The translations under genes were made by a program, and so were the position numbers. DNA of 53,845 nucleotides, taken from the IMG/VR virus record IMGVR_UViG_3300042486_000458, positions 1 through 53,845 of that record; one strand, 5' to 3'. The notes under the pieces were generated by a model that searched no databases, was not told the DNA's origin, and saw only the letters and a list, made by a program, of their open reading frames with translations. This document shows, one piece after another, positions 1 to 53,845 of this stretch. The stretch's first letter is position 1. Each line of letters starts with the position of its first letter. The DNA is from a virus. Its lineage: Duplodnaviria > Caudoviricetes.

Positions 1-1
1 T

Positions 2-277
2 GCTACATACGCTGCTACAGACGCTGCTACATACGCTGCTACATACGCTGCTACACGCGATGCTACAGACGCTGCTACATACGCTGCTACACGCGATGCT
101 ACACGCGATGCTACAGACGCTGCTACATACGCTGCTACACGCGATGCTACACACGCTGCTACAGACGCTGCTACACGCGATGCTACATACGCTGCTACAC
201 ACGCTGCTACAGACGCTGCTACACGCGATGCTACATACGCTGCTACAGACGCTGCTACATACGCTGCTACAGACGCT
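2..277 (+). repeat. 23 tandem 12-bp units GCTACA(G/T/C)ACGCT or GCTACACGCGAT, coding ATDA/ATYA/ATHA/ATRD
   Basis: Read unit by unit: Y D Y Y R D Y R R D Y R H D R Y H D R Y D Y D. Confidence 0.97.
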
Positions 278-1042
278 GCTCAATTTGATAGGAAATATAA
301 TAATACAAACTACTATACGGATACATCTGGGTACGTATCTGCTGGTATAGCGTTAGGAGTTGGTAAATTCGGGTTTGAATGCGCTGCGTTATCTTGGCGT
401 ATGTATCAAGGGGGTAATTTTTGGTCAGGATGGGCAGCGTTCCTGTCATTTTTTAAAGATGTTGCCAAACTCCCATTAGATTGTAGTAAATATATTCACT
501 GGGAAAATGCGGCCATACACGGCTCTTTTCGCATTATGCATTCTGATTTCTGTATGGTTTCAGATCGGCCTAGGGTATTAAAACTTGATGACCAAGGACG
601 CGCACATTGCGAAACAGGGCCATACATACAGTGGGCAGACGGTTCAGGTATATATGCATGGCATGGTACGAGAGTGCCAGCTATTTGGATTGAGGATAAA
701 TCATCTTTGACACCTGAAATTGCTTTAACTTGGGAAAATGTAGAGCAACGCAGGGCTGCTTGTGAGATACTTGGTTGGCATAATGTGCTTGAGCATCCTA
801 GCCTAAACCCGAAGATTATTGATACTGATGAACCGCATATCGGTGAGTTAATCGAGGTTGATTTACCTGATGCGCCAAAGCAGCGGTTTCTAAAGGTGCA
901 ATGTGGCACGGGTAGAACATTTGCTTTATCTATAAATGATAGAAAGTATAATACTGCTTTACACGCCAATGCTGCCATAGGTGGATGGAGGCATGATAGC
1001 AACGATGACCCAATGAATTTCATTCCAATGTTTAGAACTTGA
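2..1042 (+). CDS. C-terminal part of a DUF6745-like repeat protein (gene starts at 53260 and crosses the junction)
   Basis: Frame 2 is open from base 2 through the AT(D/Y/H)A/ATRD repeats into the 401..1042 ORF. Motifs GRAHCETGPYIQWADGSGIYAWHG, ENVEQRRAACEILGW and LKVQCGTGR are typical of DUF6745-type phage proteins. Confidence 0.8.
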   Translation, partial: ATYAATDAATYAATYAATRDATDAATYAATRDATRDATDAATYAATRDATHAATDAATRDATYAATHAATDAATRDATYAATDAATYAATDAAQFDRKYNNTNYYTDTSGYVSAGIALGVGKFGFECAALSWRMYQGGNFWSGWAAFLSFFKDVAKLPLDCSKYIHWENAAIHGSFRIMHSDFCMVSDRPRVLKLDDQGRAHCETGPYIQWADGSGIYAWHGTRVPAIWIEDKSSLTPEIALTWENVEQRRAACEILGWHNVLEHPSLNPKIIDTDEPHIGELIEVDLPDAPKQRFLKVQCGTGRTFALSINDRKYNTALHANAAIGGWRHDSNDDPMNFIPMFRT

Positions 1043-1068
1043 TTTTTAAAACCAAAAGGAGAAGTAAA

Positions 1069-1488
1069 ATGGAAGTAGTAAAATTAACGCATGATATGTT
1101 CAAGTCAGGGCAGCCAATAGCGCAAGGAGAGGCTAGAATATGGCTTAAGCAATACGCACCCAAAAGTGTGCTTGATAAATTAGGAAAACTTAAAAATCTT
1201 CAAGAGCTTAAACTTGAAAACGGTATGCTTATTGTCGCGCATTCCGAATCAGGGCATCACCACGTTCTTGAGCCTGTTGCAAAAAACATGCCCATATCGC
1301 AAGCAGCAAAGCTACTGATTGATGACACGAATGCACTAATTGGTGAATTACAAATAGCAAATGATTGCTACTTGTTGCACCAAAGAGGGCACGATACTCA
1401 TAAAGCGTTTTTATTACCAGCAGGTACGTATGTCAGGTCTTTGGATGAGGAAACTTCTCCGGAAGGCTGGCGCAGAGTGGCTGATTAA
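1069..1488 (+). CDS. His-rich small partner of the DUF6745-like protein (cupin-like metal-binding motifs)
   Basis: AGGAG RBS before ATG 1069. Motifs QGE, AHSESGHHH, HQRGHDTH, LPAGTY and terminal RRVAD. Confidence 0.7.
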   Translation: MEVVKLTHDMFKSGQPIAQGEARIWLKQYAPKSVLDKLGKLKNLQELKLENGMLIVAHSESGHHHVLEPVAKNMPISQAAKLLIDDTNALIGELQIANDCYLLHQRGHDTHKAFLLPAGTYVRSLDEETSPEGWRRVAD

Positions 1489-1504
1489 GAAAGGAATATA
1501 TATC

Positions 1505-1918
1505 ATGAACTTAGATTTAAAAAACTTAAGCCTTGAACAGTTAGTCGCGGAAGCGAAGGCGGCGAAGGGTATGAAAAAACAATGGGACGATCATTTATCG
1601 TGCGTGTTAAGCGAAATTGTTTTGCGGAACAATGATAGAATAAACGACCAACTCGCGCAAAAAGATGATCCATTCGGTACTGTGCGCGTGGATGATTTGA
1701 AGTTTACCGTTCCGAAGGCTGTTATTTGGGATCAGGAAAAGCTCGCAAGGCTTCATTCTGAAATCAGCAATGCGGGTGATAATCCTGATGAATACATGGC
1801 TGTAAATTACAAAGTGCGGGAAGCTGCGTTTAAGAATTGGCCTACGCATATTCAGGAGTGTTTCGCAGATGCGCGTACTGTGAAGCAAGGAACAATCAAA
1901 CTAGAGCTGGAGGATTAG
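1505..1918 (+). CDS. Conserved phage protein of the replication/recombination module
   Basis: AAGGA RBS before ATG 1505. Sits upstream of the AAA ATPase/SSB genes. Confidence 0.7.
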   Translation: MNLDLKNLSLEQLVAEAKAAKGMKKQWDDHLSCVLSEIVLRNNDRINDQLAQKDDPFGTVRVDDLKFTVPKAVIWDQEKLARLHSEISNAGDNPDEYMAVNYKVREAAFKNWPTHIQECFADARTVKQGTIKLELED

Positions 1919-1921
1919 TAT

Positions 1922-2314
1922 ATGGACCAAAGAATACCTGATTTATCACAAACAAGATTGGCAGCGGATACATTGCTGGCAGCTTGTCATTTAAGGGCTT
2001 TAAAGGCTGGCTGGTGGAATTCCCTTGAAACAGGCGAGCATATCAGAAGGCCAGTGCCTGAGCTTTTATGCTTGATCCATAGCGAGATTAGTGAAGCTCT
2101 TGAAGGGTATCGCAAGTCTTTGCGTGATGATAAATTACCACATAGGGAAATGCTGGAAGTCGAGCTTGCCGATGCGGTAATACGAATTTTTGATATGGCT
2201 GGCGGCTATGGTTTAGACATAGGCGGCGCGATAGCAGAAAAACTAGAGTACAATAGTAACCGCGAGGATCATAAAGTTGAAAATCGCAAACAACAAAACG
2301 GAAAAAGGATATAG
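1922..2314 (+). CDS. MazG-like nucleotide pyrophosphohydrolase
   Basis: LIHSEISEALE...EVELADAVIRIFD all-alpha NTP-PPase acidic motif. Confidence 0.8.
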   Translation: MDQRIPDLSQTRLAADTLLAACHLRALKAGWWNSLETGEHIRRPVPELLCLIHSEISEALEGYRKSLRDDKLPHREMLEVELADAVIRIFDMAGGYGLDIGGAIAEKLEYNSNREDHKVENRKQQNGKRI

Positions 2315-2316
2315 AT

Positions 2317-2490
2317 ATGAGTGACTTGATTGATAAAAAGTTATTGCAACACAAAACAACAGCATTGCTTGAGTTTCTGGGTCAGCAAGATATGACGAGC
2401 GCAGAATGCCAATTGGTTATGGCAACAGCAACTGATTTTATTCGCACTCAAAGTATAAGAGGTTTACTTTTAGGAGGCCATGATGCTTAA
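2317..2490 (+). CDS. Small hypothetical protein (57 aa, not in ORF track)
   Basis: ATG 2317 after AAGGA; fills the gap between neighbours; MSDLIDKKLL...GGHDA. Confidence 0.6.
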   Translation: MSDLIDKKLLQHKTTALLEFLGQQDMTSAECQLVMATATDFIRTQSIRGLLLGGHDA

Positions 2491-3259
2491 CATCGAAAAG
2501 CGAAAACCTAAGCCACCAAGGATTTTAATTTATGGTCCTCAAAAGATTGGTAAATCAACATTTGGAGCGGCTGCACCTAATCCAATATTTTTACCGACAG
2601 AAGATGGGCTTGATAACTTGAGTGCGGATTCTTTCCCGCTTGCGAGGGATTGGGCCACGGTTATGAATAATTTAACCGAGTTATGCACAAAAGATCATAG
2701 CTATCAAACACTTGTTGTTGATAGCGTCGATTGGCTTGAGCGTCTTGTCTGGGATCAGGTTGCTAAAGAAAACGGCAAAAAGCAGATTGAGGATATAGGG
2801 TATGGCAAAGGGTATTTGATGGCTATTGATTTATGGCGCGAATACTTGGAAGCCTTGGACTATCTTCGATCTGAAAAGAATATGCTTATCATTCAGATCG
2901 CACATTCCGAAATTAAGCGTTTTGAAAACCCTGAAACAGATGGTTATGATCGGTACGTTATCAAGCTGCATAAAAATGCTGCTTCAGTCCTAATGGAATA
3001 CGCCGAGATTATTCTTTTTGCTAATTACTATGTTGGCGTAAAGAAAAGCAAGAATGGATTTTCCGAAACATCTAAAGCTGTGGGTTCTGGTGAACGTATT
3101 CTTTACACAGAAGAACGACCAGCATTTATTGCAGGGAATAGGTACGACCTACCAACCGAAATTCCATTTGATAAGAATGGAGAGTATTGGAATGTGATAG
3201 CGCAACACGTTCCGTTTTTTAAAGCGCAATTTATTAACGAGGAGACTACAAATGGCTAA
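2480..3259 (+). CDS. AAA-family ATPase (Sak4-like annealing recombinase)
   Basis: Walker A GPQKIGKS, Walker B LVVDS, GYGKGY and IAH motifs; followed by SSB and exonuclease. Confidence 0.85.
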   Translation: MMLNIEKRKPKPPRILIYGPQKIGKSTFGAAAPNPIFLPTEDGLDNLSADSFPLARDWATVMNNLTELCTKDHSYQTLVVDSVDWLERLVWDQVAKENGKKQIEDIGYGKGYLMAIDLWREYLEALDYLRSEKNMLIIQIAHSEIKRFENPETDGYDRYVIKLHKNAASVLMEYAEIILFANYYVGVKKSKNGFSETSKAVGSGERILYTEERPAFIAGNRYDLPTEIPFDKNGEYWNVIAQHVPFFKAQFINEETTNG

Positions 3260-3752
3260 ATTATTTGAACCTTTCAATATCGCAGATGTGCCTGAGAATC
3301 AGTACGAACTGATTGCGCCGGGCAAGTATCAGGCAATGATCGTCGCAAACACTTTGAAGGAAAATAAGGCAAAAGACGGTGCTTACTACGAGCTTGAGGT
3401 TTCTATCCAGACGCCAAGCGGAAGTAAAACACTGAAAGAAATGCTGAATATCCAGAACAAGAACGAAACAGCAGTCAGAATTGCGCAGCAAACACTGCGT
3501 GATATTTGTATTGCTTGTAACAAAACTTCTATTCAAGACCTTGATGAAGTCATGAATATCAGGATGCTTGTTAATGTTGTTGTTGAAGGTGTTGGCAAGA
3601 AATATACCGACTCAACAACAGGTGAGGAAAAGGAAAGTAAGGGGCAAAACCGTATTAAGAAATACGAGCCTTACAATGCAAATGCAGCAACACAGCAGGC
3701 GCAGGCTAGCACGCAGGCGACTGATAACCGCCCGATCTGGCAGAAGCGTTAA
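3252..3752 (+). CDS. DUF669-like single-stranded DNA-binding protein
   Basis: IAPGKYQAMI...NRIKKYEP, Ala/Gln-rich tail ending PIWQKR; synteny after the Sak4-like gene. Confidence 0.75.
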   Translation: MAKLFEPFNIADVPENQYELIAPGKYQAMIVANTLKENKAKDGAYYELEVSIQTPSGSKTLKEMLNIQNKNETAVRIAQQTLRDICIACNKTSIQDLDEVMNIRMLVNVVVEGVGKKYTDSTTGEEKESKGQNRIKKYEPYNANAATQQAQASTQATDNRPIWQKR

Positions 3753-3761
3753 GTAAAAATC

Positions 3762-3796
3762 AGCCCTAAGCATGGCTTAAAACTGCTTATTTTTTT
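3762..3796 (+). promoter_or_regulatory. Candidate H-type RNA pseudoknot followed by a U tract
   Basis: AGCC 3762-65 pairs with GGCT 3774-77; TAAGCA 3767-72 pairs with TGCTTA 3784-89. Confidence 0.55.
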
Positions 3797-3808
3797 GAGA
3801 GGATAAAA

Positions 3809-4513
3809 ATGTCAGCACCAACACCACGCGATCCTATTCTGGACGCGATTGATGAAATATTGATTAAAGACAACGAGAATCAGCCCAATAGAGATTATAT
3901 CGGGGCTTCCATTGTTGGTGAACCGTGTTCGCGTAAGGTATGGATTAAGTACAATACGCACCATAAGGAAAAAATGAGCGCAGAATCAGTCCGCCGTATC
4001 AATGATGGCCATAGATGTGAGGCCGTAATGGCATCACTACTCAAGCGCGTGCCAAACGTGGAGCTTATAACGCATGATGAGGCTGGGCAGCAATACGGTT
4101 TTAAGAATGGCGTTATGCGCGGTCATTATGATGGCGTTATAAACGGCATTAGAGGACTTTCCACTTGGGCGATATGGGAACACAAGGCAACAAATGAGAA
4201 GAATTTTAACAAGTTGGTAAAACTTGCCTCGAACCTTGAACATATGGCGTTGCAGCAATGGAATCCTGTTTATTACGCACAGGCCGTTGTCAATATGCAC
4301 CATGAGAAGTTGGATTACCATTATATGACAGTATCAACCGCAGGACTGCGTGATTATACCAGCGTATTGACAGAGGCAAACCCGACATTTGCGGAAGGGC
4401 TGATTACGAAGGCAAATAGGCTGGCGACAATGAAAGAGCCACCACAGAAGATTGGCGGTAAGGATTATTTCGGATGTAAGATGTGCTGCTTTTATGAGGT
4501 ATGCCATGCTTAA
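3809..4513 (+). CDS. Cas4-like PD-(D/E)XK exonuclease with Fe-S cysteines
   Basis: YIGAS..GEPCSR, GHYDG, WEHK, YAQ and C-terminal CKMCCFYEVC. Confidence 0.8.
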   Translation: MSAPTPRDPILDAIDEILIKDNENQPNRDYIGASIVGEPCSRKVWIKYNTHHKEKMSAESVRRINDGHRCEAVMASLLKRVPNVELITHDEAGQQYGFKNGVMRGHYDGVINGIRGLSTWAIWEHKATNEKNFNKLVKLASNLEHMALQQWNPVYYAQAVVNMHHEKLDYHYMTVSTAGLRDYTSVLTEANPTFAEGLITKANRLATMKEPPQKIGGKDYFGCKMCCFYEVCHA

Positions 4514-7103
4514 CTTGCGTTACTATCAGCGCGATGCAGTCGATTCTGCGTGGCGATACTTACAATCCAACCATGGCAATCCGCTGATTGTGATCCCGAC
4601 CGGCGGAGGTAAATCGGCAGTATTATCGAAAATAATAGAAGAGGCAATGCAATACGATCAGGCGCGTATCATTGTCGCCACGCACGTTAAGGAATTGGTG
4701 CAACAGAATTACGAGGAGTATATAGGCTTATCACCTTTTGCGCCTGCGGGTATTTACAGCGCAGGACTAAATCGGCGTGATCATCATGCGCGTATCTTAT
4801 TCGCTGGCATCCAGTCTATTTATAACAAGGCCGAAAAGCTGCAACGCTGCGATTTGCTACTTATTGATGAGTGCCACACTATAGCTCAGAAAGATGATGG
4901 CAGGTGGCGCACGTTTCTAGGCCATATGCAGGCGATTAATAGAGGTATGCGGATTATTGGCCTGACAGCCACACCATACAGACTTGATAGCGGTATGCTT
5001 ACCACAGGCGAGAATAAAATATTTGATGATATTTGCTATGAATACCCGTTGCTCAGAGCAATTGAAGATGGATACTTATGCCCTATCGTGCCGACCACTA
5101 TGGCAACGCGGTATGATTTATCGAATGTGCGGACACTTGGCGGCGATTACAAACAAGATGAACTTGAAGCGGCTTTTAATATTGATGAAAAAACAATGAG
5201 GGCCATTGATGAAATAGAAGCCTACGGACAAGACCGCCGTAGCTGGCTTATATTCGCCGCTGGTAACAATCACGCTTATGCCATACATGAGGAATTAAAG
5301 AAACGTGGCTATCTTGGTGCAGTTGTAACGAAGGATACCAACAATACAGACCGCGATAGAGCAACAGCAGAGATAAAGAATTATAAGATTAGGTATTTGG
5401 TGAATAACAAGGTATTCACAACTGGTTTTAACGCCAAGAATATTGATCTGATTGCCGACTTTGGCGCGACTAAATCCGCTGGTTTACATGTTCAAAAACT
5501 CGGGCGCGGCACGAGAACAATTGGCGCAAATATTGAACAGAGCATTGCGAACGGAAAATCTAATTGTATATCCAGTGGATCTTTAGTTTTGACTAATTAC
5601 GGCCTAATTCCTATTGAAAAAATTACGAAAAATATGAAAGTTTGGGATGGTATTGATTTTGTAAATCACGATGGTATTATATTTCGCGGTGTTAAAGAAT
5701 GCATAAAATATGCTGGTTTAATAGCAACCCCAGATCATAAGGTATTGACAAAAAATGGATGGAAAAGTTTTAAAGAGTGCGCGGACAATAACATTGGAAT
5801 TAGAGTTGCGGAAAAAAATGGGGAAGCAATACAATTTTCTAGAAATATATTCCGATCAGATTCAAGAAAAAAAAGGATCGAAGAGGTCCTATGTTTTAAC
5901 AAAATGCGTTTTGTGCCAAAAGATATCAATGAAGGAATATACGAGTTTAATGATGTCAAAAGCTGGTTGCAGAAAATGTGGGAGAAAAAGAAACAAAAGC
6001 AAGCCAGTTTTTGGTGTTCCAAAATGGTTATGGGGGAGGTGCAATTCAGCGAAGCAGAGGTGTGTAAACAAAAGAAATCAAAGTTACAAAAATTATGGAG
6101 GAAGGGGGGTGCAATTCAAATTTGGGACTGCGAATCATATGGGGAAATATATAATGGAGAACCTTGGGTTAAACGCAGAATTACAAATAGACAGAATAGA
6201 CAACAATGGCCACTACGAGCCCGGAAATTTAAGGCTAGTAAAACCCAAAATAAATATGAACAATCAAAGGACAAGTTTTGGGACAAAAAATATGCACTTA
6301 TTCAGAAAGGAGTACCCGCAGGTAAGATATGCAGACTCTACAATAATAAGACTGTTAAGAATGGGTCTAACTCCTCAAGACATAGAGCATCGCTTTTTCA
6401 ATCTAAAGTCATGCAAACCGAAAGGGAAGTATGGGACATACTCAATTGCGGACCAAGAAATTCTTTCTGTGTTAATGGATTAATTGTTCATAATTGTGTC
6501 TTGCTCGATTTTGCCCGCAACGTGGATTACCACGGGCCACTTGATAAGATACGCGGTAGGGATAAATCATCAAAGGGCGATGCTGATGCACCAGTCAAGG
6601 TTTGTCCGCAGTGCAATCAGGTTTGCTTTGCGGGATTGCGCACATGCTTTAAATGCGGTTATGAATTTCCATTTGATGAGCAGAATAAAATAAGAACGGA
6701 TGGTGGCGATAATGCCATACTATCCACACAGATTGAACCTGAGTGGCATAAGGTTGCAAGTGTCGCGTATGATTTGCACCAGAAGGAAGGTAAAACGCCA
6801 AGTATGCGGGTATCTTATTTTACCTTTAATGGCATATACCGCGAATGGATATGTTTCGAGCATAGCGGATTTGCGAAGAAAAAAGCGCAAACGTGGCACA
6901 TGAACAGGCTTTTTAGAGAGGAAATACCAACAACGATAGATGCGGCTCTAAAGTTAAAGTATCCGAACCCGACCAAAATACTTGTCCTTCAAGATGGAAA
7001 ATACCCACAGATATTGGATTATGATTTTAAAACTTCGACAAATGAAGAAGAAGTTAAAACTTATAGGGGTATGGATGATGATGAAGATTATATCCCGTTT
7101 TAA
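4506..7103 (+). CDS. SF2 DEAD/DEAH-like helicase with C-terminal zinc finger, intein-containing
   Basis: LRYYQ, PTGGGKS, DECH, GLTATPYR, QKLGRGTR, CPQC..CFKCG. ATG 4506 follows GAGG. Confidence 0.92.
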   Translation: MLNLRYYQRDAVDSAWRYLQSNHGNPLIVIPTGGGKSAVLSKIIEEAMQYDQARIIVATHVKELVQQNYEEYIGLSPFAPAGIYSAGLNRRDHHARILFAGIQSIYNKAEKLQRCDLLLIDECHTIAQKDDGRWRTFLGHMQAINRGMRIIGLTATPYRLDSGMLTTGENKIFDDICYEYPLLRAIEDGYLCPIVPTTMATRYDLSNVRTLGGDYKQDELEAAFNIDEKTMRAIDEIEAYGQDRRSWLIFAAGNNHAYAIHEELKKRGYLGAVVTKDTNNTDRDRATAEIKNYKIRYLVNNKVFTTGFNAKNIDLIADFGATKSAGLHVQKLGRGTRTIGANIEQSIANGKSNCISSGSLVLTNYGLIPIEKITKNMKVWDGIDFVNHDGIIFRGVKECIKYAGLIATPDHKVLTKNGWKSFKECADNNIGIRVAEKNGEAIQFSRNIFRSDSRKKRIEEVLCFNKMRFVPKDINEGIYEFNDVKSWLQKMWEKKKQKQASFWCSKMVMGEVQFSEAEVCKQKKSKLQKLWRKGGAIQIWDCESYGEIYNGEPWVKRRITNRQNRQQWPLRARKFKASKTQNKYEQSKDKFWDKKYALIQKGVPAGKICRLYNNKTVKNGSNSSRHRASLFQSKVMQTEREVWDILNCGPRNSFCVNGLIVHNCVLLDFARNVDYHGPLDKIRGRDKSSKGDADAPVKVCPQCNQVCFAGLRTCFKCGYEFPFDEQNKIRTDGGDNAILSTQIEPEWHKVASVAYDLHQKEGKTPSMRVSYFTFNGIYREWICFEHSGFAKKKAQTWHMNRLFREEIPTTIDAALKLKYPNPTKILVLQDGKYPQILDYDFKTSTNEEEVKTYRGMDDDEDYIPF
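5565..6494 (+). mobile_element. Intein (310 aa) in the helicase
   Basis: Block A CISSGSLVLT, block B TPDH, block F/G EVWDI...NGLIVHN, +1 Cys. Removing it restores GKSN/CVLLDFARNVDYHGP. Confidence 0.92.
5755..6483 (+). CDS. HNH homing-endonuclease-like protein nested in the intein, +1 frame
   Basis: CVLC/CRKCG zinc motifs, KQRC..KNYGGRGV, QIDRIDNNGHYEPGNLR..NMNN. Alternative start ATG 5818. Confidence 0.85.
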   Translation: MDGKVLKSARTITLELELRKKMGKQYNFLEIYSDQIQEKKGSKRSYVLTKCVLCQKISMKEYTSLMMSKAGCRKCGRKRNKSKPVFGVPKWLWGRCNSAKQRCVNKRNQSYKNYGGRGVQFKFGTANHMGKYIMENLGLNAELQIDRIDNNGHYEPGNLRLVKPKINMNNQRTSFGTKNMHLFRKEYPQVRYADSTIIRLLRMGLTPQDIEHRFFNLKSCKPKGKYGTYSIADQEILSVLMD

Positions 7104-7123
7104 AAAATATTTTAAAAAAGATG

Positions 7124-7152
7124 TTGACTGTCCCGTAATAGAGATATATAAA
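7124..7152 (+). promoter_or_regulatory. Sigma70-type promoter for the accessory gene cluster
   Basis: TTGACT-17-TATAAA with AT-rich upstream tract; GTTATATAAC palindrome at 7154-7163. Confidence 0.65.
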
Positions 7153-7181
7153 AGTTATATAACACAAGGAAAGGATATTTT

Positions 7182-7382
7182 ATGAGAACTTTATTAATGA
7201 TTGCAGGATTGTTGTCAATCGGTCTTGCGATATTTTTAGCGTGGGTTACGCATTGTGCTTGGTGGATTAAGTTACTGATGAATGAGCAGATGGATACCGC
7301 TGGTGAAGGTATTTTGGCCGTATTGGGCACTACCTTCCCCCCAATTGGTGTAATCCATGGGTTTATTTTATGGTTCTCGTAA
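7182..7382 (+). CDS. Small membrane protein
   Basis: Two hydrophobic segments, PPIGVIHG, AAGGA RBS. Confidence 0.7.
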   Translation: MRTLLMIAGLLSIGLAIFLAWVTHCAWWIKLLMNEQMDTAGEGILAVLGTTFPPIGVIHGFILWFS

Positions 7383-7401
7383 TTATTTAAGGAAACACAC
7401 A

Positions 7402-7866
7402 ATGTTTAAATACGAACACCCAGTAAAGGACTTCATCCAAGACGCTGTGGATATTGCAACGCCGCATTTGATGACAGGAAGTGCCGCGAATAAGTTTAAA
7501 ATCGCTATTCACATGGTTTTGACTAACGTTGATGACCTGATATGGGGACGCGATGCCGCAGCAAAAGACCGCGATAAGTACAAAATAAAGGCCGCAGAGC
7601 TATCCGAGAAGCTCAAGGTATACGAAGGCATAGACAAAGGCGCGATTAAACAACAACAGCTTGAATCACGGCTTATCAAAGAGGTCCATGAAGATGCTAT
7701 CTTCGTAGGTATGGGGCAGGAAGGCGCGATACTGATTAAGGTGCTTGAAGATGGGCGGATGTTTAACGAGTATGGCGAGGTCTGGGACAAGACTGATCTG
7801 GACCACTGCGAGCGGTTCATAGAGCTGCCAGATGCTTATTATAAATGGTTTAAGGCTGTGAGGTAG
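7402..7866 (+). CDS. Hypothetical protein
   Basis: AAGGA RBS before ATG 7402. Confidence 0.7.
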   Translation: MFKYEHPVKDFIQDAVDIATPHLMTGSAANKFKIAIHMVLTNVDDLIWGRDAAAKDRDKYKIKAAELSEKLKVYEGIDKGAIKQQQLESRLIKEVHEDAIFVGMGQEGAILIKVLEDGRMFNEYGEVWDKTDLDHCERFIELPDAYYKWFKAVR

Positions 7867-7868
7867 TT

Positions 7869-8246
7869 ATGGAGAAAGGAGAATTAGTTAATAATTTGTG
7901 TAGAATAAATGAGCGCATTGGTCTTTTGGAATTAATGATAGCGCACAGCAAAGAAACGCTATCCAAGATAAAATTAGAACGGGCTGATCTGTCCTATAAA
8001 TTGGATGAAATTGTGCTGGCTGAAAGAGAGAAGTATGACGGCATAGAAATTTCAGACCATGGGCTTATTAGATACCTTGAGAGAAAGCATAAGCTTGACC
8101 TAGATGTTTACCGTGATGAAATTTTAACTCCAGAAAATATTAAGCGTATAAAGGATGGGGCTAAAATTATTGATTTAGGGACTGTTAAGCTTGTTATTAA
8201 AAACAACACTGTTGTAACCGTTCTCGATGCAAATATGGAGGTATGA
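7869..8246 (+). CDS. Hypothetical protein (coiled coil plus SDHxxxRYLER motif)
   Basis: GAGG RBS; operon packing. Confidence 0.7.
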   Translation: MEKGELVNNLCRINERIGLLELMIAHSKETLSKIKLERADLSYKLDEIVLAEREKYDGIEISDHGLIRYLERKHKLDLDVYRDEILTPENIKRIKDGAKIIDLGTVKLVIKNNTVVTVLDANMEV

Positions 8247-8350
8247 TGACCCTATGCGGATTATGCCAAGGCGCACAGAAAATAAAACTCGAGTACACAA
8301 TATGCCCCGTTTGCAATCACGCAGGGGTACGGATTTTGAAAGGAAAGTAA
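8243..8350 (+). CDS. 35-aa zinc-finger microprotein
   Basis: ATGA overlap; CGLCQG...CPVCNHAG. Confidence 0.55.
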   Translation: MMTLCGLCQGAQKIKLEYTICPVCNHAGVRILKGK

Positions 8351-8351
8351 A

Positions 8352-8522
8352 ATGAACATTGAGCAAACAAAACGAGAAGAATTTAAAACGCTGTCTAAGG
8401 AATTAATTAGATGGCTAAATGAAAATTGCCACCCACACTGTGAAATACGAATAGATAATCAAAGTGCTGAACTTCTTGAGGGTCAATTTTGCGTTAGAAC
8501 AATGGCCTACATAAAGGATTAG
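8352..8522 (+). CDS. Conserved small phage protein (56 aa)
   Basis: AAGGA RBS; LIRWLNENCHPH...AELLEG. Confidence 0.7.
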   Translation: MNIEQTKREEFKTLSKELIRWLNENCHPHCEIRIDNQSAELLEGQFCVRTMAYIKD

Positions 8523-8526
8523 CAAC

Positions 8527-8877
8527 ATGACAACCAAACAAGAATTACCACAACCAGCGAGCGCGGCTTTGGAGGCCCTCAAGAGTTTGAATGATTTTCA
8601 AGAATTGAAGGGAACTTCAGAATACCATCCGCGTGTATTGGGCAACTTTCTTTGGATGCATAAGGAAACCATCCGCCAAGCCCTAGCGCAGGCTGCGTGG
8701 TTGCCGATCGACGAAAACACACCGAGAGACATCCCAATTCTAGGATGCGTAAGTGCGAATGGATGCAGAGATATTTTAACATTAGAAAATCCAGTTGATT
8801 GGAGATACGCAAGTTTCCCTGATTTATGGACGCCATTACCAGCCGCGCCAGTGGTGAAGGAGGGGAATAATGGCTAA
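8527..8877 (+). CDS. Hypothetical protein with DUF551-like C-terminus
   Basis: WLPID..PRDIPIL...WTPLPAAP. Confidence 0.6.
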   Translation: MTTKQELPQPASAALEALKSLNDFQELKGTSEYHPRVLGNFLWMHKETIRQALAQAAWLPIDENTPRDIPILGCVSANGCRDILTLENPVDWRYASFPDLWTPLPAAPVVKEGNNG

Positions 8878-9085
8878 AAATATAAAAGCAGACTGTGGTT
8901 CTGTAATAAAAGCGGGTGATAAAATATCATCTTCCTACGGAATACCGCCAACTCGGATTTGTGGAAATGTTTTTTCAAGAGACGGTGAGCTTTGGGTAAG
9001 CGTTGATGGAAACCACAAGCCAAAATTGGCATCTCTAAAGGAATTTAAAGAAACTTTGTTTGTAATTTATAAGGAAACACCATGA
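8870..9085 (+). CDS. Hypothetical protein
   Basis: GGAGG RBS; overlap coupling. Confidence 0.65.
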   Translation: MAKNIKADCGSVIKAGDKISSSYGIPPTRICGNVFSRDGELWVSVDGNHKPKLASLKEFKETLFVIYKETP

Positions 9086-9399
9086 CCAACCAACCGAGTG
9101 AGAAGATGAAGAATAACCGTGATGCTGTTCATAGAATACATTGCGGTATTAGTGTTTTGGATGGAGAGAAAGAGTATCCTCCAACTTGCAAATACGGTGA
9201 TGAAGATTGTCCTGTAGTGCTTGAATACAAAACTATCCCCGAATCTGTTATAATACCGAGGGAGGAGTTTGAGAAGGTGAAGGATTTATTGCGTAAGATT
9301 TCGTGCTTAGGAAACGGAGAGCGATTTGGTAACAGTGACGGGAATATATTAGGTCAAGAAGCCCTCGCAATATTAGAGAAGAATGGGGGTGGGGTATGA
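9082..9399 (+). CDS. Hypothetical protein
   Basis: ATGA overlap; GNSDGN motif. Confidence 0.65.
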   Translation: MTNQPSEKMKNNRDAVHRIHCGISVLDGEKEYPPTCKYGDEDCPVVLEYKTIPESVIIPREEFEKVKDLLRKISCLGNGERFGNSDGNILGQEALAILEKNGGGV

Positions 9400-9515
9400 T
9401 TAAATTATTAACTGGAGAACTAACTTTGAAGTATTGGCAATGGTTTTTAATTGCCATTGTTGGGCAGATACTTGGTCAATATTTTAAAGGTGTATTTACA
9501 GGATTAGGATTTTAA
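9396..9515 (+). CDS. 39-aa membrane peptide
   Basis: ATGA overlap; YWQWFLIAIVGQILG. Confidence 0.5.
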   Translation: MIKLLTGELTLKYWQWFLIAIVGQILGQYFKGVFTGLGF

Positions 9516-9516
9516 A

Positions 9517-9840
9517 ATGACGATGCCAGAGAAGATATATGTTTCGATTGGTAAAAAAGGGATACTACGCGTCACTCCGAATGAGGGTGTTTACGATAAA
9601 AACAGAGCTATTTACGTACCAGAAGCCCGAATTGCCGAGCTTGAGGCAAAACTTTCTGGAACACTAGAACAGAATAAGGGCTTTATGAGCTTGGCAAATG
9701 AAAAAATAGAGCGCATTGCCGAGCTTGAGGCGGAGGTGAGGAAGTTGAGGGATGCGCTGGAAAAGTATGCTGATCCTGAATACAACGGATATAACGCGGA
9801 CGGATCTCATGCTCGTAAAACTCTAGGAGACTCCAAATGA
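9517..9840 (+). CDS. Coiled-coil hypothetical protein
   Basis: RIAELEA occurs twice; operon packing. Confidence 0.65.
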   Translation: MTMPEKIYVSIGKKGILRVTPNEGVYDKNRAIYVPEARIAELEAKLSGTLEQNKGFMSLANEKIERIAELEAEVRKLRDALEKYADPEYNGYNADGSHARKTLGDSK

Positions 9841-10154
9841 CCGAAGAAACACTACCGCAAAAACTGCGCATTAAAGCTGATATGATTACCCTATGCGAGC
9901 GCATACAGTGGGGTTCTGAGACTTCGCTCATGCGTGAGGCGGCGGATAGGATTGAGGAGTTGGAGGCCAGCTTAAACGTCGCTAGGATGCAGCGTGAAGG
10001 TCTAGCTCAAGCAAACAACAGCCTATCAGAGCAAAACGCAACGCTATTGAAGCGCATGGATGCCGCGATGAACTATATCAAAGCAATCGAAGGCGATGCA
10101 TACAAGTTATCTGCGGTTTATCTGATATTGAATGGGGGTAAGGATGGAGATTAA
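9837..10154 (+). CDS. Hypothetical protein (EAADRIEELE motif)
   Basis: AGGAG RBS; ATGA overlap. Confidence 0.7.
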   Translation: MTEETLPQKLRIKADMITLCERIQWGSETSLMREAADRIEELEASLNVARMQREGLAQANNSLSEQNATLLKRMDAAMNYIKAIEGDAYKLSAVYLILNGGKDGD

Positions 10155-10332
10155 ACAAGCTGACATAAACGAGCATTACATGATAGTACCCAAACAATTG
10201 ATATTCAGCCGGCGGAGGAAATGTGTAAAATTCGCGCAAAGCGTCAAGTTGTCCTCAGACTACACATGGGATCAGTATATGATGGATCTGTATAAGATTA
10301 TGACAGGGCAGGATACCAATGAAACACCGTAA
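10144..10332 (+). CDS. Hypothetical protein
   Basis: Fills the operon; start chosen at ATG 10144. Confidence 0.55.
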   Translation: MEIKQADINEHYMIVPKQLIFSRRRKCVKFAQSVKLSSDYTWDQYMMDLYKIMTGQDTNETP

Positions 10333-10489
10333 AGCACTCGCCAAGCGCATGAAAAGCACCGCTGCGGATATGCTTGCCATATCGGATGATCTGCAGGAGT
10401 ACAACGCCATGCGAGCGCATTTGTTACAGCAAGACGCAATTAGACTAAAAGAATACGCCGAGGATTTAATTATAGAAGGAGAGAAGTAG
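10319..10489 (+). CDS. Hypothetical protein (56 aa, not in ORF track)
   Basis: AGGA RBS; MKHRKALAKR...EGEK. Confidence 0.55.
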   Translation: MKHRKALAKRMKSTAADMLAISDDLQEYNAMRAHLLQQDAIRLKEYAEDLIIEGEK

Positions 10490-10490
10490 G

Positions 10491-10703
10491 ATGAAAATAA
10501 AAACAGTTAATTATACATACGGCGGCATGAGCCTTGAGTTAATAGCTGAAACCGATATCGAATATATGGTTCTCAAGCAAATATTTACACACGGTGGTAT
10601 GACTATGGGTAACGGTAATACAAAAACACCTGATGGAATGGCTACTGGGTTCTATTTAAATACATCCTCTAAAAGAGAAGGAGAGGAGAGAAGTGATGGA
10701 TAG
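10491..10703 (+). CDS. Hypothetical protein
   Basis: GGAG RBS; operon packing. Confidence 0.6.
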   Translation: MKIKTVNYTYGGMSLELIAETDIEYMVLKQIFTHGGMTMGNGNTKTPDGMATGFYLNTSSKREGEERSDG

Positions 10704-10884
10704 GGATGCTATAGAATTTTATGCACTTATATTAATACTTATACTTTTTTATATTATAGGAAACAATATATTCAAGAACGACACATCCGCCGATAAACTA
10801 TCCAAAATCTGCGCCATCGTTCAAGCAGACAGCGATTACATAGACAACGATTCAGAGCTTTATAAAGCGTGTGAGGGGATATGA
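10696..10884 (+). CDS. Small protein with N-terminal membrane anchor
   Basis: FYALILILILFYIIG. Confidence 0.6.
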   Translation: MDRDAIEFYALILILILFYIIGNNIFKNDTSADKLSKICAIVQADSDYIDNDSELYKACEGI

Positions 10885-11006
10885 AAAGTTTAATGTGCTG
10901 GTTTATGGGTCACTGGTATATGATTACCTATGATTTTGATAAAACTAACTCAATCAAAGAAGCGAGATTTTATATATGCAGATATTGCGGAAAGAAAAAA
11001 AGATGA
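10881..11006 (+). CDS. 41-aa Cys/His microprotein
   Basis: CWFMGHWY...CRYCGK; ATGA overlaps at both ends. Confidence 0.6.
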   Translation: MKSLMCWFMGHWYMITYDFDKTNSIKEARFYICRYCGKKKR

Positions 11007-11329
11007 AACATGATTACAAACAGGCGTTGGGAGTTTTTCAAGATTGGCTTGATAATGACCTTGGTGGTATTAAGGTATGCTTTCACGCGGACGCCATCCG
11101 TTCCGCGCTTGAGTTGGCAATAGCTTTACAGCCGAAGCCGATTAGTGAAGCACCGAGGGATGGGACGCCCATTCTAGCCTACAGCGAGACAAGAGGGCTT
11201 GAAAGTCCTGTCCAATGGGGGCGGTATGAGCGTTTCGATCTAAACGGATATAGTGGAGCCATAAGCAATTACGTTTATTACTATGACCTATCAGCATTGC
11301 CTAAAGTGGAGGAAACAAATGAAGATTAA
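11003..11329 (+). CDS. Hypothetical protein (PISEAPRDGTPIL, DUF551-like)
   Basis: Motif plus ATGA overlap. Confidence 0.65.
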   Translation: MKHDYKQALGVFQDWLDNDLGGIKVCFHADAIRSALELAIALQPKPISEAPRDGTPILAYSETRGLESPVQWGRYERFDLNGYSGAISNYVYYYDLSALPKVEETNED

Positions 11330-11567
11330 CCGAGAAGAGTTGAAACGCGACCTAGCCGAATTTAAACTACTACGCTGCGATGATGCTGGTGAACTACACG
11401 GCGAGAACAAAACAGTTTATAATGCGGCATTACAATTCTGGAAAATGTCCGACCCTAAGTACGTGCCGACGGAGGAGATGATAGAAGCCGCAAGGCGCAG
11501 GGATGAGACCTCGGACCTATATGTAGACATTTTCCGCGCAATGATTGCAGAACTGGTGGAGGGGTAG
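11319..11567 (+). CDS. Hypothetical protein (PTEEMIEA motif)
   Basis: GGAGG RBS before ATG 11319. Confidence 0.65.
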   Translation: MKINREELKRDLAEFKLLRCDDAGELHGENKTVYNAALQFWKMSDPKYVPTEEMIEAARRRDETSDLYVDIFRAMIAELVEG

Positions 11568-11638
11568 GATATGCAGGGGCATTTTGATGCTGAAATTATA
11601 CAAAAATCTGAGTTAATTTTAAGATAAAGGAAAGCAAA

Positions 11639-12610
11639 ATGAATAATATTCTATGTATATATCACGGTAATTGTGCGGATGGTTTCAGCGCGGCATGGGC
11701 AATTTGGAAACGGTTTCCAGATGCTCAATTTCATGCAGGTGTTTATGGGCAAGAGCCGCCAGATGTTAAGGATAAGCACGTTGTTTTAGTAGACTTTTGC
11801 TATAAACCCGATGTTCTCGACAAGATGACGGAAACGGCTAAATCTATTCTGATATTGGACCACCATAAATCAGCAGTCGAATCCGTTCTTGCGGAGAAGA
11901 TGATTGGTATTTGTCCACCTGTTGATATGTTTAATAAATACACTGGCCCGATTACATGGGAACGTCACTTGCAAAATGTCTATCAAGATATTGGTGAGGG
12001 TATTTATAAAGCCGTGGTTTATACGCTTTTCGATATGGATCGTTCTGGCGCAATGATTGCTTGGCAATTCTTTCATCCAGAAAAAGATATACCGCAGCTT
12101 ATTAAGCACGTTGAGGATCGTGATCTATGGCGTTTCAAGTTGGGATACACGAAGGAAATACAAGCGGCTGTCTTTAGTTATCCTTACGATTTTGAGACAT
12201 GGGATTGGCTTATGTCTTATGCTGACGATGTCGATGGACATAAAAGCCTTGTGCATCAAGGTAGAGCCATAACGAGAAAGCATGAAAAAGATATTGCAGA
12301 GCTTTTGAGCGTCACAAAAAGACAAATGGTAATTGGTGAGCATGTTGTTCTTGTTGCTAACCTCCCTTACACAATGGCGAGCGATGCTTGCCATGAATTG
12401 TGTAAAATGCAAGTCCATGATTGTTTTGGTGTGTTAATTGGCGATACGCCATTCGCAGCGTCATATTATGATACTAATGACGGCAGGGTATTCTCATTGC
12501 GTTCAATTGGTGATTTTGATGTATCGGAAATAGCCAAAAAATACGGCGGAGGAGGACACAAAAATGCTGCTGGTTTCAAAATGCCAATTGGGTGGGAAGG
12601 CGATGCTTAA
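11639..12610 (+). CDS. DHH/DHHA1-family phosphoesterase
   Basis: YHGNCADG, VDF, LDHH, EDRDLW, FSLRS, GGGGHKNAAG. Confidence 0.9.
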   Translation: MNNILCIYHGNCADGFSAAWAIWKRFPDAQFHAGVYGQEPPDVKDKHVVLVDFCYKPDVLDKMTETAKSILILDHHKSAVESVLAEKMIGICPPVDMFNKYTGPITWERHLQNVYQDIGEGIYKAVVYTLFDMDRSGAMIAWQFFHPEKDIPQLIKHVEDRDLWRFKLGYTKEIQAAVFSYPYDFETWDWLMSYADDVDGHKSLVHQGRAITRKHEKDIAELLSVTKRQMVIGEHVVLVANLPYTMASDACHELCKMQVHDCFGVLIGDTPFAASYYDTNDGRVFSLRSIGDFDVSEIAKKYGGGGHKNAAGFKMPIGWEGDA

Positions 12611-12646
12611 CGCCGAAGTAATCCATAACGCGGAAATGAGGTTAAT

Positions 12647-12775
12647 ATGAAACAATCAGATGGGTACGGAATAACGGGTCTTTTATGTTTAACGCAAATT
12701 AGCAATAATTACGCTATATTTGCTGCAGCGTTAGCATTTATAATTGCTATTGTGTGTATTTGTAGGGATGAATAA
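12647..12775 (+). CDS. 42-aa membrane peptide
   Basis: GAGG RBS; YAIFAAALAFIIAIVCIC. Confidence 0.5.
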   Translation: MKQSDGYGITGLLCLTQISNNYAIFAAALAFIIAIVCICRDE

Positions 12776-12802
12776 AAACCCCCGCTTTTTAGGGCGAGGG
12801 GT
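12774..12802 (-). terminator. Intrinsic terminator ending the late/lysis operon at the convergence point
   Basis: Minus strand ACCCCTCGC..GCGGGGGT followed by TTTT. Confidence 0.7.
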
Positions 12803-12901
12803 ACGCAGTGAGATAAGTTTATTACATTTCCGCTTGACGGGCAAGCCTAATCTTCCATCTCCATCTGAATGGCTTCCACGATGGTTATATCACCAGCGCA
12901 G

Positions 12902-13084
12902 CTACCCGCAGTTATTATTACAAACACACTCAAAAGCAGCAGCTTCATCTATTGATCCAATCCACTCGGGCCGAACGATCTGGCAATAATCATTTGAGAT
13001 TGTACTTTTTGCGCAGCTTGTCACGATAGGCAGAGTCAACACGAGAGCGAGCAATAGCTTTGTTTGCCTTGTCAATGTTCTCAA
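12902..13084 (-). CDS. o-spanin (Rz1-like lipoprotein)
   Basis: AGGAG-7nt-TTG start, signal KLLLALVLTLPI and lipobox VTSC; overlaps the i-spanin gene. Confidence 0.7.
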   Translation of the reverse strand: MRTLTRQTKLLLALVLTLPIVTSCAKSTISNDYCQIVRPEWIGSIDEAAAFECVCNNNCG

Positions 13085-13202
13085 GCGTAGTCTCCTGTAT
13101 CTTCTCTTTCGTAGCCTGTTTCCCCGAGTTGTACGAGAAAAGCGCGACAGTGAGAACAGCCGCACTGCGTAGCATGTCCCAGATCCATCCGAATGAATTC
13201 AT
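12990..13202 (-). CDS. i-spanin (Rz-like)
   Basis: N-terminal TM segment plus short helical periplasmic domain, downstream of the endolysin. Confidence 0.65.
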   Translation of the reverse strand: MNSFGWIWDMLRSAAVLTVALFSYNSGKQATKEKIQETTLENIDKANKAIARSRVDSAYRDKLRKKYNLK

Positions 13203-13205
13203 GCA

Positions 13206-13418
13206 TTACTTCTTCTCTATTGGTGTGCTGTTTTTAAGCCCGTCAATTGCGTTGTTTAGCGTTTCCAGTAGCGGAATAAACGCATCATCCACTTTATTAG
13301 AGCTTGCCTTAAAGCTCTTGATAAGCGCAGTAGAACCCCACGCCAAGCCAGTCGCAATGACACCAGCAAGAAAAGTGGCAATCATTGTAGCAGTCTCAGA
13401 ATTTAAAAAATCTTCCAT
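13206..13418 (-). CDS. Holin candidate
   Basis: One TM segment; lies between endolysin and spanins. Confidence 0.5.
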   Translation of the reverse strand: MEDFLNSETATMIATFLAGVIATGLAWGSTALIKSFKASSNKVDDAFIPLLETLNNAIDGLKNSTPIEKK

Positions 13419-13423
13419 TTGTA

Positions 13424-13855
13424 TTACTCCTTTTCCAATTGAAAATGCATAGCGTCAAAAAAGCTGTTATCCAGCGTTTGACCATCTCTATCAAAATCAC
13501 CGCCCCATGTGATAGCAATGCCCTCAGCTTTACCAGCCGCGAGCATTAAACCAGCCAGTAATCCAAAGCGCGAAATCTCTTTAGCGTTACCAGCGCGGAC
13601 CGCCCCCATATCAATCGGGGACGGGTAGAGGTCAACCGCATGACCGAAGCCATCGGGTTGCCTTAGATGCCGTGATTTAAGCGTCTGTGTCGCTTTTTCT
13701 TTCAATAGCTGCTCTTGCCGCTCTGGTGTTCTTAAACCCTCTGCAACGGCAAAATCCATAACCTGCATATCCATTACTGTATGGACGACTCGGACTAAAT
13801 CAGGATGAACACCCTTTAAACGGTCTAGGCTTTGCTGTGAGAATTTGTACTTCAT
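13424..13855 (-). CDS. Endolysin, M15-family L-Ala-D-Glu peptidase
   Basis: LKGVHPDL, EGLRT..RQ, SRHL, GHAVDL, WGGDF, DAMHFQL. Confidence 0.9.
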   Translation of the reverse strand: MKYKFSQQSLDRLKGVHPDLVRVVHTVMDMQVMDFAVAEGLRTPERQEQLLKEKATQTLKSRHLRQPDGFGHAVDLYPSPIDMGAVRAGNAKEISRFGLLAGLMLAAGKAEGIAITWGGDFDRDGQTLDNSFFDAMHFQLEKE

Positions 13856-14067
13856 TTCGCATACCTTCCGCGTTTATTGTTCTTACCTAACCGTTCAACT
13901 GCAATTTTTAGTATTTTTATTTCATTCTCTAATGAGATTTTATCTCGTTCACTTTTCGCCGATTCACAAAACAGATCAAGATTTCTTGACTTTAAGCGAT
14001 TGATTTCTTCAATCTGCTTATTATTGTCTGCCTTCAATTTGTTATATGTGGATTTCAATACGAACAT
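13852..14067 (-). CDS. Small coiled-coil hypothetical protein
   Basis: AGGA RBS; ATGA overlap with the endolysin gene. Confidence 0.6.
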   Translation of the reverse strand: MFVLKSTYNKLKADNNKQIEEINRLKSRNLDLFCESAKSERDKISLENEIKILKIAVERLGKNNKRGRYAK

Positions 14068-14078
14068 GACCTATCCTA

Positions 14079-14399
14079 TCACGGGGTTAACAGACTTGCA
14101 ATCATAGCGGCAATCGCCTTTGCGTTATGCAGAGCGGCACCAACTGCGCCCGAGGCCATAGAAACGCCGAATAATACGCCGTTGGAATAGCCTTTAGCCG
14201 TATGGCGCATATTCTCCAAGTTGGAAACAATCGGCTCTATTTCCTCAATTTTCGCCCGTAATTCGCGTATATCCCGCCCTTGGTGTAATTGAGTATCCCG
14301 AACTTCTCCCAAAGTACGGCTCATAGTATCAACACTTCTAACAACGTGTTCAACACGTTCCGCCATCGCGCCCACCTGAACTTGTAGATTTGTATCCAT
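14079..14399 (-). CDS. Coiled-coil protein with C-terminal hydrophobic segment (holin/antiholin-like)
   Basis: Architecture and position at the head of the lysis cassette. Confidence 0.55.
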   Translation of the reverse strand: MDTNLQVQVGAMAERVEHVVRSVDTMSRTLGEVRDTQLHQGRDIRELRAKIEEIEPIVSNLENMRHTAKGYSNGVLFGVSMASGAVGAALHNAKAIAAMIASLLTP

Positions 14400-14443
14400 G
14401 TTATAATACCATATTTAGAGTTAACATATAACTATTGAATGTG

Positions 14444-15265
14444 TTAGTTAGCGGAATGTGTAAGCGATACCCCAACAGGACCATACGCGCCATCTTTGGG
14501 GTAGAACTCATCTGGTCTGTCAAACGTGATAATACCACTATTACCATTAAAATTATAGGTCATTGTTTTACCATCCAGCGTCCATGAATAGCAGTATTTA
14601 TGGCCTTCTTTTAGCTGGTCTTTAGGAAGTAACTGAATAGTTTTATCATCTTCGGGCAATCCCCATTTTGTTTTGATCTGTGCCCGAACGCCATTTTTAC
14701 CAGTAACCCATTTAAAATATGGCGTATCGGATTTAACACCGTTCACAGTCCAAGGCGTCCCGTGGACTTGAGTAAATACCGTGTCCGCCGTTCCTAGATT
14801 TAACTTATGAAACGTCACGCAATTCTTTCTGGATATAGAATCACCTTGCTTGTAATTCGTCTTTGTTGCCATGTCTTTGTATTCCCTGCGTTCAATGCGA
14901 AGGAATTTGGCGTTTGCTGTTGGTGTTCCCATTAGCCCTGCTGGAAGTGAATAGGTAATAGAGCCATCCGAATTAAACTTGATATATTCCGAGGTCATCT
15001 TCATAACTTCAAGCGCGGGATACTCTTTCGCATCTGGAAATGTATACTTGGAATTCTCGAAATTACCATAAGGATATTTTATCTGTGGCACTGATCCTAA
15101 TGCATCAACTCGCGCTTCAAGCTCTGCTATTTTTTTAAGTATATCCTCAATCGTGTCATTTTGCGCCGCAACCGTTCCATCAAGTTTTGAGGTATCAATA
15201 AGCTGCGCGTTTGCCGAGAAGAAAGGTACGCAGAGAAGTAAGAATATATAGATATATGTTTTCAT
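14444..15265 (-). CDS. Secreted polysaccharide lyase family 7 (alginate lyase)-like protein
   Basis: Signal peptide ending ANA. PL7-like motifs RIERRE (RxELRE), TQVHG (QIH) and FYPKDGAY (YFKAGxY). Confidence 0.6.
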   Translation of the reverse strand: MKTYIYIFLLLCVPFFSANAQLIDTSKLDGTVAAQNDTIEDILKKIAELEARVDALGSVPQIKYPYGNFENSKYTFPDAKEYPALEVMKMTSEYIKFNSDGSITYSLPAGLMGTPTANAKFLRIERREYKDMATKTNYKQGDSISRKNCVTFHKLNLGTADTVFTQVHGTPWTVNGVKSDTPYFKWVTGKNGVRAQIKTKWGLPEDDKTIQLLPKDQLKEGHKYCYSWTLDGKTMTYNFNGNSGIITFDRPDEFYPKDGAYGPVGVSLTHSAN

Positions 15266-17650
15266 TTAAGCCACCACGTTCCATTGTGTTCCATTATACA
15301 TTACTTGAGCCTTACCATAATTTGTACCAATAACATATGTTGCGCTGCCATCAATATTACCAGACGCAGGCGTTATTGTAATATTATGAGAATTCGCATC
15401 ACCCCTGCCATCTTTAATCGTATAGATACGACCCTTTAATGGATTGGCTGGTAGGTTAACAGTCGTTGCGCCGCCGACAGTTTTATTGACGATAATAATA
15501 TCATCCAAGTGTTCAACAGTAACTGCGCCAGATGCTGTAACCGTTCTCGGCTTTGTGCTACTACCTGTGTCAACATTTGCCACACAGCCAGCCGTTGTTG
15601 TAAGGCTATAATCCCTTGCGTTACTGCCAAGGATAATTTGACAATTTTCAGTCACATCAGCATCAATAATGCCGCGCCCACGTGAGCCTGATAGATTAAT
15701 GGTGCAATTCTTCCCCTTGGTAAACTTCCAAGCATCCAGCGTTGTTGGATTACCGCTCGCGCCTATAATCTCGCCCGCTCCTGTACTAAACTGTACCAGC
15801 GTTCCCATATCAATCATCCAGTTACCTAAATGAGCATCACGGGAGTAGAACCCGTTTGCGCCAATTTCAAGGCCGTAAACATTCTGGACCTTTGCGCCGT
15901 AAACATACAATCCACTTGCATTCGCCACGCGCCCGATGCGGAACGCCGCCTCATCTGGTTGCCCTGCGCCGTTCGCTGCTTGCCATTGCGAGACTGACAA
16001 TTGACCCGCAACATATCTGCATCCCTGAATATCAAGCAATGTGCCGTAACCATGGATAACATGGAAATTATTAAAGAACATCGTGTCAGCCCATGCGCGG
16101 GATGAGCTGCCGCTTGAACTTGTCCCCGCACCAACAACGATACACCTGCGCCCGTTATGGCCTCGCATCAAACCAGACAATCTCGAAGCCTTGCCGTTAC
16201 GGAATAGGAAGCATGGCGCGTCATCACCAGCAGTATTATTGGCATAGGAAGCAGGATCAACACGCGGCTCTAATCGCATAATATAATCCTGCCATGAGTC
16301 AAGCCCTTCTGATTCGTAGACTGCAAATTGATAATTAGAACCTGAGATAAACCACTGCATACTATCAGGCGTACCAGATGTAGCTTTAAACGCGCAGTAC
16401 AAATACTTTGAATATGTGCCGCGCACATTGACAACGTGTTTTTCATTCTCTGTATTCGTACCAACAGAGACATAACAATATGTCGCTGAGTAATCATACA
16501 CAGAGTGCGGGCCACGATCACCGCAATGGAGAACGCCGATACAAGACGGGTTTGTCGTCCAGTCAAAGTTACCGTCACCACGTACAACGACACGCTGGCG
16601 GTAGGATGAACGAATAGAGCCACCAAGCGCACCAGCTTTAACAATAACACCCAACCTGCGAATACGGCCCGACCACTCCACCATATCAATGGTATCAATA
16701 TTGGATTGTGTACCACTTTGGAATAAGTAATACGTTCCTGAATAGGCTGTTGTGAACGCTAAAGCTGCGCCGCCATTTGTTGATGAAATAGTAAATGTAT
16801 CGGCTGATAAAACATCTTTGACGTAATACGTTGTAAGGAATGTTAAAGACCCCGGCAATCTTCCACCATGGGATACGCCGAACATAAAACTGTCACCAGA
16901 TGCAAGACTGTGTGCTGTCAGATTTACAATGCCGGGCGTTCCTGTTGTAAACGTAACTTCACGGTTTGTCTGTGTCGCGGTAAAGAATGTAGCGGGGTTT
17001 GATCCTGTTGATGTGCGCTCAGTACCGCCTTGGAATAGAAGATTTTCACCTTCAAAGTGGGTCATGTTGATGTCAACTGTTTCAGTACATTGCAACACGC
17101 CTGCGCCAGTTAATGTTATGTTATACAAGCCAGCCGCCCAAGTTGCTATATTCTGGAATCTCGAATGCCATCCAGTAACGCCAGCAGCACATTGAATGCC
17201 GAGTGCGCGAATGTCAACCATACCACCCGCTTCTGGGATTATAACGAAACGGTAGTTAGTCCCCTCAATGTACCCATCAGATGTGAATGTACCAAGCGTA
17301 CCAGAATACGGTACATCTGGATCGCGAATTTCAGCAATACGGTATAAACCACCTGATTCATACGCATGACCTATATACCATTGTAATGTGCGAATAAGCG
17401 TACCAACTTCATAACCAGTTGGTAACTGCGTCATATTATCATCTGGTGCTGCGCTGTTAATTGCCCATTTCTTTGAAATGATAGAACTCGCACCTAAATC
17501 CTCAACCTCATCAGACATTGTAATAAACGCGCTATCCATCAAATCTTTAAACGCTGTTCTTACCTCTGATGGCGTAATATCATTAGTGTCATTATCCTGA
17601 ATATATTGGTCAACATATTGCTTTAAATCTGTTCTGTTTTTTGCTGTCAT
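15266..17650 (-). CDS. Tail spike / receptor-binding protein
   Basis: Gly/Thr-rich beta composition, N-terminal IQDNDTNDITP..VR motif, C-terminal TVNLP..GRIYTIKD..W module. Confidence 0.7.
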   Translation of the reverse strand: MTAKNRTDLKQYVDQYIQDNDTNDITPSEVRTAFKDLMDSAFITMSDEVEDLGASSIISKKWAINSAAPDDNMTQLPTGYEVGTLIRTLQWYIGHAYESGGLYRIAEIRDPDVPYSGTLGTFTSDGYIEGTNYRFVIIPEAGGMVDIRALGIQCAAGVTGWHSRFQNIATWAAGLYNITLTGAGVLQCTETVDINMTHFEGENLLFQGGTERTSTGSNPATFFTATQTNREVTFTTGTPGIVNLTAHSLASGDSFMFGVSHGGRLPGSLTFLTTYYVKDVLSADTFTISSTNGGAALAFTTAYSGTYYLFQSGTQSNIDTIDMVEWSGRIRRLGVIVKAGALGGSIRSSYRQRVVVRGDGNFDWTTNPSCIGVLHCGDRGPHSVYDYSATYCYVSVGTNTENEKHVVNVRGTYSKYLYCAFKATSGTPDSMQWFISGSNYQFAVYESEGLDSWQDYIMRLEPRVDPASYANNTAGDDAPCFLFRNGKASRLSGLMRGHNGRRCIVVGAGTSSSGSSSRAWADTMFFNNFHVIHGYGTLLDIQGCRYVAGQLSVSQWQAANGAGQPDEAAFRIGRVANASGLYVYGAKVQNVYGLEIGANGFYSRDAHLGNWMIDMGTLVQFSTGAGEIIGASGNPTTLDAWKFTKGKNCTINLSGSRGRGIIDADVTENCQIILGSNARDYSLTTTAGCVANVDTGSSTKPRTVTASGAVTVEHLDDIIIVNKTVGGATTVNLPANPLKGRIYTIKDGRGDANSHNITITPASGNIDGSATYVIGTNYGKAQVMYNGTQWNVVA

Positions 17651-17651
17651 G

Positions 17652-19280
17652 TTACACCACCGTGAATGTTAATGTTCGTGTTTCACCGCCAAGCGTATTA
17701 GTACCCGTAACTTCAATAGTCACCGTCTGCCCCGCGCTTAGCGTCCCTGTAGCGTCATACGTCCAGCCGCTTGAGAAAGCCCCTGATACAACAACACCGT
17801 TTATTTTCATAACTCTTGTGAAAGCATTAGCCCAATCCGCATTACCACCAGCCCACACACCCGGCTCAAGAGTAATAAGCCCAACAGTTGCCGCCGTGAT
17901 AGTTGTTCCAGAAATACCAGTTCCGGTTGCCCGTAATTGGAAGTTAGTGGTAAATATAGTGTCGTCACCAATATAATACATCGGTGCTTTGGCTTCTTTT
18001 TCTATTTGGAACAGCGCGGGTTTTGAAATCTGAATACGGCTATTTGCTGCAACTGCTCTATACCTAACCTGTAAGGATGGATTTACAGAGGGCGGCTGTG
18101 TCGCACCAAAAGAACACATCGGAACGCTTAGAATTGTATCAATCTTTCTTGAGTAAGGTCCAGAATGAGCAGCGGTTGATGGTGTGGTTGAACCAACTGT
18201 CCCGAATGAGCCACCAACAAGCGCGATATTTTCGATTCCCGCCGCGCCGTCCGCACCGTCATCAATAAGAATACCGACACGCCATTCATAGAAGGCACCT
18301 TTTACAAGACCCGTTAATGATATACTCGCAGTGTCATCTAACACAATAGAATTTTCAGCAGCGGGTGTACCTGATACAACGGCTTGTGCAAGTGTAGCAT
18401 CTGGAATAGAGCATACAACAGACATCCCTGTACCGTTTGTAAGGTTGTTTGTAATTCTTCGCCCTGTAGGCCAGTTTCCTGTGGGCGCAATCGTACCTGA
18501 TTTCGTACCAGCAGTACCTGAGAATGTATTACCAGGATGAATATTAGCAGACCGCCAAGTTTTCGCAGCAATGTCCGCAAGAATATTGGCTTTCGTTTCT
18601 GTCTCGACGATTGAATCAATAGCGTTAAACATTGCCAATCCGCAAGCATAACCGCCGCGCTCGTCTGGGTGTACCCTTGATGCGTCAGACGTAGGCGACA
18701 TATTTGTTGGGTCATTGTAAGCTGCGTAGGTGTCGCATAAAACAATACGATCTCCGTATGTTGCTTGACGCGCCGCAATAATTGCTTTCTGGGCGTCGTT
18801 AACAGCTAAGTGCCAGTTGCCCCCTGTGGTCTCTGTTGACACGTTTGATCTGATCGTTGTGCAGACAATTATTTTAGTATTTGAATTTAGTCCAGCTATA
18901 CACGCATCAAGGTTTCTTTCCCACAATGGCATAACTAAGGCATAATCAGCGGATTTCAGCGTTAACCCACCCGAAACCTGAGGGTTATGACCCTGTGAAC
19001 AGAAAACAAAGATTTCAGGTTGCTGTTTTATGGCTTGATTGCGTCTAGCATAGATGCTGTCCAAATCACCTCCTGACTGGCAACTCATCCAACCAATCGC
19101 AGGGCGAACGCGTCCATTCAACAACATAAGCGCGTGCTGAGGTCCGTTACGCAAGCCGGGCGCAGCCGCCGTACTCATCGTACCATCCCCATAGAACACT
19201 ATACGGGAATAAAGAGGGGCTAGGGCAGAGCCGCCACCACCTCCAGAACTGCTACTTTTAAGTAAAAGCAATAACGACAC
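17652..19280 (-). CDS. Tail-associated SGNH/GDSL esterase-like protein
   Basis: Blocks VFYGDGT, SGG, GHN and DASRVHP; GTG start. Confidence 0.65.
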   Translation of the reverse strand: MSLLLLLKSSSSGGGGGSALAPLYSRIVFYGDGTMSTAAAPGLRNGPQHALMLLNGRVRPAIGWMSCQSGGDLDSIYARRNQAIKQQPEIFVFCSQGHNPQVSGGLTLKSADYALVMPLWERNLDACIAGLNSNTKIIVCTTIRSNVSTETTGGNWHLAVNDAQKAIIAARQATYGDRIVLCDTYAAYNDPTNMSPTSDASRVHPDERGGYACGLAMFNAIDSIVETETKANILADIAAKTWRSANIHPGNTFSGTAGTKSGTIAPTGNWPTGRRITNNLTNGTGMSVVCSIPDATLAQAVVSGTPAAENSIVLDDTASISLTGLVKGAFYEWRVGILIDDGADGAAGIENIALVGGSFGTVGSTTPSTAAHSGPYSRKIDTILSVPMCSFGATQPPSVNPSLQVRYRAVAANSRIQISKPALFQIEKEAKAPMYYIGDDTIFTTNFQLRATGTGISGTTITAATVGLITLEPGVWAGGNADWANAFTRVMKINGVVVSGAFSSGWTYDATGTLSAGQTVTIEVTGTNTLGGETRTLTFTVV

Positions 19281-19281
19281 G

Positions 19282-19629
19282 TTACGTTTCCAATGTTTTT
19301 ACAGCAAGAAGTGTTATTGACCGTTCAGACGCTTCCGCACTTCCTGAAACAACTTTAAGCCAACGCCAACCAACAAACTTTGTCGGCTCTAAGTAAAATG
19401 CTCGCGCAGTCCCATCGCACGTTACTGACACAGCAGTCTTTGTACTGTCGTGCAGCGTATAAAAATTTGTTTTATCAGCACTGACCTGAAACGTAACGCT
19501 CGTACCAGTCATAACAGGCAGGATCATGCCAACAAGTGTTCTGTCGTTAATGTCGATAATACCAGATGTTGTTCCCGCCGCCGCAATTGTAGCTGTTTCC
19601 CTAATGATACCTTGTGATAAACTTGGCAT
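19282..19629 (-). CDS. Small beta-sandwich tail adaptor/structural protein
   Basis: TAATG coupling with the upstream gene; beta-rich sequence. Confidence 0.6.
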   Translation of the reverse strand: MPSLSQGIIRETATIAAAGTTSGIIDINDRTLVGMILPVMTGTSVTFQVSADKTNFYTLHDSTKTAVSVTCDGTARAFYLEPTKFVGWRWLKVVSGSAEASERSITLLAVKTLET

Positions 19630-20897
19630 TATTTGATTCTCCTTACTGAAAATGTGCATCCAGAAACGCCAGTTGCGGTATTAACCGCGCCGCCTGATTC
19701 TTGAAATGCTTGATAATAAATATAATCTGTTGGCACTACGCTTGTTTCAATTGCGATATTTGTCTGCACATTCTCTGTGGAGTTTGTGCCTTCAAAGAAT
19801 TCTCGGCCTATTAACGTAGCATTTTTATAAATTCTTACACCATAAGCAGAGCCATTCGTGAGATTGAAAGCGTGGTTTACAATGATATGCACACGACCTG
19901 TAAAATCAACGGTAATGCGCTCACTGTTTGTCGCCGTATCATGCCAATTACCATCATCCCATTCTTCCGTATCGAACGTCATGGTGGTCCAAGTATTATT
20001 TGTTTGGCTCACCGCAGCGGTCATGTATAATTTTGTACCATTCGGATAAATATTTACACTCGGCGCAGGCGGGTTAAGCACAATCCACTTTGCAATTGAT
20101 TCGCGGTAAATAAGGAATAGCGTATCACTTGTTGTTGTTAATGTAATATCAGAGCTTGTTGGAATAAAGATATTACCAAGCTGATCGACAACAACATCCC
20201 TTGTAGAATCCGCTGTGGATATAATAAGCAATTGCCCGTCACGGTCAGCCGTTATTGTTGTGAGGTTATCACTTGCCGCGTTACCTTCTGTATCAACTGT
20301 ATGCACAAGCGCGATTGGTGTAATAACACCAGATGCTATCGTAAGCTCACTTTTTGTCGCCGAGGATACAACGCCGTTTAAAGCCGCTGTGCCGCTAAAT
20401 GTCTGGTTTCCAGACCATGTATTCGCGAGTGCGTAAAGCGCAACATTAACCCAATTCGAGCCATTGAAACGCACGAAATCATTAGTTGCCACACCAGTTA
20501 ATACAACAGGCAGGAAATCACCCTGCACAAGCGTGTTGAAATTTGAAAACGTAATTGAGCTTTGTGATGGAATAAGTGGGTCTGTGCCTTGCGCTACCCA
20601 TATAGTATTGGCGTTTTGCGTGCCGCCTGTAACAAACACTAGCGATCCAACACGCGCATCTGTATTACCATCGAAATCAGGTGTGCGAATCCAAGAGCCG
20701 CTTGATGTTGTGTATATACCGTTCTGCACTGGATTGGTTTGATTCTTAACCAGAATGCGAGAACCATCAGTAGCGTAGTTATCTATTGTCTGCTCACCTG
20801 ACAAGGTAATGTTTGCAGTCGTCGCGCATTCAACGGGTGCTTTAATAGCAACCGATCCTGTCAAACCATTCAGTCTATCGACAATAGTGGAACTCAT
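19629..20897 (-). CDS. Tail fibre protein with C1q-like C-terminal domain
   Basis: ATTANITLSGEQTID..LVKNQT..QNGIY N-terminus; FDTEEWD..RITV C-terminus; GGAGG RBS. Confidence 0.65.
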   Translation of the reverse strand: MSSTIVDRLNGLTGSVAIKAPVECATTANITLSGEQTIDNYATDGSRILVKNQTNPVQNGIYTTSSGSWIRTPDFDGNTDARVGSLVFVTGGTQNANTIWVAQGTDPLIPSQSSITFSNFNTLVQGDFLPVVLTGVATNDFVRFNGSNWVNVALYALANTWSGNQTFSGTAALNGVVSSATKSELTIASGVITPIALVHTVDTEGNAASDNLTTITADRDGQLLIISTADSTRDVVVDQLGNIFIPTSSDITLTTTSDTLFLIYRESIAKWIVLNPPAPSVNIYPNGTKLYMTAAVSQTNNTWTTMTFDTEEWDDGNWHDTATNSERITVDFTGRVHIIVNHAFNLTNGSAYGVRIYKNATLIGREFFEGTNSTENVQTNIAIETSVVPTDYIYYQAFQESGGAVNTATGVSGCTFSVRRIK

Positions 20898-20911
20898 AAA
20901 GCCTCCGTAGC

Positions 20912-20925
20912 GGTATCATGATACC
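20912..20925. promoter_or_regulatory. GGTATCATGATACC palindrome overlapping an extended -10 box
   Basis: Perfect palindrome; related copies at 32558, 38048 and 42078. Confidence 0.6.
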
Positions 20926-20936
20926 ACATTGTTTTT

Positions 20937-23900
20937 TTAATCAGAAGCCTTTTCTGCTGTTTTTTCTGTGTAGCCTATAGCTCTGAGTGCGCCTTTATAT
21001 TCTTCGCCCTCAGATATATCACCAACACCTTCTGTAGAGTTGAATACAGATTGTAGCGGCTTACCAGTCACGAGCGAGACAGCCATTATAAAGTCTTTAA
21101 GCTCTATACCCTCAAAGCCATCTTCCTGCATTTTTGTCATAATATCATAAACCTGCCTCAGGCTTAACTCCACACCAGAGGCGTTTAGGTTTTTGCTGTA
21201 ATCAATATCCCATAGGTTTGCAAGGAATGCTGTAGCAAAACCACCGAGTAATGGATACGAGTTTGCAGGACCAAGAATAGCAGCGCGAAGCAATGCGCCA
21301 TCGTCATCTTCATCATCGGCATTAAATGCATTTGCCGCCAATTGGAATAATACAGGGCCAATGATGTGATGGGTCAAAATAATCTTGGTCGCCTCAGCCT
21401 TTGACATTTGACCACGCACCATTTGCCTAAACGCTTTAGCCTCAACCCGCAATAACTGCAATGGATGGGAAATAAACATCATCGCACCACGCGCAATTGG
21501 ATTTGAAACAAGCTGTGCGCGGGAACGCTTATCAAGCCGTGTTGGTTGCTGCGAATTATCAGTCGCCCGCTCAAAAGCTTTAATCGCCTCCTCATGGCTT
21601 TTGCCAAGGGTGTCTTTATGGTATTTATAAACAGCCCAGCCGCCGACATAAATCGCAGACCTATCACCAAGTACAGTCGGATAGGCGAAGAAATCATCCA
21701 GCTTTGCATTAGCTCTTGATAATTTATTTTTATCAATCATCTTTTGCAATCCGCTACGTACCATTTCAATATTAACATCGCCGTGACGGTTTTTCATGAG
21801 CGGCGATTTGCTTAATATATCTATGGCTTCATTGAAGTTTACAGCAAAGTCAGCGACACCTTTTGCAAAATCTGCGGCAGGCATTTCAGCGGCATATCCA
21901 ACAAAACCCGTAAGCTGTTTGATAAACGCATTTGGCTTACCGTTAATCAAAGCCTTTGATACGTTCACATTGAAGCGCTCAAACCACTTTGCCGCTAGTG
22001 TCGCACTCTTGGTATATCCACGTGTGAAGTCCTCAATATAGGCTTTAACAATTTCGTTATAAACACCGCCCCATGTTTTCTCCAATGCCTTTGAAACTTC
22101 GGTATTTGAAAAGATTTCATTCAAATCTTTATTGGTTTCCGCCATTGCAACAAAATGAGATGCACCTCGAATATAACGCCCAAGCTCAAGTATATCCGAT
22201 TTTTCCTCAATCTTACGGAATGTGTTCATTCTATTCTTTGTAAATGACGGAAGCCCAGCAGCAACTTGCTCATTTAATCCAGTCAGAAAATCTTGAGAAT
22301 CAACCAAATCACGTTCATATTCACGCACCACTGGGGAATAAAACTTTTCAAACGGCAAGTTGATGCCATACATACGCTTGTAAACCTCATTAACTTCCGC
22401 GTACATTTCCTTGTAAAACTCAAGTGTTTTCTCCGCCATTACTTTATCATCAACATCAAGCTCTCGCTCAAGGCGGTCAATCATGTCTTGCGTGATGCCA
22501 TTACCCATTTGCCCGTCAGATGTTTTCTTAATTGGCGCGGTTAATGTTTCGCGCAGCTTTTCGTTTTTAAGCTGCATATAAAGCGTTCGCATTTGTGAGC
22601 GCGTCAACTTCCATGGTCTAGCTTTCTTGTCACCATCCCGTTGGAATGTGCCAAGGTTAACCTCAACCTCATCCTGCAACATTTTATTTGTTATAGCTTT
22701 ACCATTTTTAAGGCGGTACACACTACCCATCAAAGACAACATCTTATCTGTGTACCTTGTGTAAAGCGCACGTTCATCCATTAATGACTCACCAACGCGG
22801 TTTATCAAGTAATCAGATAATGCGCGGTCTTTACCAAATGGAATATCAATCACACCTTCCCATGAATGCATAACAGCCATGTTGAGCGAAGATGCTTGAT
22901 TGACTTTCTTCGTTACTCTATTTCTAAAGGCTTTCTCGTCAAAATCTTCAATATCCTGACCTTTTAACACAAGGTCCAATATACGCGCCCGCACTTCATT
23001 TACCGCGTCCCTGCGTTTTTGGGCCGCGCTTTTTGCCGCAGACTTCGCACCTTTTTGCAGATTATTAAGATCAAGTAATAAATCAGCGGCTTCATTACCA
23101 CCAGTTTTGCCAAGTTTTAAGTACAACAACTGGTTTTCATATAATGTCGCTTGCTCACTCTGCCCCTGCGTTTCCTTCATAATATTTTCAGCGAGCTTCT
23201 TTGATGCTTCATCTGGTGTCATTTTATCAGCACGTTTCAGCACATCGAATATTTCCTGAATATCAGCGTCATTGGTTTTACCAACTGGTCTCGCGCCACG
23301 CTTCTCGGGCTTCATTTTGTTGATAACCTTGGTTATCTCGGTATTCAATTTACCACGCTGCAACTTCATGACTTCACGATCTATTTTCGCTGCTATTCTT
23401 GGCAGAGCGTTAATCGCACGTTCGGTTGTTTGCAGGTTTCTGATCGTTGCTTCAAACTTGTTACGCTGTTGAGCCGGTAATCCTGATTGGCGCACCATGT
23501 CGGAAATAACCATCTGCACGCTCGCGACTTCCTTACGGACATTTTTCGGCAGCTTCTTTATAGCTTCCTGCGCTGCGGATAGTCTGGCCTTTGATGAGTT
23601 AATACCAAGGTTAACAACAGCAGAACCCTTAAGCGTCACATCCTCTTGCATCATTTTGCGGACACTTAATAATTCCTGATCTGTTGTTTTAGCGGTCATT
23701 ATATCAGCAAGTTCTGATTCAAGCTCATTCCTACGCGCCAACAAGTCCTCAACATCAATATCTTGAGCTTGCTGTTCAATCTCAAGCAATGACTGATTTA
23801 TCTTTGCTATCTTTTTATCAATTGCAACAAGCGGTTTTTTAGCCGCTATACGCTGCGTGCGTTCTTCTTGCAAAGCTGCGGCCTGCGCCTGCAAATCAGC

Positions 23901-25457
23901 AACCTCGGAAGCCCTGCTTTGCATAGCGGCGTCCTCCAAAGCGGACCATTCATTATCGATAGATTCAAGTTCACTGGTAATCGTACGAACACGGCCCTTC
24001 ATGGCGCGATAAGTGGCGTTCTTTATATCGTTGCCGCCGCGCTCTCCTATAGCTTCTAATATCTGCGCCCTATCGGAATCGGTTAATTCCTTAATACCAT
24101 CAAGTTCGGCTTTAATATCGACAACATCGCCTTGCTGGAATTTATTAAACAACTCTGCTGTTTTCTTAACAACTGGATCACTTATGTCAAATTTACCAGC
24201 TTCGTTTTCCAATATCTCGGCGAGTCTATCCTCGAATTTCGGCATATTCTCATTTAGCTTAGACATGAGTAAATCAGCCTCGCGTGGCTTTACTTTAGTC
24301 TCAAGCAGTTTATTATAAACATAAGTAGAGCCACCGCCCGCGAAAGCACCAAGGAGGCCAGCATACAGCGCATCTTTAAACCCGCCAAGTATATCAACTT
24401 CACGAACACCAGTTGTTTGCGTTAATGTTTCCTCTGCGCCAGTTTGGAAGAATTCCTGCACAGCTTCAACCGCCATTGCCTCAACGACTTTGCCGATCTT
24501 TAAATCGGAAGTAATGGCAGACATGAGCTTGTCGAAACCAACCATTTCAAGACCAGCTTCAATCGTACCACCAAGAGCGGAAACCCTCGCGTTCTCATCA
24601 AGCGATAACTTATCACGGCCTTCTAGGTATAAAGAGCTTTTCTGTATTCCACCCATCATAAGCATTGCTGCTTTCGGATCGCGGGTTAATGCGGAAACAC
24701 CAATGGCGGCCAATGTAGTTGAGCCTGTACTGCCAATATCGAACAAAACTTTCTCAACTGCGTTATCAGTCTGCGCCAATTTTGTTGTCTCGCGCCATTT
24801 CTGGTTATTAGCAGCAATGCGCTCGGCGGCTTGGATAAGCCTTTCATTTCTGATAAGGCTTTTTTCCTGTTCTGCTTCGCCTTTAAACACCCTGTCTGTA
24901 TTCGCCCATGCACGACCAGCACGCTCAAGTAAGTTGAACGGGCTTAGGAAACTTGATGGTGTTGTGCCAGTACCAGTACCTTGCATCAAAGCCTCATAGG
25001 CTGTTGGCCTTTGCTTGGTTAATTGGTCCTTATAAGCATCAGCAAACTGCATACGAGTTGATGCGCCAACTGTTGCTGGAATACTTTGCGCTTCTGTTGC
25101 TACACCTCTAAATGGTGCAGTTATAGTATCGCGCATTTCAGAGGCGATAACGGGCAACACTTCCTCGGATTGGTACTTAAGTGCGTATGATAACAAATCA
25201 AATACAGAATCACTCTTCGATGGCACATAACCAAAAAAGTCTTGCGGTTTTTGACCCTGATTACTGACTTTATCATGGTATATCGCCTCGTCAGCATTCA
25301 TATACGTAGGCTTTTCAATCACCCGCCCGCTTTGCTGGTCTAGCAGCGTTTGTGGTGGCAGTACAGGCGTATCAGGCGATATACCTAACTCAGATAATAA
25401 ATCATTATTTTGGTTCTGTTTCGGGTCTACACCCAATTCTTGCAAAAGGTCTGCCAT
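20937..25457 (-). CDS. Large internal virion (ejection) protein, gp16-like position
   Basis: 1506 aa, helical; third of three genes after tail tube B. Confidence 0.7.
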   Translation of the reverse strand: MADLLQELGVDPKQNQNNDLLSELGISPDTPVLPPQTLLDQQSGRVIEKPTYMNADEAIYHDKVSNQGQKPQDFFGYVPSKSDSVFDLLSYALKYQSEEVLPVIASEMRDTITAPFRGVATEAQSIPATVGASTRMQFADAYKDQLTKQRPTAYEALMQGTGTGTTPSSFLSPFNLLERAGRAWANTDRVFKGEAEQEKSLIRNERLIQAAERIAANNQKWRETTKLAQTDNAVEKVLFDIGSTGSTTLAAIGVSALTRDPKAAMLMMGGIQKSSLYLEGRDKLSLDENARVSALGGTIEAGLEMVGFDKLMSAITSDLKIGKVVEAMAVEAVQEFFQTGAEETLTQTTGVREVDILGGFKDALYAGLLGAFAGGGSTYVYNKLLETKVKPREADLLMSKLNENMPKFEDRLAEILENEAGKFDISDPVVKKTAELFNKFQQGDVVDIKAELDGIKELTDSDRAQILEAIGERGGNDIKNATYRAMKGRVRTITSELESIDNEWSALEDAAMQSRASEVADLQAQAAALQEERTQRIAAKKPLVAIDKKIAKINQSLLEIEQQAQDIDVEDLLARRNELESELADIMTAKTTDQELLSVRKMMQEDVTLKGSAVVNLGINSSKARLSAAQEAIKKLPKNVRKEVASVQMVISDMVRQSGLPAQQRNKFEATIRNLQTTERAINALPRIAAKIDREVMKLQRGKLNTEITKVINKMKPEKRGARPVGKTNDADIQEIFDVLKRADKMTPDEASKKLAENIMKETQGQSEQATLYENQLLYLKLGKTGGNEAADLLLDLNNLQKGAKSAAKSAAQKRRDAVNEVRARILDLVLKGQDIEDFDEKAFRNRVTKKVNQASSLNMAVMHSWEGVIDIPFGKDRALSDYLINRVGESLMDERALYTRYTDKMLSLMGSVYRLKNGKAITNKMLQDEVEVNLGTFQRDGDKKARPWKLTRSQMRTLYMQLKNEKLRETLTAPIKKTSDGQMGNGITQDMIDRLERELDVDDKVMAEKTLEFYKEMYAEVNEVYKRMYGINLPFEKFYSPVVREYERDLVDSQDFLTGLNEQVAAGLPSFTKNRMNTFRKIEEKSDILELGRYIRGASHFVAMAETNKDLNEIFSNTEVSKALEKTWGGVYNEIVKAYIEDFTRGYTKSATLAAKWFERFNVNVSKALINGKPNAFIKQLTGFVGYAAEMPAADFAKGVADFAVNFNEAIDILSKSPLMKNRHGDVNIEMVRSGLQKMIDKNKLSRANAKLDDFFAYPTVLGDRSAIYVGGWAVYKYHKDTLGKSHEEAIKAFERATDNSQQPTRLDKRSRAQLVSNPIARGAMMFISHPLQLLRVEAKAFRQMVRGQMSKAEATKIILTHHIIGPVLFQLAANAFNADDEDDDGALLRAAILGPANSYPLLGGFATAFLANLWDIDYSKNLNASGVELSLRQVYDIMTKMQEDGFEGIELKDFIMAVSLVTGKPLQSVFNSTEGVGDISEGEEYKGALRAIGYTEKTAEKASD

Positions 25458-27766
25458 TATAATTTCCCACTTTGGCGCATAAGCTCTATAACTCTTTCTG
25501 GTGTTATTCCATTATTTTTTGCTGAATCAAGTATGCGGTCGGATGTAATAGTAGTACCATCTTTTAATGTATAACTCGCCTGTAATTTAAACGGTGCAGA
25601 TACTTTATTGACAGCAACGGATTTTACACCAGTTTTGGTTAACTCAGGCGGTACAGCAACGGAATTTCCAGCATCATCATAAATAAGAGTCGGGAATTCA
25701 CCAGCTTTAAAGTTATTAAACTGTGGGAATTTCTTCTTTATAAAGGTTTCTGTAATCTTTGCCGCCGCACTATATTCCTGACCTTCTTTCAAGCCACCAG
25801 CTTCTTTAGTGGCTTGAATAGTTGGCGCAATGGATGCAAATAACTCAAGTCTTGTTTCAGGCGTGTTGATTGCCTCATTGCCTTTAGCTGAAAGGAATGA
25901 ATCAATTGCATCATAGGAATCAACAAGCTCATCATTGGCTATTGTATCACCGCGTGAAAACCAACCAGCGGATGGATCGATGCCCTTAATCTTGGCTTCA
26001 ATGACGGGCATAATTGCGGCAAATTTTACGCGCTGCTCTTTAGATAAATACTGTGAATTTTCAATATAATCAGCCTGAAACTTGGCAAATTCAGATAACC
26101 CGTCAGCAGGTTTATATACACCTTTCTTTTTTACCATCAGTTCATCAAAACGCGCTGTAAGATTTTGCTGTATAGATGCTATTTCAATCGGGTCTTTATC
26201 TGTGAGATTAACAGGCTTTTCCATTTTATTAAGCAAAGCCTTACCGACCTTGAGCTTGTTTTGATCCTCGCCAGCATCAGCCATAAAATTCATGACTTCG
26301 GAATATGTCAAAGTCTCATTAGCGTCTTTATCAATCAGTTCGCGATATTGCTCTGTATTTTTTTGCAATACAGCAAAATCAGCCGCTTCCTGCTTTTTCT
26401 TTATAGCAGCATTGGCAACATTTATAAAATTAGTACGCTGTGTTGGCGTAAGACTTTTATACCGATCACCATCAATCTCTGACAAGAATTGTTCTGGATT
26501 ATTTTCAATAACCTCAGTCGCCATATTACCAACAGCAGACATATTATATTTCTTCAAATCATCCATGGAAAGCAAATCAAGCGGCGTTCCTGTTTTACCA
26601 GTCGCCCCATCAAATTTCTCGACCCACTTTTGCGCGAATTGTCCAGCGGTTTGAATTACAGTACCATCGTTATTTATAATAGAATCACGGCCCACAAGAG
26701 ATACAGCGTTCTCGCTTGGGTTCGTCAGCAGTTTTGCAGCACCAACTCTACCTTGTTGGTGTGCTAGATAAAGCTCGCCATCAGTCGGTTCACGTCCAAG
26801 TTTTTTTGTTAAATAGGCTTTATTATCAGCAGTGAATTTCTCAAGCGCAGCTTTTTCCTTTTCTGGATCGCCGCGATAATCAAACCCGTCACCAAGTAAG
26901 CCATACTCTCTCGCTGTGCCATCAACCCATTGATACAATCCTTTTGCTGTAGAATTTGGATTTTTGGCAGCAGGATTACCGCCGCTTTCAATAGCTGTTA
27001 GTTTGTCAATATAAGAACCACTCGTGCCATTTACAGCCCTATTCGTCAGCTCAACCAGTTTTTCAGGTGAAAGTCGGCTTGCATAAATACGTCCAGTTTC
27101 AGCCTCTAACGCTCTTGTGCGTCTGCCATACTCAATATCATCTATAAGACCTAAGTTCCTTAAATTAGCATCAATCTCAAGTGTCGCCGAGGCGAGCTGA
27201 GCAAACCTTCCATCATCAGGAGATAACTCCATTGCTTTAAAATTATCAGCCCTTGTTTGTTCCGCTGATGCGAGTGCTGCAGTATTGCGCTTCTCACGTA
27301 CCTTACCATTAATTGAACCCATTTGTTTGGCGAGGAAATCGCCAGTCCATAAATCAGCGTCAATCTGTGCATCTGGTGAAAACGAGCCTTTGTACTTCGC
27401 CTTAATGCCATCAATGAGTTTTGTCGCATCAGTGCCGAAGTTTTCAACGTCCGTTCTGTCAGCTATTTGATTTTCAAAATCAATGCTTGAGCGCAGAATT
27501 TCGGAACGCATTTGTGCATCAAGTAAGCGGTCCTTCCTATCCTGCATTTCTTTACGTGCTTTTAATTCCTGCTCCTGTGCAGCTCTATCACGCTCAATCG
27601 CTTCAACGCCTGTGCGCGTCATTGTATTACCAGCATCTTCAATAGTCGCGCCCATACGCTGTGCTGCATTTGAAATAGCAGATGTGTCATACCCTTGAAT
27701 AGAGGCTTGCACCCGTGGTGCTTGACGTGTGCCATATACTTCTTGCGCGGTTGGTAACTTTGGCAT
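25457..27766 (-). CDS. Internal virion protein with lytic transglycosylase domain
   Basis: AIESGGNPAAKNPNSTAKGLYQW and LYLAHQQG lysozyme-like motifs. Confidence 0.8.
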   Translation of the reverse strand: MPKLPTAQEVYGTRQAPRVQASIQGYDTSAISNAAQRMGATIEDAGNTMTRTGVEAIERDRAAQEQELKARKEMQDRKDRLLDAQMRSEILRSSIDFENQIADRTDVENFGTDATKLIDGIKAKYKGSFSPDAQIDADLWTGDFLAKQMGSINGKVREKRNTAALASAEQTRADNFKAMELSPDDGRFAQLASATLEIDANLRNLGLIDDIEYGRRTRALEAETGRIYASRLSPEKLVELTNRAVNGTSGSYIDKLTAIESGGNPAAKNPNSTAKGLYQWVDGTAREYGLLGDGFDYRGDPEKEKAALEKFTADNKAYLTKKLGREPTDGELYLAHQQGRVGAAKLLTNPSENAVSLVGRDSIINNDGTVIQTAGQFAQKWVEKFDGATGKTGTPLDLLSMDDLKKYNMSAVGNMATEVIENNPEQFLSEIDGDRYKSLTPTQRTNFINVANAAIKKKQEAADFAVLQKNTEQYRELIDKDANETLTYSEVMNFMADAGEDQNKLKVGKALLNKMEKPVNLTDKDPIEIASIQQNLTARFDELMVKKKGVYKPADGLSEFAKFQADYIENSQYLSKEQRVKFAAIMPVIEAKIKGIDPSAGWFSRGDTIANDELVDSYDAIDSFLSAKGNEAINTPETRLELFASIAPTIQATKEAGGLKEGQEYSAAAKITETFIKKKFPQFNNFKAGEFPTLIYDDAGNSVAVPPELTKTGVKSVAVNKVSAPFKLQASYTLKDGTTITSDRILDSAKNNGITPERVIELMRQSGKL

Positions 27767-28314
27767 TATACGCGATTCCTCGTCTTGGTCGTTGTACCAT
27801 CATTCCAATAGATAGAGCCGCCACTGTTACCACCATACTTGCCGTATAGCGTGGAAGTGGATGACGCGGCGTTCGCCAGTGTTGAAATAGTTTTAGCCTT
27901 CGCTTCTGCGTTTGCTGCTATTCTCGCGTTTTGGCCTTCGTATTTCAACAAGTCGGATTGCTGCGTCAACTTGCCCGCTCTATCCTTACTTTCAAACAAG
28001 GCAAAATCTTTTGCGTACTGCCCTTCTGATTCCAATCCTGACATAATATTAAGGAATGAATCATCCATAGTGCCACCAGTAGCTGCCGCAACTGCGGTAG
28101 CGCGTGATTGTGCATATCTGAGCTTACGCGCTTCCTCGGCTTGTTGCCTTTGCCCAGTGGCGAGTTCCTGACCAGCAGCGACTTGCGCTTGCTTTGCCTG
28201 ATATTCGGCTTGTTGCTGCTGAGCCTTACCAGCAGCGCGAATAGCAGATGCTTGCTGCAATCCGCCAACAGTAGATAAAACAGTACCTATAATTGCCGCT
28301 TCAATACCAGTCAT
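27766..28314 (-). CDS. Small internal virion protein (gp14-like)
   Basis: Ala/Gln-rich with hydrophobic N-terminus; synteny. Confidence 0.7.
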   Translation of the reverse strand: MTGIEAAIIGTVLSTVGGLQQASAIRAAGKAQQQQAEYQAKQAQVAAGQELATGQRQQAEEARKLRYAQSRATAVAAATGGTMDDSFLNIMSGLESEGQYAKDFALFESKDRAGKLTQQSDLLKYEGQNARIAANAEAKAKTISTLANAASSTSTLYGKYGGNSGGSIYWNDGTTTKTRNRV

Positions 28315-28685
28315 GTCGCCTCCAATACATACAAGCCATCAAGTTTCTTAAACCCTAGGCGAGACAAAAACAGCGGCGCACGCGCTATGCTTTCATTCGC
28401 ACAAGCGTAAACATCAAAGCCCATTGATTTTATAAAAGACTTAAACAACAAAGCGCACCGCCACATAGTTTGCTTATTTATATTAACATCTTCTTTCATA
28501 TCATAAAATCCATAAAAGAACCCTTTTTCATATTTTACACCCGCAACACCTGATAATTCGCCGTTCAGGTAAAATGCCATACCGCGTATTGACCGCTCTA
28601 ACTTATAATCTGGGTAAAACGCTTGAAACTCGCTAAGCTCAATCGGTTTATAAGAGATACCACTATTGCCTGTCATGTTTTTCAT
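28311..28685 (-). CDS. GNAT-like virion assembly protein (gp13-like position)
   Basis: FLSRLGF motif; follows tail tube B. Confidence 0.55.
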   Translation of the reverse strand: MKNMTGNSGISYKPIELSEFQAFYPDYKLERSIRGMAFYLNGELSGVAGVKYEKGFFYGFYDMKEDVNINKQTMWRCALLFKSFIKSMGFDVYACANESIARAPLFLSRLGFKKLDGLYVLEAT

Positions 28686-31359
28686 GCATCGTCACCTGTA
28701 ATACACACGCTAGAATATTGCATGGCCTTGGCGCGGAAGCCTCAAGGCATAATCTGCTATCAGTTTCCCAATCACCATCAAATTCAAACACTTCATTATC
28801 ATACTGCGCGTGGATCGTATCCGCTGGTGTTTTAAGATAATCCTCCATCAAAGGCAAATCATCAAGCGTGTCAAAGTTAGGCCCATAACGTAATCCTTGA
28901 TAATGCGTATTCTTCATAATAACGCCAAGGGTATTTATCTTCTTTATCTGATTGAGTGACGACCCAAGACTTGACTGCAAGCTGAGTTTAACGCCCTTGT
29001 ACTGTGCCTTATATGGCAGTCCGACAACAACTTTGCTTAATGACGCTGGAAGCTCTATACGTCCGCTAACAACAGTTTGTCTATTGCCATCACCATCATA
29101 TGTGTAATCTTTACCGTCACCCCATAATACAACTTCCTCACCTTCCAAATGATTAAGGCCAGTCAGTTGATTTATTGGCGTTCCGTCATAGACGACAAAG
29201 CTATCAGCTTGTTTGTTTAACAAACCGCCGGCACACTCTGTTTCCATGGCAAACTTCTCAAGATACCTGACCGTGTTGCCGTTTATCGTGCGTTTTACGC
29301 AGTAGTAAACATTATCTTCTTGTGCGCCGGGCAGAATGACAACATCTTCAATCACGCCGCTTGTTGAGACCGTAAACCAGCTTTTCACATCCTCAAGCTC
29401 ATCTTGTAAATAAACAGCAACAGTGCCGTCACCTAAAACGCAATGCGTCCGCGTGTCAGGTGTTCGCTGCACCGCAGTTCTAACCACGCCGCTATACAAA
29501 AACTCAGGAACAATCTTTGAAATATCATCGGACTTATAATCATCAGACTCTATAGTATAACCAGACTTCATAAGTCTCGTTGTCGATCTCTGTACAAACA
29601 AGCCAGCGTTATCAATTTGCAGGGCTTGAACGGGCGATGATCCAAATGTTGAAGTTACTTTCATATTGGCATTTGATGGCGTTAAGACTTCATCTTGTGT
29701 TGACGAGCGTAAATACCATTCCGCTTGCTGTGTGCCAACCATTAAACGCTTCATTGATAAAAGCCAGTTTATCGTATTCGCAGGGCCAGACGGGATTGTT
29801 TTGGTAAACGCCGCGCTATCGCCTTCAATGGTATCATCAAATGATTCATAAGCATCAGACACGGACAGGAATACACGTGATTGACCGCCGAACACCAAGC
29901 GGCCTTCATGTAGTGCAACAGCTGTAGGCCAGCCGCGTCTATTCGACCAATGCCCTTCGTACCAGTTTTCAGACGCGCTTGTTGATCCAAAATCTTTTAG
30001 CACGATAGCAGATACAGATGTTGCAGATGTATAGCCAGTAACGCGGCAAATACCAGTTATTGAACCCGTAGAAAAATCAAGTGAAGCGGATACTGTTCCA
30101 GATGAAAGACCACCAGATTTTACACCAATGCGATAATACGCAATCTGGTTATCAAGATCATCATCATATGTTGTTGTGGTATTTGCGCTCCAATTACTAA
30201 CATCCGTCCATGAGCCTTCCTCGCCCAATGAACGCTGTAAATAAACCGCACCAACCCATGTGCCGTTTAGTTCAACTTGAAACTTTCTGGTATCACCAAC
30301 GCCCGTTACACGGATTGCATCGGAAAACTGATCGGCAGCAACTGGGGATGGCGCATCGATTTCAACAGATTGCCCAGCCGATGCTATTTTAAATAATTGC
30401 CCGACACTCGCAGATGAAAATATAGGCCGTGATGCCGTTAGTGTAATATCGCCGCGCAATGCGGAAGGCGTTAATCTTGTTTTGCTGACATTGATTGTCC
30501 GAAATGGTCCATCGTTAATATAAAGCGTTTCAATGCCCCACGATTGCGCTGAATACCTGATAACCTTGGCTTGTTGATAATCCTTGACCGCAATATAAAC
30601 CACATCGCCAGATTGATCGTACCTTATAAACGGCAAATCGGCCTCACCCCATGGTGTCGTCAGCGCCAAATCGCCAGCGGATTCCACCGTAATTGAATCA
30701 ACCAGTGAAGCATATTCTGTGCTTGATGATAGCTCAATATGGAAATTATTGGTTGGAACAAAAGCTATAGAATACGTTCCCGCGGGAAAATCTGTTGCGG
30801 CAAATAAATCATCGCCACCAGAAGATAAACCAACTTTTAACGTGACAACACCGCGTGTAACAACAAGGCGTAGTGCGTGCTGTGTATTAAAATAAGCACC
30901 AGCTACGTTCACAACTTGCCTGCGTATAGCAGAGTTAAACCCAGTACCTTTGAGCGACATATAGCCGCCTGTGGCCCATACGGATGTGCAACCAGCATCA
31001 TCTGCATCAGTCCAGCCACTCAGGTCTGTATTAAACGTACCATTTGTTACAGATGTATTAACTTCTGGTCTGGATATAGCAGTCTCACCAACTTTTACAC
31101 GCAATCGGTTTGCACTGAATTCCAATATAGCTGTATCATCATTCTCATAAATAAACGGCACATGGAATGACTTCGCATTTGAGTACGTACCGCCAGTATA
31201 TCCAAGGCCAGCACGAAGCATCATAGAGCCAAGCACTCGTGGCATCCAATTATTCTGGACAGACGCGGACATTGCCAGACGTTCAATGTCTTGTCGCGCA
31301 AGACCAAGATCGGAGATAACGCCGCGATTAAAGTTGAGCAATATCGTGTTTTGCTTCAC
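28663..31359 (-). CDS. Tail tubular protein B (nozzle)
   Basis: NFNRG, QSGDV, GWP..V..HEGRL.FGG, LFVQR, VGLPY motifs. Confidence 0.85.
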   Translation of the reverse strand: MKQNTILLNFNRGVISDLGLARQDIERLAMSASVQNNWMPRVLGSMMLRAGLGYTGGTYSNAKSFHVPFIYENDDTAILEFSANRLRVKVGETAISRPEVNTSVTNGTFNTDLSGWTDADDAGCTSVWATGGYMSLKGTGFNSAIRRQVVNVAGAYFNTQHALRLVVTRGVVTLKVGLSSGGDDLFAATDFPAGTYSIAFVPTNNFHIELSSSTEYASLVDSITVESAGDLALTTPWGEADLPFIRYDQSGDVVYIAVKDYQQAKVIRYSAQSWGIETLYINDGPFRTINVSKTRLTPSALRGDITLTASRPIFSSASVGQLFKIASAGQSVEIDAPSPVAADQFSDAIRVTGVGDTRKFQVELNGTWVGAVYLQRSLGEEGSWTDVSNWSANTTTTYDDDLDNQIAYYRIGVKSGGLSSGTVSASLDFSTGSITGICRVTGYTSATSVSAIVLKDFGSTSASENWYEGHWSNRRGWPTAVALHEGRLVFGGQSRVFLSVSDAYESFDDTIEGDSAAFTKTIPSGPANTINWLLSMKRLMVGTQQAEWYLRSSTQDEVLTPSNANMKVTSTFGSSPVQALQIDNAGLFVQRSTTRLMKSGYTIESDDYKSDDISKIVPEFLYSGVVRTAVQRTPDTRTHCVLGDGTVAVYLQDELEDVKSWFTVSTSGVIEDVVILPGAQEDNVYYCVKRTINGNTVRYLEKFAMETECAGGLLNKQADSFVVYDGTPINQLTGLNHLEGEEVVLWGDGKDYTYDGDGNRQTVVSGRIELPASLSKVVVGLPYKAQYKGVKLSLQSSLGSSLNQIKKINTLGVIMKNTHYQGLRYGPNFDTLDDLPLMEDYLKTPADTIHAQYDNEVFEFDGDWETDSRLCLEASAPRPCNILACVLQVTMHEKHDRQ

Positions 31360-31361
31360 AG

Positions 31362-32081
31362 CTAGAAGAACCCTTCACTGAAACCATCACTAAAACCGCC
31401 ACCACTCGGAACACCGCCGCCTGAGCTACTAGACGAACCAGATGATGCGGAGCTTGTATTATTCGCAATACCAAATGTGCGATTGCCTGAAAATCTTGCG
31501 CTCGCCCATGAACCCATTGGCATACGCTTTGATGGGCCATTCATACCATCCACAGCCTTTGCCTCTCGCCTTACACGATCAGCCTGTTTGCGTAATTCCG
31601 CAACCGCTACATCGCTATCAGTTATCGGTTTGCAAGCCAGCGCAGCAAACTCAAGCTCTGCGTATTCAACCACGCTTTGAGGCCATAGAGATAAGTCGCC
31701 ACCGTAAAACTGGTCTGCTGATATAATGCGGAAATATAAAGTGTCATAATTCGCATAAATATGAGAACGCTCATCCTCATAATCATTAAACGGAGGGTTA
31801 AAATTTTCATTAGCAGATACGCCGATTGTGCGCACCCAATCAGAAGGTTTTTCATGTGCAAACTCATATCCGAACGCTGGGGTTACAGTGTTATCATACG
31901 TACTTTGATAGGTGCGAACCGCAAAATTCCATTGGCCTTTCTCAAGAATTCTCTTAACAAAGTCATTATCCCATATCGCATCGAGGACACGGCGGGATTT
32001 GCGGTTTTCGGATAAGCTCGCAAGCGGTCTTGCGCCTAAGCGCATTAACGTAGAATTATAAAGTCGCAGCTTATCCGTCAT
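31362..32081 (-). CDS. Tail tubular protein A (adaptor) with C-terminal Ser/Gly linker and GFSDGFSEGFF tag
   Basis: LMRLG, WNFA, FGYEFA..KPSDW and GSW..AR motifs. Confidence 0.85.
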   Translation of the reverse strand: MTDKLRLYNSTLMRLGARPLASLSENRKSRRVLDAIWDNDFVKRILEKGQWNFAVRTYQSTYDNTVTPAFGYEFAHEKPSDWVRTIGVSANENFNPPFNDYEDERSHIYANYDTLYFRIISADQFYGGDLSLWPQSVVEYAELEFAALACKPITDSDVAVAELRKQADRVRREAKAVDGMNGPSKRMPMGSWASARFSGNRTFGIANNTSSASSGSSSSSGGGVPSGGGFSDGFSEGFF

Positions 32082-32083
32082 GC

Positions 32084-32536
32084 CTACCCAACAACTTTCC
32101 GATGATTATCCAAGAAAAGCTCAGCTTCCTGTTTCGTCATACCCTCTTTGATAACCTGACCATTACCGTTTACCACACGGTGTTTTGCGTGAGGTCCGCC
32201 ATATGTAACGCGCAGGCCATCTTCGCTCTGGACACCATTTTCGGCAGCCCCTGATAAATCAACTGGACCATTAAGAATTTTAAGAACAGCATGACCCTTG
32301 CTTGACTGCACAACAACAGCATCAATCAGCCATGATACATCATCAGGCACTATTTCAATGCGCGGCAAAATACCCGCAGTTGTAAATTGAATAGCCACCA
32401 AAGACCAGAAGTTAGCGTCTTTAATATCCTCAACCGTTACATCATTTTCAACAACAGCGCGAAATTCAACGCGGCCTGTTGATACGTTAACGCGGGTGAA
32501 ACGATTGGGGTTCAATATTTTGTTATCTTTTGACAT
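32084..32536 (-). CDS. Conserved phage protein
   Basis: GAGG RBS; GGPHAKHRV motif; between head and tail genes. Confidence 0.65.
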   Translation of the reverse strand: MSKDNKILNPNRFTRVNVSTGRVEFRAVVENDVTVEDIKDANFWSLVAIQFTTAGILPRIEIVPDDVSWLIDAVVVQSSKGHAVLKILNGPVDLSGAAENGVQSEDGLRVTYGGPHAKHRVVNGNGQVIKEGMTKQEAELFLDNHRKVVG

Positions 32537-32557
32537 AAAATAATCCTCTCTAAATGT

Positions 32558-32592
32558 GGTATAATGATACCTTATGAGTATTTTTATTGCAA
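32558..32592 (-). promoter_or_regulatory. Promoter TTGCAA-17-TATCAT with GGTATAATGATACC palindrome
   Basis: Directly downstream of the capsid operon terminator. Confidence 0.55.
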
Positions 32593-32596
32593 TGAC

Positions 32597-32624
32597 AAAA
32601 ACCCCGCAACTTTCGCTGCGGGGC
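32597..32624 (-). terminator. Intrinsic terminator after the capsid/decoration genes
   Basis: GCCCCGCAGC-GAAA-GTTGCGGGGT-TTTT. Confidence 0.85.
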
Positions 32625-32645
32625 TTCGCTTCCGAGAGGAATTCG

Positions 32646-32939
32646 TTAATCGCTGTTTGTACCGCTTCCGATAACTGTACCGTTGCTCAAGTCAACAGCT
32701 CCAGTTGTCGCGTTTACAGATACAACAACGTGTGAAGTCGTCACAGGTGCAGTTGGTGTCGTAATGTCTGTGTGGAACACAATGTCATTACGCTTCATGC
32801 CGTAGTTACCACCATTTGAGATGAAACCAGAGGCATCAGCCGCAGTTGTCGCATCAGCAGAATAGTGTGTAAAAACAGACGGTCCAATACCACCAAGTGA
32901 AGAAACGACACAAGATAGATTTGCAGGAGTATAAGCCAT
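32646..32939 (-). CDS. Probable capsid decoration/cement protein
   Basis: 97-aa beta-rich gene directly after the MCP gene and before the terminator. Confidence 0.6.
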   Translation of the reverse strand: MAYTPANLSCVVSSLGGIGPSVFTHYSADATTAADASGFISNGGNYGMKRNDIVFHTDITTPTAPVTTSHVVVSVNATTGAVDLSNGTVIGSGTNSD

Positions 32940-32963
32940 GGTAAAAATCCTTTCATAAGCCTA

Positions 32964-33845
32964 TTAGATTGTTACGAGTGCGCCAGCAGATGCGTCATTG
33001 AACAGCAACTTCTGAACACCAGTGTTTTGCAACAGAGCCGCACCAGAGAACGCAGAAGCGCGTACCCAGCTATAGTTTTGCTCTTTGTTGTAATCCATCT
33101 CCACCTCAAAGTTTTCCTTATTGATGGCGTGACCGATTGCAGTCTTGTGATACATGAAGCAAGTCGCGCTTGATGTACCAACACCTGAAAGGCCATTCTG
33201 GATAAAGAAGTTCATGCCGTTCCACTGATACATTTTCTTCGTGCTTGATACGCCATCATCCCATTTTTTCATGGAGACATATTCAGCATTTGAAAACTCT
33301 TTCGTGCGCTGCAAGGAAGCCAAGAAGCCCGGCGTACAAGCAACATAAACGTCACCATCATCACACGTTACGAAGTTGTTACCCAAGTTCACAAGACCCT
33401 GCGTTACAAGATCAAGTGCACTGTCAATCGCTGTACCAGAAGGACCAGTTGTAGCTGTTCCGAGAGCTGTCAGGATTTCGTTTTCAACAGTACGTGAAAT
33501 AACCTTGTATGATGTTTTGAACATCGCAGCACGCTGCATCGCAGATGCTTGGTGTCCGAAAATGTTAAAGCCGCTCATACGAGGCAAGTCATGCCATTCT
33601 GTCAAGGAAAGCGTAACTTGGTTGTTGTTCATTGAACGTGGCACAATGTTACCATCAAGGCCGCGTGTCGTTGCTGTCGCATTACCGCTATCCTCAACAA
33701 CGAAAACGAATTGTGATCCGCGTTGCATGATTTCAGTTGTTACAGTTTGACGGAGTAGGGAAGCACCTCTTTCAAAGCCTTCGATGTACTCCATTGAATA
33801 TAGTTTTGCATTAGCAGACGTGCTGCCAGTAATAGTCTGTCCCAT
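32964..33845 (-). CDS. Major capsid protein
   Basis: Follows the scaffold gene; SLLRQTV, YHKTAIGHA and GAALLQNTGV motifs; GAGGAG RBS. Confidence 0.85.
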   Translation of the reverse strand: MGQTITGSTSANAKLYSMEYIEGFERGASLLRQTVTTEIMQRGSQFVFVVEDSGNATATTRGLDGNIVPRSMNNNQVTLSLTEWHDLPRMSGFNIFGHQASAMQRAAMFKTSYKVISRTVENEILTALGTATTGPSGTAIDSALDLVTQGLVNLGNNFVTCDDGDVYVACTPGFLASLQRTKEFSNAEYVSMKKWDDGVSSTKKMYQWNGMNFFIQNGLSGVGTSSATCFMYHKTAIGHAINKENFEVEMDYNKEQNYSWVRASAFSGAALLQNTGVQKLLFNDASAGALVTI

Positions 33846-33892
33846 TTGGAGACTCCTCTGATGTTAAAATGGTTGATTGTTTTCCACTTTAG

Positions 33893-34013
33893 AAAGGGTG
33901 TCTGCCTATAAAGGGGCTTTATCAGGGTGTCCTAAAGAGGGGCTGATGAGCGCAAAAGCAGGGCTTATCTAGTAATGGTATATGATATGGGGCGCGTTAA
34001 GCGGGTATCCATG
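33893..34013 (-). ncRNA. Candidate structured 5' leader of the capsid mRNA with three GCCC/GAYACCC internal-loop hairpins
   Basis: Hairpins at 33893-33920, 33921-33947 and 33987-34012 have different stems but the same loop. Confidence 0.55.
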
Positions 34014-34018
34014 ATGCG

Positions 34019-34048
34019 ATAATACATAATTTATGTATTTTTTGTCAA
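34019..34048 (-). promoter_or_regulatory. Capsid promoter TTGACA-18-TATTAT with AATACATAA-T-TTATGTATT inverted repeat
   Basis: Read directly from the sequence. Confidence 0.55.
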
Positions 34049-34095
34049 ATATTTTTTTATTGACGCGAGAAATATATTGGGACTATCATTTGATT

Positions 34096-34206
34096 ATCCC
34101 TATACTCTCCCTCCCTAGAAGCAGGCTCGTCAACTCCCAGACGGGCTTGTTTCAATGTGAGGCCTACTACGCACAAAAAAACCCCCGCAGGTTTTAAGTG
34201 CGGGGG
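34096..34206 (+). ncRNA. Candidate small RNA with C-rich anti-SD segments
   Basis: TTGACG-18-TATCAT at 34060-34089; 14-bp stem 34118-34153 whose G-U pairs form only on the + strand. 3' end uncertain. Confidence 0.4.
34175..34206 (-). terminator. Intrinsic terminator after the scaffold gene
   Basis: CCCCCGCA..TGCGGGGG followed by seven T. Confidence 0.8.
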
Positions 34207-34278
34207 AAAGGATAAGTCAAACAACACTACAAGGAAACTCAAATAAATACTATCATCCACTTTAGGGACGTGCAAGTA

Positions 34279-35136
34279 TTATCTTCTCATGCGTTCCTGC
34301 GCGTCTAAAAGTTCAACCATTCTAGCTTGACCCTTGGTGTCTTTAGCCCATGAATCAAGGTTTTTCATCTTGGCTTTTAGCGTTTCAATTTCATCAGAAA
34401 TCGACTGTGCAGGATTTGAAGAATTCGGAACAACAGTTGCGGCAGGGTTAATCTCACGTGCAATTGCAGCGAGTTCCTTTACCACTTCTGGGGATGATTC
34501 AAGCAAGGCAGCTCCAACCACATCACCAAAACGGGTTTTAACGAAATTTTCGGTCATGTTTTTATTCGCGAGATATTCTGGCCCCCATTCACCGCGCAAT
34601 GTTTCCTCAATCAGAACGCGCTGCGCTTTTGTCTCCTCAGCCGCTCTCGCCGCTGCCTGCTCTTGTGTTTTGTAGTACCAATCCACCGCTTGTTTTACTG
34701 CGCCTTCTGGTGCGTTTTCAGCGTGCATGGCTTTTAAAAACTCATCGACAACAGGCTTATCAGCCTCGCCAATTACAAGACCGTCTGGCATTTTGTATTT
34801 ATCAGGCGAATCAGGAATACCATTCTCGGCGCGCCATTTTATCTGATCTTCGGCAGAACCGTCTTTTGGAAACGCTATGTTACGTTTATATTCTCCAGAT
34901 GAGACTTTCTGCTTTAACTCAAAGCCAGCCTTGATCGCATCCTTCTGTGAATTATATCGCCCCAAATGCGCGAGGATTTTCTCATCATCACCTGCAATTT
35001 CCCTGCGCCAATCAACAGCAGGTTCTGCTGCGGGTTGCTCGGCTGGTGTGGCGGGTGTAGCCGCTACCGCTGGTGCAGCTTCGCTGCTACTTGGTGTATT
35101 CGGCGTTTCTGCGGGTTGTTCTATTACGTCTGTCAT
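34279..35136 (-). CDS. Capsid scaffolding protein
   Basis: Pro/Ala-rich N-terminus, GIPDSPDKY, LRGEWG.EY; between portal and MCP. Confidence 0.8.
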   Translation of the reverse strand: MTDVIEQPAETPNTPSSSEAAPAVAATPATPAEQPAAEPAVDWRREIAGDDEKILAHLGRYNSQKDAIKAGFELKQKVSSGEYKRNIAFPKDGSAEDQIKWRAENGIPDSPDKYKMPDGLVIGEADKPVVDEFLKAMHAENAPEGAVKQAVDWYYKTQEQAAARAAEETKAQRVLIEETLRGEWGPEYLANKNMTENFVKTRFGDVVGAALLESSPEVVKELAAIAREINPAATVVPNSSNPAQSISDEIETLKAKMKNLDSWAKDTKGQARMVELLDAQERMRR

Positions 35137-35374
35137 TTTTTTGTTCCTCTCTCAGTTTTAGTAAATCAGTCTCAAGTTCCTTCACGATCGCAAGTCCTGC
35201 ACCGCGCACGCCTTGAGCGTAAAGCGTTTCGCGTTCACTATCGCGCTTGAATGTTTCATGCCTTATTCTGCATATTTTATGCAGTATTACGTCAATTGCA
35301 AGTTTTTGTTGCTCAGGTGTGGCTTCGCCTTTTGCTAAACATTGCAATGCGTGTGTTTCGCTAAATTCTATCAT
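35087..35374 (-). CDS. Bbp19-like small head-module protein
   Basis: ETLYAQGVRGAGL motif; ATGA overlap with the portal gene. Confidence 0.6.
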   Translation of the reverse strand: MIEFSETHALQCLAKGEATPEQQKLAIDVILHKICRIRHETFKRDSERETLYAQGVRGAGLAIVKELETDLLKLREEQKNDRRNRTTRRNAEYTK

Positions 35375-37011
35375 TGCCTGATCTGCTCTAATGATTGCGC
35401 TGCTGCGCCGATTGACTGAGCCGCATCACCGCCCTGCTGCGCCATTGCCATGAGTTGCTGCATTTCTGCGGCCTGTTGTTGTTGCGCCTCAAGCTCTGCG
35501 GCTTGCTCAACCGTTCTAAACCATTCACGTGGCGCGCCAATACCATCAAGTGTATCGCGTGTCGCAGTCTTGCCATCAAGAATAAACTGAACAGCAGGAT
35601 CGAACGAAGCCATCTGTGCGATAATGCCAGTCGCTTCGGAAAGCATATTACCTTTAGCGCGGTCCATCGTTTCGCGAAGTGGATTGACGAATTTAAATTC
35701 AATATTCTCGCCGAGTAAATCTTCTGGTATTTCGCGTGTCGGGCCAAACAAGCCATTCGCGAAACCAACTTCAAACGCAAGCGAGCATATACCGCCATTG
35801 TATTCAGCTTCGAGCGGATCAAGTAGCGGCAATGCGCCGCGTATGTAATCATTGATACGCTGTGATACTTCATAGGGCGACATACCACCACCTAAAGGCG
35901 GCAGGCCGATCTTGGTCATAAAGTGTGCATCTTCAATTGCAAGCGCGGTACGCTCAAGCATATCAAGCCCCAGCGGAATTGCACCATTCTGCCGCGTAAT
36001 CGGGCGAAGCACTTCACCCAAACGCTCATCGTAATCAGCATCCACGTTTGTAATACCGCCAGCATAGGCGTTAATATCCGAGCGCAGCGCATCACCAACA
36101 GAAATCATTGGCGGATCAACAGCCTTCTGACCAGCTTCTAGCAAGACCAGCATCATATCCTGAATTAAAAACGCATCAGGCAGTGAGGATGTCGTCGGCG
36201 GCGAGTAGGCGTACTGCGAACCGCTTATTGTTTTCCAGCGCGGAATACAGTAAAATGGTACATTTGTATATTTTTCCTCCAGAATAGCCCTGTTCTCAAC
36301 ATCATAGAATATGGAAACATATTTGAAGCGCTTATTGCTTTTACCAGTGGCGTAATCCTCGGCATCCATAAATGTATGGCGCACTTCAAACTGCTGGTAC
36401 GGATTCTTCTCCGCCGCTTTACGCACCTTTTGATGCACGCTGGATGGAAATATTTTAATTAAATCTTCTGCGGTTGGCTTCCAGCGGCGATCAACGCGGC
36501 TAATCTTGCCGTATTGGTTTTCACACCATACCACATCGCGCAAGTGCCAATTGCGGAACAACAGAGCATTACTGCGCCAATTCATTTCGCACGAAATTAC
36601 AGTATTTCCGAAAGCGGCGAGGTCATCATCCGACTCTTTTGTTGCCCTGCTGAAATTGCTATCATTGTCATACATAGCGCGGCGCAAGATATGCCCGCTT
36701 TTTTGCAACCAGCGTTTCGCATCCTCACTACGTTTTTCGTAAAAAGGAACAGTTGCGTAAAACCAGTCTTTATCCTGCGGCCTAAATATTGTCGAGATAA
36801 TATTGGATAATTCCCTATGCGCCCGAAGCGGCTGGGAAGTTGTTAGATGCGATGCGAAGTTTTCCCCTATGTTGCGCGTCATAGTGAAATCAGCGCGTTC
36901 CACGTAGAAGTTTTCGGCAATCTTTTGCCATAGTGAAAGCAGGGGAAGCCTATCCGAAAATAAGCGGTCACCCTGCCTTACCAACAATTCGCAATCCGCG
37001 ACAGATGCCAT
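35371..37011 (-). CDS. Portal (head-tail connector), T7-like
   Basis: DLAAFGN, PRW.TISGSQYAYSP, KAVDPP motifs; 546 aa. Confidence 0.9.
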   Translation of the reverse strand: MASVADCELLVRQGDRLFSDRLPLLSLWQKIAENFYVERADFTMTRNIGENFASHLTTSQPLRAHRELSNIISTIFRPQDKDWFYATVPFYEKRSEDAKRWLQKSGHILRRAMYDNDSNFSRATKESDDDLAAFGNTVISCEMNWRSNALLFRNWHLRDVVWCENQYGKISRVDRRWKPTAEDLIKIFPSSVHQKVRKAAEKNPYQQFEVRHTFMDAEDYATGKSNKRFKYVSIFYDVENRAILEEKYTNVPFYCIPRWKTISGSQYAYSPPTTSSLPDAFLIQDMMLVLLEAGQKAVDPPMISVGDALRSDINAYAGGITNVDADYDERLGEVLRPITRQNGAIPLGLDMLERTALAIEDAHFMTKIGLPPLGGGMSPYEVSQRINDYIRGALPLLDPLEAEYNGGICSLAFEVGFANGLFGPTREIPEDLLGENIEFKFVNPLRETMDRAKGNMLSEATGIIAQMASFDPAVQFILDGKTATRDTLDGIGAPREWFRTVEQAAELEAQQQQAAEMQQLMAMAQQGGDAAQSIGAAAQSLEQIRQ

Positions 37012-37200
37012 CTAGCTACCCAATTTATCTTTCTGGTTTTGAGAAACATAAGTAGATTCCCGCCCAGAAGCGGAAATCCGCTGGGCTACACGTTTCTGTG
37101 CAGCCAGCTTTTTCGTAGGATCTTCCGCGTCCGGCATTGCGACCGGATCGGGAATAGCAGGCGCAGCCGCCTGCTTAGGTTTTGACATCAGCCCGCCCAT
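37012..37200 (-). CDS. Small virion protein upstream of the portal
   Basis: MGGLMSKPK..P-rich..GRESTY..KLG. Confidence 0.65.
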   Translation of the reverse strand: MGGLMSKPKQAAAPAIPDPVAMPDAEDPTKKLAAQKRVAQRISASGRESTYVSQNQKDKLGS

Positions 37201-37997
37201 TAGTAGCGATCCTTGCGAACATCAACGTAATCCACGTCGATTGTGCGCGTAGCCGCGACAAGTGAAGTCGCATAAACCGCTGGCGTCAAACCAACTGTTT
37301 TTGTTACAGCGTTCGACATTACACCGCCGCCGCGCCCCTGACCGTTAACGAAGAATTTCGCCGCGCCATCCTTATCAACCTCAATCTTGAGGATAACGAA
37401 TGTATCAGCAACAGGCGCAACACCAAGGTTAAGAGCGGTTGCATCTGTATCAGCCTTAACGCCAACACCCCAGAAATTTGCAGTCGTCATGCTTGTATCG
37501 AAGATAATACCAACCGCATCAGAGGCGTTTGTCGTAATACCGTTTGCAGTACCAGAGCCTTCAATCGGTGCTTCAAACGTGCCGAGGTCGGTAAAACCAA
37601 CGAATAGTTTTACAGTCGTAATAGCTGATAGCTTCAAACGTGCTTCAAATGAAAGCCCGCCATCTTCTGCTTTGAAGTTATAAAACGCGCCAAATGTAAT
37701 ACCGATACCGTTACCCGCATATGTCAGCGTTGCAGAGTCGCCAGTCGTCAAGCGGCAGATACCGTTAATGCCAGATACAACAGCCGCATCTGATGTTGTG
37801 GTGTCAGCACCTTCAACGACAGACCACTGATCGGCAATTACATCACCGAAAAAGTCATCAAAGAATACAACGCGCTTACTATTATCATATGGCGCAATCA
37901 AGCGGTTGCGTGAAACAACGTCACCATCTTTTGTTAAGCCGAACCCAGACGGGCCAGAACCGTGTAGAGAAACTCGAATTGTTTTATCGACAGCCAT
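37200..37997 (-). CDS. Beta-rich structural protein (head fibre/decoration-like)
   Basis: FFDDF motif, lectin-like composition, AGGAG RBS. Confidence 0.55.
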   Translation of the reverse strand: MAVDKTIRVSLHGSGPSGFGLTKDGDVVSRNRLIAPYDNSKRVVFFDDFFGDVIADQWSVVEGADTTTSDAAVVSGINGICRLTTGDSATLTYAGNGIGITFGAFYNFKAEDGGLSFEARLKLSAITTVKLFVGFTDLGTFEAPIEGSGTANGITTNASDAVGIIFDTSMTTANFWGVGVKADTDATALNLGVAPVADTFVILKIEVDKDGAAKFFVNGQGRGGGVMSNAVTKTVGLTPAVYATSLVAATRTIDVDYVDVRKDRY

Positions 37998-38047
37998 TTG
38001 CTTGTCTCCTATATAAGAATTACCCCCACGTTACTCTCAGGGGCAAT

Positions 38048-38080
38048 GGTATTATAATACCATATAGGAAGAAATGGCAA
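38048..38080 (-). promoter_or_regulatory. Promoter TTGCCA-18-TATAAT with GGTATTATAATACC palindrome
   Basis: Intergenic, between TerL and the head genes. Confidence 0.55.
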
Positions 38081-38085
38081 CACTA

Positions 38086-40617
38086 TTATATGTGTCTCTT
38101 GCGTTCCGAGTGCCCGACATTCATAGATGGCCTTCCACCGCTGCCGTATAGCGTCTTATTCGTCACTTCCTTCTGCCGTTTCAGGTATGTCCAGTATGCG
38201 ATACGCAGCGCGTCAGCTCTGCCCGGCGATCTGCCGATTTCCTTCTTTATCTTTTCCTTTGGCGTAATACTGATACACTGCTTGCCACCGATGCGCTCAA
38301 CTTCAAATGTATAAGCACAAAGCTCTGTCATAAGCTCCTGATCTTCTGGAAGTGCCATGGTTGGATTGTATTCAGGATCGAGAGCTTCGCGAAGCCGCCA
38401 CAGGCTTTCAGCTGTTACCTTATCAAAGTGCAGTACCTTATTCTGGTCCATTGCGGATGATGTTTTTGAGCCGACATAGTGCAGCACCTTTATGCCACTG
38501 TCCGACAATATACGCTTTGGATCGCCGCCATATCCGCCGCCCATATCCATACCAACCCATGCGCCGTTACGAAGATGTTTAACAACAAGGGCGGCGACAT
38601 CAGAGCCATCCACAATATCCTTCCCACCTTTTGCAATAAGCGGATCGACAAACAGGTCATCACGTATTGGCGCGAGAACGGTATCATCGCCACCAAGTGA
38701 CGGGTCACACCCCATGGAGTTCATAGGCTTGCGCTGCTCATTCTTCCGCTCATTCCATCTCGCGTTTGCAGCGCGTATCCATGATGTCGGAATAACCTGA
38801 TTTTCCTTATCGGTTCGTGATAACATGAAATTACCATCGCGCATTGCGGAACGTAGCGGTTCTGGTAGCGCGTCAAGCGTGGATTTGTAATCCGTATTTA
38901 TAAGGTATGGGTTATCGGACAGTTTGCCGGGGATGAATGTCCGTGATTTCGGTTTAGTCGGCGTTTTCTCGCCTGAAAACAATATCGGCTCAGGGCCATC
39001 AACCCACATATCCTTACCATCTGGATCAGTCACAACCCATCGAAGCTCGCCATGCTTTGCGGGTTTGTGATATGTCGGATCAAGCCATGGCCTCCAATAA
39101 CCGATAATCCAGTCACCCGCAGATGAGGTTGGCGGGTTTGATGCGCCGAGAACACGGGTGCGCTGGTTTTTCTTTACCGATCTGACCCATGTCTGCAAGA
39201 ACCTGAAATCATGCTCCTTAAAGTTCGCCAATTCGTCATACGCCAAAAGGTCGTGAGGCTGACCTTGCCAAGTGGTCGAGTTGTCACCAATAGCCCCAAA
39301 TTCAATTGTGCGCTTATCCTTTGTCCGCAGCCTTGGCCTCGTACCACCTGTAAAACCCTCCCGCGTACCATTAAGGCGGATGGCATCTTCGGTGAGTGCG
39401 AAAAGATCAGTATAAGACGGTCTTAAAATAAGCGACTTTTCATGCTCGCTCAGTGCCAAGCCGAGGATAAGACCAGACTTGCCACTATTGCCTGTAATAA
39501 ATATCTTTCCATCCCGCCTTGCCAGCCAGAAGCCAGTCGTTGTTGTAAAGCAGTACATACGCTCGGCTGGTATTCTTGTGATATTAGTCACATCACAGCG
39601 TATTGATACCGACGATGCCACGCTACCAGCTTTTGATATATGAACGCGGTATATGGTTTTATGATTTGCACTGTGAGGAGGGACTACCGATATACTCGCG
39701 AACCTTCCGCAGGCGTGGGCGGCGAATTGAATAAAGTCGGCATCGCATTTATTTGTCGTGTTATAACATATATCACCACCAGTTGCGCCTGAGTAAGCAC
39801 CATCCCAATATGATACCTCATCTAGCACCACTTGAAGATGACGAGCGGGTAGAGTGTACCAATACGGCTCGTCATATTTCTTGGATAGCGTCGGCGACTC
39901 AAACCCATATCTAACCTCTGTTGGCCTATTTGGATTATTATATGTATGATATGCTATATTTAATTCACTCAGGAAACCAAGGAGTCTATCCTTCTTGCGT
40001 TGCTTGCGTAGCGATATGCGGCAATACGCACCACCATCTTTTCTGTGTGTCAAATTGCCATCTGCTTTAATTGCTACAGCAAGGCGCAGGAATAACTCAT
40101 CACGCGGCGATATGTCATCATCCCATACATTAAAGGATGTAGGGACTTTATTCTTTGATGGTTTACGCTCCACCTGCGCGGCGGTTTTAACAACAAGTTT
40201 ACCGTTGTATTGGTACAACGGCATTTTGTGGCATTCGGATAGTGCCATGGAGATACGGCTGGATTTAAACTCGATAAGCTCTTTGCAAGGCGCGTCTATG
40301 TATGCCAGTGGTGTTTCAAAGTGGAGAAATGGTTGGTGTTTGTCTTGCAAATAAAGAACGGCAATTGATTGTGGATTATTGACATCATAGCTATCAATGC
40401 GCTGCCATCCTGCGCTTGTCAGGTATTCAGTATCTCCAGATGTGCAACCAGCCGCGCCGCCATATAGCAACACATCAGCCTCGGAGAAGTAGGCATCCGT
40501 TTGTGGCCCCGGATTTGGAACAAATTTAATACCCGCCATTAGCTGCTCTGTTTCAGCAACCAGCTTGTCGTATTCCTCAGGTGATAGGTTTGCGATTATA
40601 TCTTCGTAGTTGGTCAT
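38086..40617 (-). CDS. Terminase large subunit, intein-containing
   Basis: Walker A GGAAG/SGKS split by the intein; Walker B LAYDE; ASNPP; nuclease GCDP and SPGRADA. Confidence 0.92.
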   Translation of the reverse strand: MTNYEDIIANLSPEEYDKLVAETEQLMAGIKFVPNPGPQTDAYFSEADVLLYGGAAGCTSGDTEYLTSAGWQRIDSYDVNNPQSIAVLYLQDKHQPFLHFETPLAYIDAPCKELIEFKSSRISMALSECHKMPLYQYNGKLVVKTAAQVERKPSKNKVPTSFNVWDDDISPRDELFLRLAVAIKADGNLTHRKDGGAYCRISLRKQRKKDRLLGFLSELNIAYHTYNNPNRPTEVRYGFESPTLSKKYDEPYWYTLPARHLQVVLDEVSYWDGAYSGATGGDICYNTTNKCDADFIQFAAHACGRFASISVVPPHSANHKTIYRVHISKAGSVASSVSIRCDVTNITRIPAERMYCFTTTTGFWLARRDGKIFITGNSGKSGLILGLALSEHEKSLILRPSYTDLFALTEDAIRLNGTREGFTGGTRPRLRTKDKRTIEFGAIGDNSTTWQGQPHDLLAYDELANFKEHDFRFLQTWVRSVKKNQRTRVLGASNPPTSSAGDWIIGYWRPWLDPTYHKPAKHGELRWVVTDPDGKDMWVDGPEPILFSGEKTPTKPKSRTFIPGKLSDNPYLINTDYKSTLDALPEPLRSAMRDGNFMLSRTDKENQVIPTSWIRAANARWNERKNEQRKPMNSMGCDPSLGGDDTVLAPIRDDLFVDPLIAKGGKDIVDGSDVAALVVKHLRNGAWVGMDMGGGYGGDPKRILSDSGIKVLHYVGSKTSSAMDQNKVLHFDKVTAESLWRLREALDPEYNPTMALPEDQELMTELCAYTFEVERIGGKQCISITPKEKIKKEIGRSPGRADALRIAYWTYLKRQKEVTNKTLYGSGGRPSMNVGHSERKRHI
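39487..40446 (-). mobile_element. Intein (320 aa) with LAGLIDADG-type endonuclease, in the terminase P-loop
   Basis: Starts CTSGDTEYLT and ends YCFTTTTGFWLARRDGKIFITGN with +1 Ser; AIKADG and SYWDG blocks. Confidence 0.9.
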
Positions 40618-40650
40618 ATTGCTTCCAATATTGTGGAACAGGGGAGTTGG

Positions 40651-40869
40651 TCATGTGGACTCTGATGATAGCATGGGAATGGGCGCAGGTGCGGGTGCAT
40701 CACATACACGTTGTCCGAGCATAATGCGGGACACGGTGCTTTTTGATATTCCGGTTTTAAGTGCAATCGAGCGAACGGATTCGCCTGCTGCTGCGAGCTT
40801 AAGTACCAGTTCGGTTTCAAGAACCCATTGCGGCTTACGGCCTGCTGTTTTATTCGTCGTATTCGTCAT
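40651..40869 (-). CDS. Small helix-turn-helix protein
   Basis: GESVRSIALKTGISKSTVSRI. Confidence 0.7.
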   Translation of the reverse strand: MTNTTNKTAGRKPQWVLETELVLKLAAAGESVRSIALKTGISKSTVSRIMLGQRVCDAPAPAPIPMLSSEST

Positions 40870-41323
40870 AATCTATATCTTCAATATCATGCGAGGTATG
40901 TGCGTTAGGTGCGTCAGGCGAAGCAGGAGGGGGAACTCCACGCATCCTAAGCTGATCCAAGAATGCGAGTTTGCGGGCGAGTTCATCGGGTGCAACGCTC
41001 ATTATGTTAATATTTGTCGTATTCCCAGCCTGCGTATCGCCAGTCGGCTTACCATCCGAGCGCGCCAATATCTCCTTCGCGGCGTCATTCGCGAGACGTT
41101 TATCCTCGCCTGCCATATTATCAAGCAGCGTCATCATGGCGATATGGCGCATGACCTCCGCCATTTCCTTCGCAGGCTTACCTTCCTCCGACATACGTTT
41201 GAGCTTATCACGTGCGACTTCAATGGATTCCACAAGTCCGATGTTTAACGGGACACCACCGTTTGATTTCTCCCCGTGGAGAGCCATCAATTTACGGTTC
41301 ATCATCTGCGTGCGTTCGTCCAT
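40850..41323 (-). CDS. Probable terminase small subunit
   Basis: Upstream of TerL; AAKEILARSDGKP..NINI motif and acidic tail. Confidence 0.55.
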   Translation of the reverse strand: MDERTQMMNRKLMALHGEKSNGGVPLNIGLVESIEVARDKLKRMSEEGKPAKEMAEVMRHIAMMTLLDNMAGEDKRLANDAAKEILARSDGKPTGDTQAGNTTNINIMSVAPDELARKLAFLDQLRMRGVPPPASPDAPNAHTSHDIEDIDYDEYDE

Positions 41324-41369
41324 ATTATTGTGCCAATGTGCCTGCGAGCGTGCGTTCGTCCATATGCGT

Positions 41370-41795
41370 TTATACTATATTATGTTTACATTGGAGAGCC
41401 ATCAGTCCCGATGCCTGTACGTTATTGATATGAGATAACACCTTCTCCAATCCATCAAGTGGATGCTCTGCGCGGACCAGAAAGTAATTGTGCCCCATAT
41501 CGGACATCTTGGCTTGCAAATCCTTTTGCGGCTGTGATTGTGGGCGGGACTCCACTTTTAATTCGATAAATACAGACATGCCACGGGGGAGAAGGACAGT
41601 TAGGTCAGGCCAACCTTTTAACGCGCCTGTTACGGTTTTCTGCTGCATACCCTTTGGAGATAGCGATAAACCATTACCATCGCCATGTATCACGTGGCCC
41701 AGCCTACGAAGCTCCTGAACAATGTAGGCTTGCACCATCCATTCCTTCCAGAAGTAGTGTTCATCATTTGGTAGTCGTCCGAGAAATAAATCCAT
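41370..41795 (-). CDS. VRR-NUC domain nuclease
   Basis: GWPDL...FIELK...Q motif; start moved to ATG 41795. Confidence 0.85.
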   Translation of the reverse strand: MDLFLGRLPNDEHYFWKEWMVQAYIVQELRRLGHVIHGDGNGLSLSPKGMQQKTVTGALKGWPDLTVLLPRGMSVFIELKVESRPQSQPQKDLQAKMSDMGHNYFLVRAEHPLDGLEKVLSHINNVQASGLMALQCKHNIV

Positions 41796-42040
41796 GTGGT
41801 TATAGTGCCATAAGAAAAAAGGGTATGCAAGAAGATATTGGGACAGTATGGAACATATTTCGGGACAGTGAAGTGGTGGAGGTGAGTGTGGTGGTGTATA
41901 TAGGGAATTCGGGGGTGGGGTAGGGGGGGGTATCAAAGAAAAAGCATCCACAGCGAAACATAACGATACGGCCCGTCCTAGCGCGCGGAATACATTCCCA
42001 TAATACGATGTGATAATATATAGTATGTAAAAGAAAATGA

Positions 42041-42075
42041 GAACAAAGCGCGAACACGTGAGAACAAATGCGAAC
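42041..42075. promoter_or_regulatory. Alphaproteobacterial LexA-type box GAAC-N7-GAAC with two further GAAC repeats
   Basis: GAAC at 42041, 42052, 42062 and 42072. Confidence 0.5.
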
Positions 42076-42077
42076 AT

Positions 42078-42091
42078 GGTATCATAATACC
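42078..42091. promoter_or_regulatory. GGTATCATAATACC palindrome
   Basis: Fourth copy of the motif. Confidence 0.55.
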
Positions 42092-43277
42092 GCCTGAAAT
42101 TTGCTCGTACATTCGTTCTAATGTCCCGCAATAGGGAATCATACAGCCAGAAAATAAACCACTGTAGCGCGCTCTATTGCGATTTAACGGGTTAAAGCCG
42201 CTTTGCGGCCAGTGTCCAAACGCGCATATATATTGATAATGACACGCATTTGCAGTTATATAAGACTTATATACACCTTGCGCCATATACCGCCACTTAC
42301 CCCCTCGCAATCCCGCAGTATTCCTAGGGTTTTGATTTGTGCCTTAAATTGCACGCAGGAACGCAACGAAAATGGTTTTATATGGAATCATCCACACAAC
42401 AAACAAAACGCACGTAGCACGTGATTTTCGGCCTTTGCGTGCCTATGTACTTTTCATGCTATTTTATGCGTAAAATAGTGAATAAAAAATGCACTTTTAG
42501 GCCTGTTTTGAAAAAATTGTCTAAATACTAGACAAAATGAAATTTTTTACATTCTAAAAGCAAAAATGCCTCGAATCGCTTCGAGGTTATTGGCTGGAAA
42601 TCTTCAATGTTTCCAATGTATTACCCTTCTTCATGCCGGGTTACTTCAGCGTATCATGGGTATAATATGGCAGTTTTTACCCCAAAATGCAAGCAGAATT
42701 ATTTATGCGTATCGAAATTGCTAGGAATTTGTTCATAAGTGTAATAGTTAATACGATATGGAAATAATTTTCCATATGATTAGTCGTTATATAATGCTGT
42801 ATCAGGAATTAGACAGTGTAAGAGAAAAAATTTAATAATATCAATATATTATATATATAAAGTATATACTTATATTACCTTCTACTAGAAAAACCTGTTA
42901 TTTACCATAACTAGTGCTTTATTTTCCGTAACTACACCTTCCGACTTTTTTTTCGGTTTTGGACGAAAAATAAATAAAATAAATCCAACACACTGATTTA
43001 ATTAAACAATTCGCGTTGACTGTCTAAAAATAAATACACAAATAAATGAAAGTAATCATATGGAAACTCGAAATAATATTGCGCGCAACTACCGTATCGA
43101 AATACCCCTGCGCTATCATGTTTTATAGCATATTATGCATAAATAATAACATTCCCATAATACTTAATATCCCCATGGCACTAACCTTGGTATTCCTGCA
43201 GCATACCCCTTGGCGTTATGGCGCTCTTCATAAACCTATGGCATAAAAATAAATGTAAAAAATTTATACAATTTGTA

Positions 43278-43319
43278 TTGACAACATTTATATAACTATT
43301 ATATAACTATTATATAACT
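43278..43319 (+). promoter_or_regulatory. Early promoter (TTGACA) overlapped by three TTATATAACT direct repeats
   Basis: Repeats at 43288, 43299 and 43310 (11-bp period). Confidence 0.65.
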
Positions 43320-43348
43320 TGAACACATAAACTCATAAGGACAAAACA

Positions 43349-43501
43349 ATGCTAAACACAATCCTAATTCGCAAATATGGCATTCGTGGCATGAGCAACG
43401 ATGACCTTCGTAATATGATGGTATTCCATAAGTCTAACCGTCGCCTTGTGGCATTATGCCGCAGGCAATTGGTATTCAATAAACTAGCTGGAATTGGTTA
43501 A
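43349..43501 (+). CDS. Early 50-aa protein
   Basis: TAAGGA RBS; first gene after the promoter. Confidence 0.6.
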   Translation: MLNTILIRKYGIRGMSNDDLRNMMVFHKSNRRLVALCRRQLVFNKLAGIG

Positions 43502-43505
43502 TAAT

Positions 43506-43661
43506 ATGGAACTGGTTCAAGTTTTAAAGAATGTTTATGTGTCACAGGCTGATTTGCAATCAGGTTCAAAACTTCTTGTGGCATATAACGCAAATGGTTC
43601 ATTCAAGCTGAAGCGTGGCAGAATGTGCTTTTACGATACTAAATGGAAGACAATAACATGA
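43506..43661 (+). CDS. Early 51-aa protein
   Basis: Operon packing; ATGA overlap with the next gene. Confidence 0.5.
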   Translation: MELVQVLKNVYVSQADLQSGSKLLVAYNANGSFKLKRGRMCFYDTKWKTIT

Positions 43662-43810
43662 CAATACGTGACTATCTAATCTCAAAAGCTGATGAGTATC
43701 AGAATGACTATCTAACCATCGCCAAATTCGGCGAACACAATGGCTTAAGCGAAACGCAAGCTCTTGAATTCATCGCACTAGCACAAGCAATACGAAACAC
43801 AAAGGTATAA
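43658..43810 (+). CDS. Early 50-aa protein
   Basis: YQNDYLTIAKFGEHNGL motif. Confidence 0.6.
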   Translation: MTIRDYLISKADEYQNDYLTIAKFGEHNGLSETQALEFIALAQAIRNTKV

Positions 43811-43822
43811 GGATATAAACAC

Positions 43823-44689
43823 ATGACAAGTAAACATAAACACTACGATCTGGCATATAGAGCTTTTTATAATACCAGTTTTACACCAGATAAGAGGGCC
43901 GCTGATTATTGCGCGGGTTTTGATGCTGATATTGAAAAGCTAAAATCCCTTGGCGTTCCTGATGATAAAATCATCAAATATGAAGGCTTATGGGTTCAAT
44001 GGATGCAGGCAAAGAGCCGTTGCCTATCGTCTATGATAACAGGGCCGGCTAATTTCCCCGTTGCGAGAGCTGAAAAGGCAAATCAGGCAGAGCATAACCG
44101 TGGCGAGGAATGCAGCGCGTATTTTAATAAACTTGTGGATTATGCGGAAAAGGAAAAATACTACGCTGAAAATCCTACAGCGCGGCCTATTCAATCGGAT
44201 GATGAAAACGCCATTGAAAAACTACAGGCTAAACTTGATATATGCAAAGCAAATCAGGAAAAGATGATACAAGCCAATAAGCTGATACGCAAAAACGATC
44301 ATGAAGGCTTGCGGGTACTATTGGGGGATGATTTTGCGGGAAAGGTATTAAAACCCGATTATTTAGGCCGCGTTGGTTTCAGGCAATTTGAATTAAACAA
44401 TAACCGCGCTGAAATTAAAAGGCTTGAAGGGCGTATCAATGAAATTCAAAAGCGTAAAGCCACAACACCAAAGGATTTAATGATAAATGGCGTTCGCTTT
44501 CTTGAAAATCACGAGGCTATGCGTATTCAAATATTCTTTGAAGGCAAGCCAGACGCGGCAATGATTGCCTTGCTTAAATCATGCGCGTTTAAATGGGCCC
44601 CAAGTGTTAAAGCATGGCAAAGGCAATTGACGAATAATGCTATAGACGCGGTTAACCGTCGTATCATTCCAGCGGTTAAGGGGGTGTAA
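43823..44689 (+). CDS. Early protein resembling DUF3560/polyvalent-protein domains
   Basis: SSMITGPANFP, IQSDDENAIEKL, FEGKPD..LK..FKWAPS..AWQR. Confidence 0.65.
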   Translation: MTSKHKHYDLAYRAFYNTSFTPDKRAADYCAGFDADIEKLKSLGVPDDKIIKYEGLWVQWMQAKSRCLSSMITGPANFPVARAEKANQAEHNRGEECSAYFNKLVDYAEKEKYYAENPTARPIQSDDENAIEKLQAKLDICKANQEKMIQANKLIRKNDHEGLRVLLGDDFAGKVLKPDYLGRVGFRQFELNNNRAEIKRLEGRINEIQKRKATTPKDLMINGVRFLENHEAMRIQIFFEGKPDAAMIALLKSCAFKWAPSVKAWQRQLTNNAIDAVNRRIIPAVKGV

Positions 44690-44690
44690 T

Positions 44691-44852
44691 ATGCACGCTG
44701 TCAAAGTCACATTTGAAAACGGGGATAGTATCACAACGGAAATAAATGGAACGCGGGAAAGCGTTTCAGAATACTACGCCATAGGAAAGGTTTTTAACCT
44801 TGGCAGTGTATCGGATAATTTACAGCGCGTAACAAATATTCAATTTATATAA
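44691..44852 (+). CDS. 53-aa hypothetical protein
   Basis: ITTEINGT..EYY..FNLG motif; purine-rich RBS. Confidence 0.6.
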   Translation: MHAVKVTFENGDSITTEINGTRESVSEYYAIGKVFNLGSVSDNLQRVTNIQFI

Positions 44853-44864
44853 GGAAACAAAGAC

Positions 44865-45770
44865 ATGAAACTATTATCGAAAGTTGCCCCTAAACATACA
44901 AGAGTACCAACATTATCCGATATTTACATATCAAATGGCATTGCATACGCAAGTGACGTTGATACAATTATCAGCACGCCATGCACGTATCCTGATGGAC
45001 TACGGCTTGTAAAGTATCCTGATTTAGTATCAGAGCGTAGCCCATTGGATTATCCAACGGATATTATAGCGCGGGATATAAAGGAAAAGATTTTTTCTGT
45101 ACCAGTAACGGTTGATATATTCAAAACGCTATCCCCTGCCATGAGTAAAGAGGCTACGCGTTATTACATATGCGGGATTGCTATTCTATCAAGCGGCATA
45201 TTCGCTGCGACAAATGGCCATATGCTGATGATGCATCCAGCGCAAGGCGCAATGGAACACTATAATTACAAAGCGGGGGTAATTATTCCATCCGATTTTG
45301 TCAAATTTGCGCTTGAGGCGGCAAAGGAATGTAAGGTAAAGGATTTTGTACTTGATATACACCCTCGCCATGTTGTCGCAAGAATTGGGAAATACACCAT
45401 TCAATCAAAGCTGGTCGATGGTAGTTACCCTGATATTGCGCGGGTTATTCCAGAAGGGTATGCACGCACGACTATGCACGATCAAAAGCAAATGGCGGGG
45501 ATTGCCAAAGTAATAGCCACAATTGAAAAGGCTAAGGGCAAAAAGGTTTCACACACGGTTAAGTTTAGCCCTGATTCGGGCTGTACCATGCTTAGTGATG
45601 AAAGCATCCGCTTTGAAAGTGTGTCAAATTTTGAAGAAATGGGAATTGGGTTTAATGCCTTTTACCTTTCCAATATCCCTAGTGGAATTGTGGAATATAA
45701 GGATAGCACAAGCCCTATCAAGGTTATATCGGGCGAATACACCAGCGTATTGATGCCATTGAGGGTGTAA
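44865..45770 (+). CDS. DNA polymerase III beta sliding-clamp homologue
   Basis: ATRYYICGI, ATNGHML, SKLVDGSYPD..RVIP, GFNAFYL and terminal VLMPLRV. Confidence 0.8.
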   Translation: MKLLSKVAPKHTRVPTLSDIYISNGIAYASDVDTIISTPCTYPDGLRLVKYPDLVSERSPLDYPTDIIARDIKEKIFSVPVTVDIFKTLSPAMSKEATRYYICGIAILSSGIFAATNGHMLMMHPAQGAMEHYNYKAGVIIPSDFVKFALEAAKECKVKDFVLDIHPRHVVARIGKYTIQSKLVDGSYPDIARVIPEGYARTTMHDQKQMAGIAKVIATIEKAKGKKVSHTVKFSPDSGCTMLSDESIRFESVSNFEEMGIGFNAFYLSNIPSGIVEYKDSTSPIKVISGEYTSVLMPLRV

Positions 45771-46027
45771 TGACCATAGCAAAGGCTCGTAAAATGTTTG
45801 AACGCTTCTGTCTGGCAAATGATGTCACGCCGGAAGCGGTTATATCAAAGGAACTATGCAGGGAAGATATTGAACACGCAAGAAATGTTATTGTTTACAA
45901 TATGGCACACGCCGGTATTCAATTTTGGAAAATATCGTACATAATGGAAAGGAAAAAGCATAATCTTATAAGAAATTTAAATAATTTTATCGTAAAACAT
46001 AACCTTAAACATATTGGAGAAAAATGA
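45770..46027 (+). CDS. Small helical protein, possibly DNA-binding
   Basis: TAATG coupling; ARNVIVY..ISYIM. Confidence 0.55.
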   Translation: MTIAKARKMFERFCLANDVTPEAVISKELCREDIEHARNVIVYNMAHAGIQFWKISYIMERKKHNLIRNLNNFIVKHNLKHIGEK

Positions 46028-46329
46028 TGGGTAAGCACACACAAGGGCCAAACCTTCAAATGATTTTACAGGCCAAAGCAATGATCAAAAACGGCCATAG
46101 CGTGGAATGGGTTGACGCAACAATGCTTAGTGAATACCAAGGTAAAAAAGGATTAAAAGCCTGTAAAGACGCGATAGCAATTGCACGTATGGAATTGGCC
46201 GCGCCTGATCTGTTGGAGGCTTTGGAGCTTATAGCCAATGATGACCCACGCAATAAAAAGCAGATGAACCTATCAATGGTTAGGGAAATAGCACGCGCAG
46301 CAACCGCAAAAGCAAAGGGGGAGGTGTAG
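46024..46329 (+). CDS. KHTxGP...AAPDLLEAL family protein
   Basis: Motif and RBS. Confidence 0.7.
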   Translation: MMGKHTQGPNLQMILQAKAMIKNGHSVEWVDATMLSEYQGKKGLKACKDAIAIARMELAAPDLLEALELIANDDPRNKKQMNLSMVREIARAATAKAKGEV

Positions 46330-46331
46330 TT

Positions 46332-46628
46332 ATGACACAGAAACACACACAAGGACCATGGAAGGTTCAGGAAATCGAAAATTTTAGAACTGGCGAAGTT
46401 ATATACTATGTCCGCGATGAAAGTTTTGACACGATTTGTGATATGTATTTTGAACGCAATCAAATTTTTTTCAAACACCAAAACGCGAAAGCCAACGCTT
46501 GCCTGATCTCAGCCGCGCCTGAATTACTTGAAATTGCAGAGGCTTTGATAGATTGGGATTTTAGAAACAATCGCAAGGCCTTTATACAAATGGCATTGGA
46601 AGCACTCAAAAAAGCAAAGGGCGAATAA
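46332..46628 (+). CDS. KHTxGPW...AAPELL family protein (paralogue)
   Basis: Motif and GGAGG RBS. Confidence 0.7.
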   Translation: MTQKHTQGPWKVQEIENFRTGEVIYYVRDESFDTICDMYFERNQIFFKHQNAKANACLISAAPELLEIAEALIDWDFRNNRKAFIQMALEALKKAKGE

Positions 46629-46629
46629 C

Positions 46630-46857
46630 ATGAAACTCCTACTAATCGAAAACATCCGAGGCTCATTCGTCGCAACGCCTGTACTCAATGGCAAGCGCGA
46701 TGATTTCATGACCTGCGAATTCTGGACCGAGGCGGAATTAACTCTATTCGTATCAGAGTTTTTTCTAAATCCATACGCAGCGATATACGCATTTGAGGCG
46801 ATTAAACAACATTCCGGCCTTGCTGAAATAGCTGGTCATGGGGCAGGTGCAGCATGA
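46630..46857 (+). CDS. Hypothetical protein
   Basis: Operon packing. Confidence 0.6.
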   Translation: MKLLLIENIRGSFVATPVLNGKRDDFMTCEFWTEAELTLFVSEFFLNPYAAIYAFEAIKQHSGLAEIAGHGAGAA

Positions 46858-47132
46858 GATATATACTTGCTTGCTTATTGCTGTGTAGCTGCTCACCAGA
46901 GCCAGAGCCCACAGAACCATATTGGAATCACGCTTGCGTAAAGGACCATACAGAGATTATGCCCGTTAGAACAACACAATTAGAAGGAAAGTTGATAAAA
47001 ACCAGAATGCAGATGATGCCAATTTCAATATGTGATGAGCGCGAATGGCAATGTGTTATCCCTGAGAATTGGAAGGGTGAATTAGCTTGCCCGAAAAAGT
47101 ACAAAGAAGAATTTGAAGATAGAAACCCATAA
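46854..47132 (+). CDS. Small lipoprotein
   Basis: MRYILACLLLCSC lipobox-like signal. Confidence 0.65.
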   Translation: MRYILACLLLCSCSPEPEPTEPYWNHACVKDHTEIMPVRTTQLEGKLIKTRMQMMPISICDEREWQCVIPENWKGELACPKKYKEEFEDRNP

Positions 47133-47143
47133 GGAGACCCACA

Positions 47144-47623
47144 ATGAACTACAACGAACAAATTGCCGCGCTACAGGCGCAAATTAAAGAGCTTGAGGCT
47201 AAGCGGGATGGTATAACCCCGTGGATGCCTGAGAAAGGTGGCGAGTATTTTGCTGTCACCATCAATAACGGTCATGAAGTTGCAGTAGCAGAATGTATTT
47301 ACAGGGATCATGGGTTATTCAAAAACAGAGCTAAAAACCTAGGCACATTCAAAACCAAAGTTGAAGCCGAAAACCGCATAAAGCAAATCCGCGCCATTAC
47401 CAAGTGGCAGTCAATACCGAATGATTTTGTGCCTGATTGGGGGGATTATAAGCAGTGGAAATATTATCCGATTATTAGACATGATGAAATAGATTTAGAT
47501 TATAGTTGTGGATTACAATTTTTCCCCTTCCAACACTTCGCCACCAAAGAACAATGCCAACGCGCAATCGACTGGATGGGCGAGGAATCTATGCGTCACT
47601 TGTTCGGGATATTTGGGGATTAG
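47144..47623 (+). CDS. Hypothetical protein (FVPDW..QWKY motif)
   Basis: AAGGAG RBS. Confidence 0.7.
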   Translation: MNYNEQIAALQAQIKELEAKRDGITPWMPEKGGEYFAVTINNGHEVAVAECIYRDHGLFKNRAKNLGTFKTKVEAENRIKQIRAITKWQSIPNDFVPDWGDYKQWKYYPIIRHDEIDLDYSCGLQFFPFQHFATKEQCQRAIDWMGEESMRHLFGIFGD

Positions 47624-47625
47624 TT

Positions 47626-47826
47626 ATGAAAGAAAACTTGAGCATAGCACGCGACAAACTCCGCCACGCCTTGAACATAGCTATTATCTTTATCCTTGGC
47701 TACGTGGCTGGTAACGTGTACCCGACATTTGAGGTTAGGCCTATTTCAGACAATGGTTTACCCCGTCTGGAAAGCCTAGCACCAGAGATTAAAACAGATT
47801 TAAATTTTAACGATGAGGTGAAGTAA
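47626..47826 (+). CDS. Small membrane protein
   Basis: IAIIFILGYVAG. Confidence 0.55.
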   Translation: MKENLSIARDKLRHALNIAIIFILGYVAGNVYPTFEVRPISDNGLPRLESLAPEIKTDLNFNDEVK

Positions 47827-47827
47827 T

Positions 47828-48049
47828 ATGACTAAAGAAACAGGCGGCCCAGCATTTCCACAAAGCGTTCTCGATAATCATCAATACAAAATATATGACG
47901 GCATGACCCTACGTGATTGGTTCGCGGGCCAACAATTGATTGCTTATCGTGCGCATCCAGCAAATGAACCTATAGCAAACTTAAATTTTATTGCTGATTA
48001 TTGTTATGCAATGGCAGACGCAATGCTGAAAGCGAGGAGCAATGATTAA
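47828..48049 (+). CDS. GGPAFP/GMTLRDWFA family phage protein
   Basis: Motif ends YAMADAMLKAR. Confidence 0.75.
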   Translation: MTKETGGPAFPQSVLDNHQYKIYDGMTLRDWFAGQQLIAYRAHPANEPIANLNFIADYCYAMADAMLKARSND

Positions 48050-48542
48050 CCAACTTCTTGAAATGATCGAGACTGTAGACCCGAAGGACACGGCAAAACT
48101 CGATGAGATTGACGCTAGGGTGTGGTGTTATTTAGGGGGAGAACATTGGGGGAGGATAGAGCCAGTAAAATTTTTATACTTTGGTCCTACTGAAACAGAA
48201 AATTTATATGGTGAGCTAAAAATTGTATGTGGCTTGACTTTTTCATATAAGGGAAAATTCCCGCATGAAGCCGAGTACAGAGATTGTACTGAATTTATGA
48301 CTGGCTTTAAAAAATACACCCGATCCCGCGACGCGCTTAAGCAAATTCGGCCGAAGGGGTGGGATATACATATCAAATATTGGCCTACAGAATTAGGCAA
48401 AAATAGAGCGTATGCTTGGATCGAAAAGGACAAAAAACAGTTTCGATACAGTTTACCAAACGAAGAACTCGCCGAACTGCACGCAATTTTACAAGCCATA
48501 GATTTTGAAAGGAAACAAAATGAACACGAAAACCATAAATAA
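48042..48542 (+). CDS. Hypothetical protein (YTRSRDA motif)
   Basis: GAGGAG RBS. Confidence 0.65.
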   Translation: MINQLLEMIETVDPKDTAKLDEIDARVWCYLGGEHWGRIEPVKFLYFGPTETENLYGELKIVCGLTFSYKGKFPHEAEYRDCTEFMTGFKKYTRSRDALKQIRPKGWDIHIKYWPTELGKNRAYAWIEKDKKQFRYSLPNEELAELHAILQAIDFERKQNEHENHK

Positions 48543-49398
48543 AGTCATAAGAAAAAAACTAGCTGATTGGACATCAAGCATTGATGATCTATCTCTTATT
48601 AAAGACATTGAAAGAGATGTGATTGTTACAGGTGGATGTATTGCATCCATGCTTTTGAATGAAGAAGTAAATGATTATGATTTATACTTCAAAACAAAAG
48701 AAACCGCATTGAAGATCGCGAATTTTTATTGCTCTAAATTTAATGCGACTCACAGTAAAACAGAAGCAGAGGTTAAAGATGAGAATGGTAGAATTAAAAT
48801 ATTTATTTCAAGCGCGGGGGTTGCCGCTGAAAATGAAGAAGTGCTTGAAAATCCATTTTCTGATGCAGTTGATGCGCTATCAAAAATTGATGATACTCCA
48901 TTAATAAATACCGAGGAAAAACCAAAATATAGGCCAATTTTTCTTAGCTCAAACGCTATTACTTTAGCAGGGGCTGTACAAATAATTGTCCGTTTTTATG
49001 GCGATCCAGAAGAGATCCATAGTAATTACGATTTTGCACATTGCACAAATTATTGGACTTACGAAACTGGAGTTATATTAAATTCTAACGCGTTAGCAGC
49101 TTTGCTTGCAAAAGAGCTTATATATATGGGAAGTAAATATCCATTATGCTCTATAATAAGGACTAGAAAGTTTATTAAACGCGGGTTTCATATTAATGCT
49201 GGTCAGTATTTAAAAATGTGTTTTCAGTTAAATGAGCTTGATTTAAAAGATGTAAAAGTCTTGGAAGATCAATTAATTGGTGTTGATAGCTCTTATTTTA
49301 ATATCCTCATTTCTGGCATTAATTCAAAAATTGAAAGTGACCCCAATTTTAAAATAACAGTGCCATATGTAACATCAATAATTGACAAAATATTTTAA
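48520..49398 (+). CDS. Pol-beta superfamily nucleotidyltransferase-like protein
   Basis: VTGGCIAS...NDYDLYF (GG..DxD), YDFAHC, RKFIKRGF. Confidence 0.7.
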   Translation: MNTKTINKVIRKKLADWTSSIDDLSLIKDIERDVIVTGGCIASMLLNEEVNDYDLYFKTKETALKIANFYCSKFNATHSKTEAEVKDENGRIKIFISSAGVAAENEEVLENPFSDAVDALSKIDDTPLINTEEKPKYRPIFLSSNAITLAGAVQIIVRFYGDPEEIHSNYDFAHCTNYWTYETGVILNSNALAALLAKELIYMGSKYPLCSIIRTRKFIKRGFHINAGQYLKMCFQLNELDLKDVKVLEDQLIGVDSSYFNILISGINSKIESDPNFKITVPYVTSIIDKIF

Positions 49399-49412
49399 GA
49401 AAGGAACACCCA

Positions 49413-49616
49413 ATGACAACCTACCGATTTCACCACAGGACAGAGGGTTGGACCGCTGCTTGTGAACACATGGACCGAACTGTTAATGTCGGATTTTACG
49501 CGACAGAGGCTGAAGCTAGGTTCGGACTAAACAAAGCCCTTGGACAGGCAGGACTCGCTCACCTGAGGCTTAACGGGGCGGTGTTGGAACAACAAGTATT
49601 ACCGAAGGATGAATAA
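49413..49616 (+). CDS. Hypothetical protein (short AP2-like motif)
   Basis: WTA...NVGFYATEAEA. Confidence 0.5.
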   Translation: MTTYRFHHRTEGWTAACEHMDRTVNVGFYATEAEARFGLNKALGQAGLAHLRLNGAVLEQQVLPKDE

Positions 49617-49956
49617 CATGATTAAATTTGATGGTGCATTGCTCAAGAAAAGACGTAAAGAATTGGGCTTCACATTAGACCAGCTTGCGAAGATTTCTAA
49701 TTCTTCAAAAAGCTACATATGGGAGCTTGAGAATAATTCAAAGATTGAGCCATCTGGGCAGAAGATATTTTTACTCGCTAAGGCTTTAGGTGTGAGTATG
49801 GAGTATTTTTATGGAGAGGAAGTTACTCAGGATAATGTTAAGCAAGCAATAGTGCATTTAGCTCATGCTGTTAGCTCTATTATTGGCGGCCATGAATACT
49901 ACAGAATTTGTAAAATGGTTTATCCTGATTTTAATAATGCACAGAAAGGAATTTAA
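49609..49956 (+). CDS. XRE-family HTH regulator
   Basis: LKKRRKELGFTLDQLAK..SKSYIWELEN..PS..LAKALGVS. Confidence 0.85.
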   Translation: MNNMIKFDGALLKKRRKELGFTLDQLAKISNSSKSYIWELENNSKIEPSGQKIFLLAKALGVSMEYFYGEEVTQDNVKQAIVHLAHAVSSIIGGHEYYRICKMVYPDFNNAQKGI

Positions 49957-49957
49957 C

Positions 49958-50227
49958 ATGGACATTAGATCAATTTTAATAAACGCATTGGCCTCAGCAT
50001 GGGAAAGCACAACAACGGATGATGTGCCCATAGAAAATAAAACTAGCTATAGACAAGGCAGGGATAGGCTACATGAATTTGCAGTACATGCCTTGGAGGT
50101 ACAAGCAAAACACCTTCAAACGCGGTTTGAAGATGAAGCTGACACCATACACAGGCTCAACACAAAAATAGCGCAACTTGAGAACCAGCTACAACGCCAA
50201 TTAGAAAGCAAAATCTATGAAGAATAA
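49958..50227 (+). CDS. Hypothetical protein
   Basis: AAGGA RBS; C-terminal coiled coil. Confidence 0.6.
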   Translation: MDIRSILINALASAWESTTTDDVPIENKTSYRQGRDRLHEFAVHALEVQAKHLQTRFEDEADTIHRLNTKIAQLENQLQRQLESKIYEE

Positions 50228-50345
50228 TTTCAGATACTTCTTTCGCCGAAGCCACGCGGTGCAGCCGGCCCTTGCGGTTCTGCATTTGAAAGCTGCAAAC
50301 GATAATTTGAAATACGAAGATGGAGATTGCAACGATGAACATTAA
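50217..50345 (+). CDS. 42-aa protein with AANDN motif
   Basis: Fills the gap with overlaps at both ends. Confidence 0.45.
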   Translation: MKNNFRYFFRRSHAVQPALAVLHLKAANDNLKYEDGDCNDEH

Positions 50346-50583
50346 AAAATCGTATATCAAAAAACTTAGAAAGGGATTGCCGTTAACAACCTATGAAATC
50401 GCTGCTTGGCTCAATGTAAGCAGGGCAACAATTCATAACATGGAAACCCCAGAGGAGGATAATGCAGATATAATATGGTATTATGCCTTATCCCACTTAG
50501 CAACCGTATGTGAAAAAGAGGGGCGCACAAAAAAGAGAAATGTGCGCATCCCCAGAACAATGGAAGTTAAACCAGTTTTATAA
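50335..50583 (+). CDS. Cro/XRE-like HTH protein
   Basis: IKKLRKGLPLTTYEIAAWLNVSRATIHNME. Confidence 0.7.
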   Translation: MNIKKSYIKKLRKGLPLTTYEIAAWLNVSRATIHNMETPEEDNADIIWYYALSHLATVCEKEGRTKKRNVRIPRTMEVKPVL

Positions 50584-52759
50584 TCTTTGATGGTCGGCCT
50601 TGTCCTGATTGTGGCGGGACAAGGTCCACTATTATTAAACCCTGCTCTATTAAATCGTTAATCAATATATCACGCTGCTTTGAAGGCCATTTCTTGCACC
50701 GCTTGACAAACTCGGTCCATGAAATACTACCGCCATTCATCTGAACAATACGCATAATATCATTGATATTCTTCTCATGGTCACTTTCATATAAATGCGT
50801 AGCGACCAATGATTCCGTAAACTCTATAGCCTCGGATACAATTGCTTCCGCAATATCCATATCATCATTATTCATGATTGGCACAAGCGGGTTGCGCGTA
50901 ATGGCAAATATCATGGCGATCTTAATGCAATTCTCGCGATACCGTCCCCATAATGGCCCGACTGTACGGCTTGCGATAAACTTTTTATCCTCAAGTAATC
51001 CCATTTCCCATAGGCGGTCATCCATTTCAGGCCATGTTACGGTAATAGTTTCAGGAATAATGCGGCTATCGTTTACTTTGAAGCCGGGGTACAAATTCAC
51101 CCACCCCGTCAACACCTGCTCTGACGGTCTGCATTGCCCGACAAAACGCTGCCTTTGTGGTATATCAACCTTTGTACGGCAAACAATAAAGCGGTTAAGC
51201 TCACCTGATTGTACGGCTTCCTTGTTTAAATTATTGGCGTATGTATCTGGCGTTGCTGTGCCATAGATAGAAAGGCAAGGATGTGGTATTCTGGTTGATT
51301 GGCTTTTCTCATCTGCGTATTGTCCGCCGAGATAAATACCACCCGATGAGGAATACAGCTCTGTAAAAACTTGACTGACAACGCGCATATGGGTTGCGCG
51401 CTTGTCCATCATGGATTCCAGCACCATACCGAATTCGTCAATGTGCATGATTTGCGCAGGCTTGGCTTTTACCGAGGTTAATATACCCGCTCCTGAAACG
51501 ATCTTGTCAGGGCCAAGGAATTGCTCGTAATCAGCCTCCAGCATAAGTGTCTTGATATATTCCCTTGAGTGGTTCTTACCGCTTGCCGTTGATCCTAGTG
51601 CAATAGTGTATAGGTTGGTGCGCGTATTCATTGGCGACTTATAACGCCTGCCATATATTGCGCCGAGGGCTGAAAGCACATTCATCAAGGCAAACATTGG
51701 CTGTGGCTTTTGTGCTGATCCGACAATATCACGCACCGTATCACCAATAAGGCCCGGCAGTTTTAATGGATCAAGCAAACCATTCGCAGGTGGCTCGTCT
51801 TTATCATCCTTAACCTTGATTTCGCCGCGTTGAAATCTTAAAAGAAATTCACGCGCTGGGTGGTCATCAAGCGTCATCGGTTCATGAACGATTGGTTTCC
51901 ATCCATTCCTTTTAGCAGCAAATACCAATGTGCCAAAAGATACGCCGCCATTTGGTTTAAATGATTTCCATTTGCGTACCGTTTCGCCGGGCTTATACTT
52001 CGATCCTGACCGCCTGCTCCACTCATCCCATATGGCAAGCCCATACCCGCCGTCATGCAAGGCCATGCCGATTTCAATCCATTCACTATAAGAGCAATCA
52101 GGCGATATATGCACAAGCATCCCGCGCACATCATCAACGCTCCATTCAAGATTAGCCCCTGCCCGCTCCTCTTTTGGAATAACCGAATTATCACGCTCAT
52201 TCGGTGGCTTGCACGCACGCTCTAACACCCATTCAGGCGCGTCTGCAATTTCCGCGTTTTCATCGAGGAAATCATACACAGCCCCACTATAATGCTGACT
52301 TGGTGGCGCGATAACGTAACCACCAGCCCCGCGCACATCAAGACCAAGCGCAAATTGACCTGATCTTGAATACACCTTTCTATCCTTCGGATACCTGAAA
52401 TATATATGCTTGCCGCGCCCTGTGGTACTCACCAATGTTTCAGGCATTTCAGGCAGGTTCATCAAGCTCGCCTCCCCTGCTGGTCCATCAACATCAACGA
52501 CGAAGAAATTGGATACAGGCCCAGTAACGATACCGATATTGGCATTTGGCTTATTTCTGAACATGGCGGTAATGGCATCGGGTTCATTCGAGGCATCAAG
52601 GAGACCATTGCGTGTCCATGGATGCTTGCCAGTCATAAGCCCGCATTCAGGATTGCCGCATGTGCAAGAGCCATCAGGTAATACGCCGTGAGTTGGAAAA
52701 ACGGAAAAGCCGTATTTCTCCGCGTAGTTAAGCGCGGCTTGTAATATATTCGTTGTCAT
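50567..52759 (-). CDS. Bifunctional primase-polymerase with PriCT-2 and DUF3987-like ATPase domains
   Basis: GKHP, NIGIVTG, VVDVD, TGRGKH, DVRG.GGYVIAPPS; WIEIGMAL..WDEWS; ASGKN and IDEFG. Confidence 0.9.
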   Translation of the reverse strand: MTTNILQAALNYAEKYGFSVFPTHGVLPDGSCTCGNPECGLMTGKHPWTRNGLLDASNEPDAITAMFRNKPNANIGIVTGPVSNFFVVDVDGPAGEASLMNLPEMPETLVSTTGRGKHIYFRYPKDRKVYSRSGQFALGLDVRGAGGYVIAPPSQHYSGAVYDFLDENAEIADAPEWVLERACKPPNERDNSVIPKEERAGANLEWSVDDVRGMLVHISPDCSYSEWIEIGMALHDGGYGLAIWDEWSRRSGSKYKPGETVRKWKSFKPNGGVSFGTLVFAAKRNGWKPIVHEPMTLDDHPAREFLLRFQRGEIKVKDDKDEPPANGLLDPLKLPGLIGDTVRDIVGSAQKPQPMFALMNVLSALGAIYGRRYKSPMNTRTNLYTIALGSTASGKNHSREYIKTLMLEADYEQFLGPDKIVSGAGILTSVKAKPAQIMHIDEFGMVLESMMDKRATHMRVVSQVFTELYSSSGGIYLGGQYADEKSQSTRIPHPCLSIYGTATPDTYANNLNKEAVQSGELNRFIVCRTKVDIPQRQRFVGQCRPSEQVLTGWVNLYPGFKVNDSRIIPETITVTWPEMDDRLWEMGLLEDKKFIASRTVGPLWGRYRENCIKIAMIFAITRNPLVPIMNNDDMDIAEAIVSEAIEFTESLVATHLYESDHEKNINDIMRIVQMNGGSISWTEFVKRCKKWPSKQRDILINDLIEQGLIIVDLVPPQSGQGRPSKIIKLV

Positions 52760-52774
52760 GTATGTTTCCCTTTT

Positions 52775-52957
52775 TTAAAATGGACAAGGCTCTAATTCGG
52801 CCCGTTTCAGGTGGTAATTGTGGCATACACATTCGAGAAAGGTTTGCCATTCGGTTTCGTTTAAGGTTGCGAGATCGGTTTTCCTGATAGAATCAAGATA
52901 CTCGCCGCCCATTTGCCCGCCATATAATATCGCAGGCTTTTCCCAGTCCTCTATCAT
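52775..52957 (-). CDS. DUF6511-like small protein
   Basis: GGEYLDSI.KTDLATL...EW motif upstream of the primase gene. Confidence 0.6.
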   Translation of the reverse strand: MIEDWEKPAILYGGQMGGEYLDSIRKTDLATLNETEWQTFLECVCHNYHLKRAELEPCPF

Positions 52958-53169
52958 TGATCCACGCCTTCACTTTTTGCTGCTGCTTTGTTAACAATAT
53001 AACGCGATAGACGCTCATGTGTTTTGTATGGATCGTTTTCCATTTGCTCAATACCATCTTCGAGAAGGAAGCGCATAAACGCCATACGGGAGTCGAACGG
53101 GCTTAGATTAAAAGCCTTGTTTAATCGAATGATTAAACCGTGTTCAAGAATTAATAATATTTTTTTCAT
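52954..53169 (-). CDS. Small putative transcription regulator (ribbon-helix-helix-like)
   Basis: KILLIL strand then SRMAFMRFLLEDGI helix; first gene of the divergent unit. Confidence 0.45.
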   Translation of the reverse strand: MKKILLILEHGLIIRLNKAFNLSPFDSRMAFMRFLLEDGIEQMENDPYKTHERLSRYIVNKAAAKSEGVDQ

Positions 53170-53186
53170 TTTCGTACCTTTTTATA

Positions 53187-53238
53187 TTGACGTTATATAT
53201 TATCTATATATATTGTATATATCTGCTATATAAGTCAA
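53187..53238. promoter_or_regulatory. Overlapping divergent promoters
   Basis: TTGACG (+, 53187) and TTGACT (-, 53238) flank a TA-rich spacer between divergent genes. Confidence 0.5.
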
Positions 53239-53259
53239 CACAAAAAAAGGTATAAAGAT

Positions 53260-53845
53260 ATGAAGAAATATAAATTAACACCTGAGCATAGAGAGCAATT
53301 AAAACCTTGGGCCGATAAGTGGATCGCAAATGGATTATCAACCAAACCAATGGATGATTACGATTGTGAGCAAATGCGTGTAGCTATCAAGGGATTGTAC
53401 GAATCAGCGGGATTAACACCGCCTCCACCTGAGCGTATTGTCTTTGTTCCATCTCCTTTTGTTGCGCGTTTTGCTGGCGGTTTTGCCTCAAGTATCTGGT
53501 GGAAGCGCAAAAATGCTACAGACGCTGCTACAGACGCTGCTACAGACGCTGCTACAGACGCTGCTACAGACGCTGCTACATACGCTGCTACATACGCTGC
53601 TACAGACGCTGCTACATACGCTGCTACACGCGATGCTACAGACGCTGCTACATACGCTGCTACACGCGATGCTACATACGCTGCTACAGACGCTGCTACA
53701 TACGCTGCTACATACGCTGCTACACGCGATGCTACAGACGCTGCTACATACGCTGCTACACGCGATGCTACACGCGATGCTACAGACGCTGCTACACGCG
53801 ATGCTACACACGCTGCTACAGACGCTGCTACACGCGATGCTACAT
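53260..53845 (+). CDS. N-terminal part of the DUF6745-like repeat protein (continues at the window start)
   Basis: AAGG RBS; MKKYKLTPEHREQL..W..GLSTKP..LYESAGL.PP..IVFVPSP, then in-frame repeats with no stop. Confidence 0.85.
   Translation, partial: MKKYKLTPEHREQLKPWADKWIANGLSTKPMDDYDCEQMRVAIKGLYESAGLTPPPPERIVFVPSPFVARFAGGFASSIWWKRKNATDAATDAATDAATDAATDAATYAATYAATDAATYAATRDATDAATYAATRDATYAATDAATYAATYAATRDATDAATYAATRDATRDATDAATRDATHAATDAATRDAT
53515..53845 (+). repeat. 27 full 12-bp units plus a partial unit
   Basis: D D D D D Y Y D Y R D Y R Y D Y Y R D Y R R D R H D R (Y). Confidence 0.97.

What the first reader, a model, noticed from the sequence alone, without database searches (positions are those of the whole stretch)
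5565..6494. Intein whose homing endonuclease is a separate gene overprinted in the +1 frame
Seen: the 310-aa helicase intein has intact splicing blocks, but its in-frame middle has no endonuclease motif and reads like Lys/Trp/Gln-rich filler. The +1 frame (5755-6483) encodes a full HNH protein (zinc CxxC pairs, YKNYGGRG, IDRIDNNGHYEPGN). It starts just after block B and stops three codons before the terminal HN. Both frames stay open for 243 codons in AT-rich DNA. Established: canonical inteins carry the endonuclease in frame. Inference: this is a dual-coding mobile element, in which splicing hides the insert while the nuclease is made as a free protein uncoupled from helicase expression. Possible routes are ATG 5755/5818 (a TTGACA lies at 5745) or a frameshift at the A7 run 5812-5818. 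I cannot confirm novelty without a literature search.
Basis: partly seen in the sequence, partly recalled or inferred. Interest (0 to 1): 0.92.

Follow-up and report, generated by a model that had tools for sequence, protein, structure and literature searches.

The report
Intein with out-of-frame homing nuclease
A self-splicing protein insert (intein) in a phage helicase gene carries its presumed DNA-cutting homing enzyme in a second, overlapping reading frame; the overlap is real, under selection and widespread, but this kind of arrangement was first described in 2025.

Summary
The helicase ORF 4452-7103 holds a 310-codon class-1 intein (5565-6494). A 242-codon ORF in the +1 frame (5755-6483) encodes a phage protein of the families that PHROGs labels HNH endonuclease.

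This is not an error. Of 156 related sequences examined, 145 could be scored. All 145 have the nuclease in +1, both splicing lobes in frame 0 and the host frame fully open. Synonymous shuffles of the nuclease gene predict 16.9 host-frame stops in the window; none is seen. Free-standing relatives carry 27-46 stops in that frame.

Codon-position variability switches frame twice. The splicing lobes are selected in the host frame and the middle in the +1 frame. AlphaFold2 gives a Hint fold joined by a roughly 190-residue disordered spacer in the host frame, and a well-folded protein in +1.

How the nuclease is translated is unresolved. The A7 run is not conserved (1 of 82), and TTGACA did not score as a promoter. 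No conserved catalytic His was found, so the nuclease chemistry is inferred.

Inteins with out-of-frame nucleases were published in 2025-2026 for other nuclease families. This is therefore a new, large member of a known kind.

The parts
4452..7103 (+). SF2 (ResIII/DEAD, RadD-like) helicase precursor ORF containing the intein; likely start is ATG 4506
   Evidence: ORF. ResIII E 3e-23, Helicase_C 3e-8; phrog_16 DNA helicase 2.7e-79. P0003 has 865 aa.
5565..6494 (+). Class-1 intein in the helicase frame (310 codons), inserted at GKSN|C just after motif VI (QKLGRGTR); the +1 nucleophile Cys is at 6495-6497
   Evidence: intein-less relatives read NGKxx-C(L/I)LLDFARN without interruption. C1, T55, H58, D291, N310 and C311 are invariant in 79 sequences.
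5565..5828 (+). N-terminal splicing lobe (blocks A, B, N4), read and selected in the host frame
   Evidence: pLDDT 95-97 for residues 1-80. Foldseek hits to the Ssp DnaB, Npu DnaE and Mtu RecA mini-inteins; host codon position 3 is the most variable in this stretch.
5829..6404 (+). Host-frame spacer of about 190 codons: kept free of stops, not conserved as protein, predicted disordered
   Evidence: pLDDT 40-54 and no secondary structure for residues about 92-280; the consensus is all x; 21% mean identity against 44% in the +1 frame.
6405..6494 (+). C-terminal splicing lobe (blocks F, G: VWDILNCGPRNSF...LIVHN), host frame
   Evidence: pLDDT 88-96; host position 3 is the most variable in the last three bins (about 23 codons).
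5755..6483 (+). +1-frame ORF (242 aa plus stop) encoding the HNH-labelled homing-endonuclease-family protein; its last 20 or so codons are a passenger tail over blocks F and G
   Evidence: phrog_374 at 2.1e-21, phrog_3377 at 1.5e-18; mean pLDDT 86, tail residues 221-242 low; 74 BFVD matches at E<=1e-3, several of the listed 50 named HNH or homing endonuclease.
5818..5820 (+). Alternative start ATG of the nuclease; it aligns with the ATG/TTG-GTG position where +1-frame selection begins and with the N-terminus of a free-standing relative
   Evidence: ATG 35 and TTG 15 of 81 at column -1; GTG 34 and ATG 2 of 81 at column 0; free-standing L075 begins MKNRMGEQYNFL..
5905..5979 (+). Four invariant Cys (C51, C54, C72, C75 of the +1 protein), a presumed zinc ribbon
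   Evidence: each Cys is present in 79 of 79.
6184..6270 (+). Beta-beta-alpha core of the +1 protein (QIDRIDNNGHYEPGNLRLV...NMNNQR) with D146, R147, Y154, N158, N170 and R172 conserved
   Evidence: strands 144-147 and 159-162, helix 164-169; residue counts. PacI HNH at Z 5.4, rmsd 3.6-3.8, 78-82 residues, model residues 75-174.

Best explanation
The insert is a mobile class-1 intein whose two splicing lobes are read in the helicase frame. The DNA between the lobes is a separate gene in the +1 frame.

In the helicase frame, that middle is only a stop-free, disordered linker of about 190 residues. It leaves with the intein when the protein splices, so the helicase is restored.

In the +1 frame, the same DNA encodes a folded protein of about 220-240 residues. 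It has a small beta-barrel, a Cys4 zinc ribbon, a beta-beta-alpha core and a helical tail. It belongs to a phage family of free-standing, HNH-labelled homing endonucleases.

This protein is most likely made as its own polypeptide by internal initiation (ATG 5755 or ATG 5818). It would then cut or nick intein-less helicase alleles near GKSN/CVLLDF and so drive homing.

Shown: the dual coding, the selection on each frame, the two folds, and the sporadic distribution among alleles. Inferred: splicing, translation of the +1 ORF, nuclease activity and its target.
For: 1. Architecture is conserved.
- 156 sequences were examined and 145 could be scored. All 145 have the nuclease in +1 relative to the N-lobe, the C-lobe in frame 0 and the host frame fully open. 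The third frame has a median of 17 stops, range 6-34.
- The 80 metagenome loci were retrieved with the host-frame intein alone, so they are unbiased with respect to the +1 frame. Every one of them has a +1 match.
- In genome contigs, 58 of 80 nuclease relatives are intein-embedded in +1 with an open host frame. None was seen in frame 0.

2. Both frames are kept open by selection.
- Across 82 clusters (90% nucleotide identity), synonymous shuffles predict 3.3-17 host-frame stops (mean 11.3). The observed number is 0 in all 82.
- Three free-standing relatives carry 27, 46 and 44 stops in that frame.

3. Selection switches frame twice.
- Host codon position 3 is the most variable over blocks B/N4 and over blocks F/G.
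- Nuclease codon position 3 is the most variable in between (0.52-0.72).
- Mean amino-acid identity in the middle is 44.1% in +1 against 21.4% in the host frame. The +1 value is the higher in 3321 of 3321 pairs.
- In strain variants of this very locus, 7 of 10 substitutions inside the ORF fall on nuclease position 3. In the C-extein, 16 of 17 fall on host position 3 (my arithmetic).

4. Folds.
- The host-frame model has a Hint fold at pLDDT 95-97 and a spacer at 40-54. It matches solved mini-inteins.
- The +1 model has a mean pLDDT of 86.

5. Mobility.
- The closest helicases (59-68% identity) lack the insert and read straight through the site. P0004 has the same intein.
- The intein has 35.5% GC against 43.7% for the exteins.
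- The same intein lineage sits in helicases, PolA and DnaB, at five or more insertion sites.

6. No indels appear in independent contigs from three other studies.
Against: - No expression data exist. No RNA run was listed, and no proteomics or ribosome profiling is available.
- The start site is unresolved. There is no strong Shine-Dalgarno sequence before ATG 5755 or ATG 5818. 17 of 82 representatives have no ATG/GTG/TTG at the aligned start position.
- No His is conserved in 79 family members. The position where the first His of an HNH motif would be expected reads D-R.
- Pfam HNH_3 is matched by only 1 of 79 members, at E 0.0029. NCBIfam and PDB sequence searches give nothing.
- The best solved-structure match is PacI at Z 5.4, below the level the tool calls clear.
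- Two relatives (L176, L213) carry an internal stop in the nuclease frame while the host frame stays open. The nuclease can therefore decay, and the window's copy could in principle be inactive although intact.
Confidence: 0.8

Rival explanations
1. Assembly or sequencing artefact: the nuclease is really in frame, and two compensating indel errors (for example in the A7, A8 or G6 runs) created the apparent frame change.
For: Homopolymer runs lie in the region. The window is a metagenomic contig.
Against: A frame that is merely out of phase would carry about 17 stops, yet it has none. The same +1 layout is found in 145 of 145 scorable relatives, and also in complete isolate chromosomes and deposited phage genomes. 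Contigs from three other studies cover most of 5604-6697 between them, with 0 gaps and no indel rows.
Confidence: 0.01
2. The nuclease is not made as a free protein. It is made by programmed +1 (or -2) ribosomal frameshifting from the helicase frame. The product would be a fusion of the N-extein, the intein N-lobe and the nuclease, ending just before block G.
For: The window has GAA AAA AAT G (A7, 5812-5818) exactly where +1-frame selection begins. Initiation signals are weak. Internal out-of-frame initiation inside a translated gene is usually inefficient (general knowledge).
Against: A homopolymer of 6 or more within 60 nt upstream of the aligned start occurs in only 1 of 82 representatives, the window itself. 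No other shared slippery motif stood out in the aligned sequences, although I did not search for one systematically. In 65 of 82 representatives a start codon lies at or within four codons upstream of the aligned start position. In 49 of 82 an upstream ATG is connected to the ORF. A free-standing relative starts at the same aligned position.
Confidence: 0.08
3. The +1 ORF in this window is an intact but no longer functional relic. The element persists only because splicing keeps it harmless, and the ORF is open by recent descent.
For: L176 and L213 show internal stops in the nuclease frame with an open host frame. Mini-intein forms (124 aa) occur at a PolA site that also holds 312-aa forms. 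No conserved catalytic His was found.
Against: Family-wide purifying selection acts on the +1 frame. Strain variants of this same locus change mainly nuclease third positions (7 of 10). All residues that are invariant in the family are present in the window copy.
Confidence: 0.07
4. The insert does not splice. It stays in the helicase as a tolerated loop, as was proposed for the ShiLan insertion in phage methylases.
For: The Pfam Intein_splicing match is below threshold (E 0.001, 19 bits against a 35.8 cut-off). Splicing was not tested.
Against: Cys1, TxxH, the block-F Asp, the terminal Asn and the +1 Cys are invariant in 79 sequences. The lobes model as a Hint fold at pLDDT above 95 and match solved mini-inteins with probability 1.00. 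The insert sits next to helicase motif VI, where a 310-residue loop is unlikely to be harmless (inference).
Confidence: 0.03

Closest known systems
[quoted passage not shown]
   Same: The intein is complete, with splicing lobes in the extein frame. The nuclease is encoded on the same strand in another frame between the lobes. The in-frame middle forms no recognisable structure. The authors propose origin by invasion of an intein by a free-standing nuclease gene.
   Different: Their nuclease is endonuclease VII-like and lies in frame 3, and their hosts are actinophages. Across all four of their non-canonical HEN types, the exteins are DNA polymerase, minor capsid, terminase and thymidylate synthase. 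Here the nuclease belongs to the YxxYGxRG...DRIDNxGxYxxGN family labelled HNH and lies in frame 2 (+1). It sits in helicase, PolA and DnaB genes of phages and prophages from several bacterial phyla.
Cyanobacterial dnaX intein with an out-of-frame LAGLIDADG endonuclease (Phillips, DeSimone, Gogarten; bioRxiv 10.64898/2026.09.14.751524; I read the abstract and section 17; that text cites Gorbalenya 1998, which I did not read)
   Same: It is a broadly distributed intein with the nuclease in an overlapping frame. Selection is frame-dependent: strong on the nuclease frame and relaxed on the overlapped intein frame. Mini-intein relatives exist. No in-frame version is known.
   Different: The nuclease family (LAGLIDADG) and the frame differ. 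The host is a cellular dnaX gene of one phylum. The present family spans many exteins and phyla.
ShiLan domain: hidden out-of-frame HNH in a mycobacteriophage DNA methylase (Arsenault et al., Genes 2025, PMC11855218; I read the abstract, section 3 part 1 and section 4)
   Same: The insertion is stop-free in the host frame, while an HNH with zinc fingers is encoded in another frame. How the nuclease is translated is open there too.
   Different: ShiLan has no splicing domains and is predicted to stay in the protein, and its HNH lies in frame 3. Here clear Hint lobes flank the nuclease gene. L237 may be a ShiLan-like case for the present nuclease family.
Fractured genes: split inteins with a free-standing endonuclease gene between the halves (Dassa et al. 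2009, PMC2677866; I saw only the search listing and the start of the abstract)
   Same: The nuclease is a separate gene placed between the N- and C-terminal intein parts.
   Different: There the host gene is physically split into two ORFs and splicing is in trans. Here the host frame stays continuous through the nuclease gene.
Canonical inteins with an in-frame HNH domain (cited as Dalgaard et al. 1997 in the 2025 preprint; I did not read it)
   Same: An intein combined with an HNH-type nuclease, in phages.
   Different: There the nuclease is a domain of the intein polypeptide. Among the intein-embedded loci scored here, none had the nuclease in frame 0 (145, 58).

Membership tests
Class-1 intein (Hint domain) | N-terminal Cys/Ser nucleophile and block-B TxxH | tested here: met
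   C1 (5565-5567) and TPDH are present. C1, T55 and H58 are invariant in 79 sequences.
Class-1 intein (Hint domain) | C-terminal Asn followed by a Cys/Ser/Thr +1 residue, and the block-F Asp | tested here: met
   The sequence reads ...VHN|C. D291, N310 and C311 are invariant. The penultimate His varies in relatives (S, A, K, Q), as listed.
Class-1 intein (Hint domain) | Hint fold | tested here: met
   The AlphaFold2 lobes have pLDDT 88-97. Foldseek matches the Ssp DnaB, Npu DnaE and Mtu RecA mini-inteins at E 3e-4 to 2e-3, probability 1.00, 86-107 aligned columns, rmsd 2.3-3.2. The Pfam Intein_splicing match is sub-threshold.
Class-1 intein (Hint domain) | In-frame insertion at a conserved site, with insert-free alleles in relatives | tested here: met
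   P0122-P0124 and P0126-P0130 read straight through NGKxx-C/T-(L/I)LLDFARN.
Class-1 intein (Hint domain) | Protein splicing activity | not testable with these tools
   This needs an expression assay.
HNH / His-Me finger nuclease | Beta-beta-alpha-metal fold | tested here: inconclusive
   The model has strands 144-147 and 159-162 and helix 164-169. The best solved match is PacI HNH at Z 5.4, rmsd 3.6-3.8, 78-82 residues, below the tool's clear level. Foldseek against the PDB gives nothing at E<=1e-3. BFVD gives 74 matches at E<=1e-3, several of those listed named HNH or homing endonuclease.
HNH / His-Me finger nuclease | Conserved catalytic His (first H of the motif) | tested here: not met
   No column of the 79-sequence alignment has conserved His. 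The expected position reads D146 (78 of 79) and R147 (79 of 79). H153 is His in only 44 of 79.
HNH / His-Me finger nuclease | Middle Asn and distal Asn/His of the motif | tested here: met
   N158 is present in 79 of 79. Position 170 is N in 71 and H in 7 of 79. Assigning these residues to the motif positions is my inference.
HNH / His-Me finger nuclease | Match to curated HNH profiles | tested here: inconclusive
   PHROG phrog_374 (2.1e-21), phrog_3377 (1.5e-18) and phrog_2081, all named HNH endonuclease, match. Pfam HNH_3 is matched by 1 of 79 members at 0.0029. Pfam and NCBIfam give nothing for the window protein. The PDB sequence search shows no nuclease.
Intein with out-of-frame homing endonuclease (as described in 2025-2026) | Nuclease ORF on the same DNA between the splicing blocks, in a frame other than the extein's, with the extein frame uninterrupted | tested here: met
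Intein with out-of-frame homing endonuclease (as described in 2025-2026) | Purifying selection on the nuclease frame and relaxed selection on the overlapped intein frame | tested here: met
Intein with out-of-frame homing endonuclease (as described in 2025-2026) | Translation of the out-of-frame ORF, and homing | not testable with these tools
   No RNA run was listed, and no proteomics is available.

The most novel reading that the evidence does not exclude
The +1 placement may be an adaptive, stable design rather than a frozen accident. A whole lineage of inteins has spread through helicase, PolA and DnaB genes of phages across bacterial phyla with its nuclease always out of frame. In this reading, the nuclease dose is set by weak internal initiation, independently of the abundant replication protein. 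The host-frame read-through serves as a selected disordered tether. The nuclease itself would be a His-less variant of the His-Me finger, with D-R...Y...N...N at the active site and possibly a different chemistry (for example a nickase).
Probability: 0.25. Interest if true: 0.75.

Novelty: new member of a known kind. Interest (0 to 1): 0.55.

Why it matters
Inteins with an out-of-frame nuclease were called rare in the 2025-2026 papers that I read. This family is large. I scored 145 loci in viral and metagenome contigs, which fall into 82 clusters at 90% nucleotide identity. A further 58 loci came from genome contigs, and some of these duplicate the viral set.

The family spans at least three replication proteins and five or more insertion sites. 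It occurs in prophages of Bacillota, Actinomycetota, Pseudomonadota and other phyla. The nuclease is always in +1 and never in frame.

That makes it a clean natural system for three questions:
- How can a folded protein be overprinted on a frame that must only stay open?
- How is an embedded gene translated inside a translated gene?
- Do inteins acquire nucleases by invasion of free-standing genes?

It also matters for annotation. Gene callers report only the long helicase or polymerase ORF (for example 'DNA polymerase I' in the Streptococcus Javan phages). Both the intein and its nuclease therefore go unannotated.

Tried and rejected
- blastn of 5400-6700 against phage records found no match.
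- The search for related loci with the single +1 protein in viral contigs found no relative. It worked with the three-sequence alignment A1.
I therefore could not fetch DNA for the protein hits P0004-P0121. I used the search for related loci on metagenome contigs with a host-frame intein alignment instead.
- Foldseek of the +1 model against the PDB gave nothing at E<=1e-3.
- The PDB sequence profile search gave only weak zinc-ribbon matches.
- Pfam and NCBIfam on the window protein and on free-standing relatives found no nuclease family.
- The protein atlas returned viral hypothetical clusters, one with I-HmuI_NUMOD-like on 28% of members. This is a lead only.
- The promoter scan did not list TTGACA 5745, and promoter-like sites were at chance level.
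- Rfam found no match at E<=1 on 5300-6800, so nothing suggests a group I or II intron.
- For RNA evidence, no RNA holder was listed.
- The notes from the search of earlier findings concern other parts of the window and did not bear on this finding.
- Rejected readings: an indel artefact, a frameshift at the A7 run as a family mechanism, and a non-splicing insertion. See the rival explanations.
- Rows set aside before the 145-of-145 count:
  - 5 loci cut by contig ends;
  - L073, at a contig end;
  - L075, a free-standing gene;
  - L022, where the N-lobe is replaced by another gene;
  - L056 and L062, where the locus breaks inside block F;
  - L074, where two inteins confused the parser. By eye its second intein also has a +1 nuclease.
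- In one search, 3 of 80 loci were left unclassified (L215, L216, L237).
- L001, L002 and L149 were left out of the alignments used for folding.
- Literature. I ran three searches. I found no paper describing a +1 HNH-family gene inside helicase, PolA or DnaB inteins. Subscription journals and the supplements of the 2025 preprint were not visible to me.


Full report
**Observation.** One + strand ORF (4452-7103) encodes an SF2 helicase: ResIII E 3e-23 and Helicase_C 3e-8, and phrog_16 at 2.7e-79. It is interrupted after GKSN by 310 codons, CISSGSLVLT...LIVHN (5565-6494), followed by Cys 6495-6497. The +1 frame holds an ORF from ATG 5755 to TAA 6481-6483 (242 aa). This ORF matches the PHROG families phrog_374 (2.1e-21) and phrog_3377 (1.5e-18), both named HNH endonuclease. 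Pfam gives no nuclease family for it.

**First lead.** A tblastn of the +1 protein against phage records put its best matches inside genes annotated as DNA polymerase, in Streptococcus Javan phages and in a Gardnerella phage. In both records the polymerase ORF contains an intein, CIAEGELVLT...LVHN|C, with a filler-like middle. The nuclease is again a 257-267 codon ORF in +1. The layout is therefore shared across different host genes and across independent genome projects.

**Survey.**
- A protein search with the host-frame intein gave 119 hits among 629 candidates. They are helicases, PolA and one DnaB.
- None of the 121 stored proteins holds the nuclease in frame (blastp, E<=1e-3).
- I collected loci in three other ways:
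  - 73 from viral contigs, using a nuclease alignment;
  - 80 from metagenome contigs, using a host-frame intein alignment;
  - 80 from genome contigs, using the nuclease alignment.
- Of the first 156 sequences (155 loci plus the window), 145 could be scored. All 145 have the nuclease in +1 relative to the N-lobe, the C-lobe in frame 0 and the host frame open throughout. The +2 frame has a median of 17 stops, range 6-34.
- The 11 rows set aside are listed under Tried and rejected.
- The metagenome set was retrieved without reference to the +1 frame, and every locus in it has a +1 match.
- In genome contigs, 58 of 80 loci are intein-embedded in +1 with an open host frame. Another 19, all more distant relatives, are free-standing genes whose -1 frame is closed. 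Three were unclassified.
- Named hosts include Anaerococcus, Peptoniphilus, Gardnerella, Corynebacterium, Clostridium, Allobaculum, Methylobacterium and Aggregatibacter. There are also MAGs of Lentisphaeria, Ignavibacteriaceae, Alphaproteobacteria and Gammaproteobacteria.
- Some viral-contig and genome-contig loci are the same DNA, so the two counts should not be added.

**Is the double openness selected?**
- The 145 inteins collapse to 82 clusters at 90% nucleotide identity.
- With each nuclease protein held fixed and its synonymous codons shuffled (300 shuffles each), the host frame gets a mean of 11.3 stops, ranging from 3.3 to about 17 per cluster. The largest stop-free fraction in any cluster is 0.013. 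The observed number of stops is 0 in all 82.
- For the window the expectation is 16.9 stops, and 0 of 300 shuffles are stop-free.
- The reverse test, holding the host-frame peptide fixed, expects 6.0 stops in the nuclease frame and observes none.
- Three free-standing relatives have 27, 46 and 44 stops in the frame that would be the host frame.
- From the genetic code, a host-frame stop arises only when a nuclease codon ending in T is followed by a codon beginning AA, AG or GA. The host frame can therefore be kept open by synonymous choices alone, at no cost to the nuclease protein. This may explain why +1 is the frame used.

**Which frame is selected where?**
- I built a codon alignment of the 82 representatives and measured nucleotide diversity by codon position. 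It switches twice.
- Over the first 24 or so aligned codons of the +1 ORF, which overlap blocks B and N4, host position 3 is the most variable (0.55-0.61).
- From about PExVGxQ(F/Y)G to about 20 codons before the stop, nuclease position 3 is the most variable in every bin (0.47-0.72).
- Over the last three bins (about 23 codons), which overlap blocks F and G, host position 3 is again the most variable.
- In the central region, mean pairwise amino-acid identity is 44.1% in the nuclease frame and 21.4% in the host frame. The nuclease frame is the higher in 3321 of 3321 pairs.
- The conserved host-frame snippets, such as NRQNRQQW.LR, are shadows of the nuclease motif DRIDNNGHYEPGN.

**This locus in other samples.**
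- Contigs from three other studies cover most of 5604-6697 between them, with 0 gaps and no indel rows. These are contigs, not raw reads. Run X1 may be the source of the window.
- Of the 10 substitutions listed inside 5755-6483, 7 fall on nuclease codon position 3.
- Of the 17 substitutions listed in the C-extein (6503-6647), 16 fall on host position 3 (my arithmetic).
- Some of the variant contigs have a depth below 5.

**Structures.**
- With a 79-sequence alignment, the host-frame intein models as two confident lobes. Residues 1-80 have pLDDT 95-97 and residues 281-311 have 88-96.
- These lobes are joined by about 190 residues at pLDDT 40-54 with no secondary structure.
- The model matches solved mini-inteins: Ssp DnaB, Npu DnaE and Mtu RecA, at E 3e-4 to 2e-3, probability 1.00.
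- The +1 protein models at a mean pLDDT of 86. Its parts are:
  - a small beta-barrel, residues about 13-69;
  - a Cys4 site (C51, C54, C72, C75);
  - a beta-beta-alpha core, residues 144-170;
  - helices up to residue 216;
  - a low-confidence tail, residues 221-242, over blocks F and G.

**Is it an HNH nuclease?**
- The evidence for is limited to three items. The PHROG names match. BFVD gives 74 matches at E<=1e-3, several of the listed ones named HNH, homing endonuclease or AP2. PacI, an HNH restriction enzyme, is the best nuclease match among solved chains, at Z 5.4, rmsd 3.6-3.8 and 78-82 residues.
- Against this, Pfam HNH_3 is matched by 1 of 79 members at 0.0029.
- NCBIfam and PDB sequence searches give nothing.
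- No His is conserved. The expected position reads D146 and R147 (78 and 79 of 79). Y154 and N158 are invariant. Position 170 is N or H in 78 of 79.
- I therefore call it a member of an HNH-labelled homing-endonuclease family with a His-less motif. Its activity is inferred from that family and from the element's mobility.

**Mobility.**
- Most of the listed helicases with 59-68% identity in the N-extein (P0122-P0124, P0126-P0130) are 536-574 aa long and read straight through the site. P0004 carries the same intein. P0125 has a different, LAGLIDADG-type insert.
- The intein has 35.5% GC against 43.7% for the exteins.
- Insertion sites among the representatives include the following:
  - PolA A-x-L-A|CGYG;
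  - helicase GKxx|C(L/V)xL;
  - KGFD|C, VCGL|C and others.
- One PolA site (TLG|C) holds both 124-aa mini forms and 312-aa forms.
- Two relatives (L176, L213) have one stop in the nuclease frame with an intact host frame. This is what one would expect if the nuclease can decay while the host frame must stay open.

**Translation of the nuclease is unresolved.**
- At the alignment column where +1-frame selection begins, 50 of 81 sequences have ATG or TTG. At the next column, 36 of 81 have GTG or ATG. In 17 of 82 representatives there is no start codon from four codons upstream to one downstream of that column.
- The window's ATG 5818 sits at this position. A free-standing relative (L075) begins four residues upstream of the same motif.
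- An upstream ATG is created by the host Tyr49 codon TAT followed by G in 59 of 82 representatives, and it is connected to the ORF in 49. In the window a stop intervenes, and the first ATG is 5755.
- The A7 run is unique to the window (1 of 82).
- TTGACA 5745 was not listed by the promoter scan, which found sites only at chance level.
- No Rfam family matches the region.

**Literature.**
- Three full-text searches were run.
- The kind is known. bioRxiv 10.1101/2025.01.02.630785 reports actinophage inteins with an endonuclease VII-like nuclease in frame 3 and with antisense LAGLIDADG or VSR-like nucleases. It proposes invasion of inteins by free-standing nuclease genes.
- bioRxiv 10.64898/2026.09.14.751524 shows frame-dependent selection in the dnaX intein. 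It states that few broadly distributed examples are documented.
- PMC11855218 describes a hidden out-of-frame HNH without splicing domains.
- I found no description of this +1 family in helicase, PolA or DnaB inteins. Supplements were closed and subscription journals are not in the library.

**Verdict.**
The dual-coding interpretation is strongly supported. The proposed expression routes are not supported.
- The finding is a new and unusually large member of a recently described kind.
- Interest is moderate. It is not a new principle, but it is a robust, widespread and experimentally tractable example with an unusual His-less nuclease motif.

Noticed in passing
L237:1636-2280 (+), inside a stop-free frame L237:3-2531: A relative of the same nuclease family (YHNYGGRGIKVC...LDRINNNGHYEPGNVRW) lies out of frame inside an 843-codon open frame that shows no intein blocks, in a gammaproteobacterial MAG. 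It may be a ShiLan-like non-intein 'hidden nuclease', or a chance open frame in GC-rich DNA.
   Followed up: partly
L074:600-2400: This PolA gene has two inteins. The second (CLAQGTLVLT...RLVHN|CVQAIARD) carries in +1 a nuclease of the YKNYGGRGITVCRRW...LDRIDNNKGYSPENCHW type, which looks closer to the free-standing forms.
   Followed up: partly
L022:1880-3400: This locus is rearranged. The nuclease frame runs on from an unrelated upstream ORF, and the N-extein and N-splicing lobe are missing. The C-lobe and the PolA C-extein are intact in the host frame.
   Followed up: partly
L056 and L062, near 3117: The host frame ends inside block F (...VYDIP*), and unrelated phage genes follow. The intein and PolA are truncated at a rearrangement junction, while the nuclease ORF stays open.
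   Followed up: partly
L176:2384-3160; L213:2500-3178: There is a single internal stop in the nuclease frame while the host frame (971 and 1253 codons) stays open. These are candidate decaying nucleases, or sequencing errors.
   Followed up: partly
P0125 (915 aa helicase, 68% identical in the N-extein): This close helicase relative reads straight through the GKxx|C site but carries Hom_end_hint and LAGLIDADG_3 Pfam domains. It therefore has a different intein elsewhere in the same gene family.
   Followed up: no
window 5565-6494 against 4452-5564 and 6495-7103: The intein has 35.5% GC, while the exteins have 43.7% and the whole window 43.6%.
   Followed up: yes
P0090, P0092, P0093, P0095, P0099 compared with P0084, P0087, P0089, P0094: The same PolA insertion site (TLG|C...HN|CGF) holds 124-aa mini-inteins in some contigs and 312-aa forms in others. 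No DNA was available to check the +1 frame of the long forms.
   Followed up: no
L001 (Streptococcus phage Javan113) CDS 880-3762; L002 (Gardnerella phage vB_Gva_AB1) CDS 892-3795: The deposited annotations call the whole 960-967 aa ORF 'DNA polymerase (I)'. They list neither the intein nor the embedded +1 nuclease ORF.
   Followed up: yes
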